Part shown: one piece after another, positions 1-64,000 of the stretch
Position numbering within the stretch: position 1 is the stretch's first letter
Layout: each line of letters starts with the position of its first letter
Source: Diplonema japonicum
Taxonomy: Eukaryota; Protista; Euglenozoa: Diplonemea
DNA length: 64,000 nucleotides
NCBI GenBank assembly: GCA_964019335.1
Contig: OZ025693.1
Location: 310,001-374,000, forward strand
Direction: 5' to 3'
Program-made: the position numbers and the translations under genes
Notes under the pieces: model-generated
Seen by the model: only the letters and a program-made list of their open reading frames with translations
Told to the model about the DNA's origin: nothing
The model's database searches: none

Positions 1-1987
1 TGGCAGATCTCAGGCCTCCCGGAGTTCATCTTCGTCTTGTCGAAGATGTTCAGGTCGTAGTCGTCCAGGTTGGTCAGCTCACCGCAGTTCACAGTGTCGT
101 TGCCGAACAGGCCACCAGCCTTCCACATGCTGCACACGAACACACAGCACACCATGGACCTCCCCTTCACAGGCTTCCCGTAACGGGTTGTGTCGTAGAT
201 CCACGAGTCCTGCTCCACAATGGTGGGGATCACGTCAGACGACATGTTCAGCTGCGTCTCGGCGTACATGAACATCTCGGCGGCAGTCAGCCCGGTCGTT
301 CCAAGCCTCTTGTTCCATGCCTCCTCGTACAGAAGCTGGCCAACGGAGGGCACAATGTAGGCGGCGATGGGGAACAGGATCTCGATGTGGTTCCACTCCA
401 AGCAGGCCTCGAAGTCAGGGGGAAGGCAGGGGTAGTTGTTCTTCACAGTGTCGATCCACCCCCAGAGCATGGTGTGGTACCCGTACTGGAGACCCTCGCT
501 CTTGTAGAAGTGGTCCCACATGGCGGTCACGTTCAACTTGGCACGCTGGGCAGGGTCAAGAGGGGCCCACACAGCGTTGTAACCAGCCGCCTTCGCCTGC
601 TGGATCCATATGTTGTAGGGAGTGCGCTGGATTCCGTTCACAGGCCAGTACGAGGAGTTCGTGGTGCTCTCAGTGATCCAAAGCTCGTTGTTCGCGTCCC
701 TCATGGCAACAGTGGTGTGCCCGGTGGTGGAGCCCATGGCCCACCCAAGCATGGGGTCAAGACCATCAAGACGGATCACACCGATGAAGTCACCAGTCTG
801 GATGAGGTCGGGGTTCACACCAGTGATGCCGGTGTTGTTCCTGGGCTTCATGAAGGGCTTGATCTTCTGGTAGTTGGTCAGGAAGTAGATGTTCTCCTCC
901 ATCACCTTCTGGTCGGGGAAGTCAGGGTAGTGACCGGCCTCAGGCTGAAGGAAGAGCTGCACGGTGTCGAGAAGGTCGACCATGAGCTGAACCTCATCGT
1001 GGATGAAGGCGAAGAACCTGATACCCTTCTTGTTCAGGTCGTAGTCGACAGCGGTGGTGGCCCTCTGTGCCTTCCACACGATGGTGTGGCTGGGCTCCTC
1101 GTGCGAGAGCTTCATGAAGTGCATGCCGTCGACCGTCCCAAGGAGGTACACATCGCCAGTGTGGAGGACGGAGCACTCGGTGGCGGTGACAGTGATGGTG
1201 ATCTCGGTGTGCTGCTCGTTCCACACAGCCTTGGCCATGTTGTTCTTGCACCCCCTGTTGGTCCATGTCATGGCGGGGCCGTTGGGAACGACGTGCGCCT
1301 TGTCAAGGGGGATGAAGCCCCAGTAGGGGTACTTTGCCTCGCCAAGAGGGTGGAAGGGTTCGCCTTCCTTCCTCACCTGTGGTGTTGTGTTTTTGTGGTC
1401 AAAGGTGTAAAGAAAAAATGTTGTTGTGAGTGCAACAAAGGTCCCATCAGAAGAATTTACGAACAGAGGAATGAAAGGTTTGAATCAAGCAGAAAGGTCA
1501 TGCAACTGGTAATCAATGTGTCATCAAGTGGATGGGGGGGGGGGGGGGGAAGAAAGCAAAGGAAAAAATGTGAGTGAGAAACAAAAACAAAGAAAAAGGT
1601 ACAAACCTTCCTGAGAGCAGAGTTGTGCCTCTCAGCAGTGGCCTTCGCCTTCTTCACGAATGAGTCGACGTTCTCGCTCTTCCCAAGGCTCTCCAGGTCC
1701 TCCGCAAGGGACACGGTGTCGATCCCAGAGGCACGGCCCATCCACGACAGGATCCTGTAGATGGAAGGGATGTCCTTCAGCTGCTCAGAGGCCCACGAGG
1801 CAACCCTCTTCACAACCTTCAAACGAAGAGTGTGGAACTCCTCCTTCCCGGTGAAGGGCTCCCCGCCCTCCTCCATCCACGAAACGAACTTCTTGTCCCA
1901 GTCCCCACCAGAGGCTTGGAACATGGGGGCCTCCAAGAGGGCAGCCGAGCTGGCCCCGATAAGGGCGAGAAGGATGAGTTGTCTCAT
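1..1987 (-). CDS. Secreted permuted papain-like (YiiX/YebB, NlpC/P60-related) protein, paralogue 1; C-terminus runs off the window
   Basis: Exon 1 1607-1987 (MRQLILLALIGASSA signal peptide), GT-AG intron 1377-1606, exon 2 <1-1376. Near-identical to 19999-22158. Motifs IQTGDFIGV, GHTTVA (His) and SMVCCVFV (Cys after His, permuted order). Confidence 0.8.
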
Positions 1988-2104
1988 ATGCAATATGTCC
2001 TGTGAAGGATGAACTTCAAACGGAAAGGTTATTCTTTCGAAAAGAAAATAATAATAAAGGAGTGTAAAAAGTAAAAAGAAAAAAAAAAAAAAAAATAGTG
2101 TGTC

Positions 2105-2710
2105 TCAGTCTGTCACCATGCATGTTGTTTCTTCCGATTCGTTGAGGGGTGCAGGGGAGGGTTGGGGCACTGCCCTGTTCGCGAAGTAAGAAGCAGACAC
2201 CATCCAGATGACGTCGGCGGACTTGATGAAAACGACACGGAAGTGCCGAGGGATGTAGGTGAACATGATAATGTCAGCGGGAAGCATGACGACTTCGGCG
2301 GTGGCCCACGTCCCTGGGAAGGCGTGTGTGACTGAAGAGATAACCGAAGGGGAATCCTCTCCCCGTGGTTTGAGGAGTTCATTCCCTGTCAAACCGAGTA
2401 AGACGAAGTAAGTGTTGTACACAATGTTGTCCCATGCCATTTGGTGCCAGAACTTCCCTCCGCTGAGCTCGGGCAGAATGTACTCATACCACAAGAAGCT
2501 GTTCCCACCCCCGAGCACCCCGAAGCTTAACGCGAACCTTCCCGTTCGCCCCCAGTCGTGTCCTGTTTCTTCTCCCTTCACGAAGTCTGTCCCAGGCTCC
2601 GGTTCGTTCTTCACAGCAGCTTCGATCTTTTGGCATATGAAATCTGCCAAGGACCCGATCCCACTTGCTGCAGATACATTCAGAACAAGCTTTAAGAAGA
2701 AAGCTTCCAT
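2105..2710 (-). CDS. Mpv17/PMP22 family membrane protein
   Basis: GSLADFICQKIE...HDWGRTGRFAL..FG, WY, DNIVY and YIPRHFRVVF match the Mpv17/PMP22 pattern; first ATG at 2710. Confidence 0.75.
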   Translation of the reverse strand: MEAFFLKLVLNVSAASGIGSLADFICQKIEAAVKNEPEPGTDFVKGEETGHDWGRTGRFALSFGVLGGGNSFLWYEYILPELSGGKFWHQMAWDNIVYNTYFVLLGLTGNELLKPRGEDSPSVISSVTHAFPGTWATAEVVMLPADIIMFTYIPRHFRVVFIKSADVIWMVSASYFANRAVPQPSPAPLNESEETTCMVTD

Positions 2711-2938
2711 TTTGCTGCGGGGGAGGTCACCCCCCCCCTCCTCTCCCTCCTTCAGAACATCTTTCACGTCATAAATGAGTTTTTCGAGCAGAACAACAAA
2801 GTTCAATAGAAACGAAACAGAAAAGTAGAACTCGACCTTTTTAACGTCAAGGTGGCGCGGGGGGGGGGGGGGGGGGGTAAAGGAAAAATGTAGTGTAAAC
2901 TAAAACAAATTTCTCCCTTTAAAAAAAAAGGGGGGGTA

Positions 2939-4405
2939 TCATTGAAGCCAGGCAACCTTGTTTCGGGGTTTTCTCGCCACCGTTGGCGGGGCCGGCGGGA
3001 TGCCCTTCGTCTTGCTCCACTGCAAGAATGCAAGGGAATGCGTTGCAACACCAAAGGGAGACGTCTGGAGGAGCCTGGGAGGGGGGAAGCTGGAAGTAGT
3101 CTCCCCTGCCACGGCAACGGCCGTCACGGCGCAGGAAGTGTGGGGCCGCTTAAATACCTTCCCAGAGTCGCGCACCTTTTTGATAGAAGCCCGTAAAGAA
3201 TGGACCTCCTCGGCAAGAGAAGGGTGCATGCGAATCTTCTCGATCTCATCGTCAAGCAGCGAAACAAGTTTTCTTTCGGACTCCGGAAGTCCTTCCGGGG
3301 TGTCCCTTGCTCGACCCAACCTACTGGTTTGTCTATTACCGGGTGTGAATAAACGAATCCTCCCTGTTTTCGATTCGGGGGTGTTATGAGGGGGGTTGGG
3401 CCTTCGTAACGATCCATCTGAAGTAACCGGTCTGTGATGTTTGAAATCGCTGCCGTTTCTAGTACGCCCCAGGACGAGATCAACACGGGCAGAAATGGAG
3501 TGTTTGGTGATGCCTGCCCAGATGGCTGAAGAAACATCCACGCTTGAGAAAGGTATGCCACTAATCCAGAACACGATGGCTTGCTTCATGAACAATCGCA
3601 CGCGGTCTACCGACGGATCGCATGATGGTGTGGCGAGAAGCAGCCTTGATACAATCCTGTAGACTGTTAAGGGAACGACCTCGCAGAGGACCTCTGACAA
3701 GATGTCCCGGGCCTTCAAAGGGTTCTTGTACATAATCTTCCCCACATTGCACGAGATGCGATTTTGGAACCTGTCGTAGTCCTCCCCTTCGTACTCCACC
3801 ATCTCTCTCGTTAGCATCAACTCCTCGATGTGGTGGTACTGGACAAGGGGTGCTCCATCTGTCAAACCCTTAACAGTGTGTTCTAGCTGACCTGGGCGCA
3901 TATAAATCGACAGTGTTTCTTCTATCAGACTGCGGAAAAGCAATTTGTTGACTCCTTTGTCATGATTGTTGAAGAATTCTTTGATGGTCGTCATGGTGCT
4001 TGTTGTTAGGAAATCCACAGGGTGGCTGGATCGCTTTTTGCGGGGTTTCTTGTGGGTGGAATGGAGGTATAGAAGGCCTAGAACACCCCAGAAACAGTCG
4101 GATAAAATATCGGATAGTTCAATGGAGCAAAGTATCTTTGAAAAGATGCCCGAGATGCACCGAGGAATCTCCATCGCTTGCACCACCTCTTCTAGCACAG
4201 CCTGGCACGACGTTCCCTGCACTGGCACTGGGTTTGGCCCTTCCTCTCTAAAAACCGGGTTCAGGATCTGCTCCAGCGTCAGTTGAACATGACTCCAGGC
4301 AATGTCACTTTCTATCTCCACAACACCCCCCTTCCCTTCTCTCCTGTGCTCCCTTGCTTTAAGTTGGTTTCTTAGCTCAATTACTGCGCATGACGTTACA
4401 ACCAT
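2939..4405 (-). CDS. Hypothetical protein, possibly FAM227-like
   Basis: Long open ORF from ATG 4405. ILSDCFWG, DRFQNRIS and FWISG segments loosely recall FAM227 proteins; family call is weak. Confidence 0.45.
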   Translation of the reverse strand: MVVTSCAVIELRNQLKAREHRREGKGGVVEIESDIAWSHVQLTLEQILNPVFREEGPNPVPVQGTSCQAVLEEVVQAMEIPRCISGIFSKILCSIELSDILSDCFWGVLGLLYLHSTHKKPRKKRSSHPVDFLTTSTMTTIKEFFNNHDKGVNKLLFRSLIEETLSIYMRPGQLEHTVKGLTDGAPLVQYHHIEELMLTREMVEYEGEDYDRFQNRISCNVGKIMYKNPLKARDILSEVLCEVVPLTVYRIVSRLLLATPSCDPSVDRVRLFMKQAIVFWISGIPFSSVDVSSAIWAGITKHSISARVDLVLGRTRNGSDFKHHRPVTSDGSLRRPNPPHNTPESKTGRIRLFTPGNRQTSRLGRARDTPEGLPESERKLVSLLDDEIEKIRMHPSLAEEVHSLRASIKKVRDSGKVFKRPHTSCAVTAVAVAGETTSSFPPPRLLQTSPFGVATHSLAFLQWSKTKGIPPAPPTVARKPRNKVAWLQ

Positions 4406-4887
4406 GTTTCCAGCATTTTTTTTTTTTGCCCTTTCCCTTGGAGAGTGGTTTTTTTTTAAAAACAAGCAAAGATCAATAATTGCTTATCGGGAAATGGGAG
4501 GGGGAGGGGGGAACAACGCATGGAATAGGGAAAGAATGAAAAAAAAATGGGGGCAAAAAAGGGGGGGGGGGGGAGGGCAGGAAGCAGTTTCCACCTCCTC
4601 CTCCCCTCCCCTCCTCCCCCCATTGATTCTTTATGGAAAACAACACGTAGGGAAATAGAAAAAAAAAAGGGGTGGGGAAAGGGATTGGGCTTTTTTTTTC
4701 TTCTTTTTTCTTTTTCTTCTGATGATTTTTTTTGTTTCTGACATTTTTCACACACTATTCATTTCTTCTTCCTCCCTTTTTTTTTGTTGTTTTTTTTTTA
4801 TCCCTCCCTTTCCCCTCTCCCACTTTTTTTTCTCCATTTTACACCACAACACACACTCTCACCCCCCCCCCCCCCCCCCCCCCTGTT

Positions 4888-6722
4888 TTACACTGTTTTT
4901 TTCGCGTCCGGTTCTGGCATTTCAGGGTTTTCTAAAGGCCGTTTCCCATTTGGGATGAGGGGTGTTGTAGTTGCGCTGGGGATGCCACCATAAGTGTCGG
5001 ATGACGAATGGGGGAATTCAGAGAAGGTGTCTTGCGTTGCAAGGAGCTGGGAGCCGTCTGCCGCAAACTTGTGGAGGTCCAGGTTCTGCGTCTGCAGCTC
5101 AAACGAATCAAATTGCGTGAGCGTGGGAAACTTCTGCGAGAGGAGAGCTGTGTCGCCCCGACCTGGCAGGCCCTCGGGCTCGGACTTCTCCCAGTCCAAA
5201 TTCCACACAACTTTGTTACAATGCAGCAAGAAGAGGTGCCCTTTCCCTGTTCCAAAAACCACATACTCCCCAGAAGGGTGCACCGCGACCGTTGTCGTTG
5301 AAGAGATGTTCACAGAGTGCTCAACAGGCTTCCGGTTTGTTCCATTGATACCGATAACACCGATGGAAGCGTCTGTCAAGCCAACTACAGCAAAGTCCTC
5401 TGAGGGGTGCACCCGCATGGATGTCACAGGAATACGAGAAGCGCCTTCTTGGCGGGTGGTTTGTTCCGTAACTTCGAATATAAAGGAATCCTTGCAGCCA
5501 AGCCTTACCTCGCCGCCTTGCGCGAACTCTAAAAGGCTTTCCGTCTTCATCCGTTCTAACACCTTGTCAAATAGGACTGTTTCGTCCGCCACGGTCCACA
5601 CCACAAGCAGGGTTTTGTGACCGGATTTTACAACGCCTGCTATTTTCCCCCCGTTGTTTGATATGCTGACTGAGGTGCACCGTGTAATGTGCGATCGGTT
5701 TCCTAGTTTAGAAGAAGTGGTTTGGCTCAGCGAGAATTTTTTCGACTGGACACCGGGTGCGTTCCACATAACGCAATGTTTGTGCCCTTGTAGGGTCTGT
5801 CCTTCGAGTTCTATACTTGTGTACAAGAGAAGCGCGCCGCCTCCGTCTGTGCATGCTACAGAGGAACCGTCAGGACTTGCTGATAGTTCGTAGACAGGAT
5901 TCTGAAGCAAGATTGTTTTCGCTAGCTGTAAACAATTCGCGACTTTCCAGATTTTTATGGTGCAGTCCAAGGACCCACTGAACAGAGTGGACCCGTCGGC
6001 AGAGGAGGAGAGAGATGTGATTTTTACCCGGGGGATGTGTTCCTTAGACCATGACAGGCATTTCAACCGCTTATATGTCACAGGCTCGGTCAGTGAAAGA
6101 GATTTCCTTAGGTCCGGTGCATCGCCTGCTTGCTTCACAGCTTGCAGTGTTTCGTGTGTCGCGGGGGTAACGGTGAAACGAATGTTTCCTTTAAAAATGA
6201 ATTTGAAACAACACACAAAAAAAAAAAAAAAAAAAACATACCGTCGGTGAAGGAATGCATGCAAATGTCCTCTGGTCGGACTGGTCGGGATTCTGGAGCG
6301 CTTAAGATGGAGGTGATGAGTTCCTCGTCGGTGGGGTTCGGTTTTATTTTGAGGTTGGCGTTGGTTGCCAAGGAGTTTAATGTTTCCCGTGTTTTTGATT
6401 TCAGTATGGAGAGGCTGCTCGTTCGACTGAACGCTTCGGAAAATTGCAGTTGGTACTTTTCGATTTCTTGTTGGAGCTTTTCCTTTTTTTCGTCCTTCAG
6501 CTCCTTATGCCTGTTCGGCCCCTTCGTGGCCAGCTGTGGGACGCCCTCCTGCATGATGTCTAGCATCTTCCACAATCCGATTTTCCCGTCTTCGTCTCCG
6601 CATGCGAGCAGCCCCTTCTTTCCCAACCATTCCACCGCTGTCAGTCCAGCCCCACCGTGTGCCCCTTCATTTTTCCCTATTTTCCATAAACTGACATCTC
6701 TACCACTAGACCTGTCGTTCAT
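4888..6722 (-). CDS. WD40-repeat protein (2 exons)
   Basis: Exon 6242-6722, GT-AG intron 6189-6241 (FTD-G-NIRF joins in frame), exon 4888-6188. WD motifs LACGDEDGKIGLW and LFSGSLDCTIKIW. Confidence 0.75.
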
Positions 6723-6892
6723 TTCTTTTTTTTTTTAAAGTCCTGCTGTGATGATTCGAAAGGGGGGGGGGGGGGGATTGATTTAAAAAAAAGAAAAAGA
6801 AAATATGAAGGGGGGAAAAAAAAAAAAAAATCTTGCTGGTTGTTAGTGTACTCTTTTGCAAATTATATTTTTTTCTTTCTCTCTTTTTTTTT

Positions 6893-7122
6893 TTAGATCC
6901 CATCATCCAAGTATGACAGATGTTTTGGGACTGCTGCCTTGGGCTTCGGGCCCTTCACCTTTTGTGGAAAAGAAAATTTTTTTATTATTGTTGAATAAAA
7001 ATATATTTACATACCACAGCTTGGGGGTGTGCTGAGTTGATGCCACCACAATCTCCAATAAAGTGGGATATCTGGTCCTGCAGCTGCTTCTGTGTGTTTC
7101 CAGCCACGCAGATCTTGAACAT
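6893..7122 (-). CDS. 57-aa microprotein, copy B (MFKICVAGNTQKQLQDQISHFIGDCGGINSAHPQAVVKGPKPKAAVPKHLSYLDDGI)
   Basis: Exons 7015-7122 and 6893-6958, GTATGT..AAG intron 6959-7014, TAA stop; paralogue of 7295-7512. Confidence 0.8.
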
Positions 7123-7294
7123 TTTTCTTCTTTTTTTTTTTTGGTTTTGTGTAAATTACTAATTTGGTGCTAAGCTCAGGTTCATTCTCAGAAGGGTGCG
7201 AATATAATGGTCACAGTGTAGTTGTGTGTATTTTTTTTTTTTTTTTTTTTTTGTTGGGGGGACAGTATGAAACAAGAAGAATTAATTATATTTC

Positions 7295-7512
7295 CTAGAT
7301 CCCATCATCGAGATAAGCCAAATGGTGTGCAGCTGCAGGGTTGAGCTTGGGGCCCTTCACCTGTATTGGGGTCCTCTTTGTTTTCTTTTTCTCGAATTAC
7401 ATACCACAGCTTGGGGGTGTGCTGAGTTGATGCCACCACAATCCCCAATAAAGTGGGATATCTGGTCCTGCAGCTGCTTCTGTGTGTTTCCAGCCACGCA
7501 GATCTTGAACAT
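7295..7512 (-). CDS. 57-aa microprotein, copy A (MFKICVAGNTQKQLQDQISHFIGDCGGINSAHPQAVVKGPKLNPAAAHHLAYLDDGI)
   Basis: Exons 7405-7512 and 7295-7360, GTATGT..CAG intron 7361-7404, TAG stop; several synonymous differences from copy B. Confidence 0.8.
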
Positions 7513-7600
7513 TATTGTTTTTTTTTTTTCGTCCCCCTTTTACGATACAATCAAAACATGAGGGGGGGAAAAAAAACTTAAAAATAGAATAGAGTGGTCT

Positions 7601-7637
<37 letters not shown>

Positions 7638-8875
7638 TTCTTCGTCCTCTTTATTTTAAGAAAGAAAAATATGAAAAGAAAGGGGGAGAAGAAGAAGAAG
7701 AGAAAAGAAAAATCCTTTTATTTCACAACAGCTACAGGGGTTCTTTTTTTTTTTTTTTTTTTTTTGTTTGTACAAGAATAGAGAATCAAAAAAAAGGGGT
7801 GGAAGGAGGGGGGGGATATCTCAACCCTATAAATGCCAGCAATGAAATGATGCCCTTCTAACTTTATTCCGGGAAAAAAAAAAAAAAAAAAAAGAGAAAT
7901 ATACGACCCCGGCCAAAAGAAGTAAGTATATACAGTGCCCCCTTTCCACACCCCCTCCCATTCCCTTTCCATATGGTTGGAAAAAAAAAAAAAGAAAAGA
8001 AAATTGAGAACACTTGATTTTTCCTCTCTTGCTTCCGCTATCAAAGGAGCATTCATTTTTTTTGTTTTCCTCTTTTTTTTAATGGAGAAAAATACAGGGG
8101 GGGGGGGGGGGGGGGGGAGGTGAAGAAAAAAATAGCGACCCACAGAAGTGTGGTCTGAACCTCTTCGTATTGCTAAACCAAAAATCAGGTGTGGCATGCT
8201 GAAGTTTGCATTGGGAAGGGAGGAGGGTGGGTTGGTGGTAGTGAGTAGGTGAGTATTTATGTGTTTCTTTTTTCTTCTTCTTCTTTTGTTTCCCCCGTCT
8301 GTTGAGAAGAAAAGCTTTTTTTTCCCTACTCAAGACAATATAAAACAGTATTAAAAAAAAAAAAAGAGTCGGTTGATTGTTGTTTTCTTTTTCCTTCTTC
8401 CCCCCCCTTTTTTTTTTGCACAAACAGTAAAAAAAAGAAATTGAAACTTTCCGAGGGAGTGGGGAGTGGGGTCAAAAATAATTCACTATGATAGGAACGA
8501 AGTGGTTAGCAACGGCCCGCCGCGGTGACGTGCCTACCTTATGATGCTCCCTTTTTGGGGTCGTTCCCTGCTACCCACCGTAGTGCCTAGCTGTCGTTTA
8601 TATCTTCCAATCCTTTCAAATAAAAAAAAGAAATCTTCTATCATTATCAGCTAAAACTTTAAAAAAAAAAAAAAAAAAAGCAACAACAACAGAATGTAAT
8701 CTCTCTTTTTTTTTTTCTCATTTTCTTTTTTTTTTTTTGATGACAGCTCAGTCTCAACGAGTAGTTAAAAAAAAAAAAAAAAAAAAAAAAAAACCAAAAA
8801 GTAGAAGGGAAAAAAAAAAAAAAAAAAAAAAAAGTGTATATAATATGTGTGTACGAGGAGAGACAGGGGGAGATG

Positions 8876-8909
<34 letters not shown>

Positions 8910-9012
8910 ACATTTAAGGGTACCTGCGGTATGTGGCAGGACGCCTTGAACCCCCTGAAAAAAAAAGAGGCTAGCCATACCCCCCCCACCCACACCCCCC
9001 CCCCATTTCACA

Positions 9013-10290
9013 TCAATCCACACACAAAGCATTAGAAGCGTCGGTTTCAGAAGGAATGTTATCAAGCTGCTTTGATGTGTCTTCTATCTTAGTCTCCGGG
9101 TTGCAAAGGCTTCCTCGTGCCTGCACACGGAAAGATTGAACTTTTCGACGAGATGGCGCACGGGTATCTTTCCGGCTGTCCTTATAAGGCACCCCTTCCG
9201 ACCGCAAGAAACACCTCATCGTGTGCAGCAACGAAGGCGGGTTCAAATCCAACTTGTAAAGGTCATTGTAATAAGAACTGTCGCACCCACCGAACAAATA
9301 CAAAAAATTTTTGTGGTACAACATAGCATGCCCCAGCCTTGCTGTGGGTTTCGTACCGGCAACTTCTATCGCTTCAAAAGACTCAGATTTTATATTAAAA
9401 TTATACAGCGTATTTGTATACGTGTCCGTATCAGTAAACGCACCACCCCATATCAACAGACCCGAACATGTTGGTGAACCCAAGTCAGTTTTACGCCCAT
9501 CAGGCCGACCAAGCATGCACAGAAAAGATGTAGGGCGCACGACGACCTCATGCCCTATAACTCTCCAAATCCCTTGTGATAGATTGATAGAATACATGTC
9601 ATTTAAAGCCCTTCCTTGATACCCACCGAATAGGTACATGGTGTCACCTGACATTGCACAGTCATGGCCAAGCCGGCCTGTGGGAAGGGTGCCGGTTGGT
9701 GAACAGAGTTTCCACGTGAATGTTTTGAGATCGAGCATCCACAAATCGGATAGGTACGCTGACGAACCCGACGCGTCTTCGTCGCCTCCGAAAACGACCA
9801 TTTTGTGGTCCCATAAAACGGCAGAATGAGCTGCTCGTTCAACAGGTTGGGGACAGATTTCTGGCGAGGGGGTTTTGTTGGTCCATTTGTAGGTTTTGAG
9901 GTTCAGAACAAAAACGTCATTGCGCTTACCATAGACGAGACGTCCTCCGAAAAGAATCATTTCATCGTTGTAAAGAACAACTTTGTGTGATCTTCTGTGT
10001 GATGGGCCGCCTACGAGTGAGACATCTTGGTCTATGCACCTCCATTTCTGAAGGGATAGGTCATGTTCGTAGAGGTCGCCGTGGAAGGTTCGCTGGTAGC
10101 CGCCGCCGAATATTATCATTTTGTTGTTGTACTCGACGGTTGTGAACTTTGTCCTCGGGGGCGGGGTGTCCTGCCACTCGGAGTAGTTGAACGGGACGCC
10201 CTCGTCCCAGTTGGTCACCCTCCCGCAGATCCCCTTGGTGGCGTGGAGCTGTTCCCATTTTGGAGGCGGTTTACAACTGTTCTTCCGCAT
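9013..10290 (-). CDS. Kelch-repeat beta-propeller protein
   Basis: Six repeats of the type R..H......M.(I/L/V)FGG......D.....L....W. Confidence 0.9.
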   Translation of the reverse strand: MRKNSCKPPPKWEQLHATKGICGRVTNWDEGVPFNYSEWQDTPPPRTKFTTVEYNNKMIIFGGGYQRTFHGDLYEHDLSLQKWRCIDQDVSLVGGPSHRRSHKVVLYNDEMILFGGRLVYGKRNDVFVLNLKTYKWTNKTPSPEICPQPVERAAHSAVLWDHKMVVFGGDEDASGSSAYLSDLWMLDLKTFTWKLCSPTGTLPTGRLGHDCAMSGDTMYLFGGYQGRALNDMYSINLSQGIWRVIGHEVVVRPTSFLCMLGRPDGRKTDLGSPTCSGLLIWGGAFTDTDTYTNTLYNFNIKSESFEAIEVAGTKPTARLGHAMLYHKNFLYLFGGCDSSYYNDLYKLDLNPPSLLHTMRCFLRSEGVPYKDSRKDTRAPSRRKVQSFRVQARGSLCNPETKIEDTSKQLDNIPSETDASNALCVD

Positions 10291-10613
10291 TATTTTCTTC
10301 TTTTTTTTTCTTTTCCCACCCCCCCCCCCCGCCGCCCCTCCGCTCTCTCCGTCCCAACTGTTTATTTTTTTTTGAGTGGTTGTAAAACATGAATGGGGGG
10401 GGGGGGGTTATAAAATATATCTTTTTTTTTCAAAATAAAAAAAAACGGTTTATTATTTGTTCTTTTTTTTTTGTTTGTTTGACACTGTTAAAAAAAAAAA
10501 AAAGGAAAGAAAGAAAAACTAGTTTGGCGCTCCATTTGTTTGTGCGCACGAGCGGCAAAAAAAAAAAAAAAACAAAAAAAAAAAACCCCCCATTTCCCCC
10601 ATTTTCTTCCCTT

Positions 10614-12125
10614 CTAGCAATACCGGCCATTGAGCATTTCTTGTTCCACCATCTCCGGGGCGTAGCAACTTGACTCCCGCACACCCCAATTCGCGAACTT
10701 GTGAAAGCACGGCTGGTGCGTTGGGAGCAACTTGCACGCCATTCTCTTGTCAGATTTGTGGGGCACACCCATGTAAAACTGCTCTTGCGAGGCCGGGACA
10801 GGACGGTCGCCAGAAGGGTTCACATCTGTGATAACACGATGCGGGGCAGCACGGAGGCCAGCGGCCATGTACCCGAACGACGACCACGCGGTTGTCACGA
10901 GCGAGTCCGCCTCCGCAAGAAGCAGGACGTCAAGCAAGGCCATTTGAACACCTTTCGGATTGTTCGAACGAAGGAACGGCCCTGGACCGAAGATAACTTT
11001 CTCGCCGTTCCTCCCTACGTGTTTCAAGGCTTCTTTACGGGATTCTTCTGTATCAGTTGCTATGAAATAAACCACCTCCTCGTCGTTGGCTATGTCGAGG
11101 CTTGCGTCGCCACAGGTTTTGTACAAATCCCAATCCTTAGCGGTCATGGCGTTGGAGGTGAAGTCCCCGCCGGAGCGGACCTGTAAGCCGATCACGGTTT
11201 TCCCCTTGAAGTTCTTGCTGACGAACTCGTCACGCAGACGTGCCATGTGGTCGGTGGGGCGGAACAAATACCTCGCCAACGGCCCAAAAACATCCCCTTT
11301 AAAAATATCAGAAACTGCTTTTTTATAGTACGGGTTCCACTCCATATACGGGATTATGTATTGGTTCATGTTTAACTGGACGTCTGCCGAATACGCTTTT
11401 GAAAGATTGCTGCATAAAAGCCGTTCGGTTTCGGGCCAAGGCGGGTGGGGCGGGTTTCTAATGGTATGCCCGGCTGTACTGTACGGACGTTGTGGGTTTT
11501 TACCCAACCAGTCAAAATCGGGGTTTTTAAAAAGATCGGTGAACGATGCGTAAAAACCGGTATCCTCGACCACAAGTCTCTTCTTGGTAAGTAGTGATAA
11601 GAAGAATCCGGAGATGATCGTCATTAACCTGTTGCATAGTTGCCCAACCGGTTTAACCGTTAGAGTTGCGGCTGTGTTCAGGCCTGTCTTTTCGTGGAAT
11701 ATTGAGTAAGATAGGAGTAGCTTTCGAAGGTCTTTTCGATCTTCCCAGAACTCTTCAGAGTCTGCGAAGAACGTTGAATCATCTTCAGCGCCAACTTCTC
11801 CCGCTTCTCTTTCGTATAGTTTTGTGATGTTTTTCGCTTTTTTCCAGACGTTTCTTTTTTTCTTCACCCGTCTCGTGGTGGGGACCGGGGTTTGTTCCAC
11901 TTCTAATTCCTCGCTGCCTTCACTGGTGTCCTGTGTCTCAACGGGTTTTGAAGTCCTCTGTTTGACACTTGTTTGCGGCTGTTCAGATTCCGATTTTTCT
12001 TCCCGCGTGTTCACCTCTGCAGGGATGAATCTTGAAATCACCCAGAAATAAACACCCATTACTAGGAGGATTAGAAAGATATTTGTAGCAAGTACTCTTC
12101 TTGGCCTACGTGTAGGGGGGCGCAT
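10614..12125 (-). CDS. Type II membrane fucosyltransferase (GT37 / xyloglucan FUT-like)
   Basis: N-terminal TM anchor and stem, then GQLCNRL, VIGLQVRSG, YFIATD and ALLDVLLLAEADSLVTTAWSSFGYMAAGL fucosyltransferase motifs. Confidence 0.8.
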   Translation of the reverse strand: MRPPTRRPRRVLATNIFLILLVMGVYFWVISRFIPAEVNTREEKSESEQPQTSVKQRTSKPVETQDTSEGSEELEVEQTPVPTTRRVKKKRNVWKKAKNITKLYEREAGEVGAEDDSTFFADSEEFWEDRKDLRKLLLSYSIFHEKTGLNTAATLTVKPVGQLCNRLMTIISGFFLSLLTKKRLVVEDTGFYASFTDLFKNPDFDWLGKNPQRPYSTAGHTIRNPPHPPWPETERLLCSNLSKAYSADVQLNMNQYIIPYMEWNPYYKKAVSDIFKGDVFGPLARYLFRPTDHMARLRDEFVSKNFKGKTVIGLQVRSGGDFTSNAMTAKDWDLYKTCGDASLDIANDEEVVYFIATDTEESRKEALKHVGRNGEKVIFGPGPFLRSNNPKGVQMALLDVLLLAEADSLVTTAWSSFGYMAAGLRAAPHRVITDVNPSGDRPVPASQEQFYMGVPHKSDKRMACKLLPTHQPCFHKFANWGVRESSCYAPEMVEQEMLNGRYC

Positions 12126-12909
12126 CTTTTTTTTTTCGCCCCCCCTGGCCTCCCTCCTGTTAAAAGAAAAAGATTGTCTGAAAGAAGGAGGGGGAAAAAA
12201 AAAGAACTGACAAAATGTAAAAGTATCCTTTTAAAAGAAAAAAAAGGGAGGGGAGAGATGAAAAGGGGGGGGGGGGGGGGGAGGGTTTGTACCCATGTAC
12301 ACCATTTTTTTTGTTGTCCATGAATAATTTTTTTTTTAAAAGAACAGAATAATAAATAACAAGAGACCTTTGAGAATAAGAGAGGTTTTTTTTTTTCTTT
12401 TTTTTTTTTTTTTTTATCCTTCAAACAAAGCGCGTTACAATGCCATCAACAACGCCATTTCTTTCTTAAAAGTCAAAAAACCATTGGGCAACATGGAGTG
12501 AATAAAAAAAAGGGGCTGAATTGCCTCTTGCCTGTGCCGAAAAGGAAAATGTTGGGTCAGAACGGGTGTTTCCCGCGTGCGAGGGCAAAAAGGAATGGAT
12601 CTCTTTACGTTTTTCCTACTGTTCACCTTACAAAAAAAAAAAAAAAAAAAAAAAAAACCTTCAATAACAGTTATTATAACTTATTTCGAGTGTTATTTTC
12701 GGGAATAAAAAAAAATAATGGTGTTTTGACAATGCTGCAACGCGCTGCGTATGGTTCCTTTTTTTCTTTCTTTTTTTTTTCTTCTTTCTTTTTCAAAAAA
12801 AAGGGAGGGCAGTACACATACACACGGGAAAAAAAAAGGAGAGGGGGAAATGCAAGGTATATCTTTGTTTTGTCGGCACGAATGTGGTACTACGAATGTG
12901 GTACTCATT

Positions 12910-12945
<36 letters not shown>

Positions 12946-13141
12946 TCTTCTTCTTCTTATATACTTAATGTGTTGGATATCGTGACGCGTACACTGCCCC
13001 TTCCAGCATTCTTTTTTTCTTTTTCCTTCTTTTTTTTTTCTCAATTCTCAAAAAATTTCTCTCATAAAAAATCGATCTTTCAACAGGGGGGTAGGGGGGG
13101 GGGGGCGAATAAATAAGGATATAATATATGGTCAACGATAC

Positions 13142-13175
<34 letters not shown>

Positions 13176-13620
13176 CTTTTTCTTGTCGCGAACTCGCAAC
13201 ACACGAAAAACAATAATGTACTAGTTGCCGTTCTTCCAGAAGGAGAATGGATGGGTGTTTTTGTTTTGAGAAGGCGAAAAAAAAGAAGGAAAAAAAAAAA
13301 AAAAAACGGCTCAAAAACTGTGATTCACCGAATACGACCGCTTTAATGGTTACTTTCGTCAAGTTTACACATTCTAGGGCACTTGTATGGTTATTTTCTC
13401 TTTCTTTTTTTTGAAAACCGGAGTTTAATTCCGTATATTTGACCATATAAAATTAAAAAAAGAAAAGAGGGGGGGGAAAGAAGAAGAAAAAGAAAAAAGG
13501 GCGAAAGAAAAAAGAAAGAAAAATATAAGTAGATTGGAGAATTCCAAAGCTCATTGACAGGCTGTTTTTTTTTTTTTTTTTTTTTTTTTTTCGTTCTTTC
13601 TTTTTTTTTTCTTTCCCCCC

Positions 13621-13657
<37 letters not shown>

Positions 13658-13737
13658 CTCCTTTCCCCCCCTCAAATAAAACGTTTTGAATATTCTTTTT
13701 TTTTCCCTTCATCTTTTTTCACATTTTTTTTTCCCCC

Positions 13738-15064
13738 TCACGCATCCTTCTTGAAGAGGTCAACATTAGAAGGATCAGAATGGAACGAGGAAAGCGGTGG
13801 GAGAATCGACGAGCGTACGAACACCTGGCGGAGAGTCCACAGTGTGGTGAACACGCGGTATTCCCTAGTCCTCTCAAGGTACCCAACACCTGAGGACCCT
13901 CCTGTCCCTGCACGGCGGCCAATGACTCTCTCCACATTGTGTAGATGCCGGGACCTGAAGAGGAGGAGCCCTTCCTCAAGCGCGACAAGTTCATCAAGCA
14001 CTTCGCTCATCACAGCAAACTGGGGCAACTCGTTCCTGTAACTACTCACATACAGAGCAGCCTTCAGACACGCGCTTTCCTTCCTCTGCCTGGCATCGTC
14101 ACTCTTCATCTCAGGGATCGGGTTTTCGATGAGTTCCTTGATCTCCTCCATCTTCTCCTTGCCCATGGCCTTCGCCCTCTCGTCCGTGTGGTGGGCAGGC
14201 CCTTTCTGCCTCAGCACCTGGAGCTCCTCCGTGCACTCGTAGAACTTCTCCATGAAGGTGTCGGGGACCTTGACTGACATCAAGATGTCCTCCAACACCT
14301 TCTTGATTGACCCATTGGCTTCAATCTGCTTCTCGCATTCCTATGAGAGTTTTTTTTTTTTTTTTTTTTTTTTCCCAAAAAAAATACCTCTTTCTGCTCC
14401 TCCTGCAGTGCGTTGAACACATGCGACCCGTTACAGGACGCACGCTCCTTCTCGTTCACTCCAAGGAGAATCTCAATCTGCCTGAACTGGAAGGACTGGA
14501 AGCCGCTTGCAGGTACCAGGAAATCACGGAACTATATATATATTTTTTTTTGTTTGAATTCTTTTTTTTTTCTTTTCAAACCTCAAGGAAATCAGCTGGG
14601 TGCATGGTCTGAAGTACCGGGAAGGTCCCTGAGGCGTGGTGGAAGATCATGGTGGACCTGCGGAGGTAGTGTCCAACCAGGGCGAGGTCCTTCCATGCGA
14701 CCTGGCCGCCGACGGGGGACGTGGCCTCCTTGTCGACGACCTTGACAAGCATCTCCTTGGCCTTCTCGAGGTCCTTGAGGAGGACTTTGAACCAGAGCTC
14801 GATGGACTGGTGGGTGATGATGAAGAGCAGCTCCTCGTGGTGCATCATCCCTGTGCGGTCAGGCTTCATGATGGACTCGCCCTCCTGCAGCTTCAGCAAG
14901 GCCTCGGTCTGAATGTAATCGGTGTAGTTACACAAAGACCTGTCCCTCTTCAGGTTGGTCATCTCACCGTCACCTGTAATCTCTGTCTCGAACCCCAAGA
15001 TCGAGAATTTCTTTGTGTCCTCACCCTCAGGCTTCGCGCCATAACCGAATGGACAACCGGACAT
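13738..15064 (-). CDS. TDO2: Tryptophan 2,3-dioxygenase (3 exons)
   Basis: Introns 14532-14581 and 14341-14387. Spliced product contains Y.DY, HEELLFIITHQSIELWFK, FRDFLVPASGFQSFQFRQIE and RHLHNVERVIGRRAGTGGSSGVGYL. Confidence 0.93.
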
Positions 15065-16217
15065 TTTCTTTTTTTTTTTTTAAATCCTCCTCTTCCTTTT
15101 GATTTTTTCGGGGGGGGGGGAAGGGGGCAAATGGAAAAGGTTTTTTTTTTTGTTCAACAAGTTTTTTTTTTATTCATACATGATTTTCAGAACGTGGAAA
15201 AGGGCAAAACCAGTACCAAAAGAAGAAGGAAAAAAAAAAAGAAAAGAGCTGGGGAAGGGGGGGAGGAGGAGGGGGGGATCGGATTGGAAAGAAGAACGAC
15301 ATATCTGGTAAGAAAGGAGATAAAAAAGCGGAGGGGGGGATTGGGCGAGTAATAAATTTCACTATGATGGGAGAGAAGCTGTTGGCAGCTACGACCCACC
15401 AAAAAAAAGGGGGGGGGAAAGAAAAAAAAATAGGTGGTGGGGAAGTGGTTTACCTTTTAAAAAAAAAAACACACATAGAACACGAAGTCAAAAAAAAAAA
15501 AACGAGCGTGGGTTTTTTTTTTTTCTCTCCTTTTCGCGGCAAAGGTCACATCAAGAGCGAGGCACATGCAGGTTTTATACACAGCACGGCCACACAAGAC
15601 ATCCTTCACAATACAGCGAACAATGGAAAGAGGTGCTTTCCTTTCTTCTTTTTTTTGTCGTTCGTGCACCTACGCAGGATAAAAAACCTGTAGAAAGTTT
15701 GTAAACCCCCCCCAAGTTTATTGGCTTCACCCTCTTCTAAGAAAATTAGAATGGGGGGGGGGGGGGGGGATACAAAGAAAAGATAACTGAACTGTTGCAT
15801 GCACTGAATTCATGGCGGTGGTGAAACTTAAAAAAAGAAGAAGAGGGGAGGGGGAAAATGAAAAGGGGGATGGGAAGGAAAAAAAAAAAGAAAGGTATAA
15901 AGGAAGAAGGGGAGGGAAAGAAGAGTCAAAAAAAAGTAGGGGGAAAAAAACTTCGTGTGCGCAAACTAGTTACAAATGTTGGTCCCAATTTGTAACGAAG
16001 ATGTTGCCAAAAGATTTTTTTTTTTTAATAACACGTGTTTTCTTCTCCCCTCCCCCCCCCCCCACTCAGAGGGGAAACACAGAAAACCTTTTTTGTTGTT
16101 TCTCCTTCATCCTTTACCCCTCTTTTTTTTTTTTTTTTTAAAGATCACGCCATGTTTTTCAGTACACAAACCATAATACAAAAGGGGGGGGGGGGGGAGG
16201 TAAAAGTTTTCGTTTAC

Positions 16218-17883
16218 TTATTCGTCTTCCTGTCCTTGTTCTTGTTCGGTCTGTTCCCTGGCCTTCCTTCTTGCCCGCTTTGCAGCCTTCTTTGCCTCGT
16301 AGGCACTCTGCGTGCTGATGGCAACGGCCCCCGCCACCAGGCTTGCTAGCACTCTCCTGAGCCGCTTCCTCTCTGTCTTGGCCTCTGCTTCTGTCATCGC
16401 TGGTGTGTCTTCCTCGTCGACAATCTCTGTTTTGCTCTTTTTTTCCTTTTTTTCTTTTTTCTCCTTCTTTTCTTTCTTTTCCGGGTCGCATTCCTCCTTC
16501 ACCTCTTCAGGGGTTTCATCTTGCCGCTTTTCCTGTTCTCTCTCCTCCTTCTTTGTATCCTCTTTCCTCACCTCTTTCTTTGTGTCCTCCTTCCTCTCCT
16601 CCTTCTTCGGAGTCGCTCCTGTCTCCTGCTTGGCGATGGTGGCCTTGTCCCACTCCTCCGTGCCCTTGTAATGTGCTGTGAACTCCTAGTTTTTTTTTTT
16701 TTTTTAAACGTCCCCCTTTCTTTTTTTTTTTTTCCAATACCTCTTTGCTGTAGGCTGTCCCATCCGTTTTGTCGATCCTCTTCTCTCGTTCTGTGAAGGT
16801 GGGTCTCGGTCTCCTCACGGGCTCATTGGAACCCTTGCCCACTGCAGGGCGGTACTGTGGATCGAAGATGAGCCTCAGCCTTGCCAGGACCTCCCACATG
16901 GAGCAGGCACGGAAGATGTCTAACCCTGTCATGTGACGGAGTTCACCTTTCGTAACGAAGCACGCGCCGTCAGCGTTGATGATGGGCCGCATCTTCTTCG
17001 ACAGTGCGACCCACGCCTTCCTCTCGTCGTTGTCGTGGACCCACAACACGTGTTTGATCTGCGCCTGCCGCTCCGTGATCTCCTCTTTAGCCTTTTTGAA
17101 CAACGCGGAAGGGATGCAGTTCGCCTGCAGACTTTCAAGCAGCTCCGCTGGCAGGGTACGCGAAAGGCTCTTCTCATACTTCGTGGGTTCCTCCCACACA
17201 GGCGTCATATTCCGTATATGGCACACACCCAACACCCACGCTTCGAAGTCTACCATCTCCGTGCACACCAGTGACAGTGACATCTTTCCGCGTTTCGAAG
17301 GTGCGCTGAAGTCAAGGGTAAGACATTGGTATGTTTCTTGCTTGGAAATTGGGACGTTTTTGAACTCTTTGGACTTCCCAAGACGGATCTGGCGAAGGTT
17401 CGTAAGCGGGAAGCTGTCGGGGACACCGCCAGGTGCCTCGCGGCATACGGATTGCGGCTGAGCTTGAAGCCATACTTTTTCATGTGTCCGTTCTGTGTCC
17501 ATGACCACCCCAGCCTGGCAGCCGCCTTGGAGGTAGTGGATGATGTCCTGCACCAGACCGTCCTTGTCGTAGATGGTGGTGACGTACTCGTCGTCTGCCT
17601 TTCTCTGCGCTTCTTTTTTGCTTTCTATGATGGTTTTCTTCTTCTCTTCTTCCTCCCATGACATGCTGTCTCGTTTCAGTTGGTCGTCGAAGCATTGTGT
17701 GCAGACCCTCTGGGCGTGCCCGGGGCCGCCTTCCAGCACTGTTTTGCTGCCGCTGCACTTCGCACAAAACACCCCCCCGCACGACCTGCAGTGGTGCCTC
17801 CGATTTGTCAAACCAAAGGACTTCTCGCAACGCTTGCAGGCCTTGGCATCGCTGTCCGGCACCCACTTGGATCGGTCAGCCAT
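16218..17883 (-). CDS. FYVE zinc-finger protein with PH-like region and charged C-terminal tail (2 exons)
   Basis: WVPD..CKRC...RRHHCRSCGGVFC..CS...RVCTQC FYVE signature. Intron 16686-16740 joins DGTAYSKE/EFTAHYKG. Confidence 0.85.
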
Positions 17884-17999
17884 TGGCACTGCTGCCCGTA
17901 ACCTGTCTTTATGAGAATTAAATTTTGGAAAGAAAACGACAAAGACAAAATTGGGGGGGGGAATCCCTTTTTTTTTTCTTCTTCTTTATTTCCCTCCAT

Positions 18000-18908
18000 T
18001 CAAGGACGAAGGCCAAGACGGCGGTGCCGCCTGAGGATCCTCTGCCTACCGTGTTTGTGTGTATAGATCAGGAAGGCGGAGAAGAACACGAAGATAGCTG
18101 CGAACCCGGCAAGCCAAAGATACGGCTCGTTATTAGAATTCTCCAAATGAATAATGGCATTCCGACATGCTGACAGCGTGCATCGCAAAGGCCGCGGGGT
18201 CAGCCCGTATGTCCCGTCTGCCTGTTTAATAGATGCAGGCGAGTCGTGCAGGCAAATGTACCATGCTGCTAGAGGGATGCAGCCGTAGTCGTTAACCCAG
18301 CACCGCATCAGGCTCACAAGGCAGGAGATGGAGTGGCATTTGTACCCGTCGCAGCTGCTTGAGTAGTCGGAAGGGCAATCGAAGTGGCAAAAACATTTTT
18401 CCTCGTGCAGAGCGTTGATGCAGGCGTCTGTGCTCTCTCCTGTGGGGTCAGCACAGGCACCGCATCGCCAGGCGTTTGACTCTGAGAAGGAGAGGCCTTT
18501 GGTGAGGTCTTCTTCCTTGATTGCACACAATCTGCTGTAAATAACTTCAGGGCAGCCAAAAGGAGCCATTGGATCGCCTGTTGGAGTTACCATCTTTGGG
18601 ACTAAGCTGTGGATGCATGTTTTAAACGCGGCTAGGCAGCCGCAGAGGGTTTGTGTGCGTGGTTGTGCCTCGAGGCCATCGGCCTTTCCGTAGCAGATTT
18701 CATAGTTACTCTCACAGTCGGGTGTGTCCAAGGCTGACCCTGACCGATAGGCCTGTGCGGCATCAATGGACGCACCGCACCCGGGGTACCTGTCTGTCCA
18801 GTCCTCTTGTATCGTGCTTGCACCGTCTGGCCCTCCTGTAGGCAACATTTTCGCCGGTGTCAGTTCTGCAAAACTTATTATTACTGCCGCATATAATGGT
18901 GTGTGCAT
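18000..18908 (-). CDS. Cysteine-rich single-pass membrane protein
   Basis: ATG 18908, hydrophobic N-terminus, many Cys, TM segment YLWLAGFAAIFVFFSAFLIY and a basic tail. Confidence 0.65.
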   Translation of the reverse strand: MHTPLYAAVIISFAELTPAKMLPTGGPDGASTIQEDWTDRYPGCGASIDAAQAYRSGSALDTPDCESNYEICYGKADGLEAQPRTQTLCGCLAAFKTCIHSLVPKMVTPTGDPMAPFGCPEVIYSRLCAIKEEDLTKGLSFSESNAWRCGACADPTGESTDACINALHEEKCFCHFDCPSDYSSSCDGYKCHSISCLVSLMRCWVNDYGCIPLAAWYICLHDSPASIKQADGTYGLTPRPLRCTLSACRNAIIHLENSNNEPYLWLAGFAAIFVFFSAFLIYTHKHGRQRILRRHRRLGLRP

Positions 18909-19023
18909 TTTTTTTTTTGCCCTTCCCCCCCTTTTTTTTGTAAGGAAGTTTTGCAAGTATATGAAAGAAAAAAATAAAGGCTGGCTGGGGGGGGGGGGGA
19001 ATGTTTTTCTTTTTTTTGTTATT

Positions 19024-19054
<31 letters not shown>

Positions 19055-19496
19055 CCTCCTCTTTTTTATTATTTCCTTGAAAGAAAAAACTTAAAAAAGG
19101 CATGCGAAAAAAAAAAGAGAGAAAAAAATAAAAGAAAATAAAATGTGGAAAGATAAAAATAATATAAAAAAAAATGCGAAAGAGAAGAAGGAGAAAAAAG
19201 GGGGGATAAAATGTCGGGGGGGATATAAAAAAAGAAAATATTTTTTGCTTTGTCATCAAAGGTGAACGGGGTGTGTTTAATTGGTGATAAACACTTGATC
19301 CGAGTTCCTCTTTTTTCTTTTTTTTTACAATGACCGTATTTTTACCCCCCCCCTATCTTTTTTTGGTTGGTGTGACTTTCTCTCTTTTATAACCTCGGTT
19401 TTAAGGATTTGAAAAACAAGGAACAGAAAAAAAACTAAAAAGTCACACCCGTCCAAAAAAAGAAAAGAAGAAGAAAAAGGGAACGCGTCTAGAGGG

Positions 19497-19536
<40 letters not shown>

Positions 19537-19998
19537 CCCTTTTTTTTTGTTTCTTCGTACGCGCGATAAAAAAAAATAAAAAAGAAGGGAAAAAAACCAG
19601 TAAACAAGGAGAGCGAAACAGGAAGGAAGACATTAAAAAATCGAGAGAGAAAGAAAAAGAAAACAGAATATAAAAAAAAAAAGAAAACAGAATAAAAAAA
19701 ACCTTTTTTTTTGTACACTTTTTTTCTTGTCACGACACCGATGCGCTAGTTACAGGACACACATGGCACACTTTCTTTTTTTGCTTTTTTCATTCTAGTT
19801 TTTCCTTTTTTTTTTTGTTTCCTCTTTTTTTTTTTTTTTCTTTTTTTTTTCCTTTCCCCTCTTCTTTCTAACAACTTAGATCTACCTTCCCTTATCAAAT
19901 GAAAATAAAATAGTGGAGACGAATATAAAAAGCAACGTCAAGCAGCTAAGCAATTTTTATCATTTTCATTTAACGATAGCTGCCAGTTGACAAGTCTT

Positions 19999-22158
19999 CT
20001 AGCAGGTACCCTGCTGCTTCCCGGGACCCCAGTAGTCAGGGCCCTGGCCAGGGATCCACGAGGGGCACTTCTCGGCCATGTGGCTGTAGATGGGGGCCTC
20101 GTTGTAGTTGTTGAAGTTCAGGGTGTAGGGACCCACAAGCTGGCAGTTCTGGTTCTCAGGGTCGCTGGTCTGGCAGATCTCAGGCCTCCCGGAGTTCATC
20201 TTCGTCTTGTCGAAGATGTTCAGGTCGTAGTCGTCCAGGTTGGTCAGCTCACCGCAGTTCACAGTGTCGTTGCCGAACAGGCCACCAGCCTTCCACATGC
20301 TGCACACGAACACACAGCACACCATGGACCTCCCCTTCACAGGCTTCCCGTAACGGGTTGTGTCGTAGATCCACGAGTCCTGCTCCACAATGGTGGGGAT
20401 CACGTCAGACGACATGTTCAGCTGCGTCTCGGCGTACATGAACATCTCGGCGGCAGTCAGCCCGGTCGTTCCAAGCCTCTTGTTCCATGCCTCCTCGTAC
20501 AGAAGCTGGCCAACGGAGGGCACAATGTAGGCGACCTGCGGGAACAGAACCTCGAGGATGTTCCAAGTCAAGCAGGCCTCGAAGTCAGGGGGAAGGCAGG
20601 GGTAGTTGTTCTTCACAGTGTCGATCCACCCCCAGAGCATGTTGTGGTACCCGTACTGGAGACCCTCGCTCTTGTAGAAGTGGTCCCACATGGCGGTCAC
20701 GTTCAACTTGGCACGCTGGGCAGGGTCAAGAGGGGCCCACACAGCGTTGTAACCAGCCGCCTTCGCCTGCTGGATCCATATGTTGTAGGGAGTGCGCTGG
20801 ATTCCGTTCACAGGCCAGTACGAGGAGTTCGTGGTGCTCTCAGTGATCCAAAGCTCGTTGTTCGCGTCCCTCATGGCAACAGTGGTGTGCCCGGTGGTGG
20901 AGCCCATGGCCCACCCAAGCATGGGGTCAAGACCATCAAGACGGATCACACCGATGAAGTCACCAGTCTGGATGAGGTCGGGGTTCACACCAGTGATGCC
21001 GGTGTTGTTCCTGGGCTTCATGAAGGGCTTGATCTTCTGGTAGTTGGTCAGGAAGTAGATGTTCTCCTCCATCACCTTCTGGTCGGGGAAGTCAGGGTAG
21101 TGACCGGCCTCAGGCTGAAGGAAGAGCTGCACGGTGTCGAGAAGGTCGACCATGAGCTGAACCTCATCGTGGATGAAGGCGAAGAACCTGATACCCTTCT
21201 TGTTCAGGTCGTAGTCGACAGCGGTGGTGGCCCTCTGTGCCTTCCACACGATGGTGTGGCTGGGCTCCTCGTGCGAGAGCTTCATGAAGTGAGTCCCGTC
21301 AACAGTCATCAGCATGTACACATCGCCAGTGTGGAGGGCGGAGCACTCGGTGGCGGTGACAGTGATGGTGATCTCGGTGTGCTGCTCGTTCCACACAGCC
21401 TTGGCCATGTTGTTCTTGCACCCCCTGTTGGTCCATGTCATGGCGGGGCCGTTGGGAACGACGTGCGCCTTGTCAAGGGGGATGAAGCCCCAGTAGGGGT
21501 ACTTTGCCTCGCCAAGAGGGTGGAAGGGTTCGCCTTCCTTCCTCACCTGTGGTGTTGTGTTTTTGTGGTCAAAGGTGTAAAGAAAAAATGTTGTTGTGAG
21601 TGCAACAAAGGTCCCATCAGAAGAATTTACGAACAGAGGAATGAAAGGTTTGAATCAAGCAGAAAGGTCATGCAACTGGTAATCAATGTGTCATCAAGTG
21701 GATGGGGGGGGGGGGGGGGGAAGAAAGCAAAGGAAAAAATGTGAGTGAGAAACAAAAACAAAGAAAAAGGTACAAACCTTCCTGAGAGCAGAGTTGTGCC
21801 TCTCAGCAGTGGCCTTCGCCTTCTTCACGAATGAGTCGACGTTCTCGCTCTTCCCAAGGCTCTCCAGGTCCTCCGCAAGGGACACGGTGTCGATCCCAGA
21901 GGCACGGCCCATCCACGACAGGATCCTGTAGATGGAAGGGATGTCCTTCAGCTGCTCAGAGGCCCACGAGGCAACCCTCTTCACAACCTTCAAACGAAGA
22001 GTGTGGAACTCCTCCTTCCCGGTGAAGGGCTCCCCGCCCTCCTCCATCCACGAAACGAACTTCTTGTCCCAGTCCCCACCAGAGGCTTGGAACATGGGGG
22101 CCTCCAAGAGGGCAGCCGAGCTGGCCCCGATAAGGGCGAGAAGGATGAGTTGTCTCAT
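19999..22158 (-). CDS. Secreted permuted papain-like (NlpC/P60-related) protein, paralogue 2
   Basis: Exon 21778-22158, intron 21547-21777, exon 19999-21546. Motifs GDFIG, GHTTVA, YGYHNMLWGWID, EQDSW and SMVCC. Confidence 0.82.
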
Positions 22159-22540
22159 ATGTAATAGTCTGTGTGAGTGTTGGTTTCGTAGATTCAAAAT
22201 AAAAATAAAGAGCTATGAATTGGGGAAAGGCTCCACGTGGATGCCAAAAAGAAGAAAGCAAAACGCGAAGAATTCACTTTTGAAGAGACGCTTTCATTCT
22301 CTTTATGGAAGAGCCTGTAAACCCTAAAGCAGAAACACTAATAAACGAATAAGACACACGTTACACAGAGTACTTTAAAAAGCACAGTGCAGTAGGTTAA
22401 ACAAAAAAAGAAAAGAAAAAAACAAGAGAATACGGAGTGGCCCATGTCAGGAGGCCCACGGGAAAAAAACAAACAAATAAAACAAACAAAATAATAGAAA
22501 CGTTCGAGAGGGGGAAAAGGAAAGGGATATAACAACTCGC

Positions 22541-24689
22541 TTAGCAAGTACCCTGCTGCTTCCCGGGGCCCCAATAATCAGGACCCTGTCCGGGGATCCA
22601 TGTTGGGCACTTTTCGCCCATGTGGCTGTAGACAGGAGCCTCGTTGTAGTGGTTGAAGTTCAGGGTGTAGGGACCCACAAGCTGGCAGTTCTGGTTCTCG
22701 GGGTCGTTGATCTGGCAGATCTCAGGCCTCCCGGAGTTCATCTTCGTCTTGTCGAAGACGTTGAGGTCATAGACGTCTAGGTTGGAGAGTTCACCGCAGT
22801 TCACAGTGTCGTTGCCGAACAGGCCACCAGCCTTCCACATGCCGCACACGAACACACAGCACACCATGGACCTCCCCACTGCAGGCTTCCCGTAACGAGT
22901 CGTGTTGTACCTCCATGAGTCCTGCTCCACAATGGTGGGGATCACGCTCGACGACATGTTCAGCTGCGTCTCGGCATACATGTACATCTCAGTGGCCGTC
23001 AGCCCGGTCGTTCCCAACCTCTTGTTCCAAGCAGGCTGGAACAACTGTGCAACAGGCGGTGCGAGGTTGGCTCCGAGAGGGAACAGGATCTCGAGGTGCT
23101 CCCACAATAGACACGCCTCGAAGTTAGGAGGCACACAAGGGTAGTTGTTCTTCACAGTGTCGACCCACCCCCAAAGCATGTTGAAGGTTCCGTACTGGAA
23201 CCCTTCATTGGCCTTGAAGAAGTCCCACATGGCGGTCACGTTTAAGTTGGCACGCCTGGCAGGGTCAAGAGGGGCCCACACAGCGTTGTAACCAGCAGCG
23301 TTAGCCTGTTGCATCCACACGTTGAATGGGGTGCGCTGGATCCCGTTGGTCGGCCAGTACGAGGAGTTGGCGGTGCTCTCACAAATGAATAGCTCGTTGG
23401 TGTTCTCGTCCCTCATGGCAACAGTGGTGTGCCCGGTGGTGGAGCCCATGGCCCATGCAAGCATGGGGTCAAGACCATCAAGACGGATCACGCCAACGAA
23501 GTCACCAGTCTGGATGAGGTCGGGGTTCACACCAGTGATGCCCGAGTTGTTCCTGGAGGCCATAAATGGTTTCACACGTTGGTAGTTAGTCAGGAAGTAG
23601 ATGTTCTCCTCCATTGCCTTCTGGTCGGGGTAGACAGGGTACTTGCCTGCATTAGGCTGAGCGAAGAGCTGCACAGTGTCGAGAAGGTCAACCATGAGCT
23701 GAACCTCATCGTGGATGAAGGCGAAGAACCTGATACCCTTCTTGTTCAGGTCGTAGTTCACGGAGTTCGCCTCGCCTTCTGCCTTCCAGGTGATGGTGTG
23801 GTTGGGCTCTTCGTTCGAAAGCTTCATGAAGTGAAGCCCGTTCACGCTGCCCAAGAGGTACACATCGCCAGTGTGGAGGGCGGAGCACTCGGTGGCGGTG
23901 ACAGTGATGGTGATCTCGGTGTGCTGCTCGTTCCACACAGCCTTGGCCATGTTGTTCTTGCACCCCCTGTTGGTCCATGTCAAAACAGTGCCATCAGGAA
24001 TGGCGTGACCCTTGTGGACAGGGATGAAGCCATAGTAGGGGTATGGTTCTTCGCCAAGAGGGTGGAAGGGTTCGCCTTCCTTCCTCACCTGTGGTTTTGT
24101 GTTTCTTCTTCTTTTTTGTAAAAAGGAAAAGGGTGGTGCATGAAAGAAAGATCCCATCAGAAGAATTTACGAACAGAGGAATGAAAGGTTTGAATCAAGC
24201 CAGAAAGGTCATGCAACTGGTAATCAATGTGTCATCATGTGGGTGGGGGGGGAAAAGAAAGCAAAAGAAAAAATGCAAGTGAAAAAAGAAGATAAAAAAA
24301 ATACAAACCTTCCTGAGAGCAGAGTTGTGCCTCTCAGCAGTGGCCTTCGCCTTCTTCACGAATGAGTCGACGCTCTCGCTCTTCCCAAGGCTCTCCAGGT
24401 CCTCCGCAAGGGACACGGTGTCGATCCCAGAGGCACGGCCCATCCACGACAGGATCCTGTAGATGGAGGGGACATCCTTCAGCTGCTCAGAGGCCCACGA
24501 GGCAATCCTCTTTGCAACCTTTAAATGAAAAGTGTGGAACTCCTCCTTCCCGGTGAAGGGCTCCCCACCCTCCTCCATCCACGAAACGAACTTCTTGTCC
24601 CAGTCCCCACCAGAGGCTTGGAACATGGGGGCTTCCAAGAGGGCAGCCGAACTGGCCCCGATAAGGGCGAGAAGGATGAGTTGTCTCAT
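22541..24689 (-). CDS. Secreted permuted papain-like (NlpC/P60-related) protein, paralogue 3 (more diverged)
   Basis: Exon 24309-24689, intron 24089-24308, exon 22541-24088; same motifs and intron position as paralogues 1 and 2. Confidence 0.82.
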
Positions 24690-26506
24690 ATGTAATGGCC
24701 AAACCACTTTGTGACCTGTGTTGGTGTAAACATATATACGCAGGAAGATGCTCTCGGGATTGTATAAAAAAATTAAAATAAAAAAAATAAAAAAGAGACA
24801 TTTAAAAATGAAGCGAATGAAAGGACCTGAAACAGAAAAAAAAAGGGGGCGAGGAGGATCGAGGATCACAAGGATCGAGGATCACAGACGACCCTTTGGG
24901 CCACTAAGTGACTGACTGTACAAGACGAAACTGATCAGAGACAAGGAACATAGTGGTGTCTCCTGGTGCCCGAGAAAAAAAGAAAAGAGTGCGGCTCATG
25001 TTCGTTCTCTTGTTCCCGACATTTATGTGTTTCGTTGTTCAGAAGAAAAAAAAAAACTCAAAGTACAGGACAAGCCCCCCGCTAGAGGGCCGCCCTATGG
25101 GAGGGGGGGGTCTATCTGTTAATACTTCCCTTCTGGAGCATTGCTTTCATCCCGATTGAGGCCCTGAGCGTCTTGCGGAGTCGTGTGATGCGGTCCCGCT
25201 TGTAGTCGGCTTTCAATTCCATTAGCTTGTCGTGCGTGGAGCGGGTGGCGAAAATAGGCCTCCTGGAGAAACCAATAGCTGCCTTTTCTCCAATGGCTGA
25301 GGGACTTCACTCTTTTTCTCTCGTCCGCTGGGAAGGGGCGTCGCTTCTTCCGTGCCCTGCATGCTGTGTTTATCTTTACGATGAGAGCTTTGATTCCGCG
25401 CGCCCTATCTTCCAGCAGGCCTCCCAAAGACTTTCCGGTCATCCATTCGAAGTCAATGGCCAGTTCCACCGCCGACACCTCCGAGGTGGTGTCCTTCTCC
25501 ACCCAGCGCAGTGACAACCATTGTAGCAGCGGGTTCAGGTACTGGGACAGGAACCCGCTCACTCCTTCGAGCTCGCCAGCTATCGGAACGGGGCATCTCT
25601 TACCTACCACATTTCGAATCCACGGTAGCGGCTGTGTGTTGACATCCTCCTTCTGCATGAGCTCTACGTCTCGTTTCTCAACCACCACGGCTAAGTATCG
25701 TTGCAGCTTCTCTAGGTACGCAAAGTCATGTCCTCTCGGCAGAATCGCGTGCAATTCCAGACACAGGGGCCATCCTGTCCTGTTGCGCAGTGGTTCCAAG
25801 CCGTCCTGTGCTAGCTCTTCCTGTGCGCAGGCGCACTCGTAGAGTTGATGGCGGAGTAGGGTTACCGTGTCCGGGTACGGTGATTCACACAGGTCGCACC
25901 TGAACCCTTGTGTGCGTGGTACTGTCGTTGTTGGGACTTGGCTTATGCTCTCTTCGACTTCTTCGGTGCCGTCACCTTCTGGTGCCAGGGGGACGCTTCT
26001 TTGGTTCGTTCCTGCATGCGGGCTAAGGTAGGGGACCCCTCCGGTGATAACCCGTCTCAGGCAGTAGGACATGAGCGGGTCCTTGGCTGTTTTCCATAGT
26101 TGGTTGGTTTTGGGATCCGCTCCCGCCTCCATCCCTCTCACTGTGTTCCTCTCGTTCGCCAGCGACCTGCTCCGGGCTTTCCTCACCGCGTCCCTAAAGA
26201 CGCGTCCGCGTTCGGCCCAGGGTTTGTTCCCACAGTCTAGCAATTGCGCCCAGCTCCATCTTATATAGGGGAGCCACCGACAGACCAGGTTGCCTACTGG
26301 TCCCATCGGGGTGGACCCCGTGCCGTACCCCGCAGCGATCCGCATGCATCTCTGTCGTAGTCGTTCGTCGTCGAGCGCTCCGGACACTACCTTCAGGGAG
26401 TGGTATATCACATAGGAGAGGGGATCGTTGGTGTGCCCCTTCAAGAGGACTGTGTTCACTGCGGTAGGAGAGCGTCCACGGTGGTGAGGGCCCCATAGGT
26501 TGCACG

Positions 26507-26956
26507 TTACCCTTGTCGACAATTTCTTGAGCGTCTCGTCACATGGGGGGGAGAACGGTCCGCTGTAGCGTTGAGATAAGCCCGACCGTCGAAGGCGACG
26601 TGGATGGGCAGCTTTTTGGACTCTCCCGAGATAGGGGAGACTGCGAGGGCGCCGTTATCGACCGTCAACAAGCGGATGTCGACCTTCCATGCGCGGGCAG
26701 TGGCCTGGATGGTGACCAGGTCGGCGGCGGTACCTTCCTTCGCGTGCTGGGTGCAGTAGGTGTCGTAGTTCCCGGTGACGTTCACTTGGTATTCTTCGCT
26801 TCCTCGCAACTCCTGTATCATGCGGCGCCTAATGTCGCTCCCCTTCTTCCCTAGCTTCTCTCCGACCACTCCGTAGAAGGAGTTCCCGTTCCCGTTCCCG
26901 TACGCCTTTCTGTGCGCCAACATCCCGAAGCCCTTCATAGCTTTTAAAATGTCCAT
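26507..26956 (-). pseudogene. OTU deubiquitinase-like domain inside the retroelement, catalytic residues degenerate
   Basis: GNGNSFY (cf. GDGNCLF), IRRRM, ADLVTIQATARAWKVDI and IHVAFDGRAY (cf. IHLAY...HY). Confidence 0.65.
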
Positions 26957-27237
26957 GGTTGACGTGGACCGCTGATGCTGAAATTGATGCTGTTGTTGAT
27001 GTGTTGTTTGCGCTCTCCTCTCCTTCCCTTCCTTGCATTAACCTAGAAACCTTTACCCTTCCTAAACTTATACACTTCCGTTGACCCTTACACTTCTGTT
27101 TACTTTTATTCCGTTACACTTTTACACCTCCTCTAAATCTTTATACTCCGTTGAACCTTGATGTCGCGTTCTTACTTCCAATATTTGTATTTTCTTTTCA
27201 AAGTTGCTGTGTGAACTTTATTGGCACGGTCGGACAC

Positions 27238-27274
27238 CAATAAAGTACAGAAACTGTAGCTTTAGAATCGTTGG
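27238..27274 (-). other. Genomic copy of the spliced-leader (mini-exon) sequence, lacking the first 2 nt of a 39-nt SL
   Basis: Minus strand reads CCAACGATTCTAAAGCTACAGTTTCTGTACTTTATTG. The last 19 nt (CAGTTTCTGTACTTTATTG) are the conserved kinetoplastid/diplonemid SL 3' end, and the CCAACGAT start matches the diplonemid-type SL as I recall it. Confidence 0.93.
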
Positions 27275-28280
27275 AAAAAAAAAAAAGAACTTTCTTTAAC
27301 AATAGGGGGGGGTTTTTCTTATTCCCCCCTTTTTCCTTTCTTTCTCACGCCACCCCTAATGGGCAGCGATGGGTACTACTGCAGAAGAAATGGGGAGAGG
27401 AGAGAAGAAACAATCATGGTGGGAATTGACCCTTTTTTTTTTCCTGCTATTATCAAAACCGCCCTCTTTCTGTTCGCGCTCCTCTCCCCCCAGTAAGGGG
27501 TGTTGTGTTGACAAAATACTTTTTATTTTTCTCATTTTCCCTTCTTCTTTCATTTGGCCTACAGGCTCCCGTATGCAACATATTCCGGCCCATAGACAGT
27601 GAAACAAATAAAAAAAACCGGAAAAAAAAAAAAGAAAAAAACTTGTGCGTACCTACAAAGGAAATTGCAGGGGTAAATAGAAAGGGTGCGGAGAAAGAGA
27701 AATGGGGGTTCCAAGGATAAGGACCAAAAAGAACAAAATTGTGCGATGATTACACCTGTCGAAGGGTAGAAGAGCACGCGTGAGTTCTTTCTTTTTTTTC
27801 TTATTTTCTTTTTTTCTTTCTTTAAAGTCCTCCTTGGTGTTTGACAGGATAAACAAAAAAGGGGAAAGGGAAGGGGCCCAAGACCAGTGCAATTTTTTTT
27901 TTTTAATTTTATCTTGGAGGGAAAAAAAAAAAAAAAAAGGAAAACAAGAAGAGAAGAGGGAAAAAGAGAGAGAGAAAAAAAGAAGAAAAAAAACCCCCCC
28001 CTCCTTTATTTTTTTTGTTGTTATTGGTGTATAAAGTTGCGCACAATCAAAGAATCCTATTCTTCTCTTGTATGAAGGGAGAAACAAAACCAAAAAGAAA
28101 AAAAAGAAAAAAAAAAACTTGCCACATGTCTACTAACCCTATGCAAGTTTAAGGAAGTGGTAATGCCCAATGTACCCAGTGCAACATTGGTTGTGGGATT
28201 AAGGAAGCGAGATGGAGGATCAAAAGGCAAATTAGCATGCAGTGAGGGACATATTGGCTCTGCGGGGTTTTAAAAGTTGG

Positions 28281-28450
28281 TTAATTTCACTTTTTCTGAA
28301 AGGACTTCACGACCCAGGGACACACGCACGAGAGGTAGAGCCTCTTCTCTATGAGCCCACTTCAGCATGGAAAAGCTCCTATGCAATAGGCTTTTTGTGC
28401 CCTCGTAGCAAAAGTGAGATATTTCAGAGTGTCGTGAAAATAAAAACCAC
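28281..28450. mobile_element. Short degenerate TIR element related to the intronic element at 38721-39397
   Basis: Left end TAATTTCACTTTTTCTGAAAGGACTTCAC and right end ATTTCAGAGTGTCGTGAAAATAAAAACCAC match the two ends at 38721 and 39298. Confidence 0.55.
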
Positions 28451-28930
28451 CCCCCGTGTAGCTGCAACTTCTGCAACAAGAGACGAAACGGGGGAGGAAA
28501 TTTCCCACCCTCCCCACCCCCGCATGAAAATCAGTACAGACCACACTCTTTACATTGCACGATAAAAAAGAAAAAGAAACATAACTAGCTCGGGGCGCAC
28601 CACTTTTTTTTTTTTGACATATTTTGTATGAGTGCAGCAAACAAGCCTGATTCACCTAATAAAAAAAAAAGAAAATACTCATTGCGTTAAAGTGAAAGTT
28701 CAAAAAAAAAAAAGACGAGGCGGGGAAAAAGAACATAAAACATGGGGGGGGGGGAAAGGAAAGAAAGGATACTTATCTGAACAGAAAAAAAAGGGGGGGG
28801 GGGATGTAAAAGGGCAAATCCCACTTTGGGACCACCAGTGGAGCCTATCCTCAGTTTCTCGGTTGTGCGAATCCGTCCCCCTCGGTAGGATCCGTGAACT
28901 CGTAAAACTGGTGTGTGAAAAAAAAAAAAA

Positions 28931-29191
28931 TCGATAAAGTTTCAGCGTGCATAGGGGGGCTCACTGTTCAGGACTGTCTAGTGCCTGCGGTGGCTGTTTG
29001 TCGTGATAAGATGGACAGCATCTGGGCGGGAAACATTACATGGGGTGCAAGGTAGGGGGCTGTTTGGCTCGAGGAGAGTAGACTCCTGTCGTAGCCATGT
29101 GCCGTCGGCCCCATATGTCGCAAGGTGTGCACCCTCGACTTAGCATTGGCAGGGAAGGCAGTGTACTCCCCTCCCCCTGCAAATCTCGAAT
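28931..29191 (-). mobile_element. 5'-truncated copy (~260 bp, 3' end) of the LINE at 51890-55784
   Basis: Colinear similarity to 51891-52165 (TCGATAAA.TTTCAG.GTGCAT...GCTCACTGTTCAGG; GTGCCTGCGGTGGCTGTTTGTCG). Flanked by A13 and A9 on +. The 5' boundary is approximate. Confidence 0.85.
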
Positions 29192-29337
29192 AAAAAAAAA
29201 TAATAATATGATAAAGGAAGCCAGCGTTGGTGGTGCTTCAAAAAAAAAAAAGTAGAAGTTCTCCCACCACCACCCCACCGTTGCGAAGATTAACTAATCA
29301 ATAATGGTACCACACGCAAGAAGAAGAAAAAAAAGTT

Positions 29338-32300
29338 TCAAAGCTCGATCTCATGAACCTCACGATGCTCCCTCTGCAGCGACCGATGCAAAGGGTTAGC
29401 AGACGGAAGGAGTATTGGCGGCAGATAAGGCTTAGGGAGTACAGGGGGTTCCGAGCTTGCAGGAGGCGAAGGGGATAGTGAAGAAGCTTCTCTGACAGTG
29501 ACAAAAACGTCAGCGGGAGGTACGTACGTAGCCTCCGACAGGTGGGTAATATCCCTCATGTTGGTCGTTGAGCTGAAGTTAAAAAATTTTGCAAACTTAC
29601 CCATGTAGGACCGTCCACCGGATCTCTGTAAGGTGTAAATGAAAAAAAAAAAATAAAATAACAATACCATAGGCGGACTGGAATCCACACCTCTCGCGCG
29701 CACTATAACAGACGGCAGCACTGGTGCCAACCACTCCGCGGAGGGAAGCGACCTGACACTAGGCGGCGGCGGCTGTATCGGGGACGGCGATGCTGTCGGA
29801 GTGTCCATGTTGACCTCCTTATTCTTCTGATCAACCTTCTCCTCAGTCCCCTTCGTTGTCTCATTGGTCGTGTTCTCTTCATTGAGCTCCGTAGCGAGCC
29901 TGGAGAGCTCGTGCTCTTCAAAGATGACCTTTTTCGTGTACTTTTCCCTGTCCTTGTCTTTCTTCCTCTTCCACAGCAGCCCTGCGAGGCACAGCAGACA
30001 GCACAGTGCTAGTAGCAGTGGGAGTATCACGCACAGCCACACTGAGCACGAGTCGTCCGTCTCCTCAGCTGTGGCCGGGTTGGGTGTGCACTTCGCGGGC
30101 TGTCCCACAGCAGACGCTTCGTAGGGTGCAGGGCAGTGGCACTTCCAATCTCCCAGGCTCTTCGGGTCTGCATTGGGATCAGCACACACCTGCCCGGCAG
30201 TGCTGCAGATGTAATGCCCTACTCTGTTCGCGCTGCACTCATCCACATCGCATACAGCGACGCTAGCCACAGCGAAGCCCTTCTCAGGGGCAGCACATCT
30301 GCATGTCCAGTCACCCGAGGCAGGCTTGTCGGGAGTCGGGTCCCAGCACGTTTGCCCGTTGACATGGCACGTCCTCCCGTGCACCTGGCACTCGTCCTCC
30401 ACGCACACTGCAACGCTGGCAACGGCTTCGCTTGAACCGCTCAGGCACACACACTTCCAATCGCCCTGCACTGTGTGGTTGTTATCAACACACTTCTGCC
30501 CGTTCAGTGCACACACCATGTCCTTCGTACCGCACTCATCCCCAGTCCCTGTCTGACCGCCGTCGCAACACAGCTGGTCAGAGCAGCTACCAGAGATGCA
30601 CATAATGTTGCTCGGTGCTGCCACTAGTCTCCCTGTGCTGCACGTCCATGCCCCGCAATCTGGGACTGACATGCAGCATAAGCTTTCACTACACGTGCTC
30701 TGCGGGCAGATGATAAGACCGGGAGACGGGCGCAACTGGCTCTTTGCACCACAGCTGTGCTCCCCACAGTTTGGCGCACTAGGGGCAGAAGTTTGGGGCG
30801 CGCCGGTGTTGGAAGCAATGGCCATGCAACACAACAGGTCTGTGCACCCTTGTACCGGGCACTGCATGAAGTCGGCGTTAGTTATCAACGCACCAGTGGT
30901 GCACGTGTACTGCCTGCATGTGGAGACAGGCTTCGTGCAGCATTTGGCGTCATCACAATTTGCACCGCACAACACCGAAGAAGGGGCGTTCACCAAGCTC
31001 ATTCCAGCCGAGCAAGTGTGCGTACCGCAGGACAGCGGCGGGGACCCAACACAGCACACAGCCTCCGTGCATCCATTGGGCCCACACTGGATAGACGATG
31101 GGCTGGGGCGCAAGCTGCTACCAGGCAAGCATGCATATTGCCCGCATGTAGGGACAGCGACACAGCACAAGACATCACTACAACCAGTCGTAGGGCATCG
31201 CGTGAGAGAAGGCGACGGCCTTAAATTACCCTGCCGGCAAGTGTGCAACCCGCAAGTGTGCATCCCAGTGCAACAAACAGCGTCGGTGCAACCAGAAGGT
31301 GCACACTGGATAGACCCCGGCGATGGATTCAGCACATTATCCGGCACCTGACAGGTGTACGTACCGCAAGTCACAGACGATGGTGCAAGCGTGACAGATT
31401 GCGGTATGCAGCATAAAGCATCTGTGCATACAGAAGATAAGCATGCAGTGAACCCTGGGTTGGGTATAAGTTTGCTGCCCGAAGCCATGCAAGCATACTG
31501 CCCGCAGTTCGCTGTCGAGGACGCTACACAGCAGAGCACATCAGTACACACCCCACCAAGGCACGTTGTCTGCACAGGTGCCGGTCGAAGGTAGCTCCCC
31601 GACACCTGGCACGTGTACGTACCGCAAGTCACGAAGGGCATTGGTGTTGTCAAGATGTCGCAACAAACCGCGTCGGTACACCCTATTGGCCCATGACAAG
31701 GTGTTAATCCTGGCAGAGGGATCAGCTCCTTGTTTGGGTCTCTGCACGCATACTGACCACAGTTCGGGAGCTGTGGTGGGGCTGCAGTTGCAGCTTGCGT
31801 GCAGCACCTCGTGTCGTCACAGGTAGAGGCACAGGTAATCAGAGAGGGCGATGGTTTCAGACGCTTATTTGGATCTAGGCATGTGTAGTGTCCACAGCTC
31901 GGCTGCCCAGGTGGCGAGGGGGTCGCAGGAGGTACCACTGGTGTGAGAGTTACAGGAGCATTAGTCCTAGGTGCACTCGTTCGTGGTGCAGGGGTTACTA
32001 CCGGTACAGTTGTTGCAGGTGCAGTGGTTGCTGGTACAGTGGTCGCCGGTACGGTTGTCGCTGGTGCAGGGGTATCTGGTGCCGGAGTCGCCGGTGCGGG
32101 GGTAGCTGGTGCAGAAGTTACCGGAGCAGGAGTATCTGGAGCAGGGGTGTCTGGTGCAAGAGTATCTGGTACAGGGGTAGCTGGTGCCGATGTGTCTGGT
32201 GCAGGGGTATCCGGAGCAGGGGTGTCTGGTGCTGGGGTGTCTGGTGCTGGAGTATCCGGTGCAGGAGTAGCTGGTGCCGGAGTGTCTGGGGCAAGAGTGT

Positions 32301-35300
32301 CTGGAACAGAAGTATCTGGTGCAGGTGTGTCTGGTGCAGGGGTATCCGGTGCACGAGTGGCTGGTGCAGGTGTGTCAGGTGCAAGAGTATCAGGAGCAGG
32401 AGTAGCTGGCGCCGGAGTATCTGGTGCAGGAGTGGCTGGTGCCGGAGTGTCAGGAGCAGGAGTGTCTGGTGCTAGAGTTTCTGGTACTGAAGTATCTGGA
32501 GCAGGTGTCTGTGGTGCAGGGGTATCTGGAGCAGAGGTGTCTGGTGCAGGGGTATCCGGGGCAAGAGTATCAGGAACAGTAGTGTCTGGTGCCGGTGTGT
32601 CCGGTGCAGGGGTGGCTGGAGCAGGAGTATCCGGTGCACGAGTATCTGGAGCAGGAGTGGCTGGTGCTGCAGTGTCCGGTGCAGGGGTAGCTGGCGCTGG
32701 AGTGTCTGGTGCAAGAGTGTCTGGCACTGAAGTATCTGGTGCAGTTGTGTTTGGTGCAGGGGTGTCTGGAGCAGGAGTGTCTGGCGCAGGTGTGTCTGGC
32801 GCCGGAGTGGCTGGTGCCGGGGTATCTGGCGCAGGGGTAGCTGGCGCAGGAGTGTCTGGTACCGGAGTATCTGGAGCAGAGGTGTCTGGTGCTGGAGTGT
32901 CAGGTGCCGGAGTGGATGGTGCAGGAGTGGATGGCGCTGGAGTGTTTGGTGCACTAGTGTCTGGGACAGAAGTATCTGGTGCAGGTGTGGCTGGTGCCGG
33001 AGTGTCCGGTGCTGGAGTGGCTGGTGCAGGGGTAGCTGGAGCAGGGGTGTCTGGTGCAAGAGTGTCTGGCACTGAAGTATCTGGTGCCGGTGTGTCAGGT
33101 GCAGGTGTGTCCGGTGCAGAGGTAGCTGGTGCTGGAGTATCTGGCGCTGGAGTGTCTGGTGCAGAGGTGGCTGGTGCCAGAGTGTCCGGTGCACGAGTGT
33201 CAGGAACAGGAGTATCTGGTGCAGGTGTGTCCGGTGCCGTAGTGGCTGGAGCAGGAGTATCTGGTGCAGGTGTCGCTGGCGCAGGAGTATCTGGTGCCAG
33301 AGTGTCTGGCACAAGTGTGTCTGGAGCAGGGGTGTTCGGTGCAGGTGTGTCTGGAGCAGGGGTAGCTGGTGCCGGAGTGTCTGGTGCCGGAGTATCTGGT
33401 GCAGGGGTGTCTGGTGCAGGTGTGTCCGGTGCAAGAGTGTCTGGAACAGGAGTATCTGGAGCAGGTGTGTCTGGAGCAGGGGTATCTGGTGCAGGGGTGG
33501 CTGGTGCAGGTGTGTCTGGTGCCGGAGTTGCTGGAGCAGGGGTAGCTGGTGCCGGAGTGTCCGGTGCAGGGGTATCTGGCACAAGAGTAGCTGGTGCAGG
33601 TGTGTCTGGTGCCGGAGTGTCTGGAGCAGGGGTAGCTGGTGCTGGAGTATCCGGCGCTGGAGTGTCTGGAGCAGGGGTAGCTGGAGCAGGGGTGTCCGGA
33701 GCAGGAGTATCCGGAGCAGGAGTAGCTGGTGCAGGTGTGTCTGGTGCCGGAGTGTCCGGTGCAGGGGTAGCTGGTGCTGGAGTATCTGGCGCTGGAGTGT
33801 CCGGTGCAGAGGTGGCTGGTGCTGGAGTATCCGGAGCAGGAGTATCTGGAGCAGGAGTAGCTGGTGCAGGCGTGTCCGGTGCAGGAGTGTCCGGCACAAG
33901 AGTAGCTGGTGCCGGTGTATCTGGTGCTGGAGTGTCTGGTGCAGGGGTAGCTGGTGCCGGTGTGTCCGGTGCCGGAGTATCTGGTGCAGGGGTGGCTGGT
34001 GCTGGAGTATCTGGCGCTGGAGTGTCTGGTGCAAGGGTAGCTGGTGCCGGTGTGTCCGGTGCCGGAGTATCTGGTGCAGGGGTAGCTGGTGCTGGAGTGT
34101 CCGGTGCTGGAGTGTCTGGTGCAGAGGTGGCTGGTGCCGGAGTGTCTGGTGCAGGAGTGTCCGGTGCACGAGTAGCTGGTGCAGGGGTATCTGGTGCAGG
34201 TGTGTCTGGTGCAGAGGTGGCTGGTGCCGGAGTGTCCGGTGCAGGAGTGTCCGGTGCCGGAGTGGCTGGTGCTGGAGTCTCAGGTGCCGGAGTATCTGGA
34301 GCAGGGGTGGCTGGTGCCGGAGTGTCCGGTGCAGGGGTATCTGGAGCAGAGGTGGCTGGTGCGGGTGTGTCCGGTGCCGGAGTGTCCGGTGCAGGGGTGG
34401 CTGGTGCTGGAGTATCAGGTGCCGGAGTATCTGGAGCGGAGGTGGCTGGTGCTGGAGTAGCTGGTGCCGGAGTGTCCGGTGCGCGAGTATCTGGTGCAGG
34501 GGTATCTGGTGCAGGTGTGTCTGGAGCAGAGGTGGCTGGTGCTGGGGTGTGCGGTGCTGGAGTGTCAGGTGCACGAGTGTCTGGTGCCGGAGTATCTGGT
34601 GCCGGAGTGTCCGGAGCAGGAGTAGCTGGCGCAGGAGTGTCTGGAGCTGGAGTGTCCGGTGCCGGGGTGTCGGGAGCAGGGGTGTCAGGTGCTGGAGTGT
34701 CTGGTGCAGGTGTATCTGGAGCAGGAGTGTCTGGTGCTGGAGTGTCCGGTGCTGGAGTGTCTGGCGCCGGAGTATCTGGTGCTGGAGTGTCTGGAGCAGG
34801 TGTGTCTGGTGCAGGTGTGTCCGGTGCAGGGGTGTCGGGTGCTGGAGTGTCAGGTGCCGGAGTATCTGGTGCTGGTGTGTCAGGTGCCGGAGTGTCCGGA
34901 GCAGGGGTGTCCGGTGCAGGAGTATCTGGTGCAGGGGTGTCTGGTGCAGGGGTGTCAGGTGCAGGAGTGTCTGGAGCAGGGGTGTCCGGTGCTGGAGTGT
35001 CAGGTGCAGGAGTGTCTGGAGCAGGAGTGTCCGGTGCCGGTGTGTCTGGTGCAGGGGTATCCGGTGCAGGGGTATCTGGTGCAGGAGTGTCCGGCGCAGG
35101 GGTGTCTGGTGCCGGAGTATCTGGTGCAGGGGTATCTGGTGCCGGAGTGTCTGGTGCAGGAGTCGGAGGAGCCGGGGTTGGTGGTGCCGGGGTTGGAGGT
35201 GCTGGAGTAGGGGGCGCCGGGGTTGGTGGTGCTGGAGTCGGCGGTGCCGGGGTGGCCTCACATTTTGGATAATCAAAATACCCGGGCGCGCACTCATCGC

Positions 35301-35940
35301 ACGTGACACCGGCATAGTTGAACAAACAATCACACGCACAAGCTGCCCCACATGCATTGGTCGCAGGTCCGTGCACAGGGAGCCCTGGAACGTTGTGCCC
35401 GTTGCAGTACGAAGCCGCATTGAGGTCAGAACACTTTTCGCACCCAGCGCCCCCGTAGCCGGAGGGACAGCCATGCTCGAACGTGAAGCTGTAGCGAAAG
35501 TCGCAACCGCCGATTGGTTCTTTGTTGCCGATCTGAAGCTTGATGTCGCCTGTGGTTCCTGGGGCAAAGTTCTTGAGGTCGTACCCAGTGCTAGGCGTGG
35601 ACTGGCAACCTCCAGTGGGATCCGCATAACAAGTGCACATGGTACAAGAGGAAGTCCAAGTGAATGAGAAAGACGGGTAGGTGGTGGTTATGCTGACTTC
35701 GAACGGGGGGTCATATGCAGGTACAGGCATGCACCCCATGTCCCATTCGAGGTTGACACTCACAGACTGCAGCAGGTATCCCGAGACGCCCGTCCCCAGC
35801 GAAGGGGTAGAAGGAGGATGTAAGGCCCATCTGTCAGGATTGACAACTCCTGTGCTAGAGATGACAACAGAGCACTTGGTTTGCCCTGTGACAACCCACA
35901 CATTAGCAAGCAGCAACAACAACACTTGCAAGAACTTCAT
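29338..35940 (-). CDS. Giant mucin-like surface protein: signal peptide, laminin-EGF-like module, (D/A/P)TPAP stalk, Cys-rich repeats, EGF-like repeats, TM, cytoplasmic tail
   Basis: 2200-codon ORF with MKFLQVLLLLLANVWVVTG signal, CDCLFNYAGVTCDECAPGYFDYPKC, CG..TC....CC repeats and TM VWLCVILPLLLALCCLLCLAGLLW. A probable in-frame 42-nt intron lies near 29626-29667. Confidence 0.85.
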   Translation of the reverse strand: MKFLQVLLLLLANVWVVTGQTKCSVVISSTGVVNPDRWALHPPSTPSLGTGVSGYLLQSVSVNLEWDMGCMPVPAYDPPFEVSITTTYPSFSFTWTSSCTMCTCYADPTGGCQSTPSTGYDLKNFAPGTTGDIKLQIGNKEPIGGCDFRYSFTFEHGCPSGYGGAGCEKCSDLNAASYCNGHNVPGLPVHGPATNACGAACACDCLFNYAGVTCDECAPGYFDYPKCEATPAPPTPAPPTPAPPTPAPPTPAPPTPAPPTPAPDTPAPDTPAPDTPAPDTPAPDTPAPDTPAPDTPAPDTPAPDTPAPDTPAPDTPAPDTPAPDTPAPDTPAPDTPAPDTPAPDTPAPDTPAPDTPAPDTPAPDTPAPDTPAPDTPAPDTPAPDTPAPDTPAPDTPAPDTPAPDTPAPDTPAPDTPAPDTPAPDTPAPDTPAPDTPAPATPAPDTPAPDTPAPDTRAPDTPAPHTPAPATSAPDTPAPDTPAPDTRAPDTPAPATPAPATSAPDTPAPDTPAPATPAPDTPAPDTPAPATSAPDTPAPDTPAPATPAPDTPAPETPAPATPAPDTPAPDTPAPATSAPDTPAPDTPAPATRAPDTPAPDTPAPATSAPDTPAPDTPAPATPAPDTPAPDTPAPATLAPDTPAPDTPAPATPAPDTPAPDTPAPATPAPDTPAPDTPAPATLVPDTPAPDTPAPATPAPDTPAPDTPAPATSAPDTPAPDTPAPATPAPDTPAPDTPAPATPAPDTPAPDTPAPATPAPDTPAPDTPAPATPAPDTPAPDTPAPATLVPDTPAPDTPAPATPAPATPAPDTPAPATPAPDTPAPDTPAPDTPVPDTLAPDTPAPDTPAPDTPAPDTPAPATPAPDTPAPNTPAPDTLVPDTLAPDTPAPATPAPDTPAPATTAPDTPAPDTPVPDTRAPDTLAPATSAPDTPAPDTPAPATSAPDTPAPDTPAPDTSVPDTLAPDTPAPATPAPATPAPDTPAPATPAPDTSVPDTSAPNTPAPSTPAPSTPAPDTPAPDTSAPDTPVPDTPAPATPAPDTPAPATPAPDTPAPDTPAPDTPAPNTTAPDTSVPDTLAPDTPAPATPAPDTAAPATPAPDTRAPDTPAPATPAPDTPAPDTTVPDTLAPDTPAPDTSAPDTPAPQTPAPDTSVPETLAPDTPAPDTPAPATPAPDTPAPATPAPDTLAPDTPAPATRAPDTPAPDTPAPDTSVPDTLAPDTPAPATPAPDTPAPDTPAPDTPAPDTPAPDTSAPATPVPDTLAPDTPAPDTPAPVTSAPATPAPATPAPDTPAPATTVPATTVPATTAPATTVPVVTPAPRTSAPRTNAPVTLTPVVPPATPSPPGQPSCGHYTCLDPNKRLKPSPSLITCASTCDDTRCCTQAATAAPPQLPNCGQYACRDPNKELIPLPGLTPCHGPIGCTDAVCCDILTTPMPFVTCGTYTCQVSGSYLRPAPVQTTCLGGVCTDVLCCVASSTANCGQYACMASGSKLIPNPGFTACLSSVCTDALCCIPQSVTLAPSSVTCGTYTCQVPDNVLNPSPGSIQCAPSGCTDAVCCTGMHTCGLHTCRQGNLRPSPSLTRCPTTGCSDVLCCVAVPTCGQYACLPGSSLRPSPSSIQCGPNGCTEAVCCVGSPPLSCGTHTCSAGMSLVNAPSSVLCGANCDDAKCCTKPVSTCRQYTCTTGALITNADFMQCPVQGCTDLLCCMAIASNTGAPQTSAPSAPNCGEHSCGAKSQLRPSPGLIICPQSTCSESLCCMSVPDCGAWTCSTGRLVAAPSNIMCISGSCSDQLCCDGGQTGTGDECGTKDMVCALNGQKCVDNNHTVQGDWKCVCLSGSSEAVASVAVCVEDECQVHGRTCHVNGQTCWDPTPDKPASGDWTCRCAAPEKGFAVASVAVCDVDECSANRVGHYICSTAGQVCADPNADPKSLGDWKCHCPAPYEASAVGQPAKCTPNPATAEETDDSCSVWLCVILPLLLALCCLLCLAGLLWKRKKDKDREKYTKKVIFEEHELSRLATELNEENTTNETTKGTEEKVDQKNKEVNMDTPTASPSPIQPPPPSVRSLPSAEWLAPVLPSVIVRARGVDSSPPMVLLFYFFFFIYTLQRSGGRSYMGKFAKFFNFSSTTNMRDITHLSEATYVPPADVFVTVREASSLSPSPPASSEPPVLPKPYLPPILLPSANPLHRSLQREHREVHEIEL
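31990..35258 (-). repeat. Coding 15-bp minisatellite (xTPAP pentapeptide), about 3.2 kb
   Basis: Continuous 15-nt periodicity (e.g. GGTGCAGGAGTGTCT on +) with third-position variation. Confidence 0.95.
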
Positions 35941-36486
35941 CCATCTTTTCTAGAAAGGGGGAAAGGGGGGGGAAGGAGGATAGGGGTTTTCCTATTTTCG
36001 ATTTTGAAGCAAAGATGAAACCTATAATGTAAGAAAAAAAAAAGAAAACAAACAACAAGAGAAAAGAAAAGAAATGTCCCTCGAAAGAAGTAAAAAGAAA
36101 ACGCGAGGGTCCCGTTCTCCTTCCAGTTTCTTCACCCCCCCCCCCCCCCCCCCCTCGAAAATTGCTAGCTACGTTAAGTTCTTTTTTTATTTCATTTGGC
36201 AGGCATCGAAAGCAAGTATGAATTAAGCAAAGAATAAGAAGAAAATTGTAAAGGGACCAAAAGGGACCAAGCAAATAAAAAAAAAAGAGGATTAAAAACT
36301 ATCTAGTAGGCCGGAAAAAGAGAACTAAAAACAAGAAGGGGGGGGGGGAGAAAAGAACAAAAGCAGAAAAAAAAAAAAAAAAAAAAGAGACATTTAAAAA
36401 AAAACACGAGGTTTGAGATCAGAACTGTTCCCATTCGGGGGAACAGACAAAAAAAAAAAAAAAAGAGGGAAAGAGAAGAAATAATA

Positions 36487-37503
36487 TGAGCTCGTCCGGA
36501 AAAAAATGTCAACAAATGACCCTCCTATGCGGCGTAAAACCCCCGTTAAATTTCTAAGTAAAAAAGTAGTTCGACACCACTTTGTGTACAGAAATGCAGT
36601 CTAAGCTTGAACACCGTATAGGTCAAAATGCTCGCCGTTTGTTTTATTTTTAAAACGCACGTGCAAAAACATGTTTTTTAGAATGGTTTTTAGCAAACGA
36701 AAGTTACAAATAACCCAGACTCCATTTTTTATTTTCGTTTTTCCGTGAAAAGCGATAGGAGGAATGGATGCAGATTGAAAATCTGTGAAACCTTTGGGGT
36801 CATTTTGGGTGGGCCGGACTCTAAATCACTATTAAAATGGGGTGGGGAGAACTTACCCTTAAAGTGCCATTTTGGCCTATTTAAGGCTAAAATCCCTTTA
36901 AAACCCCTTGAAAAAGCAAAATTTTCACTTTTAATGTATTATGAGTGCAAAAGAAAAGGAAAAACCTCAGCAGATGGGTAGGGAATGAAAGTTTGACCCC
37001 AAAGATACCAATGTCGAAGCTCTGCATGAGCAGGCAAGTGTTAAGAATTGGTTTTTCTGAAAAGGCCAAAATCCCTTAGGAACACCTTGAAAAAGCCAAA
37101 AAATAGGGTGTAAAAAACCGGATTTTCGGGGGCTATGCGGCGCCATATATTTTTCGCTAAGTACTACAGTAACCCGACCCTGGGTCGTACCCAGGGGTCA
37201 CAAGTGCGCTTGAACACCAATTTTATGCACCCTAGATGCTGCATTTTAAGCAATGAAATTGCATTTTAAACATTTTTCGCTGTTTTTTTTGACCTCTATT
37301 TTTCGCTTCCCGGGGACAGCCGGTTGCAAAGCCTGCCACCCTCATGGCAAAACAAGCATCGCAATTGAAAGAACGGCGTCACGTACACCATATATGTCAT
37401 CTTCCTATGGTTGCATGCTGCCCTTTTTTTGCTCAAATAATCAAAACAAGAAATTTTCGGAGGTGCCCAAAAAAGTGTTGACATTTTCGTCCGGACGAAC
37501 TCA
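36487..37503. mobile_element. Non-autonomous TIR DNA transposon (MITE-like) with TA target duplication, Tc1/mariner-like ends
   Basis: 36484-36514 ATATGAGCTCGTCCGGAAAAAAATGTCAACA versus revcomp of 37476-37506 ATATGAGTTCGTCCGGACGAAAATGTCAACA (28/31). TA on both sides; no transposase ORF; interior lacks long homopolymers. Confidence 0.75.
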
Positions 37504-37666
37504 TATAAAAAAAAAAAATCTTTTTCCTAGTTTAAAATAATTTCTGTTTTTGATTAATGCCACGAAGAGAGTCGCCTTCTTTATTTTCCCAGTGCAAAAC
37601 GTTTTGTACTAATGCATTGTGGTGCCCCTCCTGCCCACCCTTCTCTATTTTTTTTTTCTCTTTTCC

Positions 37667-37733
37667 TTACAGCTTGCAGTGCGGGGCAACCTCGCGGGGG
37701 CCGTAAAATGTCCAGGGGTTCGTCAGGTCGATT

Positions 37734-37770
<37 letters not shown>

Positions 37771-40069
37771 CCCTATTTCTTCCTCACCCTCTCTCCATAC
37801 CGTGGGACGTAATATACGGTGTAACATGCTGTTTAATGAGTGCCCTCGCGTGTGAAAGATCAGGCGTAGGTTGCCCATCGGTCCAAGTAGTGGTTTTCAT
37901 AAGCTCAGCGACAACAGTGTTGATGTGGATGCCAAGCTCGTCCGCCCAGTGGTAGGGGATCAAAGTGTTGGTAATCATGTAATATCTACTCCTGAAGAGG
38001 GTGGGGAACGCCTTCTCAACCTCATTCTCCACCATCTTCTTCTGAATAAACTCCGCCTGTCCAACCTTAGCACACATCTCATAATAGTTCTCGATTGCCA
38101 TATCCGAGATAGCATGCCCAGCAGGCGACCTCACATTGTGGTATTCCTGGAACGCCTTCTTCCAGTTCCCCCCTGTTGGGGTGAGCTGGTGTCGTTCAAT
38201 GAAATACATCAGATAAGTGACGTCCTCGAAGGAGGCGTTCATTCCCTGTCCCATGAAGGGGACAACTGCGTGGGCAGCATCGCCAAGCAGGCAGACCTTA
38301 TCCTCGTACACCCAGTGGCTGACACGCGCGGTGGCGAGAAGTGCGTGTGGGTTCTCCACCCACTCCTTTTCAACATTCGGCATTAAAGGCACCGCGTCTT
38401 TGTAGTACATGTTCATGTATTCCATCCCCTTCTGCTTCCCTTCAGTGCTTTCGAAAGACAGCTCTGCTGACTGCGGTGCCGCATCATCCGGAAGGTACAA
38501 TGTGCCGGTCATCGACCCTTCCATGTTGGCCAGCCCCATCAAGAAGTGCGACCCGCGCGGCCAGATATGAAGGTACCTGCAGTCCAACGGCTCTGAACCG
38601 TCATTCTTCAACGGGAACATCAGTTCCTTGTACGACACACCAAGCCTCTGTACCTCGTATTCTGTAAAAAAAAAAAAAATAATAAAAAAAAAAAAAATAA
38701 AAAAAAATAACGGTATTTTTTTTTATTTCACTCTTCAGAAATTACTTCACGCACTGGGGGGCCCATTACTTCACGCTAAATCTCATTACTTCACGGTGAA
38801 ATAATGGCCTGTTTTCCGTGAAGCAATAGGGGGGTTTCCGTTAAATAATATGCCTCGGTAGGCCAATTTTTGGCTCGGTTCGGTTCCCAGTGGGGCTACT
38901 TTTTCTTCTCAGTTTGCTATTTCCCCCCAGGTTCAGCTCAATTGGCCAACTTTTGCCTCGGCTCAGTTCCAAGTTGGACTACTTTTTCCTCCCAATTTGC
39001 CCACTTTTGGCTAGGCCTTGTTCCCAGTTTCTGGGGGGTAACTCTTCTGTGGGTAAGGGTAAGTTAGTCAGCTTACCCAAGCTCCCCAAAAGACTTCAAA
39101 ATACCGAAGCAGCAAAAAAGGAGCCAGCGGCCGCGCCAGGTATGGGAAGGCCTGATTAGAGATGGTGACAGTGGCAATGCCAGTGACAGCGGCAGCTCTT
39201 AGTCAACAAAAGGAGGGAAAACAACTTGTATTGTAACCTTTGTAACCCCTCTCTTGTTGTACCCCTTGTACCCCTTTGTGCCCCTCGTGGTGAAGTAATT
39301 TCAGAGTGTCGTGAAATAAAACCACTTACCTACCGCCAAGTAATGCTTTACCGACCTCGAGGTAACGGTAAAGTCATTACTTGTTGGCAGTAAATAGCTT
39401 TTTTTTTTTTTTTTTTTTTTAAATTATTATTCCCCATACTAATAGAGGCACCACCACCCCACTGCCAGTGGCGCTTCAGCGTCGTGTCCAGCTCTGTGAT
39501 GGGGACGTCGACGAGATGCTTGAGGAGCTCTCTTCTCGTGACGGAGGCGGCGCCGTCCGCGCCGAAGCAGACATCCGCTGCAATGACAGTTGTTTTGCCC
39601 TTCATGTTTTGGAAGGTGTACTTCTTGTTGTCGAAGTCAGCGCTAGCAAGCTTCGTGTTAAACATGATCTTAACACCCTCACGCTCGGCCACGTCGAGAA
39701 GCTTCATGTTCAGCCCTGCACGGGAGATACTGTAATTCGCCCTGTGTGGTGTAGATGTTGTTCGTGTGGTGCATACTCGCTCTCATCCTTCCCGTACGGC
39801 TGGATCACTACACTGCCGTCCATGTTGTGGATGCACCTTGCGTGGCATGGGACTACCAGTTTCATCACCTCTTCTTCCAGGCCCAGTTTCCTCAACGCCC
39901 ACCTCCCTCTGCTCGTCAGTACCAAGTTGATACTCCTGTGTACACCCCCCACATCCTTCCTGAGGTCCTCCCTCGACTCGCACAGCACCACGTTGAACCC
40001 CTTCCTCTTCATCACAACAGACAGCAGTGCCCCGCTCAGGCCCGCGCCCACAATCACAATGTTACTCAT
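37667..40069 (-). CDS. KMO: Kynurenine 3-monooxygenase (4 exons), C-terminus -HCKL
   Basis: IVGAGLSG, RSINLVLTSRG, QPYG, SISRAGLN, GADGAAS, YKEL, LHIWPRG, LLGDAAHAVVPFMGQGMNASFED and AIENYYEM. Introns 39742-39776, 38662-39439 and 37735-37800. Confidence 0.92.
38721..39397. mobile_element. Intronic non-autonomous element with imperfect TIRs and an external terminal hairpin
   Basis: TTTTATTTCAC..GAAATTACTTCAC (38721-38750) is inverted to GTGAAGTAATTTC..GTGAAATAAAA (39290-39321). Hairpin at 39337-39383; internal degenerate repeats at 38870-39030. Confidence 0.65.
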
Positions 40070-40207
40070 TTTTCCCCCTTTTTTTTTTCCCAGATGAAAA
40101 AAAGTCACGCACTTTTTTTTTTGTTTTCCTTGGAATGTTTTGAAGTATTAGGACAAATGAAAAGAAGGAGAAGGAAAAAAAAAAAAAAAAAAGGTGTTGT
40201 GTGGATA

Positions 40208-40954
40208 TCACCGTGGCGCTGCCTCAGCACGCTTCTGTTGTTCGACGTGACTGGCGTACTCAGCTGTCTCTTTAGCCAAACGAGCTTCGCGTGTCTTGCT
40301 GAGGAGCTCCTGTCTAGGGAGGAATGCCGCAGTGCTGTCGCGGTGCGCCCGAAGTTCGTCCTGCATATCAGGGTTGGCGGCAACGTGTTGGAGCCATCGT
40401 TGGTGCGCGCTTGAGAATGTGTTTGTTTTCGCCTTAACGGCCTTAGATTTCGAGGTAGATGATATCTTGATGGGGAGGGGTTGGCCCGACTCAGGCATTT
40501 GCCATCCTGTGATGTCACTGGTCAGCAGGCGTTGCAATCTCACTTCTTCTTGTTCTTCCTTCCAAGCGCTCAGCTCGCGTGCAGCATTTTCGCGCCATAC
40601 GGTCAGAGCCTTCATCTCTTTGCGGTACTCTTCAAGGCTCTTCTTATCCAGTTCCAGTTCCAGCTCTTGCCAGCTTTCTTCCCGCACGCTCCCCGGTTTC
40701 ACCAACGGTGTGTTCTCCGACATCGAGGCTGAGTCAGAGCTGTCCTCGCTGCTCCCCACGTCCCCCGTTGCCATCGTTTCGTCGCTGGTGTCGTCTTCGC
40801 CCGTGTCAGACCCCTGTGCCTTGATGGCCTCAATGCGTGCCAGTGCTCTCTTCGCCCCCATCCTTTCCCCCTTCGGTGCCTCAAATGAAACGCTGCCCAA
40901 GGACCCACCCCTCTTCCTCTTGCGCTTCTTCACCACCTCATCGCTGTCAGACAT
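40208..40954 (-). CDS. Hypothetical charged/coiled-coil protein with NLS-like KKRKRKR
   Basis: ATG after an A-rich leader, open ORF with coding-like composition; 3' end may be spliced. Confidence 0.55.
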   Translation of the reverse strand: MSDSDEVVKKRKRKRGGSLGSVSFEAPKGERMGAKRALARIEAIKAQGSDTGEDDTSDETMATGDVGSSEDSSDSASMSENTPLVKPGSVREESWQELELELDKKSLEEYRKEMKALTVWRENAARELSAWKEEQEEVRLQRLLTSDITGWQMPESGQPLPIKISSTSKSKAVKAKTNTFSSAHQRWLQHVAANPDMQDELRAHRDSTAAFLPRQELLSKTREARLAKETAEYASHVEQQKRAEAAPR

Positions 40955-41126
40955 CTCTGCATGATGGTAAACAACGGGCGAGAGAGAAAAAAAAAAAAAA
41001 AGAAGAAGAAGAAAAAAAACCACAAAACAGTACAGTTATATCAACAAGTTCGGAAATTAATAGGAGAAGAGAAAAAAAAAAAGATTTTTTTTTTCTTCCT
41101 TCGTTCTCTCTTTTTTTCTATCTACT

Positions 41127-41984
41127 CTACAAGTGCCTGGACACATGCAGCTCCATCTCAGGGGTGAGGGGTGCTTGCCTGGAGCTATACAGGGCACTGC
41201 TGGGAATACCTGGGAGAGAGGTACCTGACTGGGAGCGGAAGGTTGACTCGGACCCCATCCTCCGACTAATGTTGGAGTGGTGTAGTTGGAGCTGGGAGTA
41301 GCCTTGCTGGACTATGGAGGATTGCTGCGGCGACTCGTTCTGCATGTGGTACTGTTGGATCTCGTGCTGCTTGAGAAGGACCTGCTGCTGCAGTTCATTG
41401 AGTTGCGCGAGTTGTTGCTGATGGTGGCGGTTGAGCTGGGCTTGAAGAACCTGCTCTTGATGCGCCTGCTCTTGAAGAACCTGCTCATGGGTGAATGCCT
41501 CTAACTGAGACTGCTGCATGGAAAGGAGCTTATCACGCTCGGCAACTGCCTCTGTCGCCTGACTGGTAAGCTGAAGTACCTTCTGCTGCATTTCAGTGAC
41601 ATCGGCAGTGTACCGCTCTGCGATGGCGCTTATCCTTTGCTGGACTACTTCTTCTGTTGTGCTTTGTGTTTGGCGCTCGTGTAGAACTGCGGCTGTGATG
41701 TTGTCGATGACCGCAGCTACCTGTTGCCGTTCTTGCATCACCTGCCTTTCCCATTCTCTGTCACGTGCAGACACTGCGTTGTACACCATTGCCTTCAGCC
41801 TCTCGTCTTCCGCCCTGCCCTGTGCTGTCTGATGCTGTTGCTGCTGTTGATGCAAAACGTCGAAAAGCATCGCCTTCAACCGTTCATTCTCCTCCTGAGC
41901 CGGCGCCGTGCTGACTGGTACCAGTTGTTGCGGCTGTTGCGGTGGTACCTTTCTCCCTATGCTTGAGGGTGTCATGATCACCAT
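41127..41984 (-). CDS. Hypothetical Gln-rich coiled-coil protein
   Basis: 285-aa ORF, Q/E-rich heptads, internal ERLKAM duplication. Confidence 0.6.
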   Translation of the reverse strand: MVIMTPSSIGRKVPPQQPQQLVPVSTAPAQEENERLKAMLFDVLHQQQQQHQTAQGRAEDERLKAMVYNAVSARDREWERQVMQERQQVAAVIDNITAAVLHERQTQSTTEEVVQQRISAIAERYTADVTEMQQKVLQLTSQATEAVAERDKLLSMQQSQLEAFTHEQVLQEQAHQEQVLQAQLNRHHQQQLAQLNELQQQVLLKQHEIQQYHMQNESPQQSSIVQQGYSQLQLHHSNISRRMGSESTFRSQSGTSLPGIPSSALYSSRQAPLTPEMELHVSRHL

Positions 41985-42537
41985 TTGTCCCTCCCTCCCA
42001 CCCGCTCTCTTCTTTTTATTTTCTTGTGGATTTTGTTTTATTTTTTTTGTCTATTTGTGGGGGGGAAAATAAAAGGGGGAAAAAAAAAGGGGGGAAACGT
42101 GTGTGAAAAAAAAGGGGATGCGATAAGAATAAAAATAAAAAAAGAGAGAAATATTTCTTGATGGAAAAAAAAAAAAATAATAATAATAAAATAAGAAAAA
42201 TAAAAAGGGAGTTTTAGTCCGTCCGCGCGCCAAGCCTGACCCTCCTTGAGCAAGCATCAGAGAGGAGGGGGTCAATGTCCGTTTTTTTCTCTTTTTTTTT
42301 TCTGCGGCTGGCGGCACTTACTGGATGAGGCGAAATGAAGACAATGAAAAAAAAAAATAGATTCCACTAACGAAGAAAAAGAAAAAAACCGGGGGGGGGG
42401 GGGGGGAAGTATGTGATTTTCATTTTGCCACTCAACTCCAACTTCCGTGTTTTGCTCCTTGTCATAAATAACTAACTATCAAATTACTGGTTTTCCCTCT
42501 CTCTCACTCAGCTGCTCCGCTTCCTTTTTAGAGAAGT

Positions 42538-44511
42538 TCATTCCTCCTTCTTCTCGCCATCCTTGGGGGCGGCGGCCTTCTCAGCCTTCTTCCTGTCCTT
42601 CTTCTCCTGCTTGGTCTCCTTCTTGACATCCTTCTTATCCTCCTTCTCGTCTATTTAATTTTTTTTTTTTTCATATGTTTCCATTCATACCCTGGGGCTT
42701 CATGGCGGGGAAGAGAAGCACTTCCTTGATATTCATCTGGTTGGTGAGCATCATGGTCAGTCTGTCGATACCAAGACCCCTGTGTTTTTTTTTTTTTTTT
42801 TTTTTTTTTTTCTCTCCTGAGTCCATACCAACCGGCAGTGGGGGGGAGACCGTACTCCAGTGAGGTGATGAAGCCTTCGTCAACAGGTTGGGCTTCGTCG
42901 TCACCAGCCGCCTTGTCCGCGGCCTGCCCTTCAAATCGCTCCCTCTGGGTCATCGGTGAGTTCAACTCCGTGTAGGCGTTGCAGACCTCCTTCCTCATCA
43001 CGAACAGTTCGAACCTCTCAGTGATGTCCTCGTTATCCCTGTGCCACTTGGCCAATGGCGACATCACCTTGGGGTGGTCACAGATGAAGGTCGGGTTCAC
43101 ACACTGCGACTCCAAGTAGTGGTCCACAAGCTTGTCAAGCAGACGAGCGTTGGTGTGCGGCGGCTCGCACTTCACATCCGCCTTCTCCAACGCCTTCATC
43201 AGGAACGCAGTGGCTTCCTTGCTCTCCAGCGGCGACGGGAACTGAACGTTAAAAAAATCGTAAAAAGACCGTTTAGAAAAAAATGTAAATACCTTCTCGC
43301 CAACAATCTTCTCCAACTCGGGGATCATGTGGATCCTCCTGAAGGGGGGCTTGAAGTCGATGACGTACTCCTCCTTGCTCTTCCCTTCCTTGGAGTCAAG
43401 GGTGAAGGGCACCTTGTACGACCCGAACAGCTTCAGCACAAGGGACGAGACCATCTCCTCAGTCTCCCTCATGAGGTCGTAGTAGTCCGCGTAGGCCCAG
43501 TAGAATTCGCACGAGGTGAATTCTATTCGATTTTTTTTTTTTTTTTTTAAATCTCAAAGGCATACCAGGGTTGTGGGTAAGGTCAATACCCTCGTTACGG
43601 AAGTTCCTGCCGATCTCGTAAACCCTCTCAAGACCACCAACAATGCACATCTTGAGGTGGAGTTCGGGGGCGACCCTCATGAACATCTCAAGGTCGAGGT
43701 CGTTGTGGCGGGTGATGAAAGGACGCGCAGTGGCACCACCAGCAAGCGTGTTCATCATGGGTGTCTCCACCTCAAGGAAGCCACGGGTGTCGAGGTACTC
43801 CCTGATGTGGCGGATGATGGTGGACCTTGTCTCGAACGTCTTCCTGTTCTTGACGTTGACAATGAGATCAAGGTAACGCTGGCGGTAACGCTGCTCCTGG
43901 TCCTTGAAGCCGTAATGGTCTGTGGGGAGCATCTTAAGGCAGGGGGTGAGGAGGGTGAGCGACTTGGCGAAGATAGAAAGTTCACCGGTCTTCGACTTAC
44001 CGGGCACACCATTGATACCAATGATGTCACCCCTGCGGAACATCTTGCTCACCTCCTTGAACTTTGCGTCGTCACCTTCGAACACTCCGGGCGCCATGAC
44101 CACCTGGCAGGGGACACCATTACCAATGATGTCAAAGAATGCGGTCTTGCCAGTCCTTGCGGAGTGGATACGTCCGGCGATCGCCTCAGGCTTGTCGTCA
44201 AGACGTTCACCCTCGCCCACTGCTTCAGCGTACTTTTTCACGTACTCCTCCACGGTGCACGTGGTGGCGAACTTGTGGGGGTAGGCGTCCTTCTTCTCCC
44301 CAAGCTTCTCGATCAAGGCCATCCTCTCCGCTAGGTACGCGGCCTCTCCTGTCAGCACCACCTTCTTCTCCTTTACCGGCGCCATCTGCGACCTCAGGTC
44401 CTTCATCTTGTTCACCAGTTCGGCATACTCCTCGGTGTCCTTCTTGTCCTGCTTCTGGAGCTCCTTCACCTGGCTCGCTACTTCAGCGATTTGCGCCTTC
44501 AAATCAGCCAT
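42538..44511 (-). CDS. KARS1: Lysyl-tRNA synthetase, class II, cytosolic (5 exons)
   Basis: [52 protein letters not shown] and [16 protein letters not shown]. Introns 43523-43565, ~43242-43292, 42780-42828 and 42651-42690. Confidence 0.96.
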
Positions 44512-45213
44512 GATTCTGTTTTTATTATTAGTTTTTTTTTTTTTTTTTTTTTTTTTTTGTTCTGCGGATTTGGTTGATTCTTTTTTTTTTTTTTTTCCTT
44601 CTTTCAAACAAAAAAAAAAAGATTTTTTTTTTCCAGACCCGCGTTTGGCACCGCTAAGCACGATATGGCGTCTGCTTCGAAAAAAGGGTCGGAGGGCTTT
44701 AATTTTTTCGGTTTTTTTTTTGTTTTTGTTTTTTTTTTGTTTTCTCTTTTTTTCTCCCCCTTCTTTTGGGAAACAACAGAATAGGGGAACTTAAGATTTG
44801 ATTTGAGATCCCGTTTTTCGTCCCTGGAGACCCTGACGGTTTTCTTGGCCCCTTTTGCCTTTAAGCACGATGTTTCGTGGGCCACACCACAGGCTCCATG
44901 CTCTTGAATGGTCGAAAGGTGTGTGTAGTTTGATCTCATCATCAGATGTGTTCAGCCAGGCACATACCCTCCAGGGGCATCAAGGAGGAAAAAAAAAAGG
45001 GGTAGGTAAACGTGTCAAGGTGTAAAACTCAAGGCTACCCTGTTCTGTTGTTTTCCCTTCGAACAAAAAAAAAAAACCCCTCCCCCACGTTTATACAACA
45101 AGAAACAAGAAAAATAGGGGAGATAAAGGGGGGGGGGGGGGGGTAACTAACAGTTATGAACAAATAATTGTGTGGGGTCTTTGCCCCCTCCCCCCCCCCC
45201 CCCCCCTCCTTCT

Positions 45214-48030
45214 CTAGGTGGTGTCCTCATCCTCCAAATCTTCTTCTTCCTCAACTTCTTCACCGTCTCCAGCAGCGGTTTCGTAGTCTTCAAAGCCAAG
45301 GAGCGTTTCGGCAAATGCTTTTGCGGTGATCTGCATTGTTTAGTTTTTTTTCAAAAAGAAATTAAAAGAAAGAAAAAAAAAAAAAACCTTGTCTTCAAGC
45401 AGGTCAACAGAGACAACATCATCCCCTAACAGGGACTTCAAACAACTCTCCACCTCAAGCTGGTGCAGGGACTCGGATTTGGTTTTCAGCAAACCAAACA
45501 ACACGTCTCGGTCTATCACCCCGCTGATGGGGTCGGCACCGATTGCCGCGAACGCACTCTCAATATTCTTCTTGTTGATCCCGAAGACAGGGCGGTGGTT
45601 CACATATAGCTGCACGAAGGTGTCGAAGTCTATGTAGATCTCCTCGGTCCCCACAAGCTTTCCGTGCTTTGTATAAATCTCAAACGTCATGTTTTGTATT
45701 TCCTTCTCGCTCGGGTAGTACCCCAAGGCACGCATCAGGTTGGGAACCTGTGTGAAGGGGATGGTCCCTTCAATAGTTCGCTTTGCTGTTGTTTCCTCGC
45801 CTTGCGATCGGATCTGCGCGTAGTAAAAGTAGTCGATGATTTCCTTCATGAACTCGCCGTCTTTCCCGCCTTCGATGATGTCGATGTAGTGGTCCACTAC
45901 AGGCCTGTCATCGTCGATTTTTAAACTCTCGCTGTCGATGGCCCACTGGTTGACGCAGCAATCCCTGCCGCCTGCTGTGAACAGATACTTTCCGTCGTAA
46001 GAAACTGCGATGGACGACACTTCCAATGGGTGAGCAAGAAGCCCCATCGCACTACGAGGGTTTCCGGTCAACGGGAGCCGCATTAACCCAACAACCTTTT
46101 CATGAGTGCTGTACACCAAACAAGGGTGTTGGTCGCCGCGGGGAGGAACAACCAGAACGTGGTTCAACGGCCCGCCGTAAGTGGGCCCCAACACAGTTTT
46201 CGTGCATTGTCTTGACACATCGGTTGAGAACAGTTTCAGTTTGTACTCGTTGGTCGCGATTGCCAAGGCGTCTGTCGACTCTGCCCGTTCATCAGGGTCG
46301 ACCAAAAAGGTATTGCTCCACAGGAAACCTGTAGGGACGGCGCCCTGTGTTATCTTGTGAGCTGATTTGATCCGCAGCCCGTTCTCGATCTCCGTGTCGA
46401 CAAGATTGTACTCGATAAGCCTTTTATCCTCACCAACCGACATCAGTCTTGCTGTGTCTCCGTACGGGACCACACCGAACTGAAGCCCTGTGACAGGAGC
46501 ACGATGGGACCGATGGCGTCCCATGTACACCCATTCTATGGGTTTGCGAGGGTCCTGTGCACGGTGTGTGTATCTGTACAGCCCGACGCATCCTTCCGCG
46601 TCCGCAACAGCGAGGTATTGCGAATCGTGGGAAAACACCATTTCCGTCACGCAGTCGGGCGTCTTCGGGCGGAAGGACTGCAGCTCCTCAAGCGTGCTCC
46701 CGTCCAGGATCTTCACAACACCGTTTGTGAAACCGACGGCGATGTAAGTAGCCTTCGGATCGAACACCAAGCAGTGCGCTAGGAGGTTCTTGAAGATCGA
46801 TAACAATAACACCTTACGTGTTGTGTATTCCCATAAATGAAGGTTTCCAGAGTACCCTGCGATTGCCACACGGGGGAGATGAGGGTGCGCGGCAACTGCC
46901 ATAATCGGTTGATCCTGGCCTTGGACGAGAAGGCGGCCTCGCTGCAGTTCTGGATTTGCTGTGTTGAAGGACCCTGACTGTGCGTCAATGATCATTGCGT
47001 TCGCTGTGCTGACAACGAAATCGGGGGCGTTGAAATCTTGTCCTGAAAACGCTGCTTCGCCGCTGTCTGTGAACTGCGGTTGCTGTGTGGCGGGCTCTTT
47101 GTCGAACGAGATGCTGATGATGGGCCCCCCGTTGAGCTCTTCAAACCACGCCAAGGTACGTAGCTGATGGTCGAAAAATCTAACATAACCCTCGACACCC
47201 CCTGTAACAAGCATGCTTCCTATTGCGGTAAGGAAGGTCACGCCTGTCGAATGCACGCGCACAACTTTCAAAACGATTTTATCCGTGGCTTTTGTCTTCT
47301 TTTCAGAAGACACGTTGCCCCACATGACGACATCGCCGTCGACTGTTCCGGAGGCTGCGAGAGATGTCCCTGGGACGTATACTGATTGTGTGAAGTTTCC
47401 GACTTGCTGTTTAAAGTCTCTTGAGGATATCGGTGGGGAATAGTATTTTAAGTCGCCCTCTTCCCACGACCAAAACACAACTCGTTTCTCTCCATTTGTG
47501 ATGAGCATGTGGTTGTCGTCGGTGCTGAATCGTACGCAGGTTTGCAAATCGTGCGCGGCGACACCGCATGAAAGCTTCGGACGATCACCTGTCTCGGAGG
47601 TCCATTCCCATATGGAAAGTGTTTGCGGTTCGTCCTTGCTGAGCGTGGCGACATACATCGCGTCTGGTGTCATGTCCATTGCTAGTACACCTTCGTCTTC
47701 CCGGAGGGGAATGTGTTTAATAGGTAAAAATTTGAATGTATCCCATATAATCATAAGGGCGTCGGCTCCTGCATCGCATGTGACCACAAAGCGTCTGTCT
47801 TTGGCGCATGCGGAGGACACGATTGGGTTTCGGTGGCCCTGGAGCAGTCGTTGCCGGTGTTCGTCAACGTCGTAAACCACAGCAGTGTGGCCTATACAGT
47901 AGAAGACCCTCTTTCTTGTTCCATCTGTCAGGTTGTGTACAACGCCTTTGAAATCCTTGTTTAATCCGAAGGCCCACTGCAGGGAAAGGCATTGTTGCAC
48001 ACCATCTTGTTCTTGCCCATCGTCTGGCAT
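45214..48030 (-). CDS. CFAP251: Cilia- and flagella-associated protein 251 (WDR66)
   Basis: L.WAFG.NK, QRLLQGHRNPI, WD repeats, EGGKDGEF, YFYYAQIRSQG, LMRALGYYPSE and LYVNHRP. Intron 45331-45387 restores ITAKAFAETLLGF. Confidence 0.88.
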
Positions 48031-48943
48031 TCCTTTGTTTTTTTTTTTTTTTTTTTTTTTCTCCTTTTTTTTTGTTAAAAAAAAGAAAAGAAAAAACGTT
48101 TTGTTCTTTACAAGAAACTTTGCAGTACTTGTTAAATACAAAAAAAAGCGAGATAAAAGAAACAATAAAGAGAGAGAGAGAGGGGGGGGGGGGGGGGAGC
48201 AATTGGGTTGCAGCTGCGGTTGGGATGAGTCAAAAAGAGGGGGAACGAGTGGGGGGGGGGATAAAAGAAGAAAGAAGCAAAAAAAATAAAATAAAAAAGA
48301 ACACAGTTAAGAAGGAGAAAAAAAAAAGAGAGAGAATGGATTAAAAAAGGTGGAAAAAAATAATATTCTGGAAGGAAAAAAAAAGGGGGGGTGAAAAGAA
48401 GAAACCTCTCCTGGATATTTTTTTTTCCCCTGTATGACGCAGGAAAGAAAAAAAGGAGGAGGAAGGGGCGTGTCGGTAGTTTTAAAAAAAAAAAAGCAGT
48501 TTGCCACGCACTAAGCTGCACTAAGAGTTATTAGAAAAAAAAAAAGAAAAAAAAGAGTAACTGACAGTTGTTTGCCCGTACCGGGGTAAGGAGCCTGGAG
48601 AAATTCCTAACCCGTAAAACACATTTACAACTTCCCCTTTTCGTAAAAAAAAAAAAAAAAAAAAAAAAACCAAAGTGCTAGCAACGACCCACCAAAAATA
48701 AAAAACAATAATGAAGCTAATGATAAGTAAAACAATAATGGGGCGGGACTTTTTTTTTTCTTTCAATCCCCTCATTTTTTTTCTCTTTTTTTTTTTCCCA
48801 GGCAGAAACGTCTTAGAATAAACAAAACAATAAAAAAAAAGAATTATAAAAATTGAAACACTCGGTGCATTTAAAAAAAAAAAAAAAGAAGAAGAAAAAT
48901 CCATTCTCAAATGATGATCTAAAAAAAAGGGGGGGGGGAACCA

Positions 48944-49180
48944 CTACTGAGGAGGCATATTTCCACTGAAACCTTGTGGTGCGCCATTGTAGCTCTGGGG
49001 GGGCAGGTCGGGGTTTCCAGTGGTGGAAGACCTGGGTTTGTCACCGTGCCTGAAAGGGCATGTGGGCCGAAGACACCTGTTCTTTTGGAAGAAGGTGCAG
49101 GCCACCTTTGAACGAGGGTCGGGACGCTGGAAGTAAAAACCACCCTGTCCTTTCTTCCCAGCATGAGAGTATGGGCAGCT

Positions 49181-49214
<34 letters not shown>

Positions 49215-50364
49215 CCTCCCTCATACGTATCACCGTTCTTGCAGAACTTCCCAGTCGCCCAGAAAGAGCATGGCACTTCTGCACGAGGATCGCTGTAAGT
49301 GCCCTATAAAAAAAAAAGAAGAAATTGAAGACCATCCACGGTTTAGATTTCATTTTCACCCCCCCCCCTCTCCCAAAAAAACCCATACAGGAGGAGGTCT
49401 AGACATAACGGTTTCATAAATGTCCATAAGAATCTTACCTTTCGCGCTCATGGGGGTAGATCTGTTTTTTTATTATTATTATTATTATTTTTTTTTTTTT
49501 TTTTTTCCCATACTCATCATAACCCTGTAGGACAGTTGCTTCGCCGGGTTTCAGAGCCTTCCACTCAGGAAGCTCATCCCTCTTGTAAGTCCGTATGGAG
49601 GGGTCGATATCGGTGGTTGTGGGTGCTGGCTGGACATCGTCGGAAAGGGTTGCCACACCCCAACCTGATCGCGCCTATACATTTTTTTCTTTTTTCTTTT
49701 TAAACACTTGAACACATACATTGTACTCCTTGCAGCTGAGGAAGGTCCCCTCCACAATTTCAGCCTCCTCCACTTTCATGGTGTTGTCCTTGAGCTCGGT
49801 GTCGCCCTTAAACAACCGGATCTCGGCACCGAAGTACTTTGATTCCTGTTCAATGGCCGCCTTGATGTCTCTGATAGAGTCTTCATTGTCTATCTTCAGG
49901 TTAATGGGCTCACCGGCAGGGAGCTTCACAGTAACCTCAAAGTGCGCGACACGATTGGGCCTAACCTTCATGGGCATAGGGGCCGACTGAGTAGCAGGCA
50001 ACGGTGGAGGGGCGGAGATAATGGATTCGTACTTCGATTTCAAAGATGCAACCCTAGACTGTGGTGGCTGGTTTGATGCCGACCCCCGGTGATGCTTCTG
50101 CTGGTAAATGTGATGAGGTTGCTGGCCTGCTTGTTGCGGGCCTTGTTGATGCTGCTGTTGCTGATGATGATGATGATGGTGGTGGTGGTGATGGTGATGG
50201 TGTTGGTGTTGGTAACCATGAGGAACCATACCCGGTGGCATCATCCACTGTGCCCCGCCAGGGGGCGCGCCATTGGGGTATCCTGCCATAGGACCACCCT
50301 TCCCCCCCTTCCCGCCAGGTACTGGCATTGGGTACCCATAGGGCATCATGCCGTTTGCAGACAT
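48944..50364 (-). CDS. Poly-His/Gln + ubiquitin-like domain + two CCCH zinc fingers (5 exons)
   Basis: Ubl region FEVTVKLPAGEPINLKI..DSIRDIKAAIEQ..IRLF.G.EL. Four short GT-AG introns reconstruct CSFWATGKFCKNGDTCPYSH and CTFFQKNRCLRPTCPFRH. Confidence 0.75.
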
Positions 50365-50483
50365 GGTTGATGTGTGTTTGTTTTTCTTTTTTTTTCTCTT
50401 TTTTTTTCCCTTCTCCCCCACGATGGCCCCCTCCTTTTTTTTTTGGGTATTTTCTTTTTTGTTTGCATTTTATTTCGGGATAG

Positions 50484-50533
<50 letters not shown>

Positions 50534-50682
50534 GCGTTGCGTTGTGGCACCTGAGAAGATGGCACGAGTGGACAAGACCCCTGTACATGGGAAGAAGCGC
50601 AGACGCTCTAAATGCAAGTCGGTCCACTTTGGCCAGCATGGATAGAATAAGCAAAAAAAAAATAAATATTAACTTTTTACTA

Positions 50683-51718
50683 AATAAAAATCAGATTACC
50701 TGATTTTTACGAGGAATTTTTTTTTTTCCACGAGTAGTTGAATTTCACGAGCGAAGCGAGTGAAATTCAAAAAAACGAGTGAAAAAAAAAAAAAATCCGA
50801 GTAAAAATCTGGCTGATTTTTATTACTTAATTTTTGTAAAGTTAAATGAGGAAATTTCGGACACTGTGAACCCTTTATGTTCACTTCTGCGAAATGTTCA
50901 CACTGATGTCAAAACTAAGCCTGAGTGCCTGAGAAGATGATGTCAAATTGACAGAATTCTGTAGGTTTTGTGTAATTTGTGTCGGCACTTGATCATCGCT
51001 CTTCAGAAACTGCTGGTTTTGCGCGGGGGCTTGATCAGGTCTGACTTCCAGCCAAAATAGCAGGTTCCTTCATCAACAAGGTATTGTGCAAAAGAACGCC
51101 TGTATGCATGGCCAGTGTAATTTTCGGCATTTGCCAGCCTCAGGTGTAATGCTTGGTGGCCCGGAAACGTGGTAAAGTGTGTTTATGCCTCTTTTGCCTC
51201 GGATGCCTGACTGTTTTTTGCCTCAGATACCTGACTCTGGTTTGGGTTGGTTGGGTTTCGTCTCACATTTTGAGAGGCGATTAATGTATGTGTCGAGCGA
51301 CGTTTGTAAAAGCGCAATATGCCGTAGCCCAGTGGTTATGTCGTCGCACTCGTCTCCTGGAGACGCCAGATCAAATCCTGGACCCCGAACTTTTTTCGAT
51401 AAAATCGGGGTCAAAAAAACGGTCCCTCGGGGGTTGAACCCTCGGCCCCTGAAACCCTGGCCGAGGGTCCTGACCTACGGCGGTGTTAGCGGCCACCAGA
51501 TGCAAAAAATGAAGACGAATACCGAAAAAGCCCGAAAATTGCTCAGAGTAAAAATCAGATTTTACTTTACATTTACGGCACTTTTTTAAGCCAAATTCGG
51601 CCTATATATTACTTTACTTTTATTCTTCACTTTACATTTACTCGTGAACGGTAAAGTGATTTCTGATTTTTATGGCTCTTTTATAAATTTCCTCATGTAA
51701 CTTTACAGAATTAAGTAA
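50683..51718. mobile_element. Non-autonomous element: ~140-bp terminal hairpin plus asymmetric ~35-bp inverted repeats
   Basis: Hairpin 50683-50823 centred on TTGAATTTCAC-GAGCGAAGCGA-GTGAAATTCAA. TTACTTAATTTTTGTAAAGTTAAATGAGGAAATTT (50823-50857) is inverted to 51685-51718. Confidence 0.7.
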
Positions 51719-51889
51719 AAAAATAAATAAATAAAAGAGTGAGAAAAAAATGTTTCTTTCTGCTTCCCCTTCACTCTCCCCCTTTCCAACGAAAATCTGT
51801 TTCTTTTTTTCTTCTGCTTTCTCTAAATTCCTTAAAAGACGTACTAGAAAGCCGTTTAGTTTTCAAAAAAAAAAAAAAAAAAGAAAAAA

Positions 51890-54800
51890 CTCGATAAAAT
51901 TTCAGTGTGCATGGGGGTGCTCACTGTTCAGGTAGAAATTCACACTAATCGGTCACCGTTCTGCGGTTGCTGTCTGGTGCCTGCGGTGGCTGTTTGTCGC
52001 GATGAGATGGACGGCATCTGGGCGAGAAACATTGCTTGGAGTCGTGCTAGGTAGGGGGGGGTTTGGCTCGAGGAGAAGAGTGGTCTCCTGTCGTAGCCGT
52101 GTGCCGTCGGGCCCCCAAGATGTCGAAGGGTATGCACCCTTGATTTGGCGTTGGCGGGGAAGGCTGACCTTCCACAGCGTGCTGAGCATTTCTGGATGCG
52201 ACCCAAGATGTATCGCATCCTTGCGGCCTTCTCCGGGAGCAGGTCTTGATCGTCGAGGGGACCTATGAGTGACCGGCGGGTGGTCTGCTCATAGTCTATG
52301 GCGAGTTCCATTGTAGTGACGGAAGTTTTCTTCTTACCATCGTACCATCGTAGGCCTCTTAGCCACTTGAGGACGTTCTTCAAATGAAAGGTCAGGACCG
52401 CGCCTGACGCCCCGTTCGCCTTCAGCAACGCTTCCGTCGGAACATCATGTTGCCTCCCTGTCGTTACCTCATCCCAAGGGTTGGAGGTGAGCACTCTCTT
52501 GCTTTTTTCCGCTGCTCTGGCGTCACGGACCGTCACTACTTTCAGGAGGTATTGTTGCACCATCCTGGCACGTTCTTTCCCTGCTTTGTCGGCCCCTCTT
52601 GGGACTATCCCGTGAAGGGCTGTGGCAGCTGGGAGGCCTTCTCGCTTCACCTCTGCGTATTGCTCGCTTTCCAACACACTCCTTGCCGGCTCGCACTCCC
52701 ACAGTGCATGCTCCGTCATGCTGGTCGTTGTCTGGGACCGGTGGTCGCAAACGTCACACGCTAATGCTGGGTTTTCCACACCAGGGCCATCCAATTTTCT
52801 CCCCCACACCCTCGGGTGAGTCGTGAACACTGCACCACTAATGATGCGCCGCAACCTAAAGGACACCAACGGTCTCCGGGCCTGGAGCTTTTTCCACCAA
52901 TAGTTCGTGGACGGGCACGCCCCTGCCTCCATCCCCACGAAGGTTGATCTCTTCTCGATCAGCCTCTTCGCAACTGCCGGTCTGATGGCTTGCCTCACTT
53001 TGTGAGCCACCGCTGTATCTCCGTGCAGGTCGGCCACAAAGGACCATCCCTTCCCCAGAAAGGGGAGCCATCTGTTCCGCAGGACTCCAATCGGACCCAT
53101 CACCTCATCGTCATCACGGTCCTGGTATAGACCAATGATCTCACCAACACGCTGCCGCAAACGCGGAGAGGCCAGGCTCTCCCGGACCAAGCTGTTTATC
53201 GTTCCGTAGATGACCTTCGACAGCGGATGTGCCGTATGCCCTGGCAGCAGAACGTTCAGTACAGACACGGGGTTTCTCATCCCGAACTGGGGGCCCCACA
53301 GGGAGACCACTGCCGCTGTACACATCTTCTTCAGCTGGTCGTCCGAGGGTGCCGCATACGTCGCTCCGTACAGACACGACGGTAGCACAGTGCTCGTCAA
53401 CATCGTCGACTTGTTCTCAAACCCTAGTGGCAAAGCTCCGAGACGGGTCAGGCGTCCCTCCGCTGCGTCCAGCTTGTCCAGCCTGTGATTCCCATCCATG
53501 CTCAGGTTCACGCCAAGTGATTTGATCTCCCTAGCTACCTTGAACGAGGAACCGGTGCATACTAAACTAGGGCCGATCTCGTTTTTCGTCGAGAATCCCT
53601 GCGACTTCTTTCCGTTGAGGCGCATCTCTGTCCAGTCCCCGAACTCGATCACCTTGTTGGTCGCCCTTGTCAGGACCTCCGCTAAACGCGCCAGGAGGTA
53701 CACGTCATCCGCGTACGAAAGTGACCAAGCTCCTGGTACTTCCGTCATCACGCACTTCACCATCACCGACACCAAGGCGTTCACCATGATTACCGAGATG
53801 GGGCACCCTTGCAGGATATCATTCGTCACTCGGAACTCTGAGCCAACACCTGTCGGGAAACGGAATCGCCGCTTCAGGTTCGCATACATAGCTTTCAAGG
53901 GGGTCAGTATCCGCTCGTGCAAACCGAGATCTTGCATCAGGCCAAAAGCTATCTGCTGTGGGACTCTGTCGAAGCACTTGACAAAATCCAACGCAATGCC
54001 GTTGAGAGGGGTGCCTGTCAACAGCGCCTCTTCGAGCTGTGTACTGAGCTCCATCAGAATGCTATCCGTGCCTCTCTTCGGTCTGAAACCATGCTGAGAG
54101 TCGTCGATCCACTTCTCTTGCCACAGCGTGATGTCACGCAGCCTCGCACATGCCCACAGCCGATAGACCGCGCTCGTGACTGTGATCGGCCGATGGTTCA
54201 GAGGAGTCCTCTCGCCACCCTTCGGGATCAACGTCACCAGCGCTGTCAGGAGTGCTTTCGGCCACTTCCCTGTCGTCTCGACTGCGTTGAACAGCTCGGC
54301 CCAAGCATCCAGCAGTACTACCGGCATGGCACGCAGTTCCGCCATCCTCCATCCATCCACCCCTGGAGCCGTTCTCGTTGACTTCTTGGCCAACACCGCC
54401 CTCAGATCCTCTCCTGTAAGTGGTCGAAGTTCCATCTTCTGCGACACGATGTACTCCCTGTACCTCGTTCTAAAGGCGTTGTACTGCGGCTCTCCTCGAT
54501 CCCCACCGTACAGCTGAAAAATAGGGTCCCACTCCTTGTGCATCATCTTGTCCATCTCTTCAAGATCTGCCGTGAGAACCCCGTCGCCTTCCACTGCCTG
54601 CGTTGCTGATGCCGTTGTGCCCTTCACGAAGGCGGTCACCCTCTTCCGTTCCTCCTTGAAGTGGGTGTTGATCCTCTCTTCATACTTCCTTTCACGCTCG
54701 ACCCTCGCGTCCTTTGCGATCACTCGCGCCAGAGCGGACAGGTCGTCGTCTAGGCGTTGAAGTTTGATGATAATCGTTTCAAAATTGTCCTTCATCAGAC

Positions 54801-55784
54801 CCACCTCGCATCTCGGAAGCTGCGGGAGCTTCGCTAGCACCTTTATAGCATTCGCCCAAGTCCTCAGCAGCTGCTCCGGCATGTTGCTTGCTAGTCCCCT
54901 GTCGAGCAGATCTTGGACTCCCGCAAGGATGTGCGAGACTTTCCGCTTCACCTCGGCGATGCACTTCTGCCAGCCCACTGCCGCACCTGTCGCCTCAACC
55001 ACAGATTTCGCCGACAGGCACTTCTCCTTTGGTTGTCGCGCCACGCTTCTTCCGACGTAGGCCCTCCGTCTCACCGCTGGCAGGTCCCCGATGCAGCATT
55101 CCTCCGAAACGCACGCTAACGTACTATACGCATCGTCAATGTCGCCGTCGCCCAGCTTCTGCGCAAATCCCCCGACCTGTAGCAGCTCAGCAACTCGGTC
55201 ACCATCAGCAGCTTCCATCGGCAACTCCCTCGGGACGAAGTATTTCCTCGTCATGCACTTGAGGGCCGGGATCCGGAGCTGGATTGAGAGGCAGCGGTGC
55301 TCGTTGGTGTAGACTGCGTCGTGTACCCACACCTTCTGTAGGCCTGCCGCCGCGATCGGGTTCAGCAGAACGTAGTCGATACGCGTCTTCGTGTTGGTGG
55401 CCTGCCTGGCAAAGGTGTGGCATGGTTCCACGCCATCCCTCTCGGCTTGCAGCATAGCAGCATCCACCCAATCGCTCCCCACCGCCTGTTGTAGCACTCC
55501 CGACTGTGACACCGCGGTGTTGAAATCGCCTGCCACGATGATCGGTACGTCACCGAGGACGCATCTCATCTTGTTCAGGACCTTATCCAGCAGAGCCTCC
55601 CGCTGGTGCTTGCCGTGACCGCCCGAGTGACAGTAGACTACGATCAGGTGTAACCACATATCTCGACCATCTAGGTTGATCATCGAGTGTACCCACCTGT
55701 TGTCGTCAGCTCTTCCTGCCGTATCTTTTACCAGAGCAGGTCGGCGTCGCTGCACCAGCAGACCCACCCCGCCCCTCTTCGCCT
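51890..55784 (-). mobile_element. Non-LTR retrotransposon (APE endonuclease + reverse transcriptase + C-terminal Cys/His motif), 5'-truncated within APE
   Basis: ORF 51940-55767 with GGVGLLV, IIVAGDFN, TRIDYVL, EHR, APGVDG, RPI, QHGF, LDFVKCFDRV, LQGCPIS, YADD and CDVC...HALWEC. Bracketed by A-runs on + at 51865-51889 and 55785-55797. Confidence 0.95.
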
Positions 55785-55872
55785 AAAAAAAAAAAAAGTT
55801 TAGCCTTCTCTATGCTTCTCTAAGAAAACTTCAGCGCTTTGGTACACTGGACACGGATTGCGGAGAGCTCAG

Positions 55873-56300
55873 TCATCTGGATGTAGGTATTCTTACCGTA
55901 GTCCAATCGCGGGGCAGGTCAGTATGTGGGCAGCAATTTACGTGGAGTGGAACGTGTGGTACTGACGTTGCTGACCAGAAAGAGATCTGGCACTGTGGGT
56001 CGCTTGGGCCCTTCTCCTTCTTGATGATGCGCATCAGGGACATCACCTTCGTTAGGAGCAGCTTGTCTGGTTCGTCGACGACGATGTACCTGTTGTGCTG
56101 CGATGCATGCCAGTGTCATACCTTAGCTCGCTCAGGTTGAACACCTTGTTGCGCTGTGCCAGCATGGACAGCATGGTGCCCAGTGTGCCGATGACCACGT
56201 CGCACCCCTCCGCGGGGTCGGGGTGCCCGTCTCGTTCCTTCAGCTTTGCGAGCATCAGAGTCTTGACAGGAGCCGACGTGGAGTATTGGTACAGGATGTG
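55873..56300 (-). pseudogene. DEAD-box helicase fragment, degenerate
   Basis: DVVIGTLG (motif Ib), a 32-nt intron 56090-56121, LRYIVVDEPDKLL (DEAD to DEPD) and WSAT (motif III), then loss of similarity and a stop. No N- or C-terminal domains are seen. Confidence 0.6.
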
Positions 56301-58507
56301 CCTGGCTTGGTGGGCTGTTGCACGGTTTCCGCAAAGAAGGCCATGTTTTCAAACAAGTCAAAAAGCTTGTCAATAAAAAGTAATGGGGAAAAAGAAATGT
56401 TGAGAAGTAAAAGGAACTGCATCTCCACTTCTTTTGCCTGATGTGGCTGTATCAACTATTTAACTAGGTGCTGAGTCACGCCAGAAATGTGTTGTAATTC
56501 TTTTTCTCTCGCCCTATTAAAACAGGAAAATAAAAAAAGAAAATAAAAAAAAAAAAAAAGAAACCTTGTTTAAGGAGAGGCATGCTAATAAGGAAGCCCA
56601 CAAATAACAATAATCGCTTTATGAGGGATAATTCACAATAGTAATGATTTTTTTTTAAAAAAAAAATGGACAAAACAATTGTTGCGCGCCCAAAAGCGTG
56701 TCTTTTGACGAGGGGATGAGGGCCTGCAGTACCTTTTCCTTTTTTTTTTTTTTTTTTTTTTAAACATCATTACATTTTGTGCTTGACTCCTTCTCTCGAG
56801 GTGCTGCCTTTGGCCTTTCGAAGTATTTTATTTATATTTATTTTTTGTTTTTTTATGCTCCCGCTCCCAAAGGGGAAAGGAATGGGAAAGCCAGCCACCC
56901 ACCATCAAGGGGTGGGGGAAAAAAAAAAATAAAAAACAAGAAAAAAATTCACTATGGTTCACTTTCAATAAAAATGAGGGGGGGGGGATTTTTCGTTGGA
57001 GACTACTAAAGCACGCAGATAAGAACAAACCTAAGTGGGGTGGGGAAAAAAGAAAAAAAAAGATTAGCGGGGCACGGGAAAGAACAACTTCTTAAACTTT
57101 AACGGTGGATCAGCCACAAGTCTTGGGTGCTTCAGACGGAAGTCCTTAATTTTGTCAACCGACCAAAAATGGAAGCATCCCATTCTGAAAATAGCATCAA
57201 TGGCCTTTTGGAGCAAAAACAAGGCAAGTGTAGAAAGTTTCCGTTTCCTTAAAAAAGGAAAAAAAAAAAAGCTTGGGAACGCGTTTTTTTTTTTTTTTTT
57301 TTTTTTTTTTGCCAGCCCTGGGGGAGGGGGCTGTGACTCCTTAAGCCCTACGAGTAACGAGGGAAAGACTGTCGGTTTTTAGCATCTTTGTTGCACACAT
57401 AAATCCTGGGATAAATACTGCAATACTCACTTTTTTTTTTTTTTTTTTTTTCTCTTGTTAAACAAAAGGAATCCCTACATTATTTTTCTTCTTCTTCGTT
57501 TCTTTCTTTTTTTTTTTTTTTTTTTTTTTCTTTCTTTTTTTTCTTCTTTTTTTTTGTCTTCTTCTAAATTGCTTGATCAATTTCTACCCCTTGACGCAGA
57601 TGGGAGAACAGGAACAAAAAAAAGAAAAAAAAATTGATCTTTTAACATCAAGGTGATAAGCCGAACAAGGCTCCTAGTGTACCATAAGTACAAGGGGTGG
57701 GGGTGTTTGTAGTGAAACGACACGGGTGGGTTCTAACCTGTGCGGCACCACCTCTCAGACGCGGCGTGCCTGGTCCCCGTTTCCTCGCGGTGGGGGGGGG
57801 GGGGGGGGGCATCTTTTTCTTTTGCCCTGTTTTGAAAGGTTTGTTTGCGCACGGGTGACAGTTGCTCGCCGCATTGCCTTATTCCTTTCTCCCGCCGAGC
57901 ACCGTCACCCTGACACAGACTTCCCTGAAATGACTCGCTTAAGGGGAAGTGTCGTTACGCACCTAGACCCAGCCAAAAGGTCCTGCTGCCCCTTAAAAGA
58001 AAAAAGAAAAAGCAAGAGAGAAGAAGGAAGTAAAGAGTAAGGAGGGAAATCTTTTAGAAACCACATCCCTTCGTACCCCCACTCTATCAGCTCTTTCGGT
58101 CTGCAGAATGGGAGAAATAGTATTTTAAGAAATCGAAGAATATTAAGGGAAAGAAGAAGAAGAGAAGGAGAAAAAAAAAAAGAAAAAAAGAAAAAAACAG
58201 ATATTTCTTTTTTGTTCGCGTTTTTGCGCTTACCTTTTCTTTTTTTTTTTCTTTTTTTTTTCTCCCCTATTTATTTAATACGAAGGGGCGGGGGGTGAGG
58301 GGGGATGGGACAAAAGAAATTATGAAAGACCGCAGCCCAGCAAGAGTCATAATGCCAACCGTCAGCTCTGGGGGCAGAATGGACAAAAACCAAAGAAACA
58401 ATCAAAAAGAAAGTCTTGGGAAAGAGCACAATGGGTCAGGGGCTGCGCGAAAAAAAAAAAAGGAAAAAAAATGTGCCAGGCCCTACTACTACAGGCGACT
58501 GTGCGCA

Positions 58508-61500
58508 CTATGACTCATGCTGCCTCCGGAAAAAAAAGAGAAAAAAAAACTGTGTACCTCCCCTACCTGTCTTCCTCTTGGTCAGGCTGGCTAAACGTGA
58601 CTGTTTTATGGGGGGGATTGGGCGAGGCGTCCGAGCATGTAAAGAGTTTTTCGGTTTCAGTGTTGGGGACGACTGGGGACGCGGCTTCCGCAGGGGAGCT
58701 TTGAGAAGGCTCTTTTCCCGCCCCCACACGATAACCAGAATCAGTTTCGTAGTTGCTTATAATCGAATCATTACGGAGTGCCTCAGGCCTCCCTCGCATG
58801 CTGCCGAAATTGTCTGTGAGTTCGAACTCAACCTGCTCGTGAACACTGTTGATCCTAGCCGGGTTAATCTTTCTGAAGGTGACGTCCTTCTCAAGATGGG
58901 GAAGCTTGGCCAGCGTCTCGATCGTTATGTTGTTCTTGTTTTTCTCTTCCTCACGCTGCAGCCATACATCCAAGAAATGCGTTTGTAGCTCCTCCCTCGT
59001 GATCATTCCTATAGGAGCATGTGCTGTGTTAACCACAATGATGTGCCTCAGCCCCATCGACCTGAACAGATTGAAGGCCTTTGCCAGAGAAAACGTGGGT
59101 GGGATGCTAAGCGTGCTCAGATTCGTGTAAGGAAGAAGATCCACAATGTGGTCTTCTGCAAGGTGAATCTCCTCGATCGTGATATCGATCGTGTGCCTGC
59201 TCTCGGTACGCAGCTTGTCTTCGAGGATTCTGAACTCTTTGTAGCTAAGCGGAGGTGGCGCGATCGATCCCTTGCATTTTTTTTTTTTTTGCTTTTTTGG
59301 TTCAAAACATACTTGCTTGTACCCCATGCATCCACCCGGGTTTGTCTCGTTTGTTGTCTCCAGCAAAGCGGTGAGGATCACGTTGATGGTCTCTCTTTTT
59401 TTTTTTTTTTTTGACGTTTGGAAAAAAAGGGGGGGGGGGGGAAATACCTTGGAATCGCGCCCAACAAAGTCTGATCTTCCTTCCCTCTCACCACGGGGTA
59501 TGAAGCGTGCTTGTTGTCCTCAAGCAGCGCGCACAGCTCCCGGACCGTCATCAACCGAACACAGCATCGCAGGTTGGTGGCCATGAGATCCCCAACGTGG
59601 AATAGCTCCATTTCATGCGGGGGCTCCTCCTCCAACACCGGAACATGCCTCATTTCAAGGAGCGCATCGTAGTATGGCTCGTTAAAGAGGCTCCCGATGT
59701 TCTTGGCGATGACAACAACCAGCATGATGGGGACCAGGTACTGGATGTCATTCGTGATCTCAAACAGGATTACAGACAACGAGATAGTGATCCGTGTCGA
59801 CCCTGCCAGCATCGACGCCGCGCCTAACAGCGCATACGTCCCAGGCTGCGCCTCCTCCCCAATGTAACTATGCACCATCATCCCGTATAACCTGCCCCCT
59901 AAAGCCCCTATCATGATATGAGGCACGAAGAGACCCTGCGGCATGAAAAGCCCTGCCGTGAGAACGGTGAAGACGAAGTACGCAACAAAGTATATTGCCA
60001 TTGCTCTGTAGCTGAATATGAACGGCGATCCGCTGGGTAGAACGTCCCTGCTCAGGAGGTCCCTGATTGTTTGCAGCTGAGGGAGCAGCGAGACAGTAGC
60101 TAGATCGCTGTATATTTTGTTCTCAGTGCCTTCTTTATCAAGGTCCAGTGTGGAGTTCGTGCACGTGAAGGGTAGGAAATGCAGGCCGTGGGTGTTCTCA
60201 TCGCATTGTGTCGCGTTGACGAGCTGCCCATTGCTGTCCACAAGGTCTATGAGCGGTGTGCTCAAGCAATACCCTGCCCTCGCCAGCTGGAAGTTTCCCA
60301 CGCACAGTATCGTGATCACGATCCACGCCTCGGTCATGACGACTATCGGGAACGACATGCTCCGCTTCATTCCGAAGGTTTTCTCAGCGTACGCGACCCA
60401 CTTCTTTCGCATCCGCCCCACAAAGGCGATCTTGTTCACGGCGACATGGTTGAACAACGCGCCAAGAATACCCCCCGCGACAGCCAGCGGGATCCACACT
60501 GCAAGCTCCCACATCCTGTACCGTGAGGGGACTGCCTCAGCCACCCCGAAATGCACAAGACCAGGGTCGTTGAACCTGTCACCGCCGTACACCAGCAGCG
60601 TCATTGTGAACGTAGCAAACATGCATGTGATCATCGTCCGTACTGTCTGTGAGGCCGACCAGAAGCTCGACGCTTCTTCCATGGAAAACAGCAGCCCGCC
60701 GATGGGCGCACCGAACGCAGCGGCGACACCCGCAGCAGCCCCTGCGGAGACGCAGTCCCGCTTAAAAGTGTCGTTCCTGAAGGACGACATGAACGGAAGG
60801 GAAAATTGAAACGGCCAGAAAACATTAGCTTGAGAGATCCCCCCTGCTAGGATGGCGCCTGCATGGATCATGGGTCCCTCCGGGCCCATTGCAAGACCGC
60901 TGGCAACGCCGAAAAGAACACCAAGAACCTTGACAGCAAAGGCACGAAAGCCAAGCATGCCTCGGATTCGGACACCATTGAGAAGGGCCTTGACATCCGG
61001 TACACCACTTCCGGCTGCCTCTGGAGCGAGGAGGGTGAGGAAGATGGCGATGGTCACAAAGAGGGTGCTGATCCACCACAGGTGGAAAAAGGCAATGTCA
61101 AGACGATCTTCAGCCACAAATTCGAGAACAAATTCCAACCGCCAATGCCCGAAGAATTCCTCGCCTCTCTTCAAACCGTACGCAGTGATGCCGGTCAGCA
61201 TCCCGATGACGATGAAAATGGTCCACTGTGCTAGGAGCTTGTCCCACGGATGTTTTAGCCCCACCATGGCACGGTGCTGACGCGAGAGAATGTGATCGTC
61301 TGTTCCTGCGTAGTTTAGAGACTCGAATTTTTCATTGTGCTGATATTTTGGTTGCCCCAAGCTTGCTTTCAGTTTTCGTTTCCATGCATCTGTTGGGGAC
61401 TCGACTGGTTCCCTTGTCTCCGCATTTATTGGAGCGGTGGTTGTTGCAGGCATCAAGCTCTTGTAGTCGTGACCCTCATACAAACTTAGATGATGTTTCA

Positions 61501-61744
61501 GCGCTTGCCGAGCCTCCGGGTCCATGCTGGAGATTCTCTGCAACAGAGCGCCGAAGTCTACCGGACCTTGCCACATCTCGCCGTCGCCGAGTCTGATGCT
61601 GTCGCCCTCGTTTGCTCTCATCGAGACCGACCGGTCGCCAATTTTTCCCATATGACCCCTCTTCTGGGAGAACCCTTTCAACCCATCGACAGATATATCC
61701 CCCACCGACACAAACGAATCATTGATAACACCATGTTCTTGCAT
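58508..61744 (-). CDS. CLC chloride channel/antiporter (CLC-6/7-like) with CBS domains
   Basis: GSGVPDVK, GPEGPMIH, AGAAAGVAAAFGAPIGG, GLFVP and two CBS domains. Introns 59395-59447 and ~59271-59312, plus a probable last intron near 58524-58566. Confidence 0.92.
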
Positions 61745-61792
61745 AGTAAAATGAAAAAGGACACCCTTTTGTATAAGGTTTTTTTATCCGGT

Positions 61793-61824
<32 letters not shown>

Positions 61825-62139
61825 TAAAGAAGCTACAGGAGAGTGGGAGGGGGGTGGGGAGAAAAAAAAAACAAAAACAAAACAAAAAAAGGTTTAATAA
61901 AAGTTTGAATGGAAAACGAAAAAAAAAAAAAAAAAAAAAAAAGATGGTGCGGGGAGATTATGGTGACAACAGTTTCAAAAAAAAAAAGAAGGGGGAAGGG
62001 AAAATGGTTGAAAATGAAACAAAAAGGAACAAGAGGGGGGGGGGGGGGGGGAGGAGGAGGAGGTTAACACATTATTTTCTTCTTCTTTCTTTTTTTTCCA
62101 CATTGGCTCTATGGGGGGGGGGGGGGTGTTTTGATAATC

Positions 62140-64000
62140 TTAAGCATCTACATCTAAAGGTGTTTCAGAGTACATAGCGGCAACACAGCGTGTCCCGAGA
62201 GTGTGCAAAGTAGTCTGCTCGAAAAGGGAAGGGTTCAAAGCAACATCCACGAAGAAGAGCCCCGAGACAGTGATAAGAAAGGCGAGAAGGGTATAGGTAA
62301 TAGCAGCAGCAAGACGTGGGGAAGAGGAGGCCTTAGGCTTCTTCGAAGCCTTGCTGTCACTTGCAGGCACGTCATGCACTCTCATCAGCTGCGCTTCGAG
62401 CCCTCTGTTGGTGGACCGAATCCTCTCAGAGAACTTCAAAAACCTATTGACCTCAATATTCCAAGAGGTGACAAGCTGTTCGGCTTGCCACAGCTCCAAT
62501 TTGTGACCTTTGCCAGACTTCTTGCCGTCACCCAAGGCAGCTTTTGCTTCATCCAGTTGCGCCCTTAAGCTGCTCTCATTGGCCTCTGCCTCACCTTCTT
62601 TCATCTCCTTCATCTCCTTCATGCTATCCTCCCCAAATACTGGTACTGATTGGCTTACATTTTTCACAACCTCCAGCTCCTTCTTCAGGCTGTCTCTCTC
62701 TGCCTCCAGCCTGTCGATGAGTCCTTCCATTCTGCTCAGTTCCTCTGCTGCCGTGACTGGTGTTGGTGCTTCCGCGCGTGCTTGTTCACGTTCCTTGTAG
62801 AAGTTCGCGTCCAGCAGATTTGCTGTGAGCTCCTCCACTGTCGCCCTCAGTTTTTGTATCTCTTGCTCCGCCTTTTCGTTGCTTATTGCCAGCAGTTCCT
62901 TCTCCATTTCTTTGTCCATAATTTGTTTTCTCATTACCTGCAGCTCAGCAGACTCCGCGCCTTGCTGCTGCTGTTTCACCATGCTCTCCTCCATGGCCCG
63001 TAGGCTCATCTCTTCGTGCTGTATCCTCTCTTCTTTCTCAAGTAGTTCCCTATTTCTATGTTGCGTTCTCATCTCTCTCTGCTCCATTTCTTTTTCTTGT
63101 TCCTTCAGCGCTTCGATCTTTGTCTCGAGGTCAGCTGTCCTTTGCGCCGTCTGCTCGTTGCCGATCACGGTTTGCTGTGCCTTCAGCCTGAGATGCTCGA
63201 TGGTGTCCTCCTGTTCTTCACAAACACTGCTCAGTCGTTTGATCTCCCCTTCTAGCTTCCTGTTGCTTTCTTTCATCTCATCGTTAGCGATGGTGCTGTG
63301 CTGCAGTTGTTCTTCCTTTTCTGCTGTCATGTTTTTCTGGTGTGCCAGAACGGATGCTAATTGTGCGGCTTTTGCATGTTCTTCTGACAGCAGTTGCTCC
63401 TTCTTCTCCAAGGCACTTGCCTGGGCGGACAGTGTGGCCTCCATCTCTGCGACACGTCCCTCGTTGCTGACCGTCAGCATTGTAGGCTCGTTCATCTTCT
63501 CGCGCATCGAAGCCACTTCAGCGTCATGGGACACCCTGAGCTCTAGCAGCTGCTTCTTCAGAGCAACGGCATCGTATTCCCACTGTGCTGCTGCCGACGA
63601 AGATTTGGACCCTGCCACCTCGAGCTCTGCTCTCAGCTCGCCGTTTTCGTCAGAGCATCTCTTCAGCGACCCTTGCGACTGCCTCAGTTCCTCCTCCTTC
63701 TCCCCCAGCTCCTGCTGCACGTTGGTAAGCAATCTTGTTATCTCTTTCAGCTTCTTCTCCAATCCAGCTATTTCTTCCCTCTGCACCCCCCCAGGTCCTA
63801 TCTGACGGTCGAGCTCTTGCTTCACTTCCTGTGTGTCAGCCTTGGAGTTCTCCAGCTCACGCTCGCGCTGCTTCATGTTGTCGATGGATTGCTTGAGGGA
63901 GAAGTTAAGGGCGGCTGTGTTGCGCCTCTCCACCTCGAGGTCCCGCGTCAGGGCGTCTATCTCCTCCATGTCCTCCATCTTGCTGGTCCGCAAGGCTGTG
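62140..64000 (-). CDS. Long coiled-coil protein with C-terminal transmembrane anchor (golgin-like); start lies outside the window
   Basis: Heptad-rich ORF open to the window edge, with hydrophobic LAAAITYTLLAFLITVSGLFFV near the C-terminus. Confidence 0.7.
   Translation of the reverse strand, partial: TALRTSKMEDMEEIDALTRDLEVERRNTAALNFSLKQSIDNMKQRERELENSKADTQEVKQELDRQIGPGGVQREEIAGLEKKLKEITRLLTNVQQELGEKEEELRQSQGSLKRCSDENGELRAELEVAGSKSSSAAAQWEYDAVALKKQLLELRVSHDAEVASMREKMNEPTMLTVSNEGRVAEMEATLSAQASALEKKEQLLSEEHAKAAQLASVLAHQKNMTAEKEEQLQHSTIANDEMKESNRKLEGEIKRLSSVCEEQEDTIEHLRLKAQQTVIGNEQTAQRTADLETKIEALKEQEKEMEQREMRTQHRNRELLEKEERIQHEEMSLRAMEESMVKQQQQGAESAELQVMRKQIMDKEMEKELLAISNEKAEQEIQKLRATVEELTANLLDANFYKEREQARAEAPTPVTAAEELSRMEGLIDRLEAERDSLKKELEVVKNVSQSVPVFGEDSMKEMKEMKEGEAEANESSLRAQLDEAKAALGDGKKSGKGHKLELWQAEQLVTSWNIEVNRFLKFSERIRSTNRGLEAQLMRVHDVPASDSKASKKPKASSSPRLAAAITYTLLAFLITVSGLFFVDVALNPSLFEQTTLHTLGTRCVAAMYSETPLDVDA

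Follow-up and report, generated by a model that had tools for sequence, protein, structure and literature searches.

A diplonemid LINE family headed by a DNA-encoded host spliced leader in an SL-RNA-like sequence context

Introduction

Euglenozoan mRNAs gain their 5′ end by spliced leader (SL) trans-splicing. The non-LTR elements SLACS, CRE1, CRE2 and CZAR target specific sites within SL RNA genes and rely on a restriction-like endonuclease. Small RNAs can also become part of a retroposed sequence, as in U6-L1 chimeric retrocopies, which arise by template switching onto the small RNA. Slamovits and Keeling reportedly described, in 2008, dinoflagellate retrogenes with both DNA-encoded and relict DinoSL. 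Such DNA-encoded and relict leaders in dinoflagellate retrogenes are documented (PMC6050394, PMC5585692). The L1Tc/ingi elements of trypanosomatids have a 5′ module termed Pr77; in L1Tc it works as an internal Pol II promoter that fixes where the RNA begins, and binding of TBP and SNAP50, two factors of the SL RNA gene, has been reported for it (PMC1874656, PMC8190864, PMC3185411). A literature search found no publication on an SL-headed LINE or on DNA-encoded SL retroposition in Euglenozoa.

The locus described here lies in a window of 64,000 nucleotides, the whole stretch of Diplonema japonicum DNA that was analysed, taken from a published assembly of PacBio HiFi reads (PMC13598402). We compared its SL-headed element with sister copies across the genome, with the SL RNA gene of the host and with SL-bearing mRNAs.

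Results

A dead LINE copy that begins with the host spliced leader

A preliminary description of this locus had reported a LINE derivative that opens exactly with SL sequence and lies between two T runs. The coordinates of both runs are confirmed (Table 1): read on the minus strand, T12 is followed by nt 3-39 of the SL, then by GTGTCC and the remainder of the element, the last nucleotide of which abuts T11. The leader is genuinely that of the host, its 37 nt being nt 3-39 of the exon in a bona fide SL RNA gene (L029) that adjoins a 5S rRNA gene and repeats every 352 bp. The same leader stands at the 5′ end of 70 metatranscriptome contigs. RNA-type contigs (run X6) join its 3′ end to window positions 24689, 24117-24121 and 24279, and the joint at 24689 is found in X12 contigs as well. 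A further RNA contig joins the SL to ~27023 in the 5′UTR, a weak joint with a 21-nt side; all of this RNA evidence consists of assembled contigs, which carry no RNA start or end positions. The window contains the 19-nt core of the SL a single time, and none of 100 shuffles contains it.

Table 1. Features of the SL-headed element and its borders, in window coordinates
Feature	Position	Strand	Remarks
T12 run	27275..27286	-	abuts 5′ side of element; 5′ half of oligo(T) target
DNA-encoded host SL, nt 3-39 of 39	27238..27274	-	matches exon of SL RNA gene
GT immediately 3′ of SL	27236..27237	-	splice-donor-like; same in real SL RNA
Hairpin over SL/GT junction	27202..27255	-	fold
Purine-rich 5′UTR, 281 nt from GT (27237)	26957..27235	-	holds block TTTGAAAAGAA
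Truncated ORF1, 149 aa	26507..26956	-	ORF1 N-terminus makes up first ~129 aa
Internal deletion junction	26568..26569	-	1-nt microhomology
467-aa ORF, post-RT C-terminal part of ORF2	25119..26522	-	C2H2-type zinc-finger motif
Invariant 3′ terminus GTCCTGTACTTTGAG	25057..25071	-	without poly(A)
T11 run	25046..25056	-	3′ half of oligo(T) target or target-site duplication

Both flanks agree fully with short-read DNA contigs of two studies (X1, X4), which enter the element by only ~15 nt and leave the junction unbridged under a 31-nt rule. At 26568, DNA contigs split off into full-length element sequence. Measured against a full-length sister copy (L061; 6,513 nt, 97-98% identical), the window copy is missing 4,288 nt, APE and RT included, and neither domain was detected in the window copy itself. 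The tail of its ORF1 is an out-of-frame reading beyond the deletion junction, while the ORF1 N-terminus gave a weak OTU-like match (Pfam OTU and Otubain at E 0.2, below the cutoff) and none among solved structures. A Pfam search with the 467-aa ORF returned no match; this region and the 3′ 1.5 kb of numerous other copies are 97-98% identical. The segment 27274-25057 (−) is a dead, non-autonomous, internally deleted copy of a 6.5-kb LINE. Its 3′ terminus has the 9-mer CTGTACTTT in common with the SL, a match equalled in 25 of 20,000 shuffles.

The family is an APE-type LINE that inserts into oligo(T) tracts

L061 encodes both the endonuclease and the reverse transcriptase of an APE-type LINE (Exo_endo_phos, 4.4e-10; RVT_1, 2e-22). 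The copies show the pattern of a LINE family as well, with a 5′-truncation ladder, one fixed 3′ end, dispersed sites and no LTRs, in a comparison that drew on two full copies and many 220-nt ends. The 5′-truncated sister copies have T runs on both sides and all end in ...CTGTACTTTGAG, with TTTGAG followed by T runs of unequal length. The family inserts in a single orientation into oligo(T) tracts; its 3′ end is fixed and lacks poly(A). The distinction from SLACS/CRE elements drawn in the preliminary description holds good, given the APE domain of L061, the unrelated T-rich flanks and the complete SL at the start. Empty-site alleles with a single T run, which that description had proposed to look for, were found neither in the primary assembly nor among the read joints listed.

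ORF2 is transcribed, as a transcriptome ORF is 96% identical to it. Relatives retrieved by protein search are mainly diplonemid, transcriptome or metagenome sequences, and there was no named trypanosomatid protein among the matches. Relatives of the LINE occur in Diplonema papillatum.

The SL head recurs at unrelated sites and appears to be passed on in DNA

We tabulated what follows each SL core in the assembly. There are 232 cores, but the true intron is attached at only 9 of these sites; SL-bearing RNA has therefore shaped this genome through retroposition, in much the way seen in dinoflagellates. The LINE junction recurs in every genomic copy of the family's 5′UTR motif, the SL abutting GTGTCC in 43/43. 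These copies represent at least 40 independent sites, each with its own unrelated sequence upstream of the head. A retroposed sequence thus opens exactly with a DNA-encoded SL, as expected of an SL-tagged retrocopy of the dinoflagellate type. All 43 copies were inspected for a splice acceptor AG at the junction and none has one. No acceptor-bearing source copy was found for the canonical junction, whereas variant heads at real AG sites exist.

The two missing nucleotides of the window copy, previously taken as a feature of the element, are not shared by the family, since sister copies begin with 37, 38 or 39 nt of the SL, often plus two extra C. Even within near-identical subfamilies the 5′ termini vary among CCAACG, A+, CCA+ and CCAA+, and therefore each insertion copied an RNA ending at the SL's own 5′ end. 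The related proposal that RT stopped at modified cap residues is only loosely supported, the ends being heterogeneous rather than uniformly 2 nt shorter.

Two subfamilies differ sharply in their heads. A full SL is present in 21/22 A copies vs 1/15 B copies (Fisher P = 3.5e-8), the remaining B copies retaining just the final ~16 nt, which shows that head state tracks subfamily. The variable starts of the B subfamily inside TTTCTGTAC could, however, reflect T-run microhomology at each insertion instead of inheritance. With TG at the end of the encoded SL and no acceptor in place, this junction is out of reach for trans-splicing, and the canonical SL head therefore appears to be passed on in DNA and not re-added by splicing in each cycle. 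In families with diverged 5′UTRs the SL is nevertheless identical to that of the host; this would be automatic under repeated re-acquisition, whereas inheritance requires selection. An acceptor-bearing master copy could sit in unassembled sequence. In a 79-copy subtelomeric family (GTCGTTCG), no SL-less copy was found.

Trans-splicing leaves its own products

Some copies carry relict heads, that is, leftover partial copies of the SL (L082, L090, L017, L026 and C83:358321). In L082 and L090 the relict starts directly after an internal AG of the SL, and in L217 the SL is joined at CTCAG/TAACGG within the 5′UTR. These copies show that trans-splicing of element RNA followed by retrotransposition occurs as a side route. 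One other locus, L004, is a chimera in which the SL exon and ~93 nt of the true intron are fused to another gene, and it shows that RT is able to switch onto SL RNA.

The head resembles SL RNA at the junction and in a pairing strand

The preliminary description had maintained that the sequence after the SL is not SL RNA intron, and our comparison agrees: alignment and a loop shuffle test gave no significant primary similarity (P 0.25-0.4). What the element has in common with the SL RNA gene is the exon, the GT with which the intron starts and a strand complementary to the SL, and only these; the element head contains no intron sequence, 3′ stem-loop, T-run terminator, conserved upstream region, 5S linkage or array. 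The SL side of the pairing (27246-27237) forms 10 bp with the anti-SL arm CCAATAAAGT (27224-27215), and the stem is lengthened by CUGU/ACAG and AGUU/AACU. A complementarity scan found 12 bp, G-U pairs included, which was equalled by 5-6 of 200 shuffles for the window family. The 100-nt fold has a z-score of only -1.96, and the hairpin is a simple stem. The anti-SL arm is kept in three divergent LINE families and is also present in real SL RNA, and the 5′UTR block listed in Table 1 is conserved in 3/4 of the element families aligned. A search of marine metagenomes for the pattern of SL plus anti-SL arm returned no match.

The nucleotides that follow the SL are likewise biased. Among independent multi-copy SL-headed families, the SL is followed by G in 7/7 and by GT in 5/7, compared with 18.6% and 7.1% of 70 genuine SL-mRNA junctions (P = 7.6e-6 for G and 3.5e-5 for GT); this control consists of metatranscriptome contigs retrieved by a plain SL pattern, which are mostly transcripts. 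No control contig encoded a relative of the window LINE. A G/GT after the SL, together with an anti-SL arm, characterises SL RNA rather than spliced mRNAs.

Discussion

Our analysis suggests that full-length members of this LINE family probably carry an inherited, SL-RNA-like DNA head at which the RNA 5′ end would be set, with trans-splicing as a side route. The head consists of the host SL exon (37-39 nt), a G/GT donor context and an anti-SL arm folding over the junction. As no copy has an acceptor at the junction, the RNA template for retrotransposition must already contain the encoded SL, with its 5′ end at SL nt 1-3. This end may arise through transcription start at the head, by analogy with the 5′ internal promoters of other LINEs, and our best guess is an internal promoter or mimicry of SL RNA. 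Because the known trypanosomatid SL RNA promoters are located upstream of the gene, an internal promoter in the SL head stays putative. The resulting RNA would resemble a mature SL-bearing mRNA without having undergone trans-splicing. Read-through transcripts, for their part, may sometimes be trans-spliced at AGs in the encoded SL or the 5′UTR and then retrotransposed, giving rise to the relict-SL heads and to re-headed copies.

We also consider, tentatively, that the SL head might be a portable SL-RNA-like unit of transcription and capping, one that would start RNA polymerase II at SL nt 1 wherever it has landed. If so, the LINE and the other multi-copy SL-headed families, the 79-copy subtelomeric one included, would make SL-bearing, translatable RNA without trans-splicing, in a species whose mRNAs gain their 5′ end by that route in all other cases, and the 200-plus heads might even serve as additional SL donors.

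The window copy had earlier been read as the cDNA of a trans-spliced RNA. Extended to the family, this would make every copy the cDNA of an RNA trans-spliced at the junction, derived from masters with a polypyrimidine tract and AG before GTGTCC. The position of the junction, precisely at the 3′ end of the SL exon, agrees with such an origin, as do the heterogeneity of the 5′ ends at cap-proximal nucleotides and the sameness of SL and host SL across diverged families, and the relict heads and L217 are themselves retrotransposed trans-spliced RNAs. It is nonetheless improbable: none of the 43 genomic 5′ ends has an acceptor in the SL's place, SL-bearing copies ending their leader in TG cannot have the junction remade, genuine acceptor sites do not typically show G/GT after the SL, and head state depends on subfamily. 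What remains of the earlier reading is a template that ended at the SL 5′ end, and what falls is its account of the canonical junction; similarly, a life cycle running through host trans-splicing is borne out for the side route (relict heads, L217) but not as a route taken rather than the element's own promoter. Quite improbable, in our assessment, is a form of repeated re-acquisition in which trans-splicing occurs at CAG or AAAG inside the SL and cDNA slippage between the 16-22-nt repeats then restores a single SL, the relict heads being an unhealed minority. Such 'healing' would hold the SL identical to the host SL, relict heads do start exactly after two internal AGs, and the T run upstream of each copy could act as a polypyrimidine tract. 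Slippage would, however, be needed in ~90% of events (family A has 20 single vs 2 relict heads), the B copies have no AG upstream of TTTCTG and are left unexplained, and so is the GT bias.

A defined 5′ end without a promoter could also be produced if a self-cleaving ribozyme or a nuclease cut read-through transcripts at the boundary of T run and SL. L1Tc, with its HDV-like ribozyme, sets a precedent (PMC3185411), and a structured head is present here; yet an Rfam search of 24900-27400 matched no ribozyme family even at E up to 10, and the hairpin is a simple stem with a modest z-score; we rate such cleavage as very improbable. We give practically no credence to the idea that a LINE landed beside an orphan SL RNA gene or that the assembly is chimeric at this point. 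The GT after the SL is all that speaks for it, whereas the identical junction is repeated among unrelated flanks at its many independent sites, an intron, a terminator and a linked 5S gene are missing, and the flanks agree with the DNA contigs of both studies. The orphan gene in particular is refuted by the sister copies with unrelated flanks and the absence of intron homology. A last alternative bears on origin only and is compatible with an inherited head: in an ancestral LINE, cDNA synthesis may have switched template onto unspliced SL RNA, so that the head would represent the SL exon followed by the beginning of the intron in diverged form (GT, loop and anti-SL strand). L004 is a chimera of this kind, GT, loop, CAATAAA and ACAG occur in the order of the true intron, and a G/GT follows the SL in all multi-copy families. 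Against this, the similarity beyond the parts forced by SL pairing is not significant, other multi-copy heads match the intron by G or GT only, and template switching would need to have been concentrated at intron nt 1-2; we hold such a capture to be possible but doubtful. For the inherited SL-RNA-like head that we favour, the beginning may have been a single ancient trans-splicing event or the capture of a 5′ part of SL RNA.

These observations bear on a problem that a selfish element faces in a trans-splicing cell, that of producing RNA which is full-length, can be translated and can be copied. Should the head prove to set its own 5′ end, diplonemids, which are emerging as a genetic model, would gain a compact promoter/capping module, and the determinants of SL RNA transcription could be studied in a natural experiment.

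Among known sequences, the host SL RNA gene itself has the same exon and the same junction GT as the head, and in both a strand further downstream pairs with the 3′ part of the exon. Like SLACS, CRE1, CRE2 and CZAR, the Diplonema family consists of euglenozoan non-LTR elements physically linked to the SL; unlike them, it has an APE and inserts into T runs anywhere, and the complete SL makes up its first nucleotides at unrelated sites. The U6-L1 chimeras find their counterpart in L004, where SL RNA is fused to other sequence, whereas the LINE head keeps at most the intron GT and is stably characteristic of the family, unlike a one-off event. As in the dinoflagellate retrogenes, a DNA-encoded SL heads retroposed sequences, and re-splicing has left relict SLs that are cut at an internal AG (L082, L090, L017, L026). 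In Diplonema, however, the carrier is the autonomous LINE itself along with other multi-copy families, single intact heads predominate, and heads keep a donor-like GT, those of the LINE also the anti-SL arm. L1Tc/ingi elements are likewise euglenozoan LINEs with APE and RT in trans-splicing genomes, with a short conserved 5′-terminal module common to several families and a C-terminal C2H2 motif. The Diplonema family departs from them in its oligo(T) target, in place of a 12-bp duplication, in ending without poly(A), and in a module, with a putative promoter role, built from the host SL, GT and an anti-SL hairpin. Where trypanosomatid LINEs have Pr77 as their solution, the Diplonema family has the host leader, its donor context and a fold-back strand, a combination whose sequence points to SL RNA mimicry.

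Origin of the leader

We found that the 37 nt at the 5' end of the element belong to the host spliced leader (SL), as the preliminary description had held. Three independent lines of evidence show that the 39-nt leader is the organism's true SL. First, these 39 nt are identical to the exon of a gene that also has an intron, a 3' stem-loop and a T-run terminator, shows a repeat spacing of 352 bp and adjoins a 5S rRNA gene (102.6 bits). Contigs of sequencing run X6, taken as RNA-like from their very uneven depth, join the 3' end of the leader (27236–27238) to 24689, 24117–24121 and 24279 on the same strand, and the 24689 joint is present in run X12 also. Finally, the leader lies at the extreme 5' end of 70 metatranscriptome contigs. 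The 19-nt SL core matches the window once, and 0 of 100 shuffles.

Features of the element, its surroundings and related loci (window positions unless a locus or contig is named)
Feature	Position	Strand	Remarks
T12 run	27286–27275	minus	5' of element
SL segment	27274–27238	minus	37 nt, nt 3–39 of the 39-nt leader
Element body	end at 25057	minus	GTGTCC... to ...GTCCTGTACTTTGAG
T11 run	25056–25046	minus	3' of element
5'UTR	26957–27235; L062:6938–7048		purine-rich
ORF1 stump	26570–26956	minus	N-terminus
Element 3' end	25057–25071	minus	9-mer CTGTACTTT, common with SL
Upstream stretch	27525–28123		low-complexity, A/T- and purine-rich
Downstream-gene trans-splice sites	24080–24700	minus	near 24689 and 24117–24121
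Long ORF	22541–24157
GT donor	~24090	minus	after CCACAG
Second T-run-flanked element	L220:70–925 (G000:C43)		3' end ...CAAAGACACC
Tandem SL RNA pairs	G000:C15:779061–779439; C59:512396–512768		bona fide intron
79-copy family, example	L009:877–1095		SL, GTCGTTCG..., ~190 nt, A run
Two SLs in genomic DNA	L221:60–160 (G000:C101:338794)		SL, CCCT, complete 39-nt SL
SL exon-intron chimera	L004:1480–1700 (G000:C2:150576)		~93 nt of true intron

The element has the orientation of the downstream genes, whose trans-splice sites appear in RNA contigs; the long ORF there probably begins past its first ATG. Read evidence comes from contigs only, and DNA contigs enter the element by only ~15 nt. Summed contig depth is very high over the upstream stretch, of which 27891–28123 was left out of read matching as repeat. 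Several metatranscriptome contigs (L100, L103, L108, L120 and others) begin with an SL 3' end, behind which lies a second SL without its first 6–7 nt, possibly an artefact of the library or assembly, or the product of SL-on-SL events.

Identity and insertion of the element

The element belongs to an APE/RT LINE family. Many copies match its positions 719–2230 at 97–98% over their 3' 1.5 kb and form a 5'-truncation ladder; positions 1–718 correspond to the 5' end of full-length members. One of these (L061; 6,513 nt) is 97–98% identical to the element and codes for Exo_endo_phos (APE) and RVT_1 domains; L062 is an older full-length copy (86–89%). The RT-containing ORF of L061 shares 96% identity with a transcriptome ORF, and LINE proteins of Diplonema papillatum are more distant relatives (33–35%). 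In the window copy a deletion with 1 nt of microhomology has removed 4,288 nt from between ORF1 and the post-RT region, which leaves coding capacity only for an ORF1 stump and the ORF2 C-terminal tail. The stump weakly resembles OTU and Otubain (E 0.2), with a GNGNS motif in the ORF1 N-terminus at the position of the OTU-protease catalytic Cys. The 5'UTR holds arrays of 2–3 copies of 18–19-nt tandem motifs (consensus ~GGTTTAACGGAAGTGTAA on the element strand), reminiscent of the monomer promoters found in some LINEs.

The family lacks a poly(A) tail, and the last 15 nt are identical in all copies. T runs of unequal length lie on either side of 5'-truncated copies, with no other duplication, which identifies the insertion target as an oligo(T) tract, used in one orientation. 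Target choice may be accounted for by base-pairing between a U-rich RNA 3' end, transcribed from the adjoining T run, and the nicked oligo(dA) strand. In the second T-run-flanked element the SL is joined to TAGGAG..., and its short derivative (L016) has a GTATCGACC-type head.

Inheritance of the head

The 5'UTR motif occurs directly after the SL at 43 genomic sites, of which 37 5' ends were read directly and 6 placed by coordinates against SL matches. In 43/43 copies SL sequence borders GTGTCC at the same G, and a polypyrimidine tract with AG was found at 0/43 of these junctions. Since the encoded leader ends in TG, trans-splicing onto an SL-bearing transcript cannot remake the junction. Together, these observations show that the head is encoded in DNA and inherited, with the SL passing from DNA to RNA to DNA, and speak against the earlier view that trans-splicing remakes the canonical junction each cycle.

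Flanks upstream of the heads are unrelated between copies, and the first nucleotides vary within near-identical subfamilies: CCAACG directly follows the T run, as in the window copy and L061, or is prefixed by one A, CCA or CCAA. Thus at each insertion the RNA template ended at SL nt 1–3, with a few nucleotides extra or missing. The two missing nucleotides previously ascribed to reverse transcriptase stopping at the cap are real in the window copy, but are one of several start states across sister copies. The full SL is present in 21/22 A copies versus 1/15 B copies (Fisher P = 3.5e-8); other B copies start after the T run, inside the last ~16 nt of the SL.

Resemblance of the head to SL RNA

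Following the SL are GT, a 12-nt loop and a CCAATAAGT-type sequence (CCAATAAAGT), which forms a hairpin with the final 9 nt of the SL and the G of GT; CUGU/ACAG and AGUU/AACU lengthen its stem. This anti-SL arm is conserved across three divergent LINE families, with an equivalent in the true SL RNA intron. Outside the pairing-forced parts, similarity to that intron is not significant, and at sequence level the earlier statement that the SL is not followed by SL RNA intron holds. Through the 9-mer at the element 3' end (reached in 25/20,000 shuffles), the arm might pair with that end as well.

Of 70 genuine SL-mRNA junctions used as a control, 18.6% continue with G and 7.1% with GT, whereas independent multi-copy SL-headed families have G in 7/7 (P = 7.6e-6) and GT in 5/7 (P = 3.5e-5). 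Other bases follow the SL in single retrocopies at 24 sites (e.g. L218 and L220). The head looks like SL RNA rather than spliced mRNA, and the ability to multiply is associated with a donor-like context, a link that no current model fully covers.

The assembly has 232 SL cores, and the true intron is attached to only 9, including two tandem pairs. The C15 pair lies ~1 kb from a contig end, so real SL RNA arrays may be largely unassembled. The other cores stand at the front of LINE families, of a subtelomeric family with 79 copies, of further families and of single retrogenes. Every copy of the 79-copy family has the SL, and most lie within ~10 kb of a contig end, pointing outward; the family resembles an SL-headed retroposon or gene family of subtelomeres. 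At L221 the second SL heads this family, and CCCT plus its first two A form CCCTAA, resembling a telomere repeat unit.

Routes to an SL-headed RNA

Relict heads show that element transcripts are occasionally trans-spliced and then retrotransposed. In these a full SL precedes a partial SL beginning exactly after one of the leader's two internal AGs, either AAAG (L082) or CAG (L090, L017, L026 and C83:358321). Another copy, L217, has its SL fused to the LINE 5'UTR directly after CTCAG and has lost the arm. A further splice is possible at ~27023, ~65 nt upstream of the ORF1 start, where one RNA contig weakly joins the SL (21 nt on one side). The retrotransposition of trans-spliced element RNA proposed in the preliminary description therefore does occur, but yields only minority variant heads (2/22 in family A).

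For the canonical head, we tentatively favor, at somewhat below even chances, an RNA that starts at the head, with the head or 5'UTR serving as internal promoter or mimicking SL RNA. Alternatively, an unseen master copy might be trans-spliced in every cycle, against which stands the missing acceptor at all 43 genomic 5' ends; re-splicing with repeat collapse is another alternative, as is a 5' ribozyme, which is without Rfam support. The head itself may derive from a single old trans-splicing event or from SL RNA capture. The L004 chimera, in which the SL exon and true intron are fused to unrelated sequence with an ORF, points to a reverse transcriptase able to switch template onto unspliced SL RNA.

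Comparison with known systems

A full-text literature search found no report of SL-headed LINEs or SL-tagged retrocopies in Euglenozoa, and the D. japonicum genome note (PMC13598402) and the diplonemid intron paper do not mention them. An RNA start set by the head would parallel L1Tc, whose Pr77 reportedly binds factors of the SL RNA gene (PMC8190864). The closest known analogue is provided by dinoflagellate retrogenes with relict DinoSL (PMC6050394, PMC5585692).
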